The notes: a model not told the origin generated them from the sequence alone. 55,508 bases of DNA from an uncultured Acidimicrobiaceae bacterium (GCA_964645875.1 CAZYCX010000004.1:1-55508); one strand, 5' to 3'. Counted from the stretch's first letter, positions 1-55,508 are shown. Made by a program: numbers and translations.

Positions 1-718
1 GAGTGCCCACCTCGACGATCTGGCCGTCGGACATGAACACCACCCGGTCGGCCACCGCCCGGGCGAAGCCCATCTCGTGGGTGACCACGATCATCGTCAT
101 GCCACCCTTGGCGAGCTCGACCATGACGTCGAGCACCTCCTTGATCATCTCCGGGTCGAGGGCGGAGGTCGGCTCGTCGAACAGCATCACCTTGGGCCTC
201 ATCGCCAGCGACCTGGCGATCGCCACCCTCTGCTGCTGGCCACCGGAGAGCTGGCCGGGATACTTGCGGGCCTGCTCGGGGATCTTGACCCGCTCCAACA
301 TCTCCATGGCGAGGGCATCGGCTTCCTTCTTGGGCAGACGCCGCACCTGACGGGGGGCGAGGGTGACGTTGTCGATCACCGTCAGATGAGGGAAGAGGTT
401 GAACTGCTGGAAGACCATTCCGGTCTCACGCCGGATCTCCTGGATGTTGCGAACGTCATCCGACAGCTCGATGCCGTCGACCGCGATCCTCCCGCGATCG
501 TGTTTCTCCAGTCGGTTGATGCACCGAATCAAGGTCGACTTTCCAGATCCTGAAGGGCCGATGACGACCACCACCTCCTGGAGACCGACGACCAGGTTGA
601 TGTCCTTGAGGGCCTGGAAGTCCCCGAAGTACTTGTCGACGTCGGTCGCCTCGATGAGCGCGGTTCCTTTGGCCTGAGTTGCGTCTGCGAAGGGCAGTGC
701 GGTCGATTCGCTGGTCAT
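1..718 (-). CDS. aapP: Amino-acid ABC transporter ATP-binding subunit (AapP-like), 3' end cut by the window edge
   Basis: Not in the ORF track; read manually from ATG at 718 ([18 protein letters not shown]...). Walker [49 protein letters not shown] overlap with the upstream permease stop. Confidence 0.9.
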
Positions 719-2106
719 GTGCTTCCCACTCTCAATCTACGTTCCAATCTCTGGCTCTCGCGTGACATAGCGTATGCGAACGCCCAGTAGCCGAGGGCCA
801 CGAAGACCAGCGTCTCGGCGTGGGCCACCGACCTGAAGTCGGCCTGGGCATGAACCAGCGACCTCACCCCGAGGAACTCGTTGATCGCCAGGATGTACAA
901 CAGCGAGGAGTCCTTGAAGATCGAGATGAACTGTCCCACCATCGCCGGGATCACCGACCGCAACGCCTGGGGCAGGATGATCAGCCGCATCGACTTGGCC
1001 GGTGAGAGCCCCAGTGCCTGGGCGGCTTCGGTCTGCCCGTAGGGAAGCCCCTGCAGCCCGCCCCTGACGATCTCGGCGACGTACGCCGCAGTGAACAGGG
1101 TCATGGCCGCGATCGCCCTCGAGATGCTGGAGAGGGTGGCGCCCGCGGGGAGCATGAAGCCGAGGATGAATTGGCCCATGAAGAGCAGGGTGATGAGAGG
1201 GACCCCACGTATCAGCTCGATGTATCCGGTGGCGATCATCCGCAGCGCGGGCAATGTCGATCTGCGGGCCAGGGCCAGCAGCAGGCCGAGGGGGAACGAG
1301 AGGATGATGGCCAGGGCCGACACCCACAGGGTGAGGTGGAGGCCCGACCACCGGTCCCACCCGACACCGGGCAGTTGGACGAAGGTGTAGATCCCGAAAA
1401 CCACCGCTCCGGCCACCGCCGCCAGGGCTGTCTTCGTGACGATTCTGGGCAACGGGGCCAGTCCCTCGAATCGCACCGACACCCAGACGCCGACGACGAC
1501 GACGACGGTCGCCGCCACCCAGCTTCGTCCCGTGGTCCCCGACACCACCTGGAACCCGGCGATGATCGAGAGGGCCATGAGCAGCCACCCCAGGTGACGC
1601 AGCCGGGCCGGCAGGAACCTGGCCAGGGAGCCCACCATGGAAGCTGCTACCGCTCCGACCACCACGAGCCAGGGAGTGGCGGTGCTCGCAAAGTAGAGGA
1701 GCACCAGCACAAAGCCGATCACCGGCCAGAACCGGCGTACCACCTGCAGCGGATGCTGCCGCGTGTACACCAACCCCGCCTCGCGCGCTCGGTCGGCCGC
1801 TGCCGCGACAGCCGTTGACGTCCCCAGACCGAGAGCCAACGCCATCAGCATGATCTGGGCGACGATGCGCCATTGCTCGTCCCGGGGGAAGGTGCCCTGC
1901 ATGAAGAGGGTCAGGTTGCGGGTGACCACCTCCCAGCGGCCATTGACCACGACGAACATGAACACCCGGTATCCGACGTAGAGGAGGACCGGCAGGAGGA
2001 GAAGGGTCACGATGCCGGAGCCGACATTGGGGAACAGCCGCTCTCTCACCCACTCCACCGGGGTGGTGGTCGAAGTCGGGGGCGGCCGGGTCTCGACGGC
2101 GGTCAT
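715..2106 (-). CDS. aapM: General L-amino acid ABC permease (AapM-like)
   Basis: Multi-TM; [43 protein letters not shown]. Confidence 0.9.
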
Positions 2107-3311
2107 CTCGCCACCAACTGCATCCGACGGTTGACCACGTTGAGGATCAGGGAGATGATCAACGAGAACGACAGGTACACCGCCATCAGGATCACGATCG
2201 ATGGCACGGCGGGCCGGCCGTTGCCGATCGAGGCCTGGGTGAGGTTGGTTATCTCGGAGTAGCCGACGGCGGCGGCCAGGGAGGTGTTCTTGACCAGGTT
2301 GAGCGCTTGGTTGATCAGCGGCGGCAGTGCGATCCGCAGCGCCTGGGGCATTATCACGAACCGATATCTCTGGAAGTTGTTAAGGGCCAATGCGTTGGCC
2401 GCCTCGGTCTGACCCTTGGAGACGGCGAGGATCGAGCCACGGACGATCTCGGCGATGTGACTGGCGGTGTAGAGCCCGAGGGCCCCGGCCACCGACATGA
2501 ACCCGGCGTTCATGGCGAAGCCGTCGACGATCCGCCTCCGGTTCTCGCCCAGGGTGGGCCAGGTGATCCGAATCGGCTCCCCGAGAACCACGTAGCCCAC
2601 GAGGAGGATCCCGGTGAGCACCCCCATGGACCACAACACCCGATGATGAGGCTCCCCCGTATCCAGATTGACCTTCGTGCGCCAGCGCCAGGCCACGACC
2701 GCGGCCACCAGCCCGATCAGGGCGACCACTCCGAACAGGGCCAGGTCGCCGTTGTCGGCGAGGCTGGGGACGCCCCACTCCTCGTTGCTCAATGTGAGCA
2801 GGTTGTTCGCAGATCCGGGGAGACCCACTTCGATGGACCCCCTCAGGTTGGGGAGGGGCCCATAGAGAAAGACCGCGAAGGCGAAGAAGACGATGACGAC
2901 GAGCGGTGGGATGTTGCGGAAGAACTCCACGTAGACCGATGCGATACGGGCGGCGATCCAGTTCTGGGAGAGTCTGGAGATGCCGACCACCAGGCCGACC
3001 ACCGCGGCGAGGGCGATGCCGAACACGCTGGCGAGGAGGGTGTTCTTGATGCCCACCAGAACCATCTGGTAGACCGGGGAGCGAGGGTCGAACTCGCCGT
3101 GATAGGGGATCTGGAATTGGGTGGGACGGGTGAGGAAGCCGAAGTCGAGCCCGATCCCGGTTCGTCGGCTGTTGTCGACCAGGTTGCCGAACAGCCAGCG
3201 GAGCAGCAGGAACACCAGGACCACCGCGACCACCTGGCCCACGACCCGGATCACCCGAACATCGCGCCAGAAGGGGGGGCGAACTCGCTGTTCGGTTTTA
3301 GGGGTGGTCAC
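2103..3311 (-). CDS. aapQ: General L-amino acid ABC permease (AapQ-like)
   Basis: YVEFFRNIPPL, AEIVRGSILAVSKGQTEAA, LNLVKNTSLAAAVGY; the N-terminal PPFWRD motif is typical of AapQ/BztB. Confidence 0.9.
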   Translation of the reverse strand: MTTPKTEQRVRPPFWRDVRVIRVVGQVVAVVLVFLLLRWLFGNLVDNSRRTGIGLDFGFLTRPTQFQIPYHGEFDPRSPVYQMVLVGIKNTLLASVFGIALAAVVGLVVGISRLSQNWIAARIASVYVEFFRNIPPLVVIVFFAFAVFLYGPLPNLRGSIEVGLPGSANNLLTLSNEEWGVPSLADNGDLALFGVVALIGLVAAVVAWRWRTKVNLDTGEPHHRVLWSMGVLTGILLVGYVVLGEPIRITWPTLGENRRRIVDGFAMNAGFMSVAGALGLYTASHIAEIVRGSILAVSKGQTEAANALALNNFQRYRFVIMPQALRIALPPLINQALNLVKNTSLAAAVGYSEITNLTQASIGNGRPAVPSIVILMAVYLSFSLIISLILNVVNRRMQLVAR

Positions 3312-3337
3312 TCTGCTGGTGAGCTGGTTGGAGTGAG

Positions 3338-3366
3338 GAGGGCGCTCCCGGGTCGGGAGCGCCCTC
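3338..3366 (-). terminator. Intercistronic 13-bp stem hairpin after the binding-protein gene
   Basis: gagggcgctcccg-ggt-cgggagcgccctc, a perfect inverted repeat with no U-tract. Confidence 0.6.
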
Positions 3367-3378
3367 GATCATCGTTGG

Positions 3379-4476
3379 TTAACGGTACGGGGGCACGTAC
3401 ATGAGCCCACCGTTGGTCCAGAGGTCGTTGGGGCTGCCTTCCAACTGGAGACCGATCGGAACGATGTGACGCTCGAACATCTCCTCGTAGTTGCCCACCG
3501 CCTCGACGATGGTCACGTTCATGTCGGAAGCGAGTCCCAGACCCGGGTCGAACCCATCGGCGCCGACGAAGTTCAGGATGTTGGGGTCGTCACCGTCGTA
3601 CGAACCGATGTCGTCCGACGTGAGACCGAACTCCCAGGCCTGAACGGTCGCCATCACGGACCACTCCACGGCCTGCGCCCAGGCGGAGTCGCCGTCGGGC
3701 ACTGCCGGGCCGAGAGGCTCCTTGGAGATGATGTCGGCCATGATGAACTGCTCTTCACCACCGGCCTCCTCGATCGTCGCTTTGAAGGCGGCGAGCTGGC
3801 TGGCGTCGGAGGTCCAGGCCTCACACTGACCACTCTCGTATGCCGGCTGCAGCTGCTCGTTGTCGGCGAACACCGACGGGTTGAACGGGATGCCGCGGGC
3901 GTTGAACACCGCGGTCAGGTTCAGCTCGGTGGTGGTGCCGGAGAGCACGCAGATGGTGGCATCGGCCAGGTCCTCGAGCTCGGTGAACCCGGTCGAGGCA
4001 GGGACCATCATCCCCTGGCCGTCGAAGAACGTGGTGAACAGGAAGGTGGCGCCTTCCTGACCGTCACGAGTGGCCGTCCAGGTGGTGTTGCGGATCAGAA
4101 CGTCGATCTCGCCTCCCTGGAGAGCAGTGAAGCGGGCATCGGCCGTGAGTGGCACGAACTCGACCGCGTCGGGATCCCCGAGCACACCGGCGGCCACGGC
4201 ACGACAGAAGTCGACGTCGAAGCCGGAGTACTCACCGTCCGCGTCGACGATCCCGAAGCCGGGAAGCACGTCGTTGACACCACAGCGAACGGTGCCCCGG
4301 TCGAGCACCGCGTCGAGGATGGCGCCGGAAGTGTCACCGTCGGTCCCGGTGTCGCCGTTGTCGGGGGCAGTCGTGTCCGGTGCCGCGGTGGTGTCCGTCC
4401 CGTCATCCCCGGTGGTACAGGCGGCGAACACCATCGTCAGTACGGCAAACACTGCAACTATTTTGATTTTCTTCAT
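3379..4476 (-). CDS. aapJ: General L-amino acid ABC substrate-binding lipoprotein (AapJ-like)
   Basis: Start moved to MKKIKIVAV (SD GGAGG upstream); lipobox VFAAC; GFDVDFCRAVAA, LIRNTTWTATRD, ISKEPLGP, LWTNGGLMYVPP. Confidence 0.92.
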   Translation of the reverse strand: MKKIKIVAVFAVLTMVFAACTTGDDGTDTTAAPDTTAPDNGDTGTDGDTSGAILDAVLDRGTVRCGVNDVLPGFGIVDADGEYSGFDVDFCRAVAAGVLGDPDAVEFVPLTADARFTALQGGEIDVLIRNTTWTATRDGQEGATFLFTTFFDGQGMMVPASTGFTELEDLADATICVLSGTTTELNLTAVFNARGIPFNPSVFADNEQLQPAYESGQCEAWTSDASQLAAFKATIEEAGGEEQFIMADIISKEPLGPAVPDGDSAWAQAVEWSVMATVQAWEFGLTSDDIGSYDGDDPNILNFVGADGFDPGLGLASDMNVTIVEAVGNYEEMFERHIVPIGLQLEGSPNDLWTNGGLMYVPPYR

Positions 4477-4580
4477 TCGTCCTCCATCGATCTTGGGTAC
4501 ACGTGGACCGAGTCCACGTGCGTAGCGAGCGACCCTAGCCCAGGACGACACTCATGTGCGCCCGCGAAACCCAAACCGCC

Positions 4581-5318
4581 CTACTTGGCCGTCACCATAC
4601 GGAGGAAACGACGGGCCCGCTCGGTCTTGGGCTCTTGGAGTACCTCGGAGGGTTTGCCCTCCTCGACGACCACCCCGTCGTCCATGAACACCACCCGGTC
4701 TGCCACCTCCATGGCGAATCCCATCTCATGAGTCACCACCATCATCGTCATCCCCTCCTTGGCCAACTTCCTCATGACGTCGAGCACCTCTCCCACCAGC
4801 TCCGGGTCGAGAGCAGAGGTCGGCTCGTCGAACATCATCATGTCCGGGTTCATGGCAAGGGCTCGGGCGATGGCCACCCGTTGCTGCTGGCCACCGGAGA
4901 GCCGGATCGGGTACTCGTCGATTTTGTCGAGGAGACCGACACGCTCCAAGACGTCGTGTGCGATCCGGGCCGCCTCCTCCTTGCTCCGCTTCAACACCTT
5001 GGTCTGGGCGATGGTGAGGTTGTCCATCACGTCGAGATGCGGGAAGAGGTTGAACTGCTGGAACACCATGCCGATCTTGGTTCGCAGCGCATCGACATCG
5101 GCATCAAGGTCGGTGATGTCCTCACCTTCGATGAGGATCGTCCCCGACGTCGGTTCTTCGAGCCGGTTGACACACCGGAGGAGCGTCGACTTGCCGGAGC
5201 CTGATGGGCCGATGACACATACCACCTCTCCCTCGTTGACGTGGAAGTCGATGCCCTTGAGGACCTCGAGATCGCCGAAGTACTTGTGCAACTCGCGGAT
5301 CTCGATGACGGCAGTCAC
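4581..5318 (-). CDS. Polar amino acid ABC ATP-binding protein (GlnQ family)
   Basis: [28 protein letters not shown]; GTG start overlaps the permease stop (GTGA). Confidence 0.92.
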
Positions 5319-6106
5319 CTTGACACCGCCGCTTTCTTCTCCAGCCGGCGCACCAGCCATGTCAATGGGAGGGTGATGGCGAGATAGACCAGTGCCGCCA
5401 CCGTCAGCGGCGTCGCATTCCGGATCTCGACCATGAAGTCACGGGCGAACTTGGTCAGCTCCTTGGTCAGTGGCGTGGTTCCCAGCACGAAGAAGAGTGA
5501 GGTGTCCTTGATGAGGAGCACCATCTCGTTGGTGAGCGGCGGGATGATGATGCGGAATGCCTGGGGAAGGACGATGGTGTACATGGTCCGGTTCTGGGAC
5601 ATCCCCAGCGATCGAGCCGCCTCGGACTGGCCCCGGGGCACCGCCTCGATGCCGGCCCTGATGGTCTCAGCCATGTAGGCCGCGGCGACTATGGAGAGAC
5701 CGAGGACACCGGCCCCGACCCGTCCACCTGGCATCCGGAAGTCGAAGGCGATGGGGATCCCGAACCCGATCAGGATCAGTGTGATCAGAGCAGGCAAACC
5801 CCGGAACAATTCGATGTAGCCGATGGCGAATGCCCGGTATGGAGCGATAGTCGACAGCTTCATCAGCGCCAACACGAGCGCTCCGACCAGACCGATCGCG
5901 AATGACATCAGTGTGTAGAGGATCGTGTTTCGGGCGGCGATGGTGAGTACCTCGGGGAACATGCGGCCCATCACCTCGAGGTTGAAGAAGTTGAAGCCGA
6001 TTCGGTCCCAATCCCCGACCAACACCGCGAGCCCCACGACGGCCGCGGCGATGGCGTACATAACCCATCTGAAGAGACGCTGGCGCTGGCGCGGTTTCAT
6101 TGCCAT
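5315..6106 (-). CDS. Polar amino acid ABC permease (HisM/GlnP family)
   Basis: [44 protein letters not shown]. Confidence 0.92.
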
Positions 6107-6109
6107 CGA

Positions 6110-6140
6110 AGAAGGGGCGACCTTACCGGTCGCCCCTTCT
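6110..6140 (-). terminator. Intercistronic 13-bp stem hairpin between binding protein and permease
   Basis: agaaggggcgacc-ttacc-ggtcgccccttct. Confidence 0.6.
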
Positions 6141-6162
6141 CCGTGTAGTGCGCGCTCGGGGT

Positions 6163-6951
6163 CTACGTCTCAGGGAACCAATTGTTGAAGATCTCGTCGT
6201 AAGTCCCGTCCTCGCGGAACTTGGCCAGAGTGTCATTTATCGCTGCCAGGAGATTGGGACTGTCCTTGGTGGCCAGCCCGTACTCCTCGTCGGTGTCGTA
6301 GGTCTCCACGACCGCGACGGTGTCGTCGTTGTCGGCGACATCCTGCTGGGGGACGAGGTCGAAGATCACCCCGTCGACCTCACCGGCGTCGAGGGCCAGA
6401 TATGGCCCGGCAGCGTCCTCGAAGGAGACGATCTCGACTCCCTCTCCTTCCCAGTTCTCCTGCGCGTAGATCTCGCCGGTGGTGCCGGTCTGAGCGGCGA
6501 CGTTCTCCAGGTCCTCCCATGTGGAGATCCCAGAGTCGACCTTGACCAACAGGGCCTGCTCTCCGGTGAAGTAGGGGTCGGAGAAGTCGATGTTCTCCGC
6601 ACGCTCCGGCAGGATCGTGATCGAGGCCGCCGCGATGTCACACTGGCCGTCCTGGAAGGCGAGACCACCGGTGATCGCATCCCAGCCGGGCGTCGCCACG
6701 GTTGGCTCGAGACCCAGCTCCTCGGCGATAGCCGCCGACAACTCGATGTCGAACCCGTCGTAACCGAGCTCGCTGTCCGAGTCTTCGAACTCCATGGGAG
6801 CGAAGGGGACGTCAGTGCAGATGGTGAGAGTTCCGGGGGTGACCAGCTCCAGATCGTCGGGGTCGACAGTGGCCTCGTCACCGTTACCGCACGCGGCGAG
6901 AACGAGGGCGAGCACTGCGAGTACCGACAGAGCACGTGTCTTTGACTTCAT
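6163..6951 (-). CDS. Polar amino acid ABC substrate-binding lipoprotein (SBP_bac_3)
   Basis: Start at MKSKTR (GGAGG 8 nt upstream); lipobox VLAAC; PFAPMEF, GFDIEL, DFSDPYF, QTGTTG, DGTYDEIFNNWF. Confidence 0.9.
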   Translation of the reverse strand: MKSKTRALSVLAVLALVLAACGNGDEATVDPDDLELVTPGTLTICTDVPFAPMEFEDSDSELGYDGFDIELSAAIAEELGLEPTVATPGWDAITGGLAFQDGQCDIAAASITILPERAENIDFSDPYFTGEQALLVKVDSGISTWEDLENVAAQTGTTGEIYAQENWEGEGVEIVSFEDAAGPYLALDAGEVDGVIFDLVPQQDVADNDDTVAVVETYDTDEEYGLATKDSPNLLAAINDTLAKFREDGTYDEIFNNWFPET

Positions 6952-7092
6952 TCGCATTTCCTCCAGTTGATGACAGGCCGGGGCCTGTGAGACCAAGAGC
7001 GTATCCAATGCTCGCCCAGACGGCCACACGTCATCGAGGCGGCGGCGGGACAGTATGCTCCCCGGCTCCTAGTCGATCTGGAGGGATCGGTC

Positions 7093-7980
7093 ATGAAAGA
7101 GATTCGTCGGACCAAGTTCCTCGCCCTCCTCGCGGTGCTTTCACTGGCACTGGCGGCATGTGGTGACGATGGCTCCGAAGCCACGACGACCACATCCGAT
7201 GAGGCGGACTCGTGCGCGGTCGAGAGCCTGAATATGGTCAACCCCGGTCAACTCACGGTGGCCACCGGAGAGCCGGTGTTCCCCCCTTGGATGGGCGTCG
7301 GGGACGACAATTTCGACGTGCCGGAGTCAGGCACCGGGTTCGAGGGTGCCCTCGTCTATGAGCTCGCCGCCGAAATGGGGTTCTCCGACGACCAGGTGAC
7401 CTTCGTCCGTACCGGGTTCGACGAGTCCATCGCACCAGGACCGAAAGACTGGGACTTCAACATCCAGCAGTATTCGATCACCGCCGAGCGGGACGAGGTC
7501 GTCGACTTCAGCGATCCCTACTACGAGACCCAACAGGCCCTAGTCACCTTCCCAGACTCCCCTTATGCCGAGCCATCCTCCATCGATGACCTCGAGGGCG
7601 CTGTGCTCGGTGCCGCGATCGGGACCACCAGCCTCGACTTCGTCGAGGACGTGATCCAACCTGACACCGCACCCAGCGTCTACGACGAAAACGTCGACGT
7701 CGAAGCGGCGATGAACGCCGGGCAGATCGATGGCTTGGTGGTCGATTTGCCGACGGCGTACTTCATCACAGCGGTCCAGGTGGAGGGGTCGATCATCGCC
7801 GGCGTCTTCGAAGCGCAAGCCGAATCACCGGATGAGTTCGGTCTCCTCTTCGAGGAAGGCAACCCTCTGGTCTCATGCGTGAACCAAGCCCTGGCCACCC
7901 TCAGAGACGACGGGACCCTCGCCGCATTGGAGGAGGAGTGGCTCACCCAGGAGGGGGACATCCCGGAGATCGGTGGGTAG
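7093..7980 (+). CDS. Polar amino acid ABC substrate-binding lipoprotein
   Basis: SD GGAGG; lipobox ALAAC; PVFPPW, QQYSITAERDEVVDFSDPYY, GTTS. Confidence 0.9.
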   Translation: MKEIRRTKFLALLAVLSLALAACGDDGSEATTTTSDEADSCAVESLNMVNPGQLTVATGEPVFPPWMGVGDDNFDVPESGTGFEGALVYELAAEMGFSDDQVTFVRTGFDESIAPGPKDWDFNIQQYSITAERDEVVDFSDPYYETQQALVTFPDSPYAEPSSIDDLEGAVLGAAIGTTSLDFVEDVIQPDTAPSVYDENVDVEAAMNAGQIDGLVVDLPTAYFITAVQVEGSIIAGVFEAQAESPDEFGLLFEEGNPLVSCVNQALATLRDDGTLAALEEEWLTQEGDIPEIGG

Positions 7981-8037
7981 TAGTCGTCGTTTCTCCGAGC
8001 AGTACGGTTGTGCCCCGGTTCGGGTGAAGGCCGGGGC

Positions 8038-8907
8038 GTGACCGGCCCGCCTGACGACATCCGGGGCCCAAGCCTCTGGACCTCGATCCGACGACCCCGC
8101 CGCCGCCGCGAGGAGGGCGCTCGTGCCGCCGTCATCGCCGCGATATCCACGGTGGCGGTCCTCGGGCTGATCCTGTGGTGGGTGCTCTCGTCCGAGGCCT
8201 GGCCCGAGGTCCAGCGGCAATTCTTCAATCCCAGCCATTTCGTGGCGGCCTGGCCTGCCGTGCTCGGCGGCTTCTGGCTCAACATCCAGATGTTCGCCGT
8301 CGCGGAGGTGTTGATCCTGATCGCCGCCCTGATCCTCGCCATGATCCGCGCCCTGCGCGGCCCGGCCTTTTTCCCGCTTCGCGCTCTGGTGATCGGGTTC
8401 ATCGACCTGATCAGGGGAATTCCCATCATCCTGCTGATCCTGCTCCTTGGATTCGGCGTGCCTGCCCTCCAACTGCCGGGAGTGCCCAACAGTCCACTCT
8501 TCTGGGGTGTGGCGGCGCTGGTGATCAGCTATAGCGCTTACACCGCCGAGGTCTACCGGGCCGGGATCGAGTCGGTGCACGAGAGCCAGCGAATGGCGGG
8601 GCGGTCGCTCGGGCTCACCCAGGTGCAGTCTCTCCGCTACGTCACGGTGCCCCAAGCCATCCGCAACGTCATCCCGGCCCTACTCAACGGGTTCGTCAGT
8701 CTGCAGAAGGATGTTGCGCTCGTCTTCGTCCTCGGGATCCGGGAAGCGGTCAGGGAAGCTCAGATCTACAACGCCCGCACCTTCAACTACACGGCTTACG
8801 TGGCCGCGGCAGTGTTGTTCCTGGTGGCGAGTGTCCCGGTGGCCCGTTTCGCCGACTGGTACACCGAGCGGATACGGCGACGCCGACAGGGTGTGGGGGG
8901 CGTATGA
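8038..8907 (+). CDS. Polar amino acid ABC permease
   Basis: FIDLIRGIP, AYTAEVYRAGIESV, VPQAIRNVIPALLN. The GTG start at 8038 is approximate. Confidence 0.88.
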   Translation: MTGPPDDIRGPSLWTSIRRPRRRREEGARAAVIAAISTVAVLGLILWWVLSSEAWPEVQRQFFNPSHFVAAWPAVLGGFWLNIQMFAVAEVLILIAALILAMIRALRGPAFFPLRALVIGFIDLIRGIPIILLILLLGFGVPALQLPGVPNSPLFWGVAALVISYSAYTAEVYRAGIESVHESQRMAGRSLGLTQVQSLRYVTVPQAIRNVIPALLNGFVSLQKDVALVFVLGIREAVREAQIYNARTFNYTAYVAAAVLFLVASVPVARFADWYTERIRRRRQGVGGV

Positions 8908-9650
8908 CGGCGAAAGTGGAGGTGAGGGGGCTGGTCAAGTCGTACGAGGGCAAGGTGGTGCTCCGGAACGTCGATCTGGAGGTGGCCCCACACGAGGTGG
9001 TCTGTCTCATCGGCTCCTCGGGATCCGGCAAGTCGACACTGCTCAAGTGCATCAACCTCCTGGTGCCGATCGACGAGGGGGACATACTCCTCGATGGCGC
9101 CTCTATCACCGACCCGATGGTCAATCCCAACGTCGTCAGGCAGAAGATGGGCATCGTGTTCCAGGCGTTCAACCTCTTCCCGCACATGACGGTCCGACAG
9201 AACATCATCCTGAGCCCCGCGAAGGTCCACGGGATCTCCAAACGCGAAGCCGATCAGCGGGCGCGAGAACTCCTCGAGCGGTTCGGTCTGGCCGAGAAGA
9301 TCGACGAGTACCCGGACCGACTCTCCGGCGGCCAACAGCAGCGAGTCGCCATCATGCGGGCCCTGGCCACCCGGCCCGAGCTGATGCTGTTCGACGAGGT
9401 CACCTCGGCGCTCGACCCAGAGCTGGTCGCCGAGGTCTTGAACGTGATCCGGGGGCTCAAGGACGAGGGGATGACCATGGTCATCGCCACCCATGAGATG
9501 GGATTTGCCCGTGACGTGGCCGACAAGGTGTGCTTCCTCGACGATGGCGTGTTCCTGGAGACAGGCACTCCCGCGCAGATCTTCGAGGCTCCGTCCGAGC
9601 CGCGCACCAGGCAGTTCCTGCAGCGGATCGTCGACGCCGGTCGGCTTTGA
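8904..9650 (+). CDS. Polar amino acid ABC ATP-binding protein
   Basis: [28 protein letters not shown]; ATGA overlap. Confidence 0.92.
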   Translation: MTAKVEVRGLVKSYEGKVVLRNVDLEVAPHEVVCLIGSSGSGKSTLLKCINLLVPIDEGDILLDGASITDPMVNPNVVRQKMGIVFQAFNLFPHMTVRQNIILSPAKVHGISKREADQRARELLERFGLAEKIDEYPDRLSGGQQQRVAIMRALATRPELMLFDEVTSALDPELVAEVLNVIRGLKDEGMTMVIATHEMGFARDVADKVCFLDDGVFLETGTPAQIFEAPSEPRTRQFLQRIVDAGRL

Positions 9651-10402
9651 GGACGAGCGCCGACCCCGCCGAACTGGCCGAGCTGTTCGCCGCCGACCGA
9701 GACACGCATCTCTACGGGTTGGCCGACCTCGAGGAGCCGTTCTGGTCGAACAGCACCTGGTACCGGGATGGACTCGCGGTCGTCGGCGTCGTCTCGGTAG
9801 GAGATCGCTGGGTCACCGGATACGCGATGTCGCGGGTCGCCCCCGATGAGACCCTGGAGCTGCTGGCTGAGATCCACGATGAGATCCCGTCTGGCACCTG
9901 GGTCACCGGGCCCATCGGGATGTTCGAGGCGATGTCGCCTGTGCGACCCGCGAGAGACATCGGGGCCCACTGGCGGATGATCCTCGATGAGCCAGTCGAC
10001 GTCGCCGGATCGACGCAAGCACTCCCGCTCGGTCCCGACGATCTCGACGCCCTGGTCGACCTGCACGCCTCCGACCAGGGCCGGGCGTTCTTCCTGCCGG
10101 CGATGCTCGCAGGCAACCCTTTCGTGGGGATCTGGGACGACGGCCGGCTGGTCGCCTCAGCGGGAACCCACGTGGCCAGTCTGCGACATGGTGTGGCCGC
10201 GGTGGGCGCGGTCATCACCCGGCCCTCACATCGCGGCCAGGGTCTGGGAACAAGGGTCACCGCCGCCCTCTGCCGGATGCTCGCCGACGACTACGAGACC
10301 GTCGGGCTCAACGTGGAGATCGGCAACGCGCCGGCACTGCGTCTCTACGACCGTCTCGGCTTCCGCCGCGTCTTCCAATACGAGGAAATCCAACTCCTCT
10401 GA
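9647..10402 (+). CDS. GNAT family N-acetyltransferase (FR47-like C-terminal domain)
   Basis: Acetyl-CoA motif VITRPSHRGQGLG, then NAPALRLYDRLGF; TTG start overlaps the upstream stop (TTGA). Confidence 0.85.
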   Translation: MRTSADPAELAELFAADRDTHLYGLADLEEPFWSNSTWYRDGLAVVGVVSVGDRWVTGYAMSRVAPDETLELLAEIHDEIPSGTWVTGPIGMFEAMSPVRPARDIGAHWRMILDEPVDVAGSTQALPLGPDDLDALVDLHASDQGRAFFLPAMLAGNPFVGIWDDGRLVASAGTHVASLRHGVAAVGAVITRPSHRGQGLGTRVTAALCRMLADDYETVGLNVEIGNAPALRLYDRLGFRRVFQYEEIQLL

Positions 10403-10403
10403 C

Positions 10404-10456
10404 CCGTTCTGTGAACGGAGCGCGAGAATTATTCTCCGCTGGCGTTCACAGAACGG
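10404..10456. repeat. 53-bp palindromic element, copy 1 (REP-like)
   Basis: ccgttctgtgaacg...cgttcacagaacgg with central gagaat-t-attctc; lies between convergent genes. Confidence 0.8.
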
Positions 10457-12304
10457 TCAGGTGACCGCGAGGAAGATCCGCTCCACCACGGAGTCGGGGT
10501 CCATTCCCACGGATTCCATCACGTCGGTCGCGGATCCGAAGGACAGGAATTGGTCGGGCACGCCGATGTTGGTGACCTCCTTCACCAGACCGGCCGCGGC
10601 GAAGGCTTCCATGACCGCGGCACCGAAACCGCCGGCCACCACGTTGTCCTCGAGGGTCACCACGTGACGCACCGGCGTCGCCCACTCGACGATGCGGGGG
10701 TCGAGTGGCTTCACCCACCGCGCATTCACCACACCGGCGTCGATTCCTTTGCCGGAGAGCTCGGCAGAAACCTTCTCGGCGACCTCCACCATCCGGCCCA
10801 CCGCGATGAGGAGGACATCGTCGCCTTCGTCGAGTAGCTCGGCCCGCCCGATCTCCAGCGGCTCCACCGGCAACGCCGGGACCGAAACTGCGCCGCCCTT
10901 CGGGTACCTGATCGCCATCGGCCCGCCGTGGTCGACCGCGGTCTCGACCATCGCGCACAGCTCGGTGGCGTCGGCCGGGGCAGCGATGACGAGGTTGGGG
11001 ATCATGCGCAGGTAGGAGAGATCGAACACGCCATGATGGGACGGCCCATCAGGCCCGGTGATACCGGCCCGGTCGATTAGGAACGTGACTGCCAGGTCGT
11101 GCAGAGCCACGTCGGCCACGATCTGGTCGAAGGCGCGCTGGAGGAACGAGGAGTAGAGGGCGACGACCGGGTGCTTGCCCGCCATCGCCATGCCGGCGGC
11201 GAGAGTCACTGTGTGCTGCTCGGCGATCCCGGTGTCGAACACCCGGTCGGGGAATCGCTGCGCCATCTGCTTCAGGCCGGAGCTGGAGATCATCGCCGCC
11301 GAGACTCCGATGAGGTCGGGACGTCTCGCCGCCGCCTCGGCCACCGCTCGCCCGGCCACGTCGGTGAGTTTCAGCTCCGACTTGTAGGCCTTGCCCGTGG
11401 CGACGTCGAAGGGCTTTACCCCGTGCAGCTTCTCCTCCTCGTCCTCGATCGCCGGGCGGTAACCGTTGCCCTTCTCGGTGATGACGTGGACCACGACCGG
11501 CTCCCGATAAGTCTTGGCCTGCTCCAGGGTCTCCTCGATGACCGCGATGTCGTGGCCGTCGATGGCTCCGGTGTACTTGATGTCGAGGGCATCGAACACG
11601 GTGGCGGGCTCGAGGATCTGCTTGACCGCATCCTTCATGCGGCTGGCCATCTCGTCGGCCGTCTCCCCGACCAGGGGAATGCCGCGCAGCATCCGGCCGA
11701 TGGCGTGCTTCGCCTTCTCGTAGCGGGGATCGATCCGGTAGTGGGCGATGTTGGAGAGGGCGGCGAGGCCACCGATCGTCGGGGCATAGGAGCGCCCGTT
11801 GTCGTTGAGGATGATGATCAGACGCTCGGGGCGGGCGACACTGATGTGGTTCAGGGCCTCGTATGCCATGCCGCCGGTGAATGCGCCGTCGCCGATGACG
11901 GCCACGGTCCAGCCGTCGTATCCGGCGAGGGCATGGCCGAGCGCATAGCTGAGGGAGGTCGAGGCGTGGCTGTTCTCCACGAAGTCGTGCTCCGACTCGG
12001 CGCGGCTCGGGTAGCCGGAGAGCCCTCCGGTGTGTCGTAGCGAGTCGAACCGCCCGCCACGGCCGGTGATGATCTTGTGCACGTAGGCCTGATGCCCGAC
12101 GTCCCAGATGATCCGATCACGTGGCGACTCGAACACACGGTGGAGGGCCAGGGTGAGCTCTACGACTCCGAGGTTCGGCGAGAGGTGGCCTCCGGTCCTG
12201 GAGACCTTGTCGAGGATGAATGCGCGGATCTCCTCGCTCAACGTGGTGAGTTCTTCCAGGCTGAGCGAGCGAAGATCCGAAGGTTGGGAGATCGATTCGA
12301 GCAT
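10457..12304 (-). CDS. dxs: 1-deoxy-D-xylulose-5-phosphate synthase
   Basis: GGHLSPNLGVVELT, WDVGHQAYVHK, TPP motif GDGAFTGGMAYEALN, GIAEQH, FLQRAFDQ, GPDGPSHHG. Confidence 0.97.
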   Translation of the reverse strand: MLESISQPSDLRSLSLEELTTLSEEIRAFILDKVSRTGGHLSPNLGVVELTLALHRVFESPRDRIIWDVGHQAYVHKIITGRGGRFDSLRHTGGLSGYPSRAESEHDFVENSHASTSLSYALGHALAGYDGWTVAVIGDGAFTGGMAYEALNHISVARPERLIIILNDNGRSYAPTIGGLAALSNIAHYRIDPRYEKAKHAIGRMLRGIPLVGETADEMASRMKDAVKQILEPATVFDALDIKYTGAIDGHDIAVIEETLEQAKTYREPVVVHVITEKGNGYRPAIEDEEEKLHGVKPFDVATGKAYKSELKLTDVAGRAVAEAAARRPDLIGVSAAMISSSGLKQMAQRFPDRVFDTGIAEQHTVTLAAGMAMAGKHPVVALYSSFLQRAFDQIVADVALHDLAVTFLIDRAGITGPDGPSHHGVFDLSYLRMIPNLVIAAPADATELCAMVETAVDHGGPMAIRYPKGGAVSVPALPVEPLEIGRAELLDEGDDVLLIAVGRMVEVAEKVSAELSGKGIDAGVVNARWVKPLDPRIVEWATPVRHVVTLEDNVVAGGFGAAVMEAFAAAGLVKEVTNIGVPDQFLSFGSATDVMESVGMDPDSVVERIFLAVT

Positions 12305-12334
12305 GGGCTGGTTTGCCGGGCGGGCAGGTACAGC

Positions 12335-14065
12335 CTAATTGGCTGCAGTTCCTGCGCCTCTTTCGTCGAGGGGGATACGAATGGTGAACGTCGACCCCGC
12401 TCCGAGCTGGCTCTCCACGGACACCGACCCGCCATGGCTCTCGGCGACGTGCTTGACGATCGACAAGCCCAGACCGGTGCCTCCCGTCGACCTGGAGCGG
12501 GCGGCGTCCACCCGATAGAACCTCTCGAAGACGCGCTCGATGTCACGCGTCGGTATCCCCTCCCCGGTGTCGGTCACCGATATCACAGCCTCGTCACCGA
12601 CGCCGGCCACCTTCACCGACACCGAGCCACCTTCCGGGGTGTATCTGATGGCATTGTCGAGGAGGTTCCTGAACGCAATGGCCAGGTCTCTCTGATTGAC
12701 CATCGCGGTCACGTCTTGGGTGAGTAGCTCGAGCACCAAGCCCTGGGAATCCGCCTCACTCCTCACCCGCTGCATTTCCTCGCCGACCAAGTGATCGATC
12801 CGCACCGGCCCCACCTCCGGGTGTTCCTTCTCCAACCGGGACAGGTCGAGCAAGTCCGCCACCAGCCGGTCGAGTTGGCGCGCAGAGCCTTCGATTCGGG
12901 CCGCGAAGCCGACTGCCGATTCGTCCCCGCGCTCCAGCGCCATCCGCAGCGCCTCCGAGGAGGCGATGATCGTGGAGACCGGCGTCTTCAACTCATGTGA
13001 GGCGTTGGCGACGAAGTCCCTCCTGATCGAGTCGATTCGCTCTCGCTCGGTGATGTCGACCACCGCCAGTAACACCCGGTCGTCGCCCACGAACGGTGTG
13101 GCGACTGCCCGCAACCGCCGCGTGGGGCTGCCGTGATCGACGAGGCGGGTCTCCTGGTCGCGACGGTGGCGCGCCGTTAGCACCGCCGTCTGGAATTGGA
13201 AGGGAGCGAGCCCGGAGAGCTCATCGGGCACCGAGCCCAGGATGGCGTATGCCGACGGATTGGCGTACACCACCCGATCGGACCCATCGAAGAGGATGGT
13301 GCCCTGAGACAGCGCCCCGAGGACTACTTCCAGCGTGGCCGTGGTCTGCTCGGCGTCGGACAGACGGGATCCCACCCGACTCGCCAGGGTCGACAGCGCC
13401 AAACCCAGCTGGTCGAGCTCCCACACCTTCGAACGGTGGGGCATGATGTCGATGTCGCCCTCCGAGATCGCAAGGGCTTGGTCGGTGAGCTCACTGATCG
13501 GACCGGTGAGTCGTCGTGCCAGGAAGGCTACGAGTGCCACCCCGACCAAGCCCAGCGCCGCGGCGGCAATGAGGATGCTCGACCTCACCGCACCGAGCCG
13601 GTCGTCGATCACCTGCGCGGACAGCGAGGTCCTCACCACCAGCTCATCGTCGAGGATGGCTACGTAGCGCTGCTCGATGTCGGTGCTCCCGCTCACCCTT
13701 TGGTCCTCTCCGATCTCTCCTCTGAGGGCAGAGTCCACCTCCGGTCGGCCGAGATGGTTCTCCATGCTCGTCGGATCCGAATGCGAATCGGCCAGCACAA
13801 CACCGTCCACGTCGATGAGCGTGGCCCTCATCCCGGTCACATCGAAGACGTCGCCCGCCCACATCTGGTAGTCGTCGGGATCACCCGGGATGCCGTCGGC
13901 GGCGAGACGGGCCGCTACGAGCAGGTCCTCGTCAACGTCGTCGATGAGATTGGCTCGTGTGGTCCTGTCGGCGGCGAGCCACATCAGCCCGATCAGGAAC
14001 AGATAGGCCGCCGCGTAGTAGATCAGGAAGCGGGAGGACAGCCGGGTCGTCGGGCGGCTACTCAT
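12335..14065 (-). CDS. phoR: Phosphate-regulon sensor histidine kinase (SenX3/PhoR-type; two TM, HAMP, PAS-like, HisKA, HATPase)
   Basis: H-box DFVANASHELKTP, NLLDNAIRY, DTGEGI, FERFYRVD, GGTGLGLSIVKH; start reassigned to MSSRPTTRL; sits in the pst/phoU operon. Confidence 0.88.
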   Translation of the reverse strand: MSSRPTTRLSSRFLIYYAAAYLFLIGLMWLAADRTTRANLIDDVDEDLLVAARLAADGIPGDPDDYQMWAGDVFDVTGMRATLIDVDGVVLADSHSDPTSMENHLGRPEVDSALRGEIGEDQRVSGSTDIEQRYVAILDDELVVRTSLSAQVIDDRLGAVRSSILIAAAALGLVGVALVAFLARRLTGPISELTDQALAISEGDIDIMPHRSKVWELDQLGLALSTLASRVGSRLSDAEQTTATLEVVLGALSQGTILFDGSDRVVYANPSAYAILGSVPDELSGLAPFQFQTAVLTARHRRDQETRLVDHGSPTRRLRAVATPFVGDDRVLLAVVDITERERIDSIRRDFVANASHELKTPVSTIIASSEALRMALERGDESAVGFAARIEGSARQLDRLVADLLDLSRLEKEHPEVGPVRIDHLVGEEMQRVRSEADSQGLVLELLTQDVTAMVNQRDLAIAFRNLLDNAIRYTPEGGSVSVKVAGVGDEAVISVTDTGEGIPTRDIERVFERFYRVDAARSRSTGGTGLGLSIVKHVAESHGGSVSVESQLGAGSTFTIRIPLDERGAGTAAN

Positions 14066-14771
14066 CCACGAACTTGTAGCCGAGCCCACGGATCGTGACG
14101 ATGTGTTTCGGCTGCGACGAGTCGGCTTCGAGCTTCTCCCGCAGTCGCTTGATGTGGACGTCGAGGGTCTTGGTGTCACCGAAGTACGAGGGGCCCCACA
14201 CCTCGTCGATGAGCGTGTGCCGCGCCGCCAGGCGGTTCTTGCGCCTCATCAACGACTCCAGCAGCTCGAACTCCTTGGGCCGCAGCTCCACCTCGGTGCC
14301 TGCAACCCTGGTTACGTGGGCGTCGATGTCGAGCTCGATGGCACCTCCGCGCAGGACCTCGTTCGACTCGGCGAGGAGCCCGCTCTTGTCGGCCCGGCGA
14401 AGATGGGCGCGGACACGGGCGATCAACTCCCGCATCGAGAACGGCTTGGTGATGTAGTCGTCGGCGCCCAACTCGAGACCGGTCACCTTGTCGGCTTCCG
14501 AGTCCTTGGCGGTGAGCATGATGATGGGGACGTCGGAGGAGAGACGGATCTGGCGGCACACGTCGAGACCCGACATCTCGGGGAGCATCAGGTCGAGCAG
14601 CACCAGATCGGGTGAGTCGCGGCGCGCCGCCTCCAATCCAGCGAAGCCGCTCTCGGCCACGGAGACTTCGAAACCCTCCGCCCCCAGGGCGTAGCGCACC
14701 GACTCGGCCAGACCCGGCTCGTCCTCGATGATCAGGATGTGGCGAGCTCGCCGCTCACTCGTGGTTGTCAT
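14058..14771 (-). CDS. regX3: OmpR-family response regulator (RegX3/PhoP-type)
   Basis: IIEDE, LLDLMLP, GADDYITKPF; C-terminal VWGPSYFGDTKTLDVHIKRLREK matches the RegX3 pattern. Confidence 0.88.
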   Translation of the reverse strand: MTTTSERRARHILIIEDEPGLAESVRYALGAEGFEVSVAESGFAGLEAARRDSPDLVLLDLMLPEMSGLDVCRQIRLSSDVPIIMLTAKDSEADKVTGLELGADDYITKPFSMRELIARVRAHLRRADKSGLLAESNEVLRGGAIELDIDAHVTRVAGTEVELRPKEFELLESLMRRKNRLAARHTLIDEVWGPSYFGDTKTLDVHIKRLREKLEADSSQPKHIVTIRGLGYKFVDE

Positions 14772-15462
14772 CGATCGGCCCGACCATGCCATCCTCGTCG
14801 AACTCGGCTCGCTCCCCTGTGATCAGGTACGCCGTCTGCTCCCCGAAGTCGACTGCCTGGTCGCCGATGCGCTCCAGGGCGCGTGACACCATCAGCATCT
14901 TGGTCGCCCACTCCAGCCGCTCGGGACTGTCCCTGACCGCCACGGTCTCCTTGTACATGTTGGCGTTGAGCCGGTCGACAGGTTGATCCATCGCCGGCAG
15001 CAGACGCGCTTCATCGACGTCTCCACGCAGATACGCCCCGATCGCGGTCCGGATCATGGGACGGACCAGGTCACCCATCTCCCTGACCTGCTCACAGATC
15101 CGCTCCACACGCGGCAACCCCTCGTTGAACTGGGCGATCTTGGCGATGTTCACGCACTGGTCGCCCATTCGCTCGAAGGTGACGTTGAGCTTGATGAGAA
15201 TTGTCATCCGGCGAAGGTCGGAGCCGAGTGGCTGGTTGCGTGCCATGAGCGCGGTCCAGTCCTGGTGCACCTCGCCATAGGTGGCGTCGATGCCCTCGTC
15301 CATCTCGATCACCTTCGCCGCCAGCTCCACGTCGTCGCTGGTCACTGCCTGAACCGCCTTCTCGACCATTTGCTCGGCGCGCTCCACCATGGACAGAACC
15401 TTGCGCTCGAGCTCGGCCAGCTCTTGATGGAAGTGAATGTTGGTGTCTTTGATATCCGTCAT
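14755..15462 (-). CDS. phoU: Phosphate signalling protein PhoU
   Basis: Two PhoU repeats: [30 protein letters not shown]. Confidence 0.95.
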
Positions 15463-16349
15463 CCGAATCTACCCGTGATGTAGTCCTCTGTGTCCTTTTC
15501 CAGAGGTGAGGTGAACAACTGGTCGGTCGGGCTGTACTCCACCAGCCGACCGGTGCGCATCCCTTTGTCGTTCAACTTGACGTTGAAGAACGCCGTCTTG
15601 TCGCTGACCCGGGCCGCCTGCTGCATGTTGTGGGTCACGATGATGATCGAGTAGTTCTCCTTGAGTTCCAGCATCAGCTCCTCGATGCGCAGGGTGGCGA
15701 TCGGATCGAGGGCCGAGCAAGGCTCGTCCATGAGGATCACGTCCGGCTTGGTGGCTATGGCACGGGCGATGCAGAGTCGCTGCTGTTGTCCACCCGACAG
15801 CGAATACCCCGACTCCTCGAGCTTGTCCTTGACCTCGTCCCACAGGGCGGCGTCTTCGAGCGCCTCCTGGACCAAGACCTCCATCTCGGCCTTGGAGCCG
15901 CGAAAGCCGTTGATCCGCGCCCCCCAGGCGATGTTGTCGAATATCGATTTGGGGAACGGGTTGGGCTTCTGGAAGACCATCCCGATGGTGCGACGGACCT
16001 CGACCGGGTCAACGCCGTCGTCGTAGATGTTCGCACCGTGATAGTGGACCTCGCCGGTGGTCCGGGCCGTCGGGATGAGATCGTTCATCCGATTGAGCGA
16101 CCTGAGAACCGTCGATTTGCCACAGCCCGAGGGCCCGATCAGGGCAGAGATCTGATTCCTGCCGAAGTCGAGCGAGACATCGGCCACGGCGAGGAAGTCG
16201 CCGTAATACACAGACATGTCCTTGGTCTCGATGACTGCGGGCGAGCGGACACCCTCGGCGGTGGTCTGGTCTTCGGATTCGGGTTGTGAGGCCATTCGCT
16301 CCTCGATCAAATCGCTCATGGTGGTCTCGGTCGAGGTCTCGTTGCTCAT
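15459..16349 (-). CDS. pstB: Phosphate ABC ATPase
   Basis: [47 protein letters not shown]. Confidence 0.97.
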
Positions 16350-17752
16350 TCGGCTCTCCTGGAGTATCGGTTGCGAAGTATCACTGCGGCAGCATTGAGG
16401 GTCAGCAGGAGCAGCAGCAAGGCGATGCTCGCCGCCGCGGCGATGTTGCGAAACTCATCCTGAGGGAAGGAGGTCCATTGGAAGATCTGGATCGGGAGGG
16501 CGGTGAACTTGGAAAATGGGCCTGATGGGTCGGTGGTGATGAAGGACGCCGCCCCAACCAGGATCAAAGGAGCGGTCTCACCGACGGCGCGTGCCACCGC
16601 CAGGATGGTGCCGGTGAGGATCCCGGGAAGGGCAACGGGGATGATTTGGCTGCGCACGGTCTGCCATCGGGTGGCCCCGAGAGCCAGACCGGCATGGCGA
16701 ATTGTGTCCGGCACCGACTTGAGCGCTTCCTGGGCGCTGATGATCACCACCGGAAGCGTCAGCAGGCCAAGGGTCAGGCCGGCAGCGACCACAGTGCGAC
16801 CGTTGTCCGACGGGGGAACGCCGTCGGTGAAGATTGCACCGGAGGTGAACGGCTCGAGGACCCGGACGAAGATGGCCAGGCCGAGCATGCCATAGATGAT
16901 CGAGGGCACGCCGGCGAGGTTGTTGATGTTGGTCTGGATGAACTCGTTGACACGGGTCGGCTTCGCATACTCCACCAGGTAGATGGCGGCGCCCACCCCC
17001 ACCGGCACGGCGAACGCGACCGTGATCAGCACCAGCCACGCCGACCCCATGATGGCGGTGCGGATCCCGGCGATCTCGGGCGTTGAGTTCTGCGGTGTGG
17101 TCAGGAAGGTGGGGTTGAACCACGCCCTCCACTCGATGGTCACCTGGTCGGGTTCTAGATCGGGGAAACGGTCGGCCGCGAAGCCAGCGGCAACGACCTC
17201 CTCGAAGCCCTCGGGATCGAGCAACGAGGGCACCAGCTCGTAGGAGGCGATCACGTCCGGGACTACGACCCGCTCGTTGACCAGCTGAACGACATCGGCC
17301 TGACCCCTCGCGCCCAGGTCGCACCCGGTTGGTGGTTGGTCCGATCCGCAGATCTCCGCCCAGACCTCCTCCGACTCGAACACCAGCCGGTCCTCGTAGA
17401 AACGCTGGTCCCGTTCCATACGGCGGCCCACCCCGCTGGAGACATTGGCCTCGAGAAGCCCTACCAACTCGCCGTACTCGAGATCTCCGAGCGCGGTCGT
17501 CTCCGGGTCATAGCCGAGGCCGGCAACGATGTCTTCCGGATCGTTCTCGTTGATCATGGCCACGAGACCGAACGAGTCGTTGATGATGGTGTAGAGCAGG
17601 GTGGCCAGTGCCAGCACGGCGATGGTCAGCATCGCCAGGCAGAACATCTTGAATGCAAACGCCTTTCGGCGTCGCCTGTCGAGAAACCCGCGGTACTGGT
17701 CGGGACCGGGAAACAGCTCTTGTGAGGGGCGCTCGGGGGCTTGGACCGTCAT
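16346..17752 (-). CDS. pstA: Phosphate ABC permease PstA with a large extracytoplasmic insertion
   Basis: [38 protein letters not shown]. Confidence 0.93.
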
Positions 17753-18720
17753 TCGTAGGCCTGCCTGAAGCGCTTGACGAACCGTCGGCTCAAGGAGTTG
17801 AGGCCCAGCGTCATGAAGAAGAGGGTGAGACCGATGGCGAAGATCGAGTTGTAGTCGATGGTGTTGTAGCCGAGGTCTCCGCTGGCCGTGATGACCACGT
17901 AGCCGGTCATCGCCTGGGCACCCTGAAACGGGTTGAGGATGTAGCCGAACAGGGAGTCTTGACCGAGGGCGAAGTTCCGAGGCGAGGCTCCCGCCGCCAG
18001 GGTGACCACCATGGTCTCACCAACGGCCCGGGACATGGCCACCACGAAGCCGGCGGCGATTCCGGACAGCGCCGCCGGAACCACGACCCTCGTGGAAACT
18101 TCGAGCTTGGAGGCACCGAGGGCATAGGCGGCCTGTCGGAGCGAGTCGGGGACCGCGCGCAGAGAATCCTCGGCGAGTGAGCTGATCAACGGGACGATGA
18201 GGATTCCCACCACGATTCCCGCCGAGAGGACGTTGAAGAAGCCGACCACGTTGGCCCCGAACATCGAGCGCAGCACCGGGGTCATGAAAGTGAGGGCGAA
18301 GAAGCCGTAGACGACGGTGGGGATCCCAACCAGGACCTCGAGGACGGGCTTGAAGAACCCGCGCACCCGCTCCGAGGCGTACTCGGAGAGGTAGATGGCC
18401 GAGGCGAGACCGATCGGGACCGCTACCACCATGGCGATGAGGCTGATGTAGAGAGTCCCGAGGATCAGGGGCCAGATCCCGAAACCACCGACCTGGGGCT
18501 GCCAGATCGTGGTGGTGAAGAACTCGGCCACCGAGACCCGTTCGTCCTGGAAGAAGAGCAGCGATTCGCTCCCCAGCTCGTAGACGATCCCGATGGTGAT
18601 GGCGATCGAGATGACGCCACAGAAGAACAGAAAGCCCCGGATCGCCAGCTCACCCCATCTGGGTCGCTTCTGGAAGGGCATCGGTGGCTCTTCGATCCCG
18701 ACTCGTTGCTCTGAAGTCAT
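17749..18720 (-). CDS. pstC: Phosphate ABC permease PstC
   Basis: FGIWPLILGT, AIYLSEYA, GIPTVVYGFFA, SRAVGETMVV. Confidence 0.95.
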   Translation of the reverse strand: MTSEQRVGIEEPPMPFQKRPRWGELAIRGFLFFCGVISIAITIGIVYELGSESLLFFQDERVSVAEFFTTTIWQPQVGGFGIWPLILGTLYISLIAMVVAVPIGLASAIYLSEYASERVRGFFKPVLEVLVGIPTVVYGFFALTFMTPVLRSMFGANVVGFFNVLSAGIVVGILIVPLISSLAEDSLRAVPDSLRQAAYALGASKLEVSTRVVVPAALSGIAAGFVVAMSRAVGETMVVTLAAGASPRNFALGQDSLFGYILNPFQGAQAMTGYVVITASGDLGYNTIDYNSIFAIGLTLFFMTLGLNSLSRRFVKRFRQAYE

Positions 18721-18754
18721 CCCCGTCCTCGTTGCCTCTGCTGATCGCCGGCGG

Positions 18755-18786
18755 TGGAGCCCGATCGCCTGTGCGACCGGGCTCCA
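18755..18786 (-). terminator. Intercistronic hairpin between pstS and pstC
   Basis: Minus strand tggagcccggtcgc-acag-gcgatcgggctcca, with one G-U pair. Confidence 0.55.
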
Positions 18787-18799
18787 GCCATCTGGTGGA

Positions 18800-19915
18800 C
18801 TACCAGCCTGCGGCGGCCGCGATGTTGTCGGCTGCCTCCTGCAGTCTCTCGTCCGGTGCCGGGAAGTAACCGACCCGTCCGATCAGGTCGTTGACGTTGT
18901 TCAGGTAGTAGGCCATGAACTCGGCGACCTGAGGCTTCTCCTGAATGACCGCCGGAGCGGTGTACATGTACAGCGGCCGTGCGATCGGGTAGGTGTCGTT
19001 ATTGACCGACTCGGCGCTGGGCTCGACTCCGTCGACGGTCACCACCTGCAGGTCGGCGGCGTTCTCCTGGTAGTAGGCGTATCCGAAGTACCCGATGGCA
19101 CAGGTCGAGCTCAGGTCGCCCTCCGTGCAGCCGTCCTCGGCGACGCCCCGCACCGTGAGGTTGTCGTCCTCGCCAACGATCTCTGCGATCGAGGAGAGGA
19201 TCGGGGGCGGATCTGCCTCTTCGAATACCACCTCGTTGAAGTAGTCGAACGTGCCCGAGTCAGCGCCCGGCGAGAACAGCTGGATCGGGTGAGCCGGGAA
19301 GTCCGGGTTCACGTCGGCCCAGGTGGCACCGGCGTCGGTGAGTGAGAACGCGTTGGCGATCTCCTCCAGGGTCAGTTCCTGGGCGAAGTAGTTGCCCGGA
19401 GAAATGACCAGGGAGAGAGCGTCGCTACCCACGCGAACCTCGATCGGCTCAGCCCCCCAGGTCTCCGTGCAGGCGGTAAACTCCTCATCGTTGATCGCTC
19501 GGGATGCGTTGGCGATATCGGACGCGCCTTGCTCGCAGAACCGCTCCAGCCCGCCACCGGAGCCGATCGAGTCGATCGAGTACTCGGGGCCGCCCTCGTC
19601 GATCCACTGGGTCAGGACCGCCGTGGACAGGGGGAAGACGGTTGACGAGCCGGCGATGCCGACGTCGACGCCGGGGTCCACGTCGAGAGGATCAATGATC
19701 GGAAGACCCCACTGGGAGGTCTCCCCATCTCCCATGTCGTCATCGTCGTCGCCCATGTCGTCTCCGTCGTCGGGCGCCTCCGTCGGGTCGGGCTCTTCGG
19801 TCGCGGCCGTGGTCGTGACTTCGTCACCACCGTCGTCGCCGGTGTCGCCACTTCCGCACGCGGCCAGCACCAGAGCCAGCACGGCGACGAGCGCGAGCAG
19901 TCTTCGCTGTTCCAT
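18800..19915 (-). CDS. pstS: Phosphate-binding lipoprotein PstS
   Basis: Lipobox VLAAC; AGSSTVFP, GSGGG, ANASR, DSGTFDYF, YPIARPLYMY. Confidence 0.95.
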   Translation of the reverse strand: MEQRRLLALVAVLALVLAACGSGDTGDDGGDEVTTTAATEEPDPTEAPDDGDDMGDDDDDMGDGETSQWGLPIIDPLDVDPGVDVGIAGSSTVFPLSTAVLTQWIDEGGPEYSIDSIGSGGGLERFCEQGASDIANASRAINDEEFTACTETWGAEPIEVRVGSDALSLVISPGNYFAQELTLEEIANAFSLTDAGATWADVNPDFPAHPIQLFSPGADSGTFDYFNEVVFEEADPPPILSSIAEIVGEDDNLTVRGVAEDGCTEGDLSSTCAIGYFGYAYYQENAADLQVVTVDGVEPSAESVNNDTYPIARPLYMYTAPAVIQEKPQVAEFMAYYLNNVNDLIGRVGYFPAPDERLQEAADNIAAAAGW

Positions 19916-19965
19916 TCCAGTTCATCTCCTCATGTTGTTGAGAACTCCCAGGAACATAGGAATCG

Positions 19966-20025
19966 GGGTTAACCCGTCGGCAATGACGAGATGAACGGGA
20001 GGTGAATCTTGTGAATCTTGTGAAC
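19966..20025 (-). promoter_or_regulatory. Putative PHO-box-like direct repeats upstream of pstS
   Basis: Minus strand GTTCAC-aag-ATTCAC-aag-ATTCAC-ctccc-GTTCAT ... GTTAAC. Resembles the GTTCA-core 11-nt repeats bound by Streptomyces PhoP. Confidence 0.6.
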
Positions 20026-20049
20026 CCTGGATTCCAGGCCTCGCGGCGT

Positions 20050-21591
20050 CTACGACCTTGGGTTCTCAGATGGGCGGACCACGGCGTGTATGACGATGAT
20101 CAACGCCACCACGACCAGCGACAGCCACACCACCCAGTCTCCGAAACGTACATAAGGGGTGTCCTCCTTGCCCAGCGGCACGTCGACGACGAAGGTCCCC
20201 ACGTGGTCGGCCGGATACCACATAAGGAGCCGGCCTCTCGAGTCGAAGGCGGCCGAGACCCCGCTCACCGCAACCAGCACCGCGGGTCGACCGGACGCCA
20301 CCGCCTTCACCGCCTCATAGCTCGCCTGTTGGGGCTGGGCCCACGTGCCTTGGAACGTCTGGGTCCCTCCCTGGACGACAGTCAGGTCTACGTCCAGTCG
20401 GGCCAGTTCACGTCGCATGTCGGGGAAGGTGGACTCATACGAGATGAGCGGGCCGATGGTGAGGCCGGCGGTTCGCATCACCACCGGTCCCTGACCACGA
20501 ATGCGGTCTTGGGTCGCCGCCTGGGTGAAGTCGGACACCCAGCCAAACAGGGGACGGAGGGGGATGTATTCACCGAACGGAACCAGCCGCCGCTTCCCGT
20601 ACGACTCCGACGCCGGTCCATCCGACGTGAACTGGACCGTGGTCTTGACGATGCCCGTCTCCGATCGAACGTCGACGTTCACGAAGAGGTCGGCCCCAAT
20701 CGCGTCCGTCACGGCCTGAAGTCGCTCACCGACGGTCTCCTCGAGGAAGGGGTCGTAAGCCACGCTGGTCTGGCCCCACACCACGAAGTCGACATCATCG
20801 CCTCCAGCGAATGCGTGAGTTTCCTCGATGTGGGCGTCGAGGCGAGCAGCACGGTCGTCGAACACCCCCGGCTGGACGCCGCCCACAGTGATCGACCCCG
20901 CCTCGGGCGGATCCGACCGGAGCACTCCGAACAGGGCAAGTGACAGCGGGAGTGCCAGGGCGATGGCGACGGGGGCGAGCCATGGAGGCTTCCCGGTTGC
21001 TCGCGGAGTGATGGCGACTGCAAGTGCGGCATTCGAGGCGGCCATGGCCCAACTGAGCAGCCACACTCCGCCGAGCGCGGCTCCCTGGAGGATGGGTCCC
21101 ACCTGCCACTGACTGAGCCCGAGCAGACCCCAGGTCCCGCCGAGGTACTCCCAGGATCTGAGTGCCTCCGTTACCAGCCACACCGAGGGGACCAGGACCA
21201 GCCCGAGTCCCCTTCGTTCCGATGTCGTGCCCCGACCCCAAGCCCACCAGCAAGCCAGACCAAGTGGCAGCCAGAACAGGCCGACGAACGCCGAGAGAGC
21301 GATGGTGAAGACGCCGGTGTACGGGATCACCCAGGAGTGAAGAGCGGTGAGATATCCGGCGCCGGCCAGCCAGCTCCTCGTCAGGGCGTCTCGTCGGTTC
21401 GGGGCGATGGCCACCAGAACGAAGATTGGAGCAAGCCCGATCCAGCCCAGCCACCACAGACCGGGCTCGGGAAAGGCTAGGGCCAACACGCCGCCGAGCC
21501 CCAGGGCGGCCAGCCGGGCCAACCACCGACCGGCGCTCGAGTCCATTCCTGGCGCCGGCTTGTCTTGACTGGTTGCCCCCACGGGCATCAA
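20050..21591 (-). CDS. lnt: Apolipoprotein N-acyltransferase homologue (catalytic triad altered to Q-K-S)
   Basis: N-terminal TM region (LALAFPEPGLWWLGW, WGLLGLSQW, GGVWLLS), nitrilase domain KRRLVPFGEYIP, C-terminal TPYVRFGDW. Confidence 0.85.
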   Translation of the reverse strand: MMPVGATSQDKPAPGMDSSAGRWLARLAALGLGGVLALAFPEPGLWWLGWIGLAPIFVLVAIAPNRRDALTRSWLAGAGYLTALHSWVIPYTGVFTIALSAFVGLFWLPLGLACWWAWGRGTTSERRGLGLVLVPSVWLVTEALRSWEYLGGTWGLLGLSQWQVGPILQGAALGGVWLLSWAMAASNAALAVAITPRATGKPPWLAPVAIALALPLSLALFGVLRSDPPEAGSITVGGVQPGVFDDRAARLDAHIEETHAFAGGDDVDFVVWGQTSVAYDPFLEETVGERLQAVTDAIGADLFVNVDVRSETGIVKTTVQFTSDGPASESYGKRRLVPFGEYIPLRPLFGWVSDFTQAATQDRIRGQGPVVMRTAGLTIGPLISYESTFPDMRRELARLDVDLTVVQGGTQTFQGTWAQPQQASYEAVKAVASGRPAVLVAVSGVSAAFDSRGRLLMWYPADHVGTFVVDVPLGKEDTPYVRFGDWVVWLSLVVVALIIVIHAVVRPSENPRS

Positions 21592-21639
21592 GGTGACTCC
21601 CTGTCGAGCGTCCCTCTCGATGCTACGAGGCGTGAGCGG

Positions 21640-22287
21640 TCAGCCGACCTGGCCCTGTGCCGTTATGCCCAACTCTGCCAGGAGCCCGCGCACGCGTCGC
21701 TCGATGTCGTCGCGAATCACCCGAACCTCCTCGATGGGCTTGCCCGCCGGGTCATCCAACTCCCAATCCACATAGCGCTTGCCCGGAAACACCGGGCAGG
21801 CATCCCCACAACCCATCGTCACCACGATGTCGGCGGCCCGGATGATCTCGTCGGCCCACGGCTGAGGGATCTCTGTGCCGATGTCGATCCCCTTCTCGGC
21901 CATGGCGGCGACGGCCACCCGGTTGACCGACTCCGCCGGCTCGGAGCCGCCGGAGAAGACATCCACCTGATCGCCGGCGAGGTGTCGCATCCAACCTGCG
22001 GCCATCTGAGACCGGCCTGCGTTGTGCACACAGAGGAAGAGGACGCTCGGATTGAGATTCAGTTCCGACTCCATGCGGACCAAAGCGCGGAGGCGGTCAC
22101 GAGCGAAGCGCTCTGCGATCAGCGGAACCCATGTGCTGTTGGTGGCTCGTTGCACGAGAGTATCGAGAGAGTCGGCGATAAACCGCTCGATGGTCTCCGT
22201 GTTGAGTTGTCCATCGAAGCGGCGCTTCAGCCGCTCGGCGGCTTCGCGGATCTGCAGCTGCTCGGCGGTGTTCAGTGTCACAGGCAT
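21640..22287 (-). CDS. arsC: LMWPTP-type arsenate reductase with an N-terminal helical extension
   Basis: P-loop LFLCVHNAGRSQMA, VTMGCGDACPVFPG, DWELDDP. Confidence 0.92.
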   Translation of the reverse strand: MPVTLNTAEQLQIREAAERLKRRFDGQLNTETIERFIADSLDTLVQRATNSTWVPLIAERFARDRLRALVRMESELNLNPSVLFLCVHNAGRSQMAAGWMRHLAGDQVDVFSGGSEPAESVNRVAVAAMAEKGIDIGTEIPQPWADEIIRAADIVVTMGCGDACPVFPGKRYVDWELDDPAGKPIEEVRVIRDDIERRVRGLLAELGITAQGQVG

Positions 22288-22294
22288 AGGGCTC

Positions 22295-22960
22295 CTATCG
22301 GGTCGAACGGACTGGATTGGGGAAGAGATACTGCGCCAAGGGGGCCGCGATCAGCGCGGCGAGAGCCTGAGCCACCACGAATCCGACGACCGACCCGGGT
22401 GCGATGCCGGTGTAGCTGTCGGTGAAGATCCTGGCCACCGTCACCGCGGGATTGGCGAAGCCGGTGCTCGATGTGGCGAAGACGATCGCCGCCACCCAAG
22501 CGCCGATCGTCGCGGGAACCAACCCGGCCCGTCCGGTGCGGACCAGAGCGAGGATGGCGAAGACCAGGACGAACGTGGCGACTGCCTCGGCCAACACCAG
22601 GCCCGGACCCGCGCGGACACTCCCCGAGATGGACACCGCCGCCATCTCGAAACTGAGGTGGGCCATGACCATGCCGGCAAACGCACCACCGATCTGTGCA
22701 AACGCATATCCGGCCGCCGACCGGGCATCGACGGTGCCGGATCGCCAGAAGGCAAAGGTGACGGCGGGGTTGAAGTGTGACCCGGAGACGGTCTGGAAGA
22801 TGGCGATCAGCACACCGAGCCCGAGCCCCACCGCGAGCGCATGAGCCAGCAGTTGGGTCGTCGGATCGCCTCCCAGAGTCTCGGCGGCGATTCCACTCCC
22901 GACGATGATGTAGAGGAGGAGCCCGGTGCCCACAGCCTCGGCGATCGAGCTCCGGCTCAA
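22295..22960 (-). CDS. MIP/aquaglyceroporin, probable arsenite channel (AqpS-like)
   Basis: Two NPA motifs (SHFNPAVT, FANPAVTVAR), FTDSYTGIAP; lies inside the ars operon. Confidence 0.88.
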   Translation of the reverse strand: MSRSSIAEAVGTGLLLYIIVGSGIAAETLGGDPTTQLLAHALAVGLGLGVLIAIFQTVSGSHFNPAVTFAFWRSGTVDARSAAGYAFAQIGGAFAGMVMAHLSFEMAAVSISGSVRAGPGLVLAEAVATFVLVFAILALVRTGRAGLVPATIGAWVAAIVFATSSTGFANPAVTVARIFTDSYTGIAPGSVVGFVVAQALAALIAAPLAQYLFPNPVRSTR

Positions 22961-23622
22961 CGAACCGGTCCGTCCCGGTCAGCCAGACGTTCGATCCTGG
23001 CGGCGATCTCACCGAAGGCTGCGCGGAAGGAAGCAGGAGTACCGACAGAAACCGGGTCGGGCACTGACCAGTGGAGATGCCGACGGGCCGTGGGGAGGCC
23101 GGTCTCGCGCGCCCTGTCGCAGACGCTGATGAGCAGGTCGGGGTCAGGGCTGAGCCGCTCATAGCCCCCGGGCCGGTTCCCGGCGAGATCGACGCCGAAC
23201 TCGGCGGCGGCCCTCACAGCATGTGGATGGACCTCGAGGCTCGGGTCGCTGCCTGCGCTCTCGGCAGGCAGACCCGTGCGGTCTTCCCACAAGGCAGCAG
23301 CGAACTGGGAACGAGCCGAATTGTGGGTGCAGACGAATGTCACCGTGCCGCGGGCAACCGGCTCTCCACCGGTGAGAGCCGGGATCCCGGCCAAGCGCAG
23401 GTAGACGTAGCGGCGCCGGTGGTCTCCCTCGGAGATACGTCGTTCGATCACACCGGCTTGAGCCAAGACATCGAGGTGATGAGCGAGGAGATTGCCTCTC
23501 ATCCCGATCCTCTCCGCCAGCTCCGCCACCGTGCGATCCCCGAGCGCTAACTCGTCGACGATCATCAGGCGTCGGGCATCACCGAGAGCCGCATGGACCG
23601 CGGCTCTCTCTTCTACGTTCAT
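22957..23622 (-). CDS. ArsR-family HTH regulator fused to an LMWP/ArsC-like domain
   Basis: HAALGDARRLMIVDEL...LAHHLDVL HTH; then FVCTHNSARSQFAA, ISVCDRA, HWSVPDP. Confidence 0.87.
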   Translation of the reverse strand: MNVEERAAVHAALGDARRLMIVDELALGDRTVAELAERIGMRGNLLAHHLDVLAQAGVIERRISEGDHRRRYVYLRLAGIPALTGGEPVARGTVTFVCTHNSARSQFAAALWEDRTGLPAESAGSDPSLEVHPHAVRAAAEFGVDLAGNRPGGYERLSPDPDLLISVCDRARETGLPTARRHLHWSVPDPVSVGTPASFRAAFGEIAARIERLADRDGPVR

Positions 23623-23630
23623 AATCTCAG

Positions 23631-23659
23631 ATTATATTGACTCAATGTCCATTGAGCAA
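23631..23659 (-). promoter_or_regulatory. Housekeeping promoter (leaderless) with a putative ArsR operator
   Basis: TTGCTC-17-TATAAT, 8 nt before the ATG; inverted repeat ctcaat-gtcc-attgag (23641-23656) spans the spacer and -35. Confidence 0.75.
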
Positions 23660-23678
23660 GAAGGGGAGGCGGGTGGCG

Positions 23679-25751
23679 TCAGATCAGTTGCGCAGTGCTG
23701 CGGACCTGGGCCAGTTCCTGCAGGGCCTCATGAGTGTCCACCGCGCCCTCCCCCTCGACCCGCACCCAGGTCCGATTCGGCTTCAGCACCCAGGCGAGGG
23801 TGTCGTCGGCGAATACCACGTCGAGGATCTCGTCGAACCGGAACTGGAGGTCGGGGTCGCTGACCGGAGCCAGAACCTCGACGCGACGATCGAGATTCCG
23901 CGGCATCATGTCGGCCGACCCGTACAGGTACTGACGCTCCCGGCCCCTCGCCCCGAAGCGGTAGATCCGGGAGTGCTCCAGATAGCGACCGACGATGGAA
24001 CGCACCGTGATGTTCTCGGACAGGCCCGACACGCCAGGAACCAATCCGCAGATCCCACGGACACACAGATCCACCCTGGTACCGGCCTGTGATGCCCGGT
24101 AGAGCGACTCGATGATCCCCTCGTCCACCAGGGAATTGATCTTCATGGTGATGTGCCCGTCCGCGCGCGCCGTCTCGTCTTCGATGAGGCTGACGATGCG
24201 GTCGCGGATCCCGTCGGGCGAGACTGCCAGTGAGCGGTAGCGAGTCTGGCGGCTGTAGCCGGTCAGGTAGTTGAACAGGTCGGAGAGATCGGATCCCAGA
24301 TCCGGATCGCCCGTGAACACACCCAAATCCTCGTAGTTCCGGGCGGTGGTCTCGTTGTAGTTGCCGGTACCGATATGGGCATATCTCACGATCCGGTCGC
24401 CCTCTCTCCTCATCACCAGTGAGATCTTGGTGTGGGTCTTCAGCCCGACGACGCCGTACATCACGTGGACTCCGACGTCTTCAAGCCGCTGTGCCCACTC
24501 GATGTTCCGCTCCTCGTCGAAGCGAGCCTTGAGCTCGACCAGGGCCACCACCTGCTTCCCTCGCTCGGCGGCCTCGATGAGTGACTGCATGATCTGGCTG
24601 TTGCGGTTGGTCCGATAGAGGGTCATCTTGATGGCGAGCACGTCCGGATCCTTCGCCGCCCGCGATATGAACGCCTCCACGGTCGAGGAGAAGGAGTCAT
24701 AGGGGTGGTGGGCCATGAGGTCGCCCTGCTGGATCACCTCGAAGAAGTCCACCGAGTCACCCGAGGCCGACCCCGACGAGAGACGAGGCGGAGTGACCCC
24801 GGAGAAGACCGGGAACTTCAGCTCGGGTCGCTCGAGCTCGTACACCCCCCAGAGACCGGCGAGATCGAGTGGCCCGTCGACGCGGTAGACATCTTCCTCG
24901 GTGGCCCCCATCTCGCGGAGCAACAGGTCCAGGACCTCCCCGGGCATGTCGGGATGCACCTCGAGACGGACCACACGACCGAACCTGCGCTGGGTCAGCT
25001 CCGACTCGATCGACATGAGGAGATCGCCCCCCTCGTCCTCCTCGACCTCGAAGTCGGCGTTGCGGGTGACCCGGAAGACGTGGTGGCCCAGCACCTCCAT
25101 CCCCGGGAACAACGAGTCGACATGGGAGGCGATGACCTGCTCGAGGGGCACGAAACGCTCGCCGTCGGGTAGGACCACGAACCGGGGGAGGATCGGAGGG
25201 ATCTTGACCCGGGCAAACCGCGTGATCCTCGTCTCCGGGTTGCGCACGAAGATCGCCAGGTTCAGGGAGAGATTCGAGATGTAGGGAAACGGGTGTGCCG
25301 GATCGACTGCGAGCGGGGTCACCACCGGGAACACCAACTCCCGGAACTGGTCGTCGAGGAACTCGCGATCGTCGTCGTCCAGGGTGGAGTAGTCGCTGAA
25401 GACGATCCCCTCCTTGGCGAGAGCGGGGGCGATCTCCGAGAGAAAACGCTTCGAGATCTCCTGATACTGCGCGTCGACGTCGGACCTGATCGCAGCGAGC
25501 TGCTGGCCCGGGGTGAGCCCGTCGGGCGTGGCAGAGCGAAGGCCATGGGCCACCTGCTCCTTGAGGCCGGCCACCCTCACCTGGAAGAACTCGTCCAGGT
25601 TGAAAGACCAGATGGCGAGGAACTTGGCCTTCTCCAGCAGGGGGAAGCCCTCACGCCCGGTGAGGGCGAACACCCTCTTGTTGAAGTCGAGCCACGAGAG
25701 CTCACGGTTGATGTAGGTGTCCGGGGTTATCAGGCTCATGGTCTCAGACAT
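23679..25751 (-). CDS. ppk1: Polyphosphate kinase 1
   Basis: NRELSWLDFN, HPFPYISNLSLN, HHPYDSF, ELKARFDE, LKTHTK, RYLEHSRI, RNLDRRVE. Confidence 0.97.
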   Translation of the reverse strand: MSETMSLITPDTYINRELSWLDFNKRVFALTGREGFPLLEKAKFLAIWSFNLDEFFQVRVAGLKEQVAHGLRSATPDGLTPGQQLAAIRSDVDAQYQEISKRFLSEIAPALAKEGIVFSDYSTLDDDDREFLDDQFRELVFPVVTPLAVDPAHPFPYISNLSLNLAIFVRNPETRITRFARVKIPPILPRFVVLPDGERFVPLEQVIASHVDSLFPGMEVLGHHVFRVTRNADFEVEEDEGGDLLMSIESELTQRRFGRVVRLEVHPDMPGEVLDLLLREMGATEEDVYRVDGPLDLAGLWGVYELERPELKFPVFSGVTPPRLSSGSASGDSVDFFEVIQQGDLMAHHPYDSFSSTVEAFISRAAKDPDVLAIKMTLYRTNRNSQIMQSLIEAAERGKQVVALVELKARFDEERNIEWAQRLEDVGVHVMYGVVGLKTHTKISLVMRREGDRIVRYAHIGTGNYNETTARNYEDLGVFTGDPDLGSDLSDLFNYLTGYSRQTRYRSLAVSPDGIRDRIVSLIEDETARADGHITMKINSLVDEGIIESLYRASQAGTRVDLCVRGICGLVPGVSGLSENITVRSIVGRYLEHSRIYRFGARGRERQYLYGSADMMPRNLDRRVEVLAPVSDPDLQFRFDEILDVVFADDTLAWVLKPNRTWVRVEGEGAVDTHEALQELAQVRSTAQLI

Positions 25752-25775
25752 GTATCGGCTCGGCTCACCGGCGGG

Positions 25776-26381
25776 TCAACGCCCGCGTCCCAAACCGCCG
25801 AGCAGGAAGGACTCCACACCTTCGGTGACCTCTTCTCGACGGGAGTCGTCGTCGATGAGGGCCCGGGCCGCGGACATGATCGTATCTTGGATGAGCCGAC
25901 CGGCGAGATACGGCGGCATCTCCCGGAAGACTCCCTCTGTCACACCGGTCAGGTAGATCGAAGCCAACTCCGTGGCCAACTCGGCATGCGAGCGCCGGAT
26001 CCGCTCCTGGGCGTCCAGACCCATCCTCCCGGCCTCGCGATGGAGGATGACCCCGAAGACGCGGTCGGTGGCCACGAACTCGACCGTTGCGGAGGCGAGC
26101 TTCGCCAAGCGCTCGGGGGTCTCGAGGCGGTCGGGAACGGAATCGATCAGCTCAGTGATCACGTCAGGCAGCTTCTCCTCGACGAGCGATGCGATCACAT
26201 CGTCTCGGTCGTCGAAGTAGTCGTAGAACGTCGTTCGTCCCACTCCCGCCGCCAGAGCGATCTCACCCAAGGGGATCTCGGCCGTGCCCGCCTCGGCTAT
26301 GACCCGGAAGGCCGCGTCGAGCAGGGAGCGTCTGGTCAGCTCCTTGTGTTCGTCTATCGAGGCGGCTCGGATCTTGGGCAC
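25776..26381 (-). CDS. TetR-family transcriptional regulator
   Basis: N-terminal HTH IALAAGVGRTTFYDYF; MPKIRAASIDEHK is an N-terminus typical of an actinobacterial subfamily. Confidence 0.9.
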   Translation of the reverse strand: MPKIRAASIDEHKELTRRSLLDAAFRVIAEAGTAEIPLGEIALAAGVGRTTFYDYFDDRDDVIASLVEEKLPDVITELIDSVPDRLETPERLAKLASATVEFVATDRVFGVILHREAGRMGLDAQERIRRSHAELATELASIYLTGVTEGVFREMPPYLAGRLIQDTIMSAARALIDDDSRREEVTEGVESFLLGGLGRGR

Positions 26382-26578
26382 ATCCCAGAGGCTATTCGAT
26401 GCGGCGGGAAAGTCACTGGCGGGACCCTTGTCCGGATGCCCGACGGTCGGAGGTGCACATGAGCAGGAACGCCGAGGCTCTCACACCGTGCGAGGCGGGC
26501 TCCGACCAGCCGTCAGACATGAGAAACCGCCCCTCACCTCGTTTTGCCACCCGCACGGCACACCGCCAATATGAAGGT

Positions 26579-26866
26579 GTGACCTTAGGGCCAGCACAAC
26601 TCGCAGCCGAGCTGGTTGCGGACTGGAGGGCCCAAGCGGCCTGTTCCGGTTACCCCAACTCGCTCTTCTTCCCCTCGACGGACGGAGCCGACGAAGCCCA
26701 CGTCGAGAAGGCCAAGGCCGTGTGCGCCGTCTGCCCCGTGATCGACGACTGCCTGGAGTACGCACTGGAGACGAATCAGCGCTCCGGGATCTGGGGAGGC
26801 ACCTCCGAGCGGGAGCGCAAATCGCTCCGCCGGAAGTGGCTCGCCGAACGCCGTCGCAGCGCCTGA
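26579..26866 (+). CDS. WhiB-family Fe-S transcriptional regulator (WhiB1-like)
   Basis: DWRAQAAC...LFFP...AKAVCAVCPVIDDC...GIWGGTSERER, 4 Cys; GTG start is approximate. Confidence 0.9.
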   Translation: MTLGPAQLAAELVADWRAQAACSGYPNSLFFPSTDGADEAHVEKAKAVCAVCPVIDDCLEYALETNQRSGIWGGTSERERKSLRRKWLAERRRSA

Positions 26867-26940
26867 ACCCCGCTGGTATTTGCGAACCTCAGGTTCCTGG
26901 GGTCATATATGGTCCTCTTAGCCTCGAGTTCGGTGGATAG

Positions 26941-28266
26941 ATGAGCAAGCAGTCCGACTACGTGATGCGCACGGTCGAGGAGCGGGGAATCCGGTTCATC
27001 CGGCTGTGGTTCACAGACGTCCTCGGTTTCCTCAAGTCGGTGGCGATCAGCCCGGCGGAGCTGGAGGTGGCCTTCGAGGAGGGGATGACCTTCGACGGCT
27101 CGTCGATCGACGGCTATGCCCGCATCCAGGAAGCCGACATGCTGGCACGTCCCGATCCCACCACCTTCGCGGTGCTGCCATGGCGAACCGAACAACAGGT
27201 CGCCCGCATGTTCTGCGACATCACCACTCCCGACGGCGAGCCCTTCGACGGAGACCCGCGCACGGTCCTCAAACGAAACCTGGAGAAGGCATCCGAGATG
27301 GGTTACACCTTCTTCACCGCCCCCGAGCTGGAGTTCTTCTACTTCGCCGACAGCGGGCCCGAACCTCAGGTCCTCGACCATGGCGGATACTTCGACCTGA
27401 CGCCTCTCGACGTCGCCCAGGAATACCGGCGCAAGACCATCAACGCTCTCGAACAGCTCGGCATCCCCATCGAGCACTCCCACCACGAGGTGGCCCCAAG
27501 CCAGCACGAGATCATCGCCCGGTACACCGACGCCCTCACCATGGCCGACAACATCATGACCGCCCGGCTCACCGTCAAAGAAGTCGCCCTCCATTCGGGC
27601 ATCTACGCGACCTTCATGCCCAAGCCACTCCAAGAGCACGACGGCTCGGGCATGCACCTCCATGTGTCGCTGTTCGAAGGTGACACCAACGCCTTCCACG
27701 AGCCCGGTACTCCGGGAGGGCTGTCGAAGGTCGCCGAGGCGTTCATCGCCGGCCTCCTCAGACATGCCGCCGAGATGACCGCGGTCACCAACCAGTGGGT
27801 CAACTCCTACAAGCGTCTCGTTGGCGGATTCGACGCCCCGATATACATGTCCTGGGCGCGCAACAACCAGTCTGCCCTGGTCCGGGTGCCGTCGGTGAAG
27901 AAAGGCAAGCCGTCGTCGGTGCGGGTCGAATACCGGGCCGCCGACGCCGCCTGCAATCCCTATCTCGCCCTTTCGGTGATCCTCGCCGCCGGGCTGGCAG
28001 GGATCAGGGAAGGATACGAACTCCCCCCCGAGATCGCCGCCGCCGTCCATCAGATGACCCCCGCTGAGCGGGCTGCCGTTGGCGCCAAGCGGCTTCCCGA
28101 CACCCTGGCATCGGCTCTCGACATCATGGAGTCTTCCGACCTGGTGGCGGAAGCACTCGGCGAGCATGTATTCGACTGGTTCCTGAGAAACAAGCGGGCC
28201 GAGTGGGCGCGTTACCAGAGTCACGTGTCCCGCTTCGAGCTAGAGACCTACCTGCCGGTCCTGTGA
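26941..28266 (+). CDS. glnA: Glutamine synthetase family protein (GSI-alpha/GlnA2-like)
   Basis: FIRLWFTDVLG, FDGSSIDG, HHEVAPSQHE, TFMPKP, GSGMHLH, NSYKRL, ACNPYLA; 441 aa. Confidence 0.92.
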   Translation: MSKQSDYVMRTVEERGIRFIRLWFTDVLGFLKSVAISPAELEVAFEEGMTFDGSSIDGYARIQEADMLARPDPTTFAVLPWRTEQQVARMFCDITTPDGEPFDGDPRTVLKRNLEKASEMGYTFFTAPELEFFYFADSGPEPQVLDHGGYFDLTPLDVAQEYRRKTINALEQLGIPIEHSHHEVAPSQHEIIARYTDALTMADNIMTARLTVKEVALHSGIYATFMPKPLQEHDGSGMHLHVSLFEGDTNAFHEPGTPGGLSKVAEAFIAGLLRHAAEMTAVTNQWVNSYKRLVGGFDAPIYMSWARNNQSALVRVPSVKKGKPSSVRVEYRAADAACNPYLALSVILAAGLAGIREGYELPPEIAAAVHQMTPAERAAVGAKRLPDTLASALDIMESSDLVAEALGEHVFDWFLRNKRAEWARYQSHVSRFELETYLPVL

Positions 28267-28898
28267 TCGCCGCGGTCTATCCCGAGAGGCACTCCGACAA
28301 CCTGGCCGACGGACTGGCATTGTCAGATGTCTCGGTGAAGACCATCGACGACATCGGGGTGGAAAGCGCTTCGCTGCACGAGGCGGACCTCCTCGTCGTC
28401 GAACTGGGTCACGGCCCGTTGCGTCAGCTCCGTGAGGTGGCCCGTATCGAGGAGATGCTCGGCCTGCCTGTCCTCCTGGTGGTCGCCCCCGAGCATCTCG
28501 CCCTGGTGGAGAGCAGCGGTGCGGTGGCCGACTTCGTGGTAGGACCCATCGACCCGATCGAGTTCCGGATCCGGATTCGGAGACTCGTCGCCGTGGAGGC
28601 GGGGGACGAGCTGCTCCGCTTCAAAGACCTCGAGCTCAATCCATTGACCTATCAGGCCACCCTCGCCGGAGAGCCCATGGACCTCACCTACATGGAGTAC
28701 GAGCTGCTCCGCTTTCTCGTGGGGAACCCGGGCCGGGTGTGGTCACGGGAACAACTCCTGTCCAAGGTCTGGGGCTATGAGTACTACGGCGGCGCCCGCA
28801 CCGTCGACGTCCACGTTCGCCGTCTCCGTTCCAAACTCGGCCAGGAGCGGGCGTCGTGGATCAGCACGGTTCGCTCGGTCGGCTACCGCTGGGGCTGA
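28263..28898 (+). CDS. glnR: GlnR-like orphan OmpR-family regulator
   Basis: DLTYMEYELLRFL..NPGRVWSREQLL..VWGYEYYGGARTVDVHVRRLRSKLG; degenerate receiver domain; GTGA overlap with glnA. Confidence 0.75.
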   Translation: MIAAVYPERHSDNLADGLALSDVSVKTIDDIGVESASLHEADLLVVELGHGPLRQLREVARIEEMLGLPVLLVVAPEHLALVESSGAVADFVVGPIDPIEFRIRIRRLVAVEAGDELLRFKDLELNPLTYQATLAGEPMDLTYMEYELLRFLVGNPGRVWSREQLLSKVWGYEYYGGARTVDVHVRRLRSKLGQERASWISTVRSVGYRWG

Positions 28899-28975
28899 TC
28901 GACGGGCATTCACCACTGGATGGGAAGAGACTCCGGGATGGGACGGTGTCCCACCGCCCGTGGCACAATCGTGTC

Positions 28976-30127
28976 ATGGGTTTTCGCACCAAACAGATTC
29001 ATGCCGGGGTCGACCCCGACCCCACCACCGGCGCCATCCTCACCCCGATCTACCAGTCGACCACCTTCGTCCAGGACTCGGTCGACGAGTACATGGGGAA
29101 GGGGTATTCCTACTCCCGGGCCGGCAACCCGACGGTCAGGGCCCTCGAGGAGAAACTGACCGCACTCGAGGGCGGCGTGGACACCACCGCCTACGCCTCC
29201 GGCATGGCGGCGACGGTGGCCGTGTTCCTCGCCCTTCTCGAAGCCGGTGATCACGTCGTCATCGCCGACGTCGTCTACGGGGGGACCTACCGCTATGCCG
29301 ACCAGTTCCTGCGCAAGTTCGGGGTGGAGGTCGACTTCATCGACGCCTCGAACACGGACCGGGTCGCAGATTCGATCAAGGAGAACACGAGGCTGGTGTT
29401 CACGGAGAGCCCGGCCAACCCGACGCTGAAGGTCACCGACCTGGCCGCGGTGTCGTCGATATGCCAGGAAGCCGACGTCCTCCACGTCACCGACAACACG
29501 TTCCTGACCCCCTACTTCCAGCGACCCTTCGATTTGGGTGCCGACGTGATCGTCCATTCCACCACCAAGTTCCTCGACGGCCACAACGCCACACTCGGCG
29601 GCGCCGTGGTGGTCAACGACACGGGTCTCCAGGAGAAGGTTGCATTCGCCCGCATCTCGGCAGGGCTCGTCATGTCGCCGATGGTGGCGTGGCTGACCCT
29701 CCAGGGGACCAAGACGCTGAGCGAGCGCATGGATCGACAGTCGGCCACGGCCCTCTCCATAGCCCAATTCCTCCAGACCCATGACGAGGTCGAGTACGTC
29801 AACTACCCCGGGCTGGCAGACCACCCCCAACACGAGATCTCGGCGCGACAGGCGTCGGGGTTCGGTGCGATGGTCTGCTTCGAGGTGAGAGGAGGAGTCG
29901 ACGCCGGGAAGACCCTCATGGACTCGATCGACTTGTGGAGCCTGGCCGAGAACCTGGGTTCGGTCGAGTCGCTGATCACACACCCGGTGACCATGACCCA
30001 CGCCGCGGTGCCCAGAGACGAGCGAATCGCCGCCGGGATCACCGATGGGCTGGTCAGACTCTCCGTGGGTCTCGAAGACGCCGAAGACCTGATCGCAGCC
30101 CTCGACCGCGCGCTTCAGAAAGTGTGA
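28976..30127 (+). CDS. PLP-dependent transsulfuration enzyme (cystathionine gamma-synthase/lyase family)
   Basis: PIYQSTTF, YSRAGNPT, SGMAA, YGGT, ESPANP, DNTF, HSTTKFLDGH, LAENLGSVESL, RLSVGLE. Confidence 0.93.
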   Translation: MGFRTKQIHAGVDPDPTTGAILTPIYQSTTFVQDSVDEYMGKGYSYSRAGNPTVRALEEKLTALEGGVDTTAYASGMAATVAVFLALLEAGDHVVIADVVYGGTYRYADQFLRKFGVEVDFIDASNTDRVADSIKENTRLVFTESPANPTLKVTDLAAVSSICQEADVLHVTDNTFLTPYFQRPFDLGADVIVHSTTKFLDGHNATLGGAVVVNDTGLQEKVAFARISAGLVMSPMVAWLTLQGTKTLSERMDRQSATALSIAQFLQTHDEVEYVNYPGLADHPQHEISARQASGFGAMVCFEVRGGVDAGKTLMDSIDLWSLAENLGSVESLITHPVTMTHAAVPRDERIAAGITDGLVRLSVGLEDAEDLIAALDRALQKV

Positions 30128-30130
30128 ACG

Positions 30131-30493
30131 ATGAGCGGCCGCGGACGACGAGTCCTGGCGGTCGCCGGTCTGGTGGCCGGGATTGCTCTCTTCCTCGCCC
30201 TGACCGCACCCCGTGTCGACGAGGAAGTAGACGCCGCGGTGCGAAGGTCGGGAGGGGTTTGTCTGGAGCTGGAGCGCTGGACGCTGTTGGGATGGTCCAC
30301 CGTCGGACAGACACACACCGTTGCGGACATTCGCCGGAGCGCATGGCGGCCTGCGACTCCCGATCCCCCATGCGCCGTGGTTCCCGAGCGCGACTACCTG
30401 GTGCGGGTGTTCGCCGAGCCTCCCGGGATATACCGGATCTGTGGTCTCGCCGACGACAACGGCTGCGTCCAGTTCAGACGCGCCGGGCCCTGA
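30131..30493 (+). CDS. Hypothetical secreted/membrane-anchored protein with 4 Cys
   Basis: N-terminal hydrophobic helix; starts 3 nt after the upstream stop; overlaps the convergent gene by 20 nt. Confidence 0.6.
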   Translation: MSGRGRRVLAVAGLVAGIALFLALTAPRVDEEVDAAVRRSGGVCLELERWTLLGWSTVGQTHTVADIRRSAWRPATPDPPCAVVPERDYLVRVFAEPPGIYRICGLADDNGCVQFRRAGP

Positions 30494-31055
30494 TCAAGGT
30501 GTCCCGGGCATGGGCGATATCACCGTCGACCTCGACCGGGCGGAGGTGGACCCCACCCTCGATGAGACGCAGCTCGCCAAGCCACTCGAGCATCAGGTCG
30601 AGGTCCCAGAGCAGCTCGGGTGACTGAGGTCCGCCCACTCCCTCATCGAGATTGGAGATGTCGTGGCCGACCATGAACAGCTCCCCACCGGGTCTCAGCC
30701 ATCCCCGGGCCCGCCCCACCAGCTCGGACAGTGGCTCGGCCTCTACTTGCAGGTAGGCGATGAGGACGAGGTCGAAACTCCGCTCGGGCTCCCAGGAGAA
30801 CACGTCGGCTTCGACGAACTCGACCCGATCCGACAGCGCCCGACCCCGGTCGAGGGCGACGGAGGAGAAGTCGACGGCCACCATCTCCCAGCCTCGTTCC
30901 GCCAGCCAAATTGCGTTGCGACCCTCGCCGGAGGCGAGGTCGAGGCCGACACCGGGTTCGACCTCGGCGAAACGGTTGGCGACGAAGACGTTGGGTGTCG
31001 CCGACCACAGCCTGTCTGCAGCGCGATATCGCTCGTCCCAGGCTTCGGCGTCCAC
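30474..31055 (-). CDS. Class I SAM-dependent methyltransferase (TehB-like)
   Basis: WDERY, LWSATPN, LDLASGEGRNAIWLA, AVDFS, FDLV, LRPGG. Confidence 0.9.
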   Translation of the reverse strand: MDAEAWDERYRAADRLWSATPNVFVANRFAEVEPGVGLDLASGEGRNAIWLAERGWEMVAVDFSSVALDRGRALSDRVEFVEADVFSWEPERSFDLVLIAYLQVEAEPLSELVGRARGWLRPGGELFMVGHDISNLDEGVGGPQSPELLWDLDLMLEWLGELRLIEGGVHLRPVEVDGDIAHARDTLIRARRV

Positions 31056-31066
31056 CCTTTGGCCGC

Positions 31067-32581
31067 CTATCCGAACTCGATGCCCTGGGCGAGCGGCAGA
31101 TCGTCACCCCAGTTGATCGTGGTCGTCTGACGGCGCATGTAGGCCTTCCAGGCGTCGGAGCCGGCCTCCCTGCCGCCGCCAGTCTCCTTCTCGCCACCGA
31201 AGGCACCGCCGATCTCCGCACCGGACGTGCCGATGTTGACGTTGGCGATCCCGCAGTCGGAGCCGGTGGCGCTGAGAAAGCGCTCCGCGTTCTTGAGAGA
31301 CTCGGTGAAGATCGCAGACGAAAGGCCCTGGGTGACACCGTTCTGAATCTCGATCGCCTCCTCGAGGGTGTCGAACTCGATGATCCAGAGCACCGGGGCG
31401 AAGGTCTCGTCCTGAGTGATGGAGGCGTCCTTCGGCACCCGGACGATGGTGGGCTCGACGTAGAAGCCGTCGCGATCGATGCGGCTGCCTCCGGTGATCA
31501 CCTCGCCGCCCTGAGAGCGGGCGGTTTCGATCGCACTCATCATCTGCTCGATCGCCGCCTCCGCGATGACCGGGCCCATCAGGGTGCCCTCCTCGAGAGG
31601 ATCACCGATCGTCACCTGCCCGTAGGCCTCTGCAAGCCGACTGACCAGCTTGTCGGCAACGGCGCGGTGGACGAGGAGTCGACGCAGCGACGTGCATCGT
31701 TGACCCGCAGTCCCCACCGCGGCGAACAGGGCAGCTCGCACCGCCAGATCGAGATCGGCGTCGTCCATGACGATGATGGCGTTGTTCCCCCCGAGCTCGA
31801 GGATGGTCCGGCCCATGCGCTGCGCCACCGCGGGACCGACGATGCGTCCCATTGCACATGATCCCGTCGCCGAGACCAGAGGAACACGGGTATCCGCGGT
31901 GAGCGCCGATCCGACCGTCTCCCCGTCGCCGACGGCGAGGTTGAACACGCCTTCGAACCCCGATCCGGCCATAACCTTCTCGGCGATCTTGGTGACCGCG
32001 ATGGCGGTCAGCGGTGTCGCCTCGGAAGGCTTCCACAGGACCGTGTCGCCACAGACGGAGGCAATGGTGGCGTTCCACGACCACACCGCCACCGGGAAGT
32101 TGAACGCGGAGATCACCCCCACGGGGCCCAGGGGGTGCCATTGCTCGTACATGCGGTGATTGGGCCGCTCCGAGGCCATGGTTTTCCCGTAGAGCTGGCG
32201 GGACAGACCGACGGCGAAGTCGCAGATGTCGATCATCTCCTGCACCTCACCGACACCTTCGGCGTGGATCTTCCCGTTCTCCAGAGTGACCAGCGCCCCG
32301 AGGGCGTCGATGTTCTCCCGCAACGCGTTGCCGAAGAGTCGGACGAACTCCCCCCGCTTCGGCGGTGGCAGGTCGCGCCATCTGGAGAAGGTCTCGACCG
32401 ACGATTGCACCACCTGCTCGTAGTCGTCTCGCGAGGCCTTGGTGACGGTGGCGATCGACCCGCCCGTGGCCGGGTTGATCACATCCACGGTCTGGCCGGT
32501 GGCCTCGAGCCACTCCCCGGCGTAGGCACCGGAGTTGTGCGACTCGATCCCGAGTGCGTCGAATACTTCCCGCTGGTTCAT
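31067..32581 (-). CDS. Aldehyde dehydrogenase family 7 (piperideine-6-carboxylate/aminoadipate-semialdehyde DH-like)
   Basis: GEVQEMIDICDFAVGLSRQL, ISAFNFPVAVWSWN, LELGGNN, GTAGQRCTS, GAEIGGAFGGEKETGGGRE, LPLAQGI. Confidence 0.93.
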   Translation of the reverse strand: MNQREVFDALGIESHNSGAYAGEWLEATGQTVDVINPATGGSIATVTKASRDDYEQVVQSSVETFSRWRDLPPPKRGEFVRLFGNALRENIDALGALVTLENGKIHAEGVGEVQEMIDICDFAVGLSRQLYGKTMASERPNHRMYEQWHPLGPVGVISAFNFPVAVWSWNATIASVCGDTVLWKPSEATPLTAIAVTKIAEKVMAGSGFEGVFNLAVGDGETVGSALTADTRVPLVSATGSCAMGRIVGPAVAQRMGRTILELGGNNAIIVMDDADLDLAVRAALFAAVGTAGQRCTSLRRLLVHRAVADKLVSRLAEAYGQVTIGDPLEEGTLMGPVIAEAAIEQMMSAIETARSQGGEVITGGSRIDRDGFYVEPTIVRVPKDASITQDETFAPVLWIIEFDTLEEAIEIQNGVTQGLSSAIFTESLKNAERFLSATGSDCGIANVNIGTSGAEIGGAFGGEKETGGGREAGSDAWKAYMRRQTTTINWGDDLPLAQGIEFG

Positions 32582-32958
32582 CGTGCTGCCACCACCTCTA
32601 TCTCGACCAGGAACGCCGCGGGGAGGGCACCTGCCTGCACCGTGGTACGGGCCGGGTATTCACCTTCGAAATAGGAGGCGTATACCTCGTTGACCGTGGC
32701 GAAGTCATCGATGTCGGCGAGGAAGATCGTCGTCTTCACGATGTCCTCGTATCCGAGCCCGAGGTCTCCGAGGATCGCACCGATGTTGGACATCACCTGA
32801 TGAGCCTGGGCGGCCACATCCTCACGGGCGCGCTCACCCGATTCCGGGTCGAGACCCACCTGCCCGGAGAGAAAGACGAGCCCGGCGGCTTCGGCGGCCG
32901 GCGAATAGGGCGCCAACGACTTCGGCGCCGATGGCGTTTCGGGGACGGTCTTGGGCAA
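32578..32958 (-). CDS. RidA/YjgF family reactive-intermediate deaminase
   Basis: APYSPA, LSGQVG, VKTTIFL, VNEVY, PARTTVQ, LVEIE. Confidence 0.92.
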   Translation of the reverse strand: MPKTVPETPSAPKSLAPYSPAAEAAGLVFLSGQVGLDPESGERAREDVAAQAHQVMSNIGAILGDLGLGYEDIVKTTIFLADIDDFATVNEVYASYFEGEYPARTTVQAGALPAAFLVEIEVVAAR

Positions 32959-33008
32959 CTTCGCTGCTCCTATGTCTGGCGTTCCGCCGAGGGTACCCAG
33001 ATATGAAA

Positions 33009-33032
33009 GAGACCCGGCCGGGGCCGGGTCTC
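33009..33032 (-). terminator. Intrinsic terminator after the A-type carrier gene
   Basis: gagacccggcc-gg-ggccgggtctc, followed on the minus strand by TTTCAT. Confidence 0.7.
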
Positions 33033-33056
33033 CTCATGCAAGCCGACGAGGGGCTC

Positions 33057-33419
33057 TCAGCTGAAAGAGTTGCCGCAACCACAGCTGCGGGTGACGTTGG
33101 GGTTGTCGATGGCGAAGCCGGCGCCCATCAGACCCTCCTTGTAGTCGAGGGTGGCACCACGCACCATGTCGGCGCTCTGCGGATCGACCAGGACCCTCAC
33201 ATCCTCGAATTCCTCGACGATGTCGCTGTCGTCGATCTCGGAGTCGAAGTACATCTCATAGGAGAAGCCAGAGCATCCCCCCGGCCTGACGGCCATACGC
33301 AGGGCGAGACCTTCTTCCTCCTCACCGGCGATCAGTTCGCGCACCTTGGCGACCGCCGTGTCCGTGAGGTTCACGGTCTTCTGTGGCTGCGATGACTTGA
33401 TGGACAGAATCTGTGTCAT
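33057..33419 (-). CDS. A-type Fe-S cluster carrier (IscA/SufA/ErpA, HesB family)
   Basis: GGCSGFSY, FAIDNPN, SCGCGNSF. Confidence 0.95.
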   Translation of the reverse strand: MTQILSIKSSQPQKTVNLTDTAVAKVRELIAGEEEEGLALRMAVRPGGCSGFSYEMYFDSEIDDSDIVEEFEDVRVLVDPQSADMVRGATLDYKEGLMGAGFAIDNPNVTRSCGCGNSFS

Positions 33420-33443
33420 TGGCTCCTACCTGAACTCTCACCC

Positions 33444-33475
33444 ATTGTAACGCCCGTGACGGGCATCGACATTCC
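33444..33475 (-). promoter_or_regulatory. Putative SigR/SigH-type promoter overlapping a housekeeping -10
   Basis: Minus strand GGAAT-N18-CGTT running directly into TACAAT. Confidence 0.5.
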
Positions 33476-33531
33476 ATCGGGCCCTGCCGGGGATTTCCCC
33501 GATACACATAGTGGAAATTAGCCTTGTTGTC

Positions 33532-34650
33532 ATGTCGGCCCTCACCACAGATCAGGTGATGAAGACCCTGGAGGGAGTACGCGACCCCGAGCTCGGAGGC
33601 AACGTCGTCGAGTTGGGGATGATCACCGATGTCGTCATCGACGGGTCCACCGTGGATATCGGGCTCGCCCTGACCATCGCAGAGTGCCCGCTCCGGTCTC
33701 AGATCGAAGGCGACACCCGTCGTCGGGTCGAGGCCATGCCCGGAGTCGAGAACGTCAACGTGCGCACCACCGCCATGACCAAGCGCCAGCGCGCCGAGCT
33801 CATGTCGGTGGCGCGCCGCAATGCACGGGAGAACGCCGAGCCAACCCAGGTGGCCTCGACGACCAGGGTCATCTCTGTGGCATCGGGCAAAGGCGGAGTC
33901 GGCAAGTCCTCGATCTCGGTGAACCTCGCCGCGGGTCTTGCAGCCGAAGGATTCTCGGTCGGTCTCCTCGACGCCGACATCTGGGGCTTCTCCATCCCCC
34001 GGATGATCGGCGCCGACGCAAAGTTGGAGGCCAACGCCGAGACCAGGATGATCGAGCCGGTGGAGGCCAACGGAGTGAAGGTCGTGTCCACCGGGCTGAT
34101 CATCGAGTCGGAGGAGACCGCACTCATGTGGCGGGGCCTCATGCTGTCCAAGGCATTGGAGCAATTCCTCAAACAAGTCAACTGGGGCGATCTCGACTAC
34201 CTGATCCTCGACATGCCTCCCGGCACCGGCGACGTGCAGATGGCGCTGACCCGGATGCTCCCCCAGGCGGAGATGGTCGTCGTCACCACTCCTCAGGCCG
34301 CGGCGCAGCGGGTGGCGATCCGCGTAGCCGACATGGCCCGCCGATCACACATGCCCGTGGTCGGGGTCATCGAGAACATGTCAGGCGAGGTCTTCGGCCA
34401 GGGCGGTGGCCATCAGCTCGCAGACGAGCTCGGCGTCGCCCTGCTCGGGTCGGTGCCCCTGGATCAGGCGGTCGTCGAGGGCGGTGACAACGGCAGGCCG
34501 GTAGTAATGGACCCGGAGTCCGGTCCCGCTGCGGCGGCACTCGCCAAGATGATCGAGAAGGTCATGGCCGCGGTGCCGCCGGCGGACATGGAGACCTGCA
34601 CCGGCCGCATCGCCAAGCTGATCTCCGACCTCGAGGACGGGGCGGCCTAG
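33532..34650 (+). CDS. mrp: Mrp/ApbC (Nbp35-family) ATPase with an N-terminal DUF59 domain
   Basis: VRDPEL...LTIAECP (DUF59); SGKGGVGKS, DADIWG, MWRG, DMPPGTGD, VTTPQ, ENMS. Confidence 0.93.
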   Translation: MSALTTDQVMKTLEGVRDPELGGNVVELGMITDVVIDGSTVDIGLALTIAECPLRSQIEGDTRRRVEAMPGVENVNVRTTAMTKRQRAELMSVARRNARENAEPTQVASTTRVISVASGKGGVGKSSISVNLAAGLAAEGFSVGLLDADIWGFSIPRMIGADAKLEANAETRMIEPVEANGVKVVSTGLIIESEETALMWRGLMLSKALEQFLKQVNWGDLDYLILDMPPGTGDVQMALTRMLPQAEMVVVTTPQAAAQRVAIRVADMARRSHMPVVGVIENMSGEVFGQGGGHQLADELGVALLGSVPLDQAVVEGGDNGRPVVMDPESGPAAAALAKMIEKVMAAVPPADMETCTGRIAKLISDLEDGAA

Positions 34651-35117
34651 CTCGCCTGCTGCGGTGGCCGCCACAGGTCGACCGAGAACGCCTTCTTCTC
34701 GGCTCCGGTGACGACGTACGTCTGCATCAGCTTGTCGGCGATCGTCTGTCGCTTTTCGTCGACCAACGGAAGCAACCAACCCAACAGGCAGACCATGCTG
34801 TCGACGATGTGGACGAACTTGCGCCCGATCCCGGCACCACTTCCGATCGCCTCCCCTTGCTCGTTGACCAGCCTGATCCCCATTACGGCCTTCCCGGGAG
34901 TCTGGCCGGTCAGGCCGTCGAGGTAACCCATGAACACCGTGTAGGCGATCCCGACCAGCGAGCCCACGAAGCCTAGGAAGTCGCTCCAGAAGGTGAGCGC
35001 ACTGAGGATGATCATGGGCAAGATATCGATCAGGAACCCAATCGCTCTGGTTCCCCAGTCGGCGAGGGGGGAGGGGATCGACGCTGGCTGCGGCGTCGGG
35101 GATTCGGGAGTGGTCAA
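34647..35117 (-). CDS. RDD family membrane protein
   Basis: LADWGTRAIGFLID, GQTPGKAVMGIRLV, KRQTIADKLMQTYVV. Confidence 0.9.
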   Translation of the reverse strand: MTTPESPTPQPASIPSPLADWGTRAIGFLIDILPMIILSALTFWSDFLGFVGSLVGIAYTVFMGYLDGLTGQTPGKAVMGIRLVNEQGEAIGSGAGIGRKFVHIVDSMVCLLGWLLPLVDEKRQTIADKLMQTYVVTGAEKKAFSVDLWRPPQQAS

Positions 35118-35280
35118 TGGGGCTCCTTATTGGTCGGTTGCGACGTCAGACCATAAACACACGCCACACGGCCGCGTCGTCGTCAGCAGCTCCCGAGTTA
35201 TGCACAACCATGGACTAGTCCCTATGAGGGAGTCACGAACAGTCATTGAGATATCACCCTCCGTGATGAATAGTGACCCT

Positions 35281-35358
35281 CGAACGTGCCAGCAGCGCGC
35301 TGGGAGTTGGGGGCAAGGGAGGCTCCTCTGAGATTGGGACCCGCGAGGGTCCCTTTCT
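35281..35358 (+). ncRNA. Candidate unassigned small RNA
   Basis: Promoter-like TTGAGA-17-AATAGT upstream; three hairpins, the last terminator-like (gggaccc-gcga-gggtccc-TTTCT). Confidence 0.35.
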
Positions 35359-35434
35359 CGCGTCATTGACCCGATCTCAGGGCGCTGGACTTCGCTGAGC
35401 GGGGCCTGTAACCCTGGGTTCGAGAAACAACTGC

Positions 35435-36622
35435 TCAGCAGAGGCTGCGGACCAGCGGGTAAGGGTTGACCGCACCGGAGCCTCCGGGGTGGTACTCGAA
35501 GTGGAGATGGGGCAGGTAGTCGGGGGCGTTTCCTGTCGATCCGTTGTAGCCGAGCACGTAACCGGCGGGGACGCTCTGACCCGGGCTGATGTCGCCGAAG
35601 CCGTCGAGGTGGGCGTAGTAGTACATGTCACCGGCGTCGGAGCGGAAATAGACCGACTTCCCACCGAGGGCGCTGTTGGAGAGCCGGTACACGTTTCCCG
35701 AGAAGATGGCCACGATCGGCACTCCCCTCGCCGCCATCATGTCGACACCCTTGTGGGTGCGGCCGCCCGAGCGCGGTGCCCCCCAGCTGTCGGTGAAGGA
35801 GACCGCACCGGCCACCGGGCACACCCCGCCACCGCTCGGCGGCGGCGTGGACGGAGCCGCGGTTGTGGTCGTCGTCTGCGGTGCGGTGGTGGTCGTCGTC
35901 GGCGCGGCGGTGGTCGAAGTAGTGGCAGGCGCGTTGTTGGACGGGCCCACCGTCGTAGTGGTGGCCTGAGGTTGGGTGGTCGACGTCGACGCGGCTGCAG
36001 CTGCCGCCTGGCGGCGTCGCTCCTCCTCTTCACGGCGTCGCCGTTCTTCCTCCTCGCGCTGCTGGCGGGCGGCCAGGTCGTCGTACACCTGCTGAGCAGC
36101 CACCAGATCCTCCTGGAGCTCTGTGGCCATCCGCTCCAGATCGGTGGCCACCATCTGCTGCTCTTCCAACGCCTCTGCGAGACGGGTCGTCTGGCGATCG
36201 AGCTCGTCACGGAACAAACGCAGCTGGCTGAGCACCGTCTCGTCGACGCCGCTGGCCTCACGCAGATACTCCATGCCGGCCGGATAGCTCTGGTCCGTGG
36301 CGGAGAAGAGGACCGACAACGACACGCCACTGGTCGACCCCATGTACAGCTCGACAGCGAGCTCCTCGAGACGGGCCTCGGTCTCGGTCATCTTGATCTG
36401 AGCGAATTCGATCGACGACTGCAGGCCGGCGATCTCGGCGTCGAGCGCGGCCTGACGTCCGTACGCGTCGATGACTGCCTGACCGAGCTCGGCGGACTCG
36501 TCGGTAATCCGGTTCACCTCTTCGCGGGCGCGGCGGACGTCGTCATCCGTCACCTGGGCGAACGCGGGCACGGAGAGACCCAGGACCAGGATTCCGCTAG
36601 TGATTCGGGCGAGTTTCTTCAT
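35435..36622 (-). CDS. Secreted M23 metallopeptidase with coiled coil and Thr-rich linker
   Basis: Signal peptide (AFA), long coiled coil, T/A/P linker, M23 motifs HKGVD, YYYAHL, PHLHFE. Confidence 0.92.
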   Translation of the reverse strand: MKKLARITSGILVLGLSVPAFAQVTDDDVRRAREEVNRITDESAELGQAVIDAYGRQAALDAEIAGLQSSIEFAQIKMTETEARLEELAVELYMGSTSGVSLSVLFSATDQSYPAGMEYLREASGVDETVLSQLRLFRDELDRQTTRLAEALEEQQMVATDLERMATELQEDLVAAQQVYDDLAARQQREEEERRRREEEERRRQAAAAAASTSTTQPQATTTTVGPSNNAPATTSTTAAPTTTTTAPQTTTTTAAPSTPPPSGGGVCPVAGAVSFTDSWGAPRSGGRTHKGVDMMAARGVPIVAIFSGNVYRLSNSALGGKSVYFRSDAGDMYYYAHLDGFGDISPGQSVPAGYVLGYNGSTGNAPDYLPHLHFEYHPGGSGAVNPYPLVRSLC

Positions 36623-37392
36623 CGGATTTTGGGTAGGGCGACCACCCGGTCGCCTTGCAAGGCTATTCGACCCTGGTCGTTGAGCAATGTCACGTGGGCG
36701 CGGACCGACCTGGCTGCCAGGGGATGCAGGGAGGAGTCGACGTCCGAGTAGACCACTTCCACTATGTCGGGAACGTTGTCCGCCCCTTTAGCGATAGCCG
36801 AAAAGATCTCCTCGTGTCGCTGCAGCCGATGGGCGAGATACCATTCGATGACCGCGTCGGGCTCATCCATCTCCTCCCCATGACCCGGGTGGAGTCTCTC
36901 CAAGCCAGATCCCAACAGCTTGCGGAGCGAGGTGAGATAGGTGCCCATGTCCTCGACCATCACCGACGACCCGCCCATGATGTGGTCACCGGTGAAGAGG
37001 GCATTCCCGGCCCGGAAACAGAGATGATCATCGGCATGACCCGGGGTGTGGATCACCTCGAGGGCCAGGGTCCCGACGTCGAAACGTGCCCCGTCCAAGA
37101 GCCTGATCTCGGGGTCGAAACCGGGTCCGGGTCGATGGCCGACCGCCGGGACACCGAGATCGCCGGCCAGCGGGTTCGCCATCGGAGCGTGGTCGGAGTG
37201 GGTGTGAGTGACCAGGACCGCTTCGACCTTCCGATCTCCGACCACCTCCATGATCTCCCGGGCGTGCTTGGTGTCCACCGGGCCGGGATCGATGACCACC
37301 ACCGACCCTTCGTCGTCGTCGAGCACCCAGGTGTTGGTGCCGGGGCCGGTGAAGGGGCCGGGGTTGTTGGCGAGCACACGCTCGATCTTCAT
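36619..37392 (-). CDS. MBL-fold metallo-hydrolase (LACTB2-like)
   Basis: ANNPGPFTGPGTNTW, THTHSDH, TPGHADDH, FTGDH, PGHG; start reassigned to MKIERV. Confidence 0.9.
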   Translation of the reverse strand: MKIERVLANNPGPFTGPGTNTWVLDDDEGSVVVIDPGPVDTKHAREIMEVVGDRKVEAVLVTHTHSDHAPMANPLAGDLGVPAVGHRPGPGFDPEIRLLDGARFDVGTLALEVIHTPGHADDHLCFRAGNALFTGDHIMGGSSVMVEDMGTYLTSLRKLLGSGLERLHPGHGEEMDEPDAVIEWYLAHRLQRHEEIFSAIAKGADNVPDIVEVVYSDVDSSLHPLAARSVRAHVTLLNDQGRIALQGDRVVALPKIR

Positions 37393-38069
37393 GACGCGTC
37401 CGCCGGCATGTGTATCGGGAGTAAGGAGCCATCGTCCCCGCGACGGGGAACGATGAGCGTGCGGCCATCGGCTCCCCGGGCAGATCGAATCGCCTGCTCG
37501 ATCGAGCTCCAACGACTCAGCCACCGGAGATGGGCGATGGTCGGGCCGATCAGGGCCCATCTCCCTGACTCGTATCGCTCCAGGGCCGACTGCGGGGCGA
37601 TCCACTCGAAGCCCACCAACTCGTCGGTGTCGATGACCACCTCTGGCGCGTCATCACATCTCACCACGTAAAACCTGGTGTCGAACCGTCGCGGTGCCAG
37701 CTCGGGCGTCACCCACCTCGAGACCAGCACCAGGTCGTCGACTCCCATGTTCACTCCCTGCTGCTGCAGACTTCGATAGAACCCGTCATCCCGGGCCTTC
37801 GGCGCGCGGATCGGCCCCGAATCGGTGATCAGGATCCCGGTCTCTTCAGCGAATTCACGCAGGGCGGCGTACTTGTGCGAGAGATCGTCGAGAGGGGTGT
37901 GCCCCCCGGGCACGTCGATGTCATCGACCTTGCCGCCGGGGAAGACCACGATGCCGCCGAAGAACCCTCTGGAGTTCCGCTGAACCATCAAGACTTCGAA
38001 CCCCATCGACGCGTGCCGCAGGGCAAGGATCGTGGCCGCCGGATCGGTTGCTGGCACGCTGAGCATCAT
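37389..38069 (-). CDS. NUDIX hydrolase (NUDT19-like)
   Basis: PAATIL, VFPGGKVD, AALREFAEETG, RWVTP..PRRFDTRFY. Confidence 0.88.
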   Translation of the reverse strand: MMLSVPATDPAATILALRHASMGFEVLMVQRNSRGFFGGIVVFPGGKVDDIDVPGGHTPLDDLSHKYAALREFAEETGILITDSGPIRAPKARDDGFYRSLQQQGVNMGVDDLVLVSRWVTPELAPRRFDTRFYVVRCDDAPEVVIDTDELVGFEWIAPQSALERYESGRWALIGPTIAHLRWLSRWSSIEQAIRSARGADGRTLIVPRRGDDGSLLPIHMPADAS

Positions 38070-38097
38070 ACGAACGAGACCTGGCAAACTCGACCAG

Positions 38098-39423
38098 GTG
38101 AGTCTGAGCGCATATCGAGACCTTCCTTCGGTCGATGTTCTCGCGGATCGAATCGAGAGCTCGTTGCCTCGCGCCATGGTCGTCGATGCCTGCCGGGCCG
38201 CCCTGGAGCAGGCCCGCTCCGACATAGCCGGCGGCGGATCGGCAGACCCAGAGCAGAGAGCACGTGAGATGGTGAGGGCGGTCGAGCGGTCCGCGGGGAT
38301 CAGGGTCGTGAACGCCACCGGCGTCCTCCTCCACACCAACCTGGGCCGGGCACCCTGGTCGGAGACGGCAACCGAGCGCGCCATGCGGGCGGCCTCGGGG
38401 TATGGAAACCTCGAGATCGACATCGAAACCGGGCAACGGGGCAGACGTGGTGCATACGCAGAGCGGCTCCTCACCACGCTGACCGGGGCGGATGCAGCAT
38501 TCGTGGTCAACAACAACGCCTCCGCGCTCCTCATCGCCCTCGCCGCCACCGCGCGGGGACGAACCGTTCCTGTTGCCCGGGGGGAGCTGATCGAGATCGG
38601 CGGCTCCTACCGCCTACCGGATGTGATGGACGCCAGTGGAGCCCGGCTGGTCGAAGTGGGAACCACCAATCGCACCCGGGTCGGTGACTACATGATTGCG
38701 CTGCAGACCCATCGGTGTGGCGCCTTGCTCAAGGTCCATCCGTCGAACTACCGCATCGAGGGTTTCACCCAGGAGGCCCCGGTGGCCGACCTGGCCAAAC
38801 TCGCCGCCGAGCAGGGCGTCCCGCTGATCTACGACATCGGCTCCGGTCTGCTCGACGCCGACGCTCCTTGGGTTCCGTCCTGGCTATCCGACGAGCCGGG
38901 GGCCCGGCAGGCCATCGGGGACGGGGCGGACCTGGTCACGTTCAGCGGCGACAAGCTGCTCGGAGGCCCCCAGGCGGGCATCATCGTCGGATCCGAAGAC
39001 CTGGTCGGGACCATCCGCCGGAGCCCGCTGGCCCGGGCCCTACGTGTCGACGGAGTCACCTATTCCGCCCTGGCAGCGACGCTCGAGGAGCATCTGGGCG
39101 GTCCACCAACCGAACTGCCCTTCTGGCGGCACGCGCTCGTCGACGATGGCGCCCTCAGGTCTCGATGCGAGCAGCTGGCGGGCCAGATCGACGGGGTGGT
39201 GGCAGAGGGGTTCTCCGCGGTCGGAGCGGGAAGCGCTCCGGGGATCCAGATCCCCTCGCCACAGGTCAGGCTGGCCGGACGCCAGGATCTCTACGAGTGT
39301 CTGCTGAGAGGTGACTCACCCGTGCTCACCCGACGCGATGCCGGCGACCTCGTGATCGACCTCAGGGCAGTCGAGGCCGACGACGACGTAGTGGTTGCCA
39401 GCGCGGTTCGACGATGCCTCTGA
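38098..39423 (+). CDS. selA: L-seryl-tRNA(Sec) selenium transferase
   Basis: LPSVD, VNATGVLLHTNLGRAP, VNNNA, RGELIEIGGSYRLPDVM, EVGTTNRT, KVHPSNY, FSGDKLLGGPQAG. Confidence 0.96.
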   Translation: MSLSAYRDLPSVDVLADRIESSLPRAMVVDACRAALEQARSDIAGGGSADPEQRAREMVRAVERSAGIRVVNATGVLLHTNLGRAPWSETATERAMRAASGYGNLEIDIETGQRGRRGAYAERLLTTLTGADAAFVVNNNASALLIALAATARGRTVPVARGELIEIGGSYRLPDVMDASGARLVEVGTTNRTRVGDYMIALQTHRCGALLKVHPSNYRIEGFTQEAPVADLAKLAAEQGVPLIYDIGSGLLDADAPWVPSWLSDEPGARQAIGDGADLVTFSGDKLLGGPQAGIIVGSEDLVGTIRRSPLARALRVDGVTYSALAATLEEHLGGPPTELPFWRHALVDDGALRSRCEQLAGQIDGVVAEGFSAVGAGSAPGIQIPSPQVRLAGRQDLYECLLRGDSPVLTRRDAGDLVIDLRAVEADDDVVVASAVRRCL

Positions 39424-41168
39424 TCGGTACTGCCGGTCACGTCGACCACGGGAAATCGACTCTCATCCAACGGATCACCGGGAGAGACCCGGACCGATGG
39501 GACGAGGAGAAGAGACGGGGGCTGACCATCGATCTCGGGTTCGCCTGGACCACACTCCCCGACGGGACCGAGATCTCGTTCGTGGATGTCCCCGGGCACG
39601 AGCGGTACCTGAAGAACATGCTCGCCGGCATCGAGGCCATCGACGTGGCCCTGTTCGTCGTGGCGGCGGACGAAGGATGGATGCCCCAGTCGGAAGAGCA
39701 CCTGGCGGTGCTCGATCTCCTCGAGGTCGACCGGGGAGTTGTCGCCCTCACCAAGGTCGACACGGTCGACGCAGACCTGGTTGGCCTCGCCCGAGCCGAG
39801 GTGGAGGACAAACTCGCGGGGACGTCCCTCTCCCAGGCGCCGGTGATGGCGGTCTCCGCCGCGACTGGTGAGGGGATGGGGGAACTGATCGAATCTCTCA
39901 CCGCACAGATCCCCGAAGAGCCGGTCCCCAACGGCCGACCCAGGCTGTGGGTCGATCGGTCCTTCACGCTCCCCGGTGCCGGCACGATCGTCACCGGCAG
40001 TCTCCTTGGATCGGGGCTGGCCGTCGACGACGCAGTCGTGGTCCTGCCCGCCGGTCTGACGACGCGGATCCGCGGCCTGCACAGCCACGAGCACGCCCGT
40101 CGGTCGGTTGCCCCCGGTCGAAGGGTGGCGGTGAACCTGGCGGGTCTGGATCACGACTCGATCGCCCGCGGTGACATGCTCGGGCTCCCCGGGCAGTGGG
40201 ACACGACTTCGCGTTTCACCGTCTCGCTCCGACCTGCCCGATTCGTCGAAGAGATCGAGCAGCGAGGCGCCTATCAGCTCCACATCGGGTCGGCCGCCCA
40301 CCGGGTTGGGATCGTCGCGATCGACGACGAGGCAGCGGTCATGCAAGTCGACACGAGGCTCCCGCTCGCCGCGGGCGACCGATTCATCCTCAGGGACACG
40401 GGGCGCAAGCTCGTCGTGGGCGGTGGACGGGTGATCGATCCCGACCCCGGGCCCACCCGTCGAGCCCTTGCAGGAGCCGCCGCGACACGATCCGGGATGG
40501 ATCCGGACGACATCGCCGATCGTCTGCTCGCCGGCCGACGGGTGGAGCGCGTCGACCGGCTGGTGGCTCACAGCGGGGGCGGACGGCCGAAGTCGGCGGT
40601 GCTGGTAGGCGGACTGGCCGTGGCTCCGGTCGTGATCGAGGAGCTGGAAGAGACCGCATCCTCCCTGGTCGAAGCCGAGCACCGGATCCACCCGCTCCGC
40701 CCCGGCCTGCCGATTGCGACCCTGGCCGTGCGGCTCGGGGTGGAAGCCTCTGTGACCGAAGCGATCGTCGAGCGCTCGACCCGGCTGGAGCGGCGTGGCC
40801 CAGACGTGGCCCGGCCCGGACACGAACCCCGACTGACCCGGAGCCAGGAGACGTCCTGGCGGGAGGCACGCGATCGATTGTCGGCCGGCCTCGCGGTCCC
40901 CGACCTCGAAACTCTCGGGCTGGATGCCGAGATCGTGCACCACAAGGTGCGCACTGGGGAGCTGATCCGGGTCAGTGAGAGACTCGCCTATCTGCCCTCA
41001 CAGATAGAGGAGGTCGAGTCCCTGATGGCAGGGTTTGGCGGCGAATTCACGGTGGCGGACTTCAGAGATGCGGCCGGGCTGTCGCGCAAGTACGCAGTTC
41101 CCATCCTGGAATGGAGCGATAGAGAAGGGCTCACCCTCCGCCGCGGTGACCTCCGCCGCCTCAGGTGA
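39414..41168 (+). CDS. selB: Selenocysteine-specific elongation factor
   Basis: GTAGHVDHGKS, EEKRRGLTIDLGFA, DVPGHE, MPQSEEH; SECIS-binding winged helix FRDAAGLSRKYAVPILE. Confidence 0.96.
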   Translation: MPLIGTAGHVDHGKSTLIQRITGRDPDRWDEEKRRGLTIDLGFAWTTLPDGTEISFVDVPGHERYLKNMLAGIEAIDVALFVVAADEGWMPQSEEHLAVLDLLEVDRGVVALTKVDTVDADLVGLARAEVEDKLAGTSLSQAPVMAVSAATGEGMGELIESLTAQIPEEPVPNGRPRLWVDRSFTLPGAGTIVTGSLLGSGLAVDDAVVVLPAGLTTRIRGLHSHEHARRSVAPGRRVAVNLAGLDHDSIARGDMLGLPGQWDTTSRFTVSLRPARFVEEIEQRGAYQLHIGSAAHRVGIVAIDDEAAVMQVDTRLPLAAGDRFILRDTGRKLVVGGGRVIDPDPGPTRRALAGAAATRSGMDPDDIADRLLAGRRVERVDRLVAHSGGGRPKSAVLVGGLAVAPVVIEELEETASSLVEAEHRIHPLRPGLPIATLAVRLGVEASVTEAIVERSTRLERRGPDVARPGHEPRLTRSQETSWREARDRLSAGLAVPDLETLGLDAEIVHHKVRTGELIRVSERLAYLPSQIEEVESLMAGFGGEFTVADFRDAAGLSRKYAVPILEWSDREGLTLRRGDLRRLR

Positions 41169-41193
41169 GCCCTTGTCGCTCGGTAGGGAACCA

Positions 41194-41442
41194 CTAGCCG
41201 ACTACGGCGATGCTCCTTCGCTCGACCTCGGTGAGCCCGCCCCAAATCCCGAATGGCTCCCGAATGTCGATGGCGTGCCGCGAGCAAGGATCTTGCACCG
41301 GACACACCCCGCAGATGGCCTTCGCCTTCATTTCACGTCGCTCCCGCTCTTCCTTTCTCTCAAAGGTCGAAGGGGGAAAAAAGAGATAGGCATGGTTCCC
41401 ACGACAAAGTGCCTCCAGTTGCCATTCGTCTGAGTGGGACAA
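41194..41442 (-). CDS. WhiB-family regulator (WhiB3-like)
   Basis: WQLEALCRG...LFFPP..ER..ER..RE.KAKAICGVCPV..PC...EPFGIWGGLTE; TTG start 8 nt after GGAGG. Confidence 0.9.
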   Translation of the reverse strand: MSHSDEWQLEALCRGNHAYLFFPPSTFERKEERERREMKAKAICGVCPVQDPCSRHAIDIREPFGIWGGLTEVERRSIAVVG

Positions 41443-41493
41443 CCTCAACTCCTCCCGCTTGCTTGCGACAACCGGACCGAAGCTAACGAATCA

Positions 41494-41529
41494 GCCGTCA
41501 GGGTTCAAGACAGAATCTGACAGAACGGC
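41494..41529. repeat. Degenerate/truncated copy of the 53-bp palindromic element
   Basis: Right arm tgacagaacgg intact; left arm ccgtca equals ccgttctgtca minus 5 nt. Confidence 0.45.
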
Positions 41530-41532
41530 CGC

Positions 41533-42741
41533 CTATGTTTCGCGGTCTGTGCTCAAACGGTCCACTTCGAGGTAGAGACCGTCGACCCCGGTCACCTCGA
41601 TCGTGTCCCCTGAGGTGATGCCTGCCTCCCGATGAGCCGTGCCCCGCCAGCGTGCGCCGCGCACCTCGACGAGACCGTCGGGATCGAAGTCGACGAGAGC
41701 CACTCCGCTCTCGCCGATCAGACCCCCGCGTCCAATGGTCTCGGTGGAGAGGCGGGCGCGCTGCACCGTGGGCATGGCCAAGAGGAAGAAGAAGAGGACT
41801 CCGAGGACGGTCGGGAGCACCAGCCACCACCGGGGGTCGATCTGTCCCCCGCCGTCGATCAGGAACATCCCGGAAACCTGCAGTGCCGCCGCTCCGACCA
41901 GGGTCAGGGCGAAGATGCCGCCCAATTGATGTGCCGCCACCAGAGTCGCGAAAGCCAGGGCCAACAAGAGAAGTGCCCACCAGGCGGCGGGAAGGGTGAC
42001 CATCCCCCAACCTCCCAGGATCAGCGAGATGGCGGCCACACCGGCGGCCACACCGGGGCCGAGTGCGTAGAACTCGAAGACAGCCACGCTCAGCCCGATC
42101 GCCAGGAAGAAGAAAGCCGCCTCGGGAGTCACGGCCAGTCGGAAGAACCGGGTGCCGAGATCGGGTTTGCGGAATGTGACGTCTTTCGTGGTCACTCCGC
42201 CCTCGACCTGACGCAGTGTCGAGACGGTCACCTCCCCCTCGGTGGTCAGGAAGGTGGCGCCGTCGAGATCCTGGAGATACTGGCGGATCGTGGGTTGGAG
42301 CGGTAGACCCGTCTCCTCTGCCACGATCAACTCATCGGAGCGGGCTTCGTCCAGGCCGAGGATGCGAGGGGCGAAGCGACCTTCGAATGTGCCGGGGGCC
42401 ATCGCCGCGTGACTCGCCAGATGGGGAAGGTCCGCTGCCGCACCGTACACCGACGCCGGAGCGGGACCGACCCACACGGCCACCGGGAGCGGAGGCGTCG
42501 CGATCAGATCGGCGAGCTCCTCGAACGCCTCGCCGTGGAGGACGGCCTTCGAGTCGAGCTGGACGACGGACAGCTCCTGGCCGATCTCGGCCGCCTCCTC
42601 GATCGAGGCGGAGATGAACCTCAGCGCCGACTTGTCGAGAGGCCCGCTGACGTCGACCACATCGATGCCGCCTCCGGTCGGTTCGGCACATGCGCTCAGG
42701 GCGAAGACCGCGGCCACGGCGAGAAGAATCGAGCGACGCAC
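41533..42741 (-). CDS. NfeD-family membrane protein (long form, degenerate ClpP-like domain, lipobox)
   Basis: ALSAC lipobox, PVAVWVGP, TM block VFEFYALGPGVAA, C-terminal OB domain G.VEVRGARWRG...IEVTGVDGLYLEV. Confidence 0.82.
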   Translation of the reverse strand: MRRSILLAVAAVFALSACAEPTGGGIDVVDVSGPLDKSALRFISASIEEAAEIGQELSVVQLDSKAVLHGEAFEELADLIATPPLPVAVWVGPAPASVYGAAADLPHLASHAAMAPGTFEGRFAPRILGLDEARSDELIVAEETGLPLQPTIRQYLQDLDGATFLTTEGEVTVSTLRQVEGGVTTKDVTFRKPDLGTRFFRLAVTPEAAFFFLAIGLSVAVFEFYALGPGVAAGVAAISLILGGWGMVTLPAAWWALLLLALAFATLVAAHQLGGIFALTLVGAAALQVSGMFLIDGGGQIDPRWWLVLPTVLGVLFFFLLAMPTVQRARLSTETIGRGGLIGESGVALVDFDPDGLVEVRGARWRGTAHREAGITSGDTIEVTGVDGLYLEVDRLSTDRET

Positions 42742-42773
42742 GATCCGGGAGGTTAGGACCGGCCCGCTCCCTA

Positions 42774-42826
42774 CCGTTCTGTGAAGATCTACCGACACAG
42801 TGTGTCCACAAACCCTCACAGAACGG
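42774..42826. repeat. 53-bp palindromic element, copy 2
   Basis: ccgttctgtga...tcacagaacgg with central gacaca-g-tgtgtc; same length as copy 1. Confidence 0.8.
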
Positions 42827-42858
42827 TTGGAGACGGGGTACCGCTATCGTCGCGGGCC

Positions 42859-43245
42859 ATGCCTATCGCTCTGGTCGTCGCAGACGGGAGGTGGGTGACC
42901 AACGAGGTCCGCTCTGCCCTTTCGGTCGACTCCTGGGAGATCGATGAGATCGACGATCCACGGGCTGTTACCGACCGGCTCGAGGAATCCAAGGTCGACG
43001 CGGTGATCATCGACATGCAGGTGGGATCGAAGGGCGGGATGGCGGTGGTTCGTTCGATCCGCCAGACCTTCGAAGCCGCCGATCGTCCTCGCATGGTCTT
43101 GCTGCTCGACCGATCTGCCGACGTTTTCCTGGCGCGCCGGGCGGGAGCCGACGCCTCGGTGCTCAAGCCGTTCGATGCCCCGGAGCTGCGGGCGGCACTG
43201 AGGACACGGCCGCCCGTCCCGGTAGGCGCCGAGGAGGAGGAGTAG
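42859..43245 (+). CDS. Stand-alone response-regulator receiver domain protein
   Basis: ALVVAD, DAVIIDMQVGSKGG, AGADASVLKPF. Confidence 0.82.
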   Translation: MPIALVVADGRWVTNEVRSALSVDSWEIDEIDDPRAVTDRLEESKVDAVIIDMQVGSKGGMAVVRSIRQTFEAADRPRMVLLLDRSADVFLARRAGADASVLKPFDAPELRAALRTRPPVPVGAEEEE

Positions 43246-43252
43246 GCGGAGC

Positions 43253-43993
43253 TCAGCGATCCGGCTGGAGCGTGAACCCGAAGGGAAGCTCGAGACGGTT
43301 CTCAGAGAGGAGCTTCTCATCGGCCAGCAGACGCCGGGTCGGCCAGTCGGCGACGATTCTTCCGTCAAGCATGACCACCGACCGGGGGCAGAGCTCCAGC
43401 GCGAGCGGCAGGTCGTGAGTGATGATGATCTGGGTCATCGATAGCGGAGCCAGGGTGGCCACCAGCTCCCGACGGCCTGCCCCATCGAGGTCGGACGATG
43501 GCTCGTCGAACACGAGGACCTCCGGCTCCATGGCGAGAACGGTGGCGAGGGCGGCACGTCGTCGCTCTCCTCCGCTGAGGTGATGGGCCGGCCTGGCCCC
43601 GAGGTCCGAACCGCCGACGGCCGCAAGTGCATCCTCGACCCTTCGCTCCAACTCCTCACCGGTGAGTCCGAGATTCGCCGGCCCAAATGCGACATCCTCG
43701 CCGACGTTCGTCATGAAGAGCTGATCGTTCGCGTCCTGAAAGACCAGGCCCACCATCCTCCTGATCTCACTCAGACGCCCTTCGGTGACGGGGACCGCCC
43801 CGATGGTCACAGTGCCGGAGGCGGGCCGATGGATCCCGTTCAGATGAAGAGCGAGCGTGGTCTTCCCGGCACCGTTGGGTCCGAGGATGGCGACACGCTC
43901 TCCGGCCTCCACTGCCAGATCGACCCCCCTCAGGGCGACGCGCCCGTCGGGGTAGGCGAACTCGAGACCCTCGACCCGGATCCCTGCGCTCAC
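43253..43993 (-). CDS. cbiO: ECF Co/Ni transporter ATPase
   Basis: GPNGAGKT, VFQDANDQLF, DVAFGPAN, LSGGERRR, FDEPSSDLD. Confidence 0.92.
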   Translation of the reverse strand: MSAGIRVEGLEFAYPDGRVALRGVDLAVEAGERVAILGPNGAGKTTLALHLNGIHRPASGTVTIGAVPVTEGRLSEIRRMVGLVFQDANDQLFMTNVGEDVAFGPANLGLTGEELERRVEDALAAVGGSDLGARPAHHLSGGERRRAALATVLAMEPEVLVFDEPSSDLDGAGRRELVATLAPLSMTQIIITHDLPLALELCPRSVVMLDGRIVADWPTRRLLADEKLLSENRLELPFGFTLQPDR

Positions 43994-44754
43994 GACGTCA
44001 CCAGCCCGAGCGTCGCCACCGCGACGGAGACGGCCAACAACACGGCGACGAGCAGCCATTCCCGGGTGGCGGCCTCACGGTGTCCCAGGGCAGGCATGGT
44101 TCCGGTGAATCCACGGGCGAGCATCGCCTCATGCACCCGCTCCCCTCGCTCGTAGGAACGCACGAACAAGGCTCCCGCCGAACTGGCGATGGGACGGGCC
44201 TGGCCCAGCCAACGGGGGTCGTAACCCCGGGACGTCATGGCGACCCTCGTCCTACGCAACTCGTCGGCGATGAGCTCCAGGTAACGCACCATGAACATGG
44301 CGATCGCAGTGAAGAGGGTAGGGACTCTCAACACCCCCAGTCCCCGGATGATGTCCGGGATCTCGGTCGTGGCCGTCAAGACGATGCTCGCGCTCGCACC
44401 GAGGAGCGCCTTGGCCAGTACGTTCCACATTCCCCAAAGACCCTGGACCGATACCTCCAACCCCCACACTTCGATGCGGTCCCCCGAGGCGATGAACGGG
44501 ATGAACAAGGCGAAGATCACGAATGGCGCCACCGCGGTGAGCCGGAGGGCGAGGAAGCCCAGCGGTACCCGCGCCAGCACCGCGAGAGTCGCGACCACGG
44601 CGGCGTATGCCCCGAACGCCCACACTGCCTCGCGGGGGGTGATCGCGACACAGATGACGAATCCGCAGGCGGCCACCAGTTTGGCCTCGGGTGCGAGTCG
44701 GTGGATCGCACTGTGCTCGTGGACGTAGAGGGCGTGGCTGTGACCGGCACCCAT
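43990..44754 (-). CDS. cbiQ: ECF Co/Ni transporter T component
   Basis: MGAGHSH, SAIHRL, MVRYLE, AMTSRG, LFVRSYERGERVHEAMLARGF. Confidence 0.93.
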   Translation of the reverse strand: MGAGHSHALYVHEHSAIHRLAPEAKLVAACGFVICVAITPREAVWAFGAYAAVVATLAVLARVPLGFLALRLTAVAPFVIFALFIPFIASGDRIEVWGLEVSVQGLWGMWNVLAKALLGASASIVLTATTEIPDIIRGLGVLRVPTLFTAIAMFMVRYLELIADELRRTRVAMTSRGYDPRWLGQARPIASSAGALFVRSYERGERVHEAMLARGFTGTMPALGHREAATREWLLVAVLLAVSVAVATLGLVTS

Positions 44755-44768
44755 GGACTAGGGCCCCA

Positions 44769-45764
44769 TCACACCGCTCTGGGCTCGCTCCGGCGTCGCT
44801 CCCGGAGGGCAAGGAAGATCCCGGCCACCACGGCCAGAGTGACAACGGTCCCCACCACGCCCGCAATCGCCAGACTGAACGACTCGTTGGAGATACCGGC
44901 AGTGGCGTAGTCGGCGAACAGCGAGTCGGCGAGGGCGTGATCGGTGGCCGAGACGACGAATCCGGTGTCTTCCGCCACGCGTTCGAGGCCGTCGGGAGCT
45001 TCCACCGCGAACTGGCTGACCACGGTGGCTAAAGCGAGAGCAACCAACAGCCCCCCGACCAAGAAGGTCCGTGTCTGGACCCTGGTGTCGGCTAGTTCGA
45101 CCCGGTTCAGGTCGGATCCGCCGTGGACCAGGTCCGGTCGTGAGGCGAGAACGGCGCCTACGGCGAGGGCACTGATGACGGCTTCGCCGACACCGATCAA
45201 CGAGTGGACACCCACCATGGCCATGAAGACGTCGTCGAAGGCGACCGGAGCCGTCGCCCCGAAGAGCCACAGTATCGAGAAAGCGATGGCCGACATGACC
45301 ACCGAAGCCCAGGCCGCGATCCCCGTGGCGCCGACCACCCCCCCGGTGGTCCTCGGCACCATGCGACGGAACAGGCGGAACACGGCATAGCCTCCGTATG
45401 CGGGGATGATCGCCATGTTGAGCACGTTGTAGCCGAGGGCGGTCAGCCCCCCGTCGGCGAACGCCAGAGCCTGGACGACCACGACGATCGTCACCACGAT
45501 CGCCCCGACAGACGGCCCGAGGAGGATGGCGGCGAGGGCACCACCGACGAGATGGCCCGTGGTTCCTGCCGCCACCGGGAAGTTGAACATCTGGGCGGCG
45601 AAGACGAAAGCCGCCGTTGTCCCGGCCAGGGGTATCGCCCGGTCGGCCAACTGGCTTTGAGACTGTCGGAGGGCGAATCCGACCACCACGATGCTGATGC
45701 CGGCGGTGACGATGGCGGTTCCGGCATCGAGGAAACCGTCGGGTGCGTGCAGGGCCAGGATCAT
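44769..45764 (-). CDS. cbiM: ECF Co/Ni S component fused to a PDGLE (NikMN-like) domain
   Basis: HAPDGFL, AFVFAAQMFNFPV..GTTGH, FADGGLTALG.N, C-terminal PDGLERVA. Start ATG 45764 inferred from -10 TATGGT 7 nt upstream. Confidence 0.9.
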   Translation of the reverse strand: MILALHAPDGFLDAGTAIVTAGISIVVVGFALRQSQSQLADRAIPLAGTTAAFVFAAQMFNFPVAAGTTGHLVGGALAAILLGPSVGAIVVTIVVVVQALAFADGGLTALGYNVLNMAIIPAYGGYAVFRLFRRMVPRTTGGVVGATGIAAWASVVMSAIAFSILWLFGATAPVAFDDVFMAMVGVHSLIGVGEAVISALAVGAVLASRPDLVHGGSDLNRVELADTRVQTRTFLVGGLLVALALATVVSQFAVEAPDGLERVAEDTGFVVSATDHALADSLFADYATAGISNESFSLAIAGVVGTVVTLAVVAGIFLALRERRRSEPRAV

Positions 45765-45784
45765 CACCACGACCATACATCTAC

Positions 45785-45801
45785 CTGCAAGCGACTCGCA
45801 A
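45785..45801. promoter_or_regulatory. Putative Nur box
   Basis: cTGCAA-gcgac-TcGCAA against the Streptomyces Nur consensus tTGCaa-N5-ttGCAA; lies between the ECF operon and the Fur-family gene. Confidence 0.6.
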
Positions 45802-45827
45802 TCAAGTGTCGGTCGCATGTGTCTACG

Positions 45828-46265
45828 ATGCAGCCCATGGAAGCCGCATCCGAGCTGGGCGTGGTGCTCCGGGACCACGGCTACCGGCTCACCAGCCCGC
45901 GCTGGCTGGTGTGGTCGGTGCTCAGGTCGGCGGGCGGGCACCTGACCGCAGACGAGGTGCACGCTCGAGTGAACGAGGCCGACCCGACCGTCAACATCTC
46001 CTCGGTCTACCGCTCCCTCACCCTCTTCGAGGATCTGGATCTGGTGCGCGAGTCACATCTCGGCATAGACGACTCCGCCCGGTGGGAGATCGCCCATCCC
46101 GATGACCACTTCCACATGGTGTGCCGCTTGTGTGGCTCGGTCGACCATCACGAGGGAGAGCTCGTCGACCAGATCCGGTCACATCTGGGAGATCACCACG
46201 ACTTCTCCACGGAGAACGTCGATCTCGTGGTCACCGGTATCTGCGAGTCGTGCAGCCGGCGGTGA
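45828..46265 (+). CDS. Fur-family regulator (Nur-like by context)
   Basis: GYRLTSPR, HLTADEV, ISSVYRSL, HFHMVCRLCG, GICESC. Start is 45828 or 45837. Confidence 0.9.
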   Translation: MQPMEAASELGVVLRDHGYRLTSPRWLVWSVLRSAGGHLTADEVHARVNEADPTVNISSVYRSLTLFEDLDLVRESHLGIDDSARWEIAHPDDHFHMVCRLCGSVDHHEGELVDQIRSHLGDHHDFSTENVDLVVTGICESCSRR

Positions 46266-46269
46266 CTGC

Positions 46270-46305
46270 GGGTCATTCGTCCCCCCGGATCAGGACCTCC
46301 GCTAC
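46270..46305 (+). promoter_or_regulatory. Putative tandem DosR/DevR-like boxes
   Basis: GGGTCATTCGTCCC (46270-46283) and AGGACCTCCGCTAC (46292-46305), 22 bp apart, upstream of the CBS-BON gene. Confidence 0.45.
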
Positions 46306-46367
46306 CTGACACGGGAACATGCGGCGACCGACCATCGGGTAAGATCCGACGAGAGGGAGTTGGCACC

Positions 46368-47069
46368 ATGAACGTTCGAGACCTGATGACGACCGACTTG
46401 ATCACGGTGGGACCTGAGGCCCCACTCAAGGAGGCCGCGCGCCGGATGATCGAAGGCGCTGTCAGCGGTCTGCTCGTCACCGACGAAGACGGCGCTCTGC
46501 TCGGTGTCATCACCGAAGCCGACTTCGTCAAGGCCGAATCCGACCGCCGAGCCGGCAAGAGAGCCCGCCTCCTCCAGTGGTTCAGCCACGACGACACCGA
46601 GATCCCCAGCACGGAACGGCGCGTGGGTGACGTGATGACCTCCGAGGTGGTCAGCCTGGGTCCCGATGCGGATCACGCCGAAGCGGCCCGGCTGATGAGG
46701 AAGGCTGGAGTGAAGAGACTCCCGATCGTCGACGAAGACGGGCGCCCGGTAGGCATTCTCAGCCGGTCCGACATCATGCGCGCCTTCGCCCGAGCCGACT
46801 CGGACATCATCGCGGAGGTCTCGGAGCACATCATCAAGGACATCCTGTGGATCGACCCCAAGCGGGTAGACGTCCGCTCCGAGGAGGGCAACGTGAAGCT
46901 GCGAGGTCAGTTGGAGACCCGCGGCGATGCCACCTTGCTGGAAGACCTGACCCGTCGTGTCGACGGTGTGGTCTCGGTCGACTCCGAGCTGACCTGGGAG
47001 ATCGACAACACCAAACTCGAGATGACGACTCCGCCGCCCTCGGGAATTCGACGCTCCAACTGGCGCTGA
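46368..47069 (+). CDS. CBS-pair plus BON domain protein
   Basis: VRDLMT...GVITEAD, VGDVMT...KRLPIVD..GILSRSD; BON domain VDVRSEEGNVKLRG...VDGVVSVDSEL. Confidence 0.92.
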   Translation: MNVRDLMTTDLITVGPEAPLKEAARRMIEGAVSGLLVTDEDGALLGVITEADFVKAESDRRAGKRARLLQWFSHDDTEIPSTERRVGDVMTSEVVSLGPDADHAEAARLMRKAGVKRLPIVDEDGRPVGILSRSDIMRAFARADSDIIAEVSEHIIKDILWIDPKRVDVRSEEGNVKLRGQLETRGDATLLEDLTRRVDGVVSVDSELTWEIDNTKLEMTTPPPSGIRRSNWR

Positions 47070-47175
47070 CCGGGATCACACCCGCGTCGCGGCTCGACCG
47101 CGGGTCTCCGTATTCGGCGTCAGATCCGGACGTGACCACATCGACTGCTGCCGGGGAGCGTTAACGTCGGCCGGT

Positions 47176-47238
47176 ATGGCTCTGCCAATCGCCAGACGAA
47201 TGGACCTCATCCCCTCGGAATCATCGGGATCGGGGTGA
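47176..47238 (+). CDS. Putative leaderless 20-aa leader peptide (MALPIARRMDLIPSESSGSG)
   Basis: ATG 8 nt after the -10-like TAACGT; overlaps the 5' arm of a long stem upstream of the antiporter. Confidence 0.3.
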   Translation: MALPIARRMDLIPSESSGSG

Positions 47239-47331
47239 CTTCGACGCCGGAAGCCGCGACGACGTTCCTGCCGGTTGACGGCGAGGGGATCGCTGGGTCC
47301 GCGCCGGTGACCTTCACGCGAGGTGGCACTC

Positions 47332-49182
47332 ATGCATGAGGAGATCCTGATGCTGGCGCTGGTGTTGGCGGCAGCACTGGTCGGGGGACGGATCGCCAGT
47401 CGTTTTGGCTACCCGCCGATTCTTGGGGAGATAACCGCCGGCATCCTGTTGGGACCCCCAATCATCGGCATCCTCCAAGACAACGAAGCCATCGGTGTCC
47501 TCGGGGAGTTCGGGATCCTGCTGATGATGCTCTACATCGGCATGCACCTCGATCTGGGTGACCTCAAGCGGGCCTCTGTCCCCGGGCTTCTCGCCGCGAC
47601 CGGCGGCTTCATCGTGCCCACCGCCGCGGGGATGATCTTGATGCTGGCGGTCGGCCGCACCTTCCTCGAAGCGCTGTTCGTCGGTCTCGCCATGGGGGTG
47701 ACCTCCCTGGCGACCAAGTCGCGCATACTCGTCGACTTGAAGATCCTCGACACCAGGATCGCCCACGTCCTGGTGGCCGGTGCCCTGCTCTCCGACGTAG
47801 CCGTCCTCCTGGTGTTCGCCGCGGTGGTGGGCGGGGACGTCACCGAGGGAGTGACTCTGGGCGTGGCCCTGCTCACCGGTGTCCGGGCTCTCGCCTTCGC
47901 TCTCGGCGCCGCCATCGTGGGAATGTGGCTCCTCCCGGCGCTGAAACGGCTGTTCGGGGATCGGGAGCTCGACCGGGGGGCGATGTTTCTCGCCGTGGTC
48001 GTCTTCGGGCTCGGCTTCGCCTACGCCGCCGAGTTGGCGGGCGTGCATGCCATTCTCGGCGCCTTTGTCGCCGGCCTCTTCATCGACAAGAGGATCATGG
48101 AGGCCAAGGTCTCGAAGGACGTGCAGCAGAAGCTGGCGACGATGTCGGTCGGAGTCCTCGCCCCGTTCTTCTTCGTCTCGGCCGGATTCGACGTCTCGTT
48201 GGGTGTCTTCCGCACCGACCTTCCGCTATTGGTCGCGGTGATAGTCCTGGCGACGCTGGGCAAGCTGATCGGCACCGCCCTCTTCTACCTCCCCAGCGGC
48301 AATGGGTGGCGCGAAGGGGTGGTGGTCGGAGCCGGGATGAACGGACGCGGGGCCGTCGAGATCATCGTCGCCGAGATCGCCCTGGAACGGGGCCTGATCG
48401 ACACCGACGTCTTCTCGATCCTGGTATTCATGGCTCTGTTCACCACCGCCACCGTTCCCATCATGCTCACGCTGGGAGTCCGCTGGCTGCGCCGTCGGGG
48501 CGAGCTGGTCAGGGCCGGCGATCGAACCAAGGCGCTCATCATCGGCGCCGGAGTCATCGCCCGCCGGATAGGTGTGGAACTGCATCAATCGATGCCGGTG
48601 ACACTCCTCGACACCAACAGGGCCAACCTCGTGGCCGGGGAGAGCGAAGGTCTCGACGGGCACGTCGGGAGCGGACTCGAGGAGGTGGCCCTCGAGGATG
48701 CCGGCATCGAGTATGCCCTCATCGTGGTCGCGGCCACACCGAATGCCGAGGTCAACGTGCTGGCTGCCCAGCTCGCTCTCGACTTCGGGGTGCCCGAGGT
48801 GTCAGTCCTGCTCCGGGAGTCGGACCGGAAGACATTCGAGGCGAGACTCGCCGAGGCGGATGTCAAGGTCATCCGGGCCCCGGAGGACTTCAGCGACTGG
48901 GAGCACGCCTTGACCACCGGTCAGGCCACCTTGGACACCATCGAGAACGGAGAGGCGATGGACCGATTCCGCGACGCCTCGGACCCACAGTGGGTATATG
49001 AGGATCGGCCGACCGGGGAGTTCCCACTCGTCGTGATCAGCAACGGAGAGCGGAGCCCATACACCACCGAGGAGCGGTTGGGAGAAGACGAGCAGTTACT
49101 CGTTTTGCGAAGGCTCGACGTCTCCACACCACAACCGGAGCCCCGGCCATCGTCCCCGGAGGACCCGGACGAGTCGGGCTAG
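47332..49182 (+). CDS. CPA2 cation:proton antiporter with a C-terminal TrkA-N/RCK domain
   Basis: PPILGEITAGILLGP, TSL, LLSDV, ILGAFVAG, PFFFVSAG, GMNGRG; Rossmann motif IIGAGVIA; SD GAGGT. Confidence 0.9.
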   Translation: MHEEILMLALVLAAALVGGRIASRFGYPPILGEITAGILLGPPIIGILQDNEAIGVLGEFGILLMMLYIGMHLDLGDLKRASVPGLLAATGGFIVPTAAGMILMLAVGRTFLEALFVGLAMGVTSLATKSRILVDLKILDTRIAHVLVAGALLSDVAVLLVFAAVVGGDVTEGVTLGVALLTGVRALAFALGAAIVGMWLLPALKRLFGDRELDRGAMFLAVVVFGLGFAYAAELAGVHAILGAFVAGLFIDKRIMEAKVSKDVQQKLATMSVGVLAPFFFVSAGFDVSLGVFRTDLPLLVAVIVLATLGKLIGTALFYLPSGNGWREGVVVGAGMNGRGAVEIIVAEIALERGLIDTDVFSILVFMALFTTATVPIMLTLGVRWLRRRGELVRAGDRTKALIIGAGVIARRIGVELHQSMPVTLLDTNRANLVAGESEGLDGHVGSGLEEVALEDAGIEYALIVVAATPNAEVNVLAAQLALDFGVPEVSVLLRESDRKTFEARLAEADVKVIRAPEDFSDWEHALTTGQATLDTIENGEAMDRFRDASDPQWVYEDRPTGEFPLVVISNGERSPYTTEERLGEDEQLLVLRRLDVSTPQPEPRPSSPEDPDESG

Positions 49183-50468
49183 TCCCCCGACCCCTCGGCC
49201 AACTCGGTCAGCTCCACCTCGCGCACCCGACGGCCGTCGGTTCTGGTGACCTTCAGACGCCAACCCCCCTCTTCGACGACGTCCCCGGTCGCCGGGAGAC
49301 GACCGAGCCGGTCCATGATCAGACCGCCAAGCGTCTCGTACTCACCCTCAGGCAGATCGACACCGAACTCCACCAGCTGATCCGGTCTCACCAGGGCAGG
49401 GGTGAGTATGCGCCCGTCGGCCGTCTTGGTGGGACGGCGCTCCCGTCGGTCGTGCTCATCCCTGATCTCGCCGACCAGTTCCTCGGCGATGTCTTCCATG
49501 GTGATGATTCCTGTTGTGGAGCCGTGCTCGTCGACGACGATGGCGAAGTGGATGCGGGTCTTTCGCATCTCGTCGAGCACGGACCGAATGTGCGCCGACT
49601 CGGGGACGAAGAGGACGTTGCGGATGAGCTCGGCGTCGACACGAGCGTCTTGGTCGGCGTCGTCTCTCCCCATGAGATCCTTGACATGCACGAAGCCGAG
49701 GACATCGTCGAGATCGTCGCGATAGATCGGAATCCTCGAGTGGCCTGTTCGTCGCATCATCTCCTCGATCTGACCCACCGAGATGCCCTGCTCAGCGGCT
49801 ATGACGTCAGGCCGGGGAATCATCACCTCGCCCGCGTCGAGGTCGCCGAACATGATGGCCCCGGTCAGGAGCCGGTGGGTGAAGTCCTCGATCACGCCTT
49901 CCTCTTGGCCGGTGGCGATTATCACGGCGAGGTCGTCGGCCGAGTGGCCCACATCGAGGGAGGCGGCAGGCTTGACACCGAACATCCTCAACACCGCATT
50001 GGCTATGGCGTTGAGTGCGGCGATGAGAGGGCGAAAGAGGATGATGTACCCGCGGAAGAGGTGGGCGAGCGCCATAGCGGAACGCTCGGGGTTGGAGATG
50101 GCGATGTTCTTGGGAGCCATCTCTCCCACCACCATGTGCAGGAAGACCACGATCAGGAGGGCGATGACGAGAGCGATGACGTGTACCACCTGCTCAGGAA
50201 GGGGCAGGAATCCGAAGCCGCGTTCGAGTAGGTGGGCGACCGCCGGCTCGGCGACCGCACCGAGGCCCAGCGAGGCCATGGTGATTCCGAGCTGGGCGCC
50301 GGTGAGGCTGAGAGAGAGATTCCGGTTGAGCCCGACGGCGATCCGAGCCGAAGGCTTCGGGGTCTGCTCGAGGACGTTTCGGCGGGCGGTGATATAGGCG
50401 AACTCTGCGGCGACGAAAACCCCATTGGCCACGAGGAGCAAGACCATCAGACCGAGTGGCCACAACAT
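49179..50468 (-). CDS. CNNM/CorB (DUF21-CBS-CorC, 'hemolysin family') protein
   Basis: ANGVFVAAEF, GAQLGIT, VGEMAPKN, VMIPR, GHSRIP, VVDEHG, EELVGEIRDEHD, YETLGG. Confidence 0.93.
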   Translation of the reverse strand: MLWPLGLMVLLLVANGVFVAAEFAYITARRNVLEQTPKPSARIAVGLNRNLSLSLTGAQLGITMASLGLGAVAEPAVAHLLERGFGFLPLPEQVVHVIALVIALLIVVFLHMVVGEMAPKNIAISNPERSAMALAHLFRGYIILFRPLIAALNAIANAVLRMFGVKPAASLDVGHSADDLAVIIATGQEEGVIEDFTHRLLTGAIMFGDLDAGEVMIPRPDVIAAEQGISVGQIEEMMRRTGHSRIPIYRDDLDDVLGFVHVKDLMGRDDADQDARVDAELIRNVLFVPESAHIRSVLDEMRKTRIHFAIVVDEHGSTTGIITMEDIAEELVGEIRDEHDRRERRPTKTADGRILTPALVRPDQLVEFGVDLPEGEYETLGGLIMDRLGRLPATGDVVEEGGWRLKVTRTDGRRVREVELTELAEGSGD

Positions 50469-51781
50469 CAGCCGTTGTCACCTCGCCAACCGGCCAACCG
50501 AATCGCCCGCACTCGGTCGACGCGATGGCCGTCCATCTCGAGAACCTCGAATGTGAAGGCTCCCGCCGGGACGATCTCCCCGACCTCGGGAAAACGCCCG
50601 AGAGTGGCGACCAGGAATCCGCCAAGGGTCTCGTAGTGGCCCTCCGGCCACTCGAACCCGATCCGCTCATCGACGTCGTGGCGGTTGAGGAGCCCGGAGA
50701 GCACGTCGATCTGATCGGTTGTGGCGGGAGAAGACGCCTCTTCGTCGTACTCGTCCTCTATCTCGCCGAAGATCTCCTCGAGGACGTCCTCGATGGTGAT
50801 GATCCCGGCGGTGCCCCCGTACTCGTCGATCACCATGGCCATGCCCCGCCCCTCGGTCTGTAACCGTGTCAACAGATACTCCAACCGCGACGCGTCCGGG
50901 ACCCGCAATCCAGGCTGAGCGATATCTTCCACCGGCGTCGATTCCCGCTGAGTAGGAGAGATGCCGATCGTGTCCTTGACATGGGCGATGCCGACGATCT
51001 CGTCCAGGTCGAGGCCGTAGACGGGGAAGCGGGAGTGACCGGTGTCCTGAGCCATCTGTCGAAGCTCGGAGATCGGCTGATGGCGGTTGATGGCCATGAC
51101 GTTGACCCGGGGAACCATCGCTTCGGCCGCCACCTTCTCGGTGAAGGTGATCGCCCTCGTCAGCAGTTCCATCTCATCGTCGTCGAGACGCCCCTCCTCA
51201 CCCGATGAGCGGATCATCAGCTCCAGCTCCTCCATCGATCTCACGCCGGCGAGCTCGGCACGGGGCTCGATGCCGAGCTTGCGGACTGTCCAGTCGGCAG
51301 AGTTGTTGAGGAACAGAATGAGAGGGCGCAAGGCGCGGTTCACCATCTGCATCGGGTTCCCGAACAGGACCGCAGATCGATATGGCCGGGAGATGGCGAG
51401 ATTCTTCGGCACCAACTCCCCGAAGATCATTTGGGCCATGGTCGCCAGAACGAAGGCGATGGCGACCGACAAGGCGAGTGATGTCGCCTCGGTGAGAGTG
51501 CCGAAGTCCCCGATGAGAGGAGTGAGCACAGCCGCGATGGTGGGCTCCGCGATCGCACCGAGAACCAGCGACGTCACGGTGATGCCCAACTGGGCGCCGG
51601 ACAACTCGAACGACAGGTTGCGCAGCGACTTCAGGATGCGACGGGCCGCCCGATCTCCCTCGCGTGCTTTGCGCTCGACACTGCTGCGCTCCACGGCGAC
51701 GATCGCGAACTCGCCGGCGACGAAGAACCCGTTGGCCAGGATGAGGAAGACAACTGCGGCCAACCCCAGGAAGGTGCTAAT
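50468..51781 (-). CDS. CNNM/CorB (DUF21-CBS-CorC) protein, paralogue; probable ATT start (fallback TTG at 51763)
   Basis: ANGFFVAGEF, GAQLGIT, FGELVPKN, GHSRFP, IDEYGG, EEIFGEIEDEYD; its stop overlaps the next ATG. Confidence 0.92.
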   Translation of the reverse strand: MSTFLGLAAVVFLILANGFFVAGEFAIVAVERSSVERKAREGDRAARRILKSLRNLSFELSGAQLGITVTSLVLGAIAEPTIAAVLTPLIGDFGTLTEATSLALSVAIAFVLATMAQMIFGELVPKNLAISRPYRSAVLFGNPMQMVNRALRPLILFLNNSADWTVRKLGIEPRAELAGVRSMEELELMIRSSGEEGRLDDDEMELLTRAITFTEKVAAEAMVPRVNVMAINRHQPISELRQMAQDTGHSRFPVYGLDLDEIVGIAHVKDTIGISPTQRESTPVEDIAQPGLRVPDASRLEYLLTRLQTEGRGMAMVIDEYGGTAGIITIEDVLEEIFGEIEDEYDEEASSPATTDQIDVLSGLLNRHDVDERIGFEWPEGHYETLGGFLVATLGRFPEVGEIVPAGAFTFEVLEMDGHRVDRVRAIRLAGWRGDNG

Positions 51782-51846
51782 ACTCGGTCTCCGTCGTCAC
51801 CGCCAGAGATGAGGATAGCCTCGCCCTGGCCTTCACCAGGCGCCGT

Positions 51847-52080
51847 TCAGGCTCTCCCTTCCTGACGCATGAACGATACGTGGGCCAGAGCGAACATCGC
51901 GGCGGTTCATGGGATCATGATCGACAGTTGGGGCCAGACCACGCCGAGACTCTGCGTCAGACTCAGTGCCCAGACGATTGCCCGGTCCACCTGCTCGACC
52001 GTGATGAGACCAACGGTGCGCATTTGGGGATCCAGGAGCATGGCCGAACCCTGCTGGAACAGCACGATCGGCGAGACCTG
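51847..52080 (-). pseudogene. 3' remnant of an ABC-2-type transporter permease
   Basis: Manual translation QVSPIVLFQQGSAMLLDPQMRTVGLITVEQVDRAIVWALSLTQSLGVVWPQLSIMIP*TAAMFALAHVSFMRQEGRA*; internal stop, 5' part absent. Confidence 0.6.
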
Positions 52081-52171
52081 GGGGTGCGGCCGGGAGCCTC
52101 ACCCAGATTGTTCTTAGATTTGTCAAAACCTGGTGAGTGAGCGGGGCGGGCGGATACGTACAGTCGAAACC

Positions 52172-52510
52172 ATGACTGTCATCCGTTCGGTTCTCTTGTT
52201 CATTCTCGCCGCCATCGCCGAGATCGGAGGGGCCTACCTCGTCTGGCAAGGGGTTCGTGAACGTCGTGGCCTCGGATTCGTGGGTCTCGGCGTCCTAGCT
52301 CTCGGGTTCTACGGGTTCATTGCCACGTTCCAGCCGAGTCCGCATTTCGGGAGGATCCTGGCTGCCTACGGTGGTGTTTTCGTGGCCGGCTCGCTCACCT
52401 GGGGGATCGTCTTCGACGGATTCCGTCCCGACCGATACGACATCATCGGTGCGCTCATCTGCCTGGTGGGCGTGGCGGTGATCATGTACTCACCCCGCTC
52501 ATTGGGCTGA
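52172..52510 (+). CDS. ynfA: YnfA/UPF0060 small membrane protein
   Basis: [45 protein letters not shown]. Confidence 0.92.
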
Positions 52511-52536
52511 GCTCATTGGCTGAGGCCAATCGAGCG

Positions 52537-52872
52537 TCAGTCGTCCTTCTGATCGACGGTCGGCAACTCTCTGGGGAGCAGCGGGTTGGGCCGATTCCGC
52601 TGCCAGCGTTCGATGTCGTCGCCGTCGCAGCTGTGACAGAGGTGGACGATCCGAATTCCCACCACCGAGAGTTGGGTTCCCCTCGATTTCTCCACGATGG
52701 CGTGTGGCACTGCCTGAAGGTCGTTGCCCTCACAATCGGGACACACCGGTGTGGTAGGGCGCTCCCATGTTTGGCCGCAAGCGCCACAGGTGATGGTGAT
52801 GACCTCGTCGTGACGTTCTCCGCTCAGATCCTCGGTCTCACCGCAGAGTGGGCACGTGATCTCCAGCGCCAT
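52537..52872 (-). CDS. Hypothetical zinc-ribbon protein with four CxxC pairs
   Basis: CPLC, CGAC, CPDC, CHSC in 111 aa from MALEIT; starts 4 nt after the upstream stop. Confidence 0.75.
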   Translation of the reverse strand: MALEITCPLCGETEDLSGERHDEVITITCGACGQTWERPTTPVCPDCEGNDLQAVPHAIVEKSRGTQLSVVGIRIVHLCHSCDGDDIERWQRNRPNPLLPRELPTVDQKDD

Positions 52873-52876
52873 GGGT

Positions 52877-53062
52877 TCAGTCGTCGGGCCAGCACTTGGG
52901 GCAAGACGTCTGGCCACGACGCTCAGCCTGGGTGCGTATCGCCACCACTCCCCGGATCCGCTCCGGGGCGCAAGCCGGACGCGCCTCGTCATCCGGGTGG
53001 GGACGGTGATAGTGCGGTTCGCTCATGTATGAGAGAACAAGTCTGTCTCGCGGGTCGGTCAT
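52877..53062 (-). CDS. Small HCCC metal-binding protein, paralogue B
   Basis: PHYHR...RPAC...AERRGQTSCPKCW; clear similarity to 53207-53425. Confidence 0.7.
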   Translation of the reverse strand: MTDPRDRLVLSYMSEPHYHRPHPDDEARPACAPERIRGVVAIRTQAERRGQTSCPKCWPDD

Positions 53063-53206
53063 CGGTTTCTCGTCCTCGACGCTGATAGCAATCGCCCACT
53101 CATGTTGTCAGCGTCTCCGAGTTCGCGGAGATCGTTGTGGCGGGCCGGGCCGGGCCCGGGGCACGGTGTTCGACGAGAAGCCTCGAACTGCTGCGGGCTC
53201 CACCGG

Positions 53207-53425
53207 TCAGGCATCCAGGTCTTCCTCCCAACAGTCACCACAGGCGATTAGACCTCTGTCTTGAGCGCGTATCAGCTGTGTGAGCACCCCCGGCCCACGG
53301 CCGGGCTCGCATGCCGGCCGGTTGGGCCGATCGAGATCCCGTCGGTGGTAGTGAGGATCGATCCCCTGGTAGGTGACGACGAGACTCGAGTGAGGGCCGA
53401 GCATTGGCCGCCGGGACCGCGTCAT
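53207..53425 (-). CDS. Small HCCC metal-binding protein, paralogue A
   Basis: PHYHR...RPAC...AQDRGLIACGDCW; ATG overlaps the prfC stop (ATGA). Confidence 0.7.
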   Translation of the reverse strand: MTRSRRPMLGPHSSLVVTYQGIDPHYHRRDLDRPNRPACEPGRGPGVLTQLIRAQDRGLIACGDCWEEDLDA

Positions 53426-54987
53426 AGACCGATGATCGGATCGAGTGTGATCGATGGATGGTCGCGCACCGCTGCGTCGAGCCACGACTGATTGGAGAAG
53501 AGGGCGAGGACGGTCCCGTCACTGCGAGAGGCGACCTCGACTCCCCGGCGACCCGACAGCGCTTCCCTGCCGGCCCTGTCCGTCCGGCGCGCCAGGGTGT
53601 ACGGGGCGGGGTCGAACTGAGGCTGGGCCCCGAACTCGTTCTGCAGTCGATGGAGGGCGACCTCGAACTGGAGCTCTCCCACCGCGGCGAGGATGGGCTC
53701 ACGCTCACCTCCCTCGTATGTGTGGAGCGCCTGGATGACACCCTCCTGGTCGAGTTGGGCTACTCCCTTGCGAAACTGCTTGTAACGGGCGGTGTCCAGG
53801 TTGCGGGCTATGCGGAAGTGCTCCGGAGCGAAGGTGGGGATGGGGGGGAACTCGGCGTCGCCACTGGTGCTCAGACTGTCACCGATTCGAAGGTCAGTCG
53901 CGTTGACCAAGCCGACCACGTCACCTGGATGGGCGATATCTACGGTCTGACGCTCGTTGCCGAACACCTGATGGGCGTACTTGGTCGAGAAACTCTTCCC
54001 GGTCCGATGGTTGACCAACGTCATCCCCCGCTCGAACCGCCCGGAGCAGACCCTCATGAAGGCGAGGTGGTCGCGATGACGGGCATCGAGGTTGGCCTGC
54101 ATCTTGAAGACGAATCCGGAGAGCTCACCATCGATCGGTCTGGGATCTCCGCGCTTCTGGCTCTTCGACTGGGGCGCGGGTGCCATCTCGGCGATCGCAT
54201 CGAGCAGGAGTCGCACCCCGAAGTTCCACAGGGCCGAGCCGAAGAAGACCGGGGTCGACTCACCGGCCATGAACCGCTTGGAGTCGTGATCTGCCTCGAC
54301 GGCATCGAGCAGATCCAACTCCTGGGCGACTCGTGAGCCAGCGTCCGAACCTTCCAGATCCAGAGCCGACGCCCTCTCGTCACCGATGCTGCTGCCGCGT
54401 GCCGTGCGTTCGAAACGCCACAGAGTCCGATCTCTGCGGTCGACCACTCCGGCGAAATCGGGACCGTTGCCCACCGGCCAGGTGACCGGGGTGGCCCTTA
54501 TGCCGAGCTGGTCCTCGATGTCGTCGATCAGGGCGAGCGGGCTGAGGGCGGGCCGGTCGAGCTTGTTGACGAAGGTGAGCAGTGGGATGCCCCGAGCCTG
54601 GGCAACCTGGAACAGTTTGAGTGTCTGTGCCTCGATCCCTCGCGCCCCATCGAGGACTATGACAGCCGCATCCACCGCCGACAACACCCGGTAGGTGTCC
54701 TCGGAGAAGTCGCGGTGTCCCGGAGTGTCCAGGAGATTGAACAAGAGACCATCGTGAGGGAACTGCAGGACCGTTGACGTGATGGAGATCCCCCGCTCCC
54801 GCTCCATCTCCATCCAGTCGGACGTGACATCACGCTGTCTGCCCGACCTGGCGCGAACCGCTCCGGCCTCCGCTATCGCCCCCGAATAGAGGAGCAGCTT
54901 CTCGGTGAGAGTCGTCTTCCCGGCGTCGGGATGAGAGATGATCGCGAATGTCCGACGCCGCTCGGCTTCGGCGCGCACTGAGGTCAT
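53422..54987 (-). CDS. prfC: Peptide chain release factor 3
   Basis: RRRTFAIISHPDAGKTTLTEKLLL, SDWMEMERERGISI, DTPGHRDFSEDTYR, NKLD, GFVFKMQAN, AVGELQFEV. Confidence 0.97.
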   Translation of the reverse strand: MTSVRAEAERRRTFAIISHPDAGKTTLTEKLLLYSGAIAEAGAVRARSGRQRDVTSDWMEMERERGISITSTVLQFPHDGLLFNLLDTPGHRDFSEDTYRVLSAVDAAVIVLDGARGIEAQTLKLFQVAQARGIPLLTFVNKLDRPALSPLALIDDIEDQLGIRATPVTWPVGNGPDFAGVVDRRDRTLWRFERTARGSSIGDERASALDLEGSDAGSRVAQELDLLDAVEADHDSKRFMAGESTPVFFGSALWNFGVRLLLDAIAEMAPAPQSKSQKRGDPRPIDGELSGFVFKMQANLDARHRDHLAFMRVCSGRFERGMTLVNHRTGKSFSTKYAHQVFGNERQTVDIAHPGDVVGLVNATDLRIGDSLSTSGDAEFPPIPTFAPEHFRIARNLDTARYKQFRKGVAQLDQEGVIQALHTYEGGEREPILAAVGELQFEVALHRLQNEFGAQPQFDPAPYTLARRTDRAGREALSGRRGVEVASRSDGTVLALFSNQSWLDAAVRDHPSITLDPIIGL

Positions 54988-55385
54988 ACCCGTCGCCGCG
55001 CCTTCATCGACGACAGTCCTTCGAGCGCGTCGCGGGCCTGATGCAGGCGATCCTCCAACTCGTCACAGCGTTGACGCGCTACCTCGAGCACCTCTTCGAG
55101 CCGTTTCGCTGACGAGGACGAACGCCCGTTCCCGGCCTGGTTGGCCGCCTCGAGGAGCTCTCCCATGGTCTCGAGTGACATGCCGATCGGCTTGAGGGCC
55201 TTGACGAGACGGAGTTGATCGATGTCCGACTCGGTGTAGAGGCGGAACCCCCCCTCGCTGCGTCCCGACGGGGACACCAGTCCGATCTCCTCGTAGTAGC
55301 GAATCGTGCGCAGCGAGAGACCGACGGACTCGGCCACTTCTCCAATCTGAAAATGCTCATCGATCACGGCTACGTACTCCCTCAT
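54984..55385 (-). CDS. MerR-family transcriptional regulator
   Basis: QIGEVAESVGLSLRTIRYYEEIGL..SGRSEGGFRLY; its stop overlaps the prfC ATG. Confidence 0.93.
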   Translation of the reverse strand: MREYVAVIDEHFQIGEVAESVGLSLRTIRYYEEIGLVSPSGRSEGGFRLYTESDIDQLRLVKALKPIGMSLETMGELLEAANQAGNGRSSSSAKRLEEVLEVARQRCDELEDRLHQARDALEGLSSMKARRRV

Positions 55386-55441
55386 GGACGGCTCGTGGTA
55401 CGTCTCGAGCTCGTTTTGGCGGACCAGGCCGGTAGCGGGAT

Positions 55442-55467
55442 ACTCTACCCTAACGTAAGGGAAGAGT
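55442..55467. promoter_or_regulatory. Putative MerR operator (imperfect 26-bp palindrome)
   Basis: ACTCTACCCTAACGTAAGGGAAGAGT; reverse complement ACTCTTCCCTTACGTTAGGGTAGAGT. Confidence 0.7.
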
Positions 55468-55489
55468 TGAATTGGAGAGTCAAGGAAAC

Positions 55490-55508
55490 GTGAGCCAGCA
55501 AGTAACCA
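55490..55508 (+). CDS. Possible start of a divergent gene cut by the window edge (MSQQVT...)
   Basis: GTG preceded by AAGGA, 23 nt from the palindrome; too short to identify. Confidence 0.3.

Follow-up and report, generated by a model that had tools for sequence, protein, structure and literature searches.

A mosaic merR–prfC gene cassette of the Acidimicrobiia in which RF3 may be one of several cargo genes

The window that we analyzed is a 55,508-nt stretch of DNA from an uncultured Acidimicrobiaceae bacterium; it is an entire contig, the end of which lies 123 nt upstream of the merR ATG. When the sequence and its list of open reading frames are read on the minus strand, a 26-nt dyad is followed by merR, prfC, two genes for very small proteins (miniA and miniB), and a gene for a protein with four CxxC motifs (4xCxxC). 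The features are as follows.

55490..55508, plus strand: start of the divergent gene, first 19 nt (GTG, V-S-Q-Q-V-T), cut by the contig end
55442..55467, no strand assigned: dyad and presumed MerR operator, a 26-nt imperfect inverted repeat
55442..55472, minus strand: candidate MerR-type promoter into merR, inferred from the sequence and a 14-locus alignment
55416..55444, plus strand: weak candidate promoter for the divergent gene, likewise read from the sequence
54984..55385, minus strand: merR, MerR-family regulator, 133 aa from ATG 55385 or 127 aa from GTG 55367
53422..54987, minus strand: prfC, peptide chain release factor 3 (RF3), 521 aa
53207..53425, minus strand: miniA, 72 aa, basic N terminus, ligands H27/C39/C62/C65
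53063..53206, minus strand: spacer between miniA and miniB, 144 nt
52877..53062, minus strand: miniB, 61 aa, ligands H19/C31/C54/C57, predicted N-Ada-like zinc fold
52537..52872, minus strand: 4xCxxC protein, 111 aa, double zinc ribbon related to DUF6300

The merR stop codon (TGA) and the prfC start codon (ATG) overlap as ATGA, as do the prfC TGA and the miniA ATG, and only 4 nt (ACCC) lie between miniB and the 4xCxxC reading frame. The genes, the two overlaps, the 4-nt gap, and the palindrome had all been named in the original prediction, and each is present with the genes on the minus strand; the gene cassette itself is a confirmed observation. Moreover, three contigs (X4, X8, and X11) from independent soil-metagenome assemblies of three studies, none of them the possible source, span the 4xCxxC gene, miniB, miniA, and the 3' end of prfC with few differences. 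Of the sequencing runs listed as containing the locus, none is an RNA run.

Between positions 52000 and 55508, an Rfam scan (E ≤ 1) returned no match, no terminator-like site was found on the minus strand, and a consensus scan reported no sigma-70-type promoter. This last result counts against the merR-side promoter considered below, and the 144-nt gap upstream of miniB could hold a separate promoter. Compared with shuffled sequences, the predicted RNA fold of the merR leader was no better (z −0.45) and that of the miniA-miniB gap was not unusual (z −0.28). At least five relatives (including G175, G027, G237, G202, and G095) have a SRPBCC (Polyketide_cyc2) gene at or beside the position of this gap; a search of the gap for a SRPBCC remnant gave nothing convincing, the best match (E 0.044) being on the plus strand within the miniB coding region.

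By its sequence, the product of prfC is a bona fide RF3. It matches the NCBIfam equivalog PRK00741 (NF001964) over residues 3-516 with 612.3 bits (cutoff 473) and TIGR00503 with 557.6 bits (cutoff 466.95), it contains the Pfam domains GTP_EFTU (PF00009, 2.2e-50), EF-G_D2, and RF3_C (PF16658, 2.6e-35), and its translation has the motifs AHPDAGKT, DTPGH, and NKLD. The gene is single-copy in the 2.58-Mb assembly to which the window belongs: the other matches within the genome are translational-GTPase-like proteins of at most 40% identity, and the second prfC that the original prediction had asked about was not found in this assembly.

The MerR protein has a winged helix-turn-helix (HTH) domain (MerR_1, 7.8e-18; PF13411, 64.8 bits, cutoff 21.6; PF00376, 54.5 bits, cutoff 28.2) and a dimerization helix (PF09278, MerR-DNA-bind, 30.3 bits, cutoff 25.4) that aligns to the helix of CueR. 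Because its relatives begin M-I-D-N-H, translation probably starts at GTG 55367 rather than at ATG 55385; this GTG is preceded by AGGGAG. Among NCBIfam and PDB entries, the protein is closest to the metal sensors CueR and ZntR, but the scores against CueR (TIGR02044, 78.8 bits, cutoff 147.4) and ZntR (TIGR02043, 71 bits, cutoff 167.95) fall far below the equivalog cutoffs, and the Cys loop of these regulators is lacking. A single Cys (C107) lies mid-helix and is missing in 2 of 17 MerR orthologues, all 17 of which are without a Cys after the helix. We rejected orthology to HspR, CueR, or ZntR because of the scores and the missing ligands. In each of the 17 orthologues, merR overlaps or abuts the next gene (14 ATGA, 2 GTGA, and 1 TGATG junctions), regardless of what that gene is, which bears out the translational coupling proposed in the original prediction.

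MiniA and MiniB are paralogues (42% identity, E 3e-15) and belong to a very small family (27 representatives among 1.84 billion). Four columns of its alignment, H, C, G, and C, are invariant, and the predicted ligands are an invariant His followed by three invariant Cys. Both genes appear to be under purifying selection, with dN/dS values of 0.17-0.41 for miniA (dS saturated) and 0.09-0.26 for miniB, and an N-terminal M-[ST]-R-R-R extension is retained in MiniA orthologues. No match to MiniA was found in Pfam or NCBIfam. A look-up of MiniB in a protein atlas led to unnamed actinobacterial clusters (score 0.83). When the AF2 model of MiniB (pLDDT 84.2) was compared with the PDB, 3 of 48,161 chains reached Z ≥ 2, and the sole specific match was N-Ada (1u8b and 1eyf; rmsd 2.7-2.9 Å over 50-52 of 61 residues), with Z-scores of 4.4 and 4.3 that are below the level the comparison tool calls safe. 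N-Ada also occupied the top three rows of a Foldseek search (E 1.5, TMq 0.51).

The MiniB model and N-Ada share a strand-turn metal ligand followed by a helix-G-x-x-C-x-x-C arrangement. Unlike N-Ada, which has four Cys ligands including the methyl-acceptor, the mini-proteins have a His as the first aligned residue, in place of the nucleophilic Cys of Ada (which we take to be Cys38), and they have a longer loop to the second ligand and no HTH domain. The Ada_Zn_binding profile (PF02805) matched neither MiniA nor MiniB and detected only 1 of 36 family members (E 0.059), and a family profile searched against PDB sequences gave chance-level rows only, the best a HelD-type helicase (E 0.23). We predict that the mini-proteins bind metal through their His-Cys3 ligands and that their fold is N-Ada-like. 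In 3 metagenome loci, miniB-type genes have genes for DUF305, a CsoR-type repressor, and a P-type ATPase as neighbors; in G217, G253, and G103 the neighbors are AhpD-like CMD or AHSA1 genes.

The 4xCxxC protein matches DUF6300 weakly (PF19817, 22.3 bits, cutoff 27.8). It has 137 homologues, many of them with a precomputed PF19817 assignment, and PF19817 is found on 12-16% of the members of its nearest Atlas clusters. Two motifs are invariant in the family (EKSRGTQLSVVG and RPNPLxPxxLPT), and the AF2 model (pLDDT 83.6) retrieved only generic zinc ribbons (such as Elf1 and Rpb9, E ≥ 0.18) in Foldseek. In the portion of the literature available to us, DUF6300 and DUF2795, the latter relevant to the divergent gene below, receive passing mentions only.

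The dyad at 55442-55467 reads ACTCTTCCCTTACGTTAGGGTAGAGT, with half-sites ACTCTTCCCTTAC|GTTAGGGTAGAGT, and is the presumed MerR operator. Its spacing upstream of merR is the same in 13 of the 14 loci compared; among these, G016 has a divergent form and G124 a perfect palindrome. When the 2.58-Mb assembly (G000) was searched with a degenerate pattern derived from the dyad (1 mismatch allowed), this site was the sole match, and the reversed pattern, used as a control, had none. Four other genomes (G023, G202, G095, and G181) also have one dyad each, at merR, and the unlinked prfC loci of these genomes are without it. The palindromic operator of the original prediction is conserved and single in each genome scanned.

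The dyad overlaps a −10-like hexamer, TAGAGT (55447-55442), that is directed into merR. Two weak −35-like sequences are available to it, TTCAAC (55471-55466) and ATTCAA (55472-55467), which would give spacers of 18 or 19 nt, respectively, where 19-20 bp is expected of MerR-type promoters. Within this putative spacer the dyad is ∼2 bp off-centre, unlike the dyads of classical MerR promoters. On the divergent side, TTGGCG (55416-55421), a 17-nt spacer, and GATACT (55439-55444) form a candidate promoter that agrees with the consensus at 8 of 12 positions, below the threshold of the scan, and a transcript from it would cross the operator. A CCAAA motif (TTTGG on the plus strand) is retained in 10 of the 14 loci.

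The 104-nt region between merR and the divergent gene holds the single dyad. In relatives, the corresponding place is taken by an open reading frame of 70-75 aa (MSQPVTRLEIADAV...) that diverges from merR; of the two that were scanned, one scored 28.4 bits and the other 23.8 bits against PF11387, above and below the cutoff of 25, respectively. The cut-off gene of the window is thus probably of the DUF2795 type, with 70 aa. DUF2795 is divergent from merR in eight relatives (G004, G175, G237, G124, G296, G095, G181, and L092). Where it is present, an ADP-ribosylglycohydrolase (ARH) gene then follows in G175, G237, G027, G095, and G181, and ARH is on the divergent side in G027 (from upstream sequence) and G202. 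Neither the rest of the DUF2795 gene nor genes for ARH or a QTMAN-type glycosyltransferase were found in this 91%-complete assembly, which does not prove that the genome lacks them.

Among 301 genomes sampled from the order, 13 have a merR orthologue, and prfC follows it directly in 9. With G004, L082, L090, and L092 added, the merR-prfC order is found in at least 13 related Acidimicrobiia genomes, so the synteny sought by the original prediction is not absent; it also occurs on metagenome contig L161 and is retained across RF3 divergence down to 74% identity.

The cassette is nevertheless a mosaic, the parts of which also occur apart in relatives. In G023, G202, G095, and G181, which represent two genera, merR overlaps miniA directly and prfC lies elsewhere, and most prfC-bearing genomes have this gene without merR. 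The closest relative, G011 (RF3 91% identical), has prfC-miniB behind mgtE and no merR; even within the genus, prfC can thus do without control by MerR. G288 shares its locus with G124 but carries prfC alone. Three genomes (G004, G198, and G296) have merR-prfC without mini-proteins, L082 has merR and the dyad without any mini, and G103, G217, G253, and G300 have minis without this merR. The prfC-miniA overlap is also seen in G175 and in the G310 fragment. The 4xCxxC protein is encoded in 116 of the 301 genomes, among mostly unrelated neighbors and mostly unlinked to prfC.

RF3 is an accessory gene in the order, being present in 46 of the 301 genomes and, within the same genus, in 3 of 20 others; related genomes in such counts are not independent. 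In an RF3 tree, the merR-linked copies form one clade (support 97/95, with G310 unresolved). This clade mixes genera and includes one other family, and the tree is at odds with the genus labels, so RF3 has apparently been transferred between genera. All of the genomes are metagenome bins, and the incongruence could therefore partly reflect binning errors.

Considering these findings together, we lean, with somewhat better than even confidence, toward a MerR cassette that is autoregulated locally, probably responds to metal or redox state, and carries RF3 as one of several interchangeable cargo genes. We picture it as a stress cassette, accessory and horizontally mobile, that occurs in one subclade of soil Acidimicrobiia. 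A short MerR without a ligand-binding loop of its own would bind the single conserved 26-bp dyad; since the dyad overlaps the −10-like hexamer and sits in the 18-19-nt spacer of the merR-side promoter, MerR would control its own operon, merR-prfC-miniA-miniB-cxxC4. The ATGA overlaps couple the first three genes translationally, and as this operon holds the single prfC, RF3 would be made only from the regulated transcript. The parts that stay constant across genomes, the operator and merR, would form the core, and the genes behind merR would be drawn from a small pool (prfC, miniA, the SRPBCC protein, miniB, and the CxxC protein); RF3, which most relatives do without, would be optional cargo. 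Metal or thiol/redox stress is the most likely signal, which would be sensed by the mini-proteins or by the one conserved Cys of the MerR dimer helix. The data show the identities of the genes, their coupling, an operator that is conserved and unique, the mosaic distribution, and the predicted fold of the minis; use of the merR-side promoter, activation as opposed to repression, the signal, and a benefit of extra RF3 under stress are parts of this proposal that we infer from genomes of uncultured bacteria.

Of the original prediction, the genes, the operator, the coupling, and the merR-prfC order in relatives are supported. Its fixed system tying termination quality control to zinc proteins is not supported, given the four genomes with merR-miniA and a distant prfC, the many prfC genes without merR, and the mostly unlinked 4xCxxC genes. 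No result indicates an action of the zinc proteins on RF3.

The proposed arrangement can be compared with known systems. In Tn21/Tn501, where MerR regulates merTPAD from divergent, overlapping PmerR/PmerT promoters, a MerR-family HTH regulator likewise adjoins its target and has one dyad operator in a short divergent intergenic region, within a long-spacer promoter. Here, in contrast, the long-spacer-like promoter reads into the operon of merR itself, MerR is without the metal-binding Cys triad, and the cargo is a translation factor with small zinc proteins instead of detoxification genes. The HTH and dimerization helix align with those of CueR and ZntR (PDB 1q05 and 4wls) over residues 13-114 (E ∼1e-16). 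Like the autoregulated tipA and bmr-bmrR operons, the cassette would encode its regulator in the transcript that the regulator controls, but those regulators carry C-terminal ligand-binding domains, whereas this MerR ends shortly after the coiled coil. RF3 resembles Escherichia coli RF3 as a full-length equivalog with a G domain, domain 2, and RF3_C; unlike E. coli prfC, its gene is translationally coupled to that of a transcription factor upstream and to that of a small zinc protein downstream, and it is patchily distributed and apparently transferred.

Several other explanations were weighed. MerR could chiefly regulate the divergent DUF2795(-ARH) unit and only autorepress its own promoter, with prfC and the small genes carried at a low constitutive level. 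Wherever the divergent gene is present, its start is ∼25 nt from the dyad; its leader necessarily runs through the operator, its presence and that of ARH recur among relatives, and a weak 17-nt-spacer promoter can be read on its strand. However, the best −10-like hexamer over the dyad points into merR and not away from it, the dyad is still present in G198, where the divergent neighbor is a QTMAN_N glycosyltransferase, and the upstream gene in G016 (MgtC) is co-directional. We regard this account as unlikely, though worth keeping in mind; the plus-strand gene that the original prediction had named as a possible sole target of MerR does exist and shares the operator region. It is very improbable that island shuffling produced the gene order as a neutral side effect, with separate internal promoters and no shared regulation: downstream genes do turn over fast between close relatives and a 144-nt gap precedes miniB, but the start/stop overlaps of all 17 merR orthologues, those of prfC-miniA, the lack of terminator-like sites on the minus strand of 52000-55508, and the persistence of the merR-prfC order down to 74% RF3 identity argue against it.

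Two further explanations give the mini-proteins a larger part. They could be dedicated accessory factors that, bound to RF3 or the ribosome, adjust termination or quality control to the metal or redox state. All 15 genomes with strong mini matches also have RF3 (compared with 46 of 301 overall), prfC has miniA or miniB directly behind it in seven cases (G000, G175, G016, G011, L088, L164, and L165), whether or not merR is present, and in L130 SRPBCC and a mini come after a more distantly related RF3 (62% identity). Most of this co-occurrence, however, is explained by physical linkage and common descent; minis also occur with no prfC nearby, 31 of the 46 RF3-bearing genomes are without a mini, and three have merR-prfC alone, which makes such a role improbable. 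A prediction of the RF3-MiniA complex, run without controls, gave no verdict (score 0.00, mark 0.32) and weighs neither for nor against this role. Alternatively, MerR and MiniA could be a two-protein sensor, in which MerR binds DNA and the His-Cys3 protein senses metal or redox state, and prfC would have been inserted between them later. Partner proteins can control MerR-family members that have no effector domain, as glutamine synthetase does for TnrA/GlnR, and the merR-miniA overlap in four genomes of two genera, the missing Cys loop despite best matches to CueR and ZntR, and the metal-homeostasis neighbors that minis have elsewhere are consistent with this arrangement. Because G198, G296, G004, and L082 keep merR and the dyad without a mini, and four genomes keep minis without this merR, we think it doubtful, if less so than a direct action on RF3. 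An extended form, in which the minis supply the sensor that a split MerR system lacks and metal or thiol stress turns on the operon and RF3 only when termination or quality control is strained, is improbable to the same degree as that action. Autoregulation of a cassette with exchangeable cargo remains the reading that we prefer.

RF3 is usually treated as a housekeeping factor, and the reason that some bacteria keep it is unsettled. That bacteria can do without RF3 is already known: it was missing from 72 of 191 genomes, including those of Mycobacterium and Streptomyces (PMC1780047). Within the portion of the literature accessible to us, no relevant paper paired prfC with MerR control, and most concerned SXT/ICE elements that integrate into prfC. 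In the bacteria studied here RF3 is accessory-like: its distribution among close relatives is patchy, it seems to move between genera, and a dedicated MerR-type switch precedes it. The analysis also defines a His-Cys3 protein family that is very small and uncharacterized and has an N-Ada-like predicted fold, and it comes with an operator sequence that can be tested. If the regulation holds, there would be a condition-dependent RF3 to study. If, in addition, the split-sensor explanation were true, RF3 would be a translation factor that is induced by stress, traded horizontally, and partnered by lineage-specific zinc proteins, and the cassette would be a natural system for asking what purpose RF3 serves in bacteria that usually live without it.

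The window spans a complete contig (C4) that belongs to a 2.58-Mb assembly of 91% completeness, and near-identical DNA was found in soil metagenomes from several studies. As the original prediction had claimed, merR, prfC (encoding RF3) and the gene for the first small His/Cys protein, miniA, are joined by ATGA overlaps at the merR/prfC and prfC/miniA junctions, and the second small-protein gene, miniB, lies 4 nt from the 4xCxxC gene; all are read from the minus strand of the window.

Genes of the cassette in the window
55385-54984, minus strand: merR; Pfam MerR_1 (7.8e-18) plus MerR-DNA-bind
54987-53422, minus strand: prfC, 521 aa; passes both NCBIfam RF3 equivalog models
53425-53207, minus strand: miniA; no Pfam or NCBIfam match; 144-nt gap to miniB
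53062-52877, minus strand: miniB; no Pfam or NCBIfam match; 4 nt before the CxxC gene
52872-52537, minus strand: 4xCxxC protein, 111 aa, four CxxC pairs

The prfC product scored 612 and 558 bits against the RF3 equivalogs (cutoffs 473 and 467, respectively), and the proposed check for a second prfC found a single copy across the 2.58-Mb assembly. A YnfA/UPF0060 membrane protein gene (52133-52510, plus strand) is convergent with the CxxC gene, with 26 nt between the stops, and is missing at the equivalent locus of a relative, G011; beyond it are two CNNM/CorC-type genes, which both genomes contain. Magnesium-transport genes were observed around the cassette in the window's genus (window 49179-51763; L017:3552-4877; L019:5852-6523), in G011, MgtE immediately precedes prfC, and in G016, MgtC lies upstream of merR.

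When the assembly was searched with a degenerate pattern (1 mismatch allowed), the 26-nt inverted repeat ACTCTTCCCTTACGTTAGGGTAGAGT (55442-55467) upstream of merR was the sole match, and a reversed-pattern control gave 0 matches. When the 170 nt upstream of merR were compared across 14 loci, the dyad was kept at an equal distance from merR in 13; the G124 copy is a perfect palindrome, and the G016 locus has a divergent form. The claimed palindrome, a presumed operator, is borne out as a single, conserved site. Its right arm terminates in a -10-like TAGAGT oriented towards merR, which is preceded, at a spacing of 18 or 19 nt, by a weak -35-like TTCAAC or ATTCAA. The arrangement resembles that of MerR-type promoters, although the dyad is ∼2 bp off-centre; a consensus scan reported no promoter, so this is a candidate promoter inferred from the sequence. 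The MerR proteins of relatives start with M-I-D-N-H, so the true start of the window protein is probably GTG 55367, behind AGGGAG.

Gene order was compared in a fixed set of 301 genomes of the order, in which RF3 (E<=1e-100) was found in 46 genomes, the merR orthologue (E<=1e-40) in 13, strong matches to the mini family in 15 and the CxxC protein in 116; the mini search at E<=1e-3 returned 20 genomes, 5 of them with weak matches. In 9 of the 13 merR genomes (the window genome G000, G016, G027, G124, G175, G198, G237, G296, and G310), prfC is the gene immediately after merR; in the remaining four (G023, G202, G095, and G181), a miniA-type gene takes this position and prfC is on a different contig. 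The first search of relatives gave a further merR-prfC case (G004), and a metagenome contig (L161) has the order operator-merR-prfC-miniB-CxxC. Species genomes were also scanned for relatives of RF3, and merR lies upstream of RF3 at nine of the 80 loci kept, three of them in additional genomes (L082, L090, and L092), and all nine RF3 proteins are 76-84% identical to that of the window; no merR was found at the other 71 loci, including those of Actinoplanes, Thermobifida, Dehalococcoidia, and Acidobacteriota. The predicted merR-prfC order is therefore present in relatives, and in each of the 17 merR orthologues examined, the stop codon overlaps or adjoins the start of the following gene (14 ATGA, 2 GTGA, 1 TGATG). 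The cassette is real and conserved. MerR control of prfC is not described in the portions of the literature available to us, which mostly concern SXT-type elements integrating into prfC.

The genes behind merR vary among relatives, and RF3 of the same clade was also seen without merR (G011, G288, G109, L088, and L165).

Cassette arrangements in related genomes (G) and loci (L)
Behind merR, G000: prfC-miniA-miniB-CxxC
Behind merR, G175: prfC-miniA-SRPBCC-miniB-CxxC
Behind merR, G027: prfC-miniA-SRPBCC-miniB-CxxC order, miniA broken
Behind merR, G016 and L090: prfC-miniB-CxxC
Behind merR, G004: prfC-CxxC
Behind merR, G198, G296 and L082: prfC-SRPBCC
Behind merR, G202: miniA-SRPBCC-miniB
Behind merR, G095 and G181: miniA-SRPBCC
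Behind merR, G023: miniA alone
No merR, G011 (RF3 91% identical): mgtE-prfC-miniB
No merR, G288: G124-type locus with prfC alone
No merR, L088 and L165: prfC-miniB-CxxC

In a tree of 22 RF3 sequences, the merR-linked copies form a single clade (support 97/95), with G310 unresolved. This clade mixes genera and includes one genome of another family at a very short distance, which suggests that RF3 was transferred between lineages, although the genomes are metagenome bins. In the four genomes with unlinked prfC, the operator pattern (2 mismatches allowed) had a single match, located at merR, with none at prfC, which would limit MerR control to prfC copies within the operon.

Several loci carry fragments or variants of these genes. 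Upstream of the merR-less prfC of G109 (78% identical), a 44-aa ORF with MIDNHIRIRGIA (L073:5066-5200) resembles the MerR N terminus and probably represents a decayed merR; this genome belongs to another family. In G310, a 3984-nt contig (C33; L071) holds a 51-aa C-terminal prfC fragment overlapping a full miniA-type gene, besides a complete merR-prfC-miniB-CxxC locus; the fragment may come from another strain within the same bin or from partial duplication. miniA seems frameshifted in G027 (L020:1403-1602) and truncated in G124 (L028:1122-1223), with miniB intact, and may be decaying in some lineages. One low-depth contig from a soil-metagenome run (X2; depth 4.6, 30 other letters) aligned with window 53064-53428 and joins prfC to miniB, skipping miniA, with 17 other letters between the genes; its arrangement is like that of G011, and it probably derives from a related species in the same soil.

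CueR and ZntR are the characterized proteins nearest to the window MerR, with scores far under the equivalog cutoffs. The 17 orthologues all lack Cys and His beyond the dimer helix; a Cys in the middle of the helix (C107 in the window) is kept in 15, and some have a second Cys at ELLEC. Candidates for sensing are thus C107 or a partner protein such as miniA.

MerR may instead mainly serve a divergent unit. The contig ends in 19 nt (GTG 55490, plus strand) that correspond to the start of a 70-75-aa gene, which relatives carry divergently from merR; the protein from G175 passes DUF2795 (PF11387; 28.4 bits, cutoff 25), and the G004 copy falls slightly under it (23.8 bits). In soil-metagenome run X4, one contig extends ∼1.7 kb past position 55508. 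An ADP-ribosylglycohydrolase gene (PF03747, 9e-64) comes next in several genomes, with a QTMAN_N glycosyltransferase (PF12038, 8e-56) further out in G237; neither these two nor the rest of the DUF2795 gene was found in the 91%-complete assembly. The divergent start codon is ∼25 nt from the dyad, so the divergent leader must cross the operator, and a single operator probably serves both directions. QTMAN_N (tRNA-queuosine mannosyltransferase N-domain) glycosyltransferase genes adjoin the cassette in four genomes (E 5e-54 to 6e-59; L067:3620-4711, L063:1823-2896, L064:5505-6596, and L130:2064-3203), and are a second translation-related gene accompanying RF3; three of them lie on the divergent side, and the one in L130 comes after prfC-SRPBCC-mini. 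At one merR-prfC locus, an OLD-family nuclease (AAA_15 plus TOPRIM; L092:881-2176) adjoins the DUF2795 gene, which fits an island-like, mobile setting.

The two minis are paralogues (42% identity, E 3e-15) of a very small family: a profile search of 1.84 billion representatives found 27 members at E<=1e-3, falling to 17 at 1e-10. In their alignments, the His, Cys, Gly, and Cys columns are invariant and one more Cys is nearly so; the ligand-column residues are H19, C31, C54, and C57 in miniB. A basic N-terminal extension is kept in miniA-type members, which supports the miniA ATG that overlaps the prfC stop. Pairwise dN/dS was 0.09-0.26 in miniB comparisons and 0.17-0.41 in miniA comparisons; dS was saturated. 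The only structural match of the miniB AF2 model (pLDDT 84) was the N-terminal zinc domain of Ada, which occupied the first three Foldseek rows (E 1.5, TMq ∼0.5) and gave Z 4.4 and 4.3 over 50-52 residues in an all-against-representatives search, where just 3 of 48,161 chains reached Z>=2. Sequence models did not confirm membership of the N-Ada family, and the first ligand is His in the minis whereas it is the reactive Cys in Ada, so the predicted structure is better termed an N-Ada-like fold.

Outside the cassette, mini genes lie behind an AhpD-like CMD gene (G217 and G253) or an AHSA1/SRPBCC gene (G103), and on three metagenome contigs, of which two are almost identical, directly upstream of genes for DUF305, a CsoR-type metal repressor (PF02583, 1.8e-29), and a P-type ATPase. 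These neighbors point to metal or redox stress. On those contigs (L160, L162:2103-5424, and L163), the miniB-type genes (72% identical) are downstream of TrkA/TrkH, the ATPase is of the heavy-metal type, and no prfC, merR, or CxxC gene was found within the flanks.

The CxxC protein has 137 homologues, many already annotated as DUF6300, with invariant EKSRGTQLSVVG and RPNPLxPxxLPT motifs; its model has two zinc ribbons with generic structural matches only. Its gene neighbors vary by family, with CoA-binding, hydrolase, and methyltransferase genes among them (loci L032-L053). Its tie to the merR cassette is secondary; by itself it resembles a zinc-ribbon protein with a housekeeping role that is conserved and specific to the lineage.

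The support for the proposal that the zinc proteins serve RF3 consists of linkage and co-occurrence: all 15 mini genomes in the 301-genome sample also have RF3. This co-occurrence mostly reflects shared ancestry, and minis in RF3-free contexts speak against the proposal. The most economical reading of the gene orders is a locally autoregulated MerR cassette with cargo shuffled among relatives. In the window genome, RF3 would be carried as cargo of this cassette and, from that position, would probably be expressed conditionally. What is novel is the unusual cargo (RF3 and the minis) of a known kind of regulatory unit, together with a new small protein family. RF3 is already known to be optional in bacteria: 72 of 191 genomes lacked it, those of Mycobacterium and Streptomyces among them (PMC1780047).
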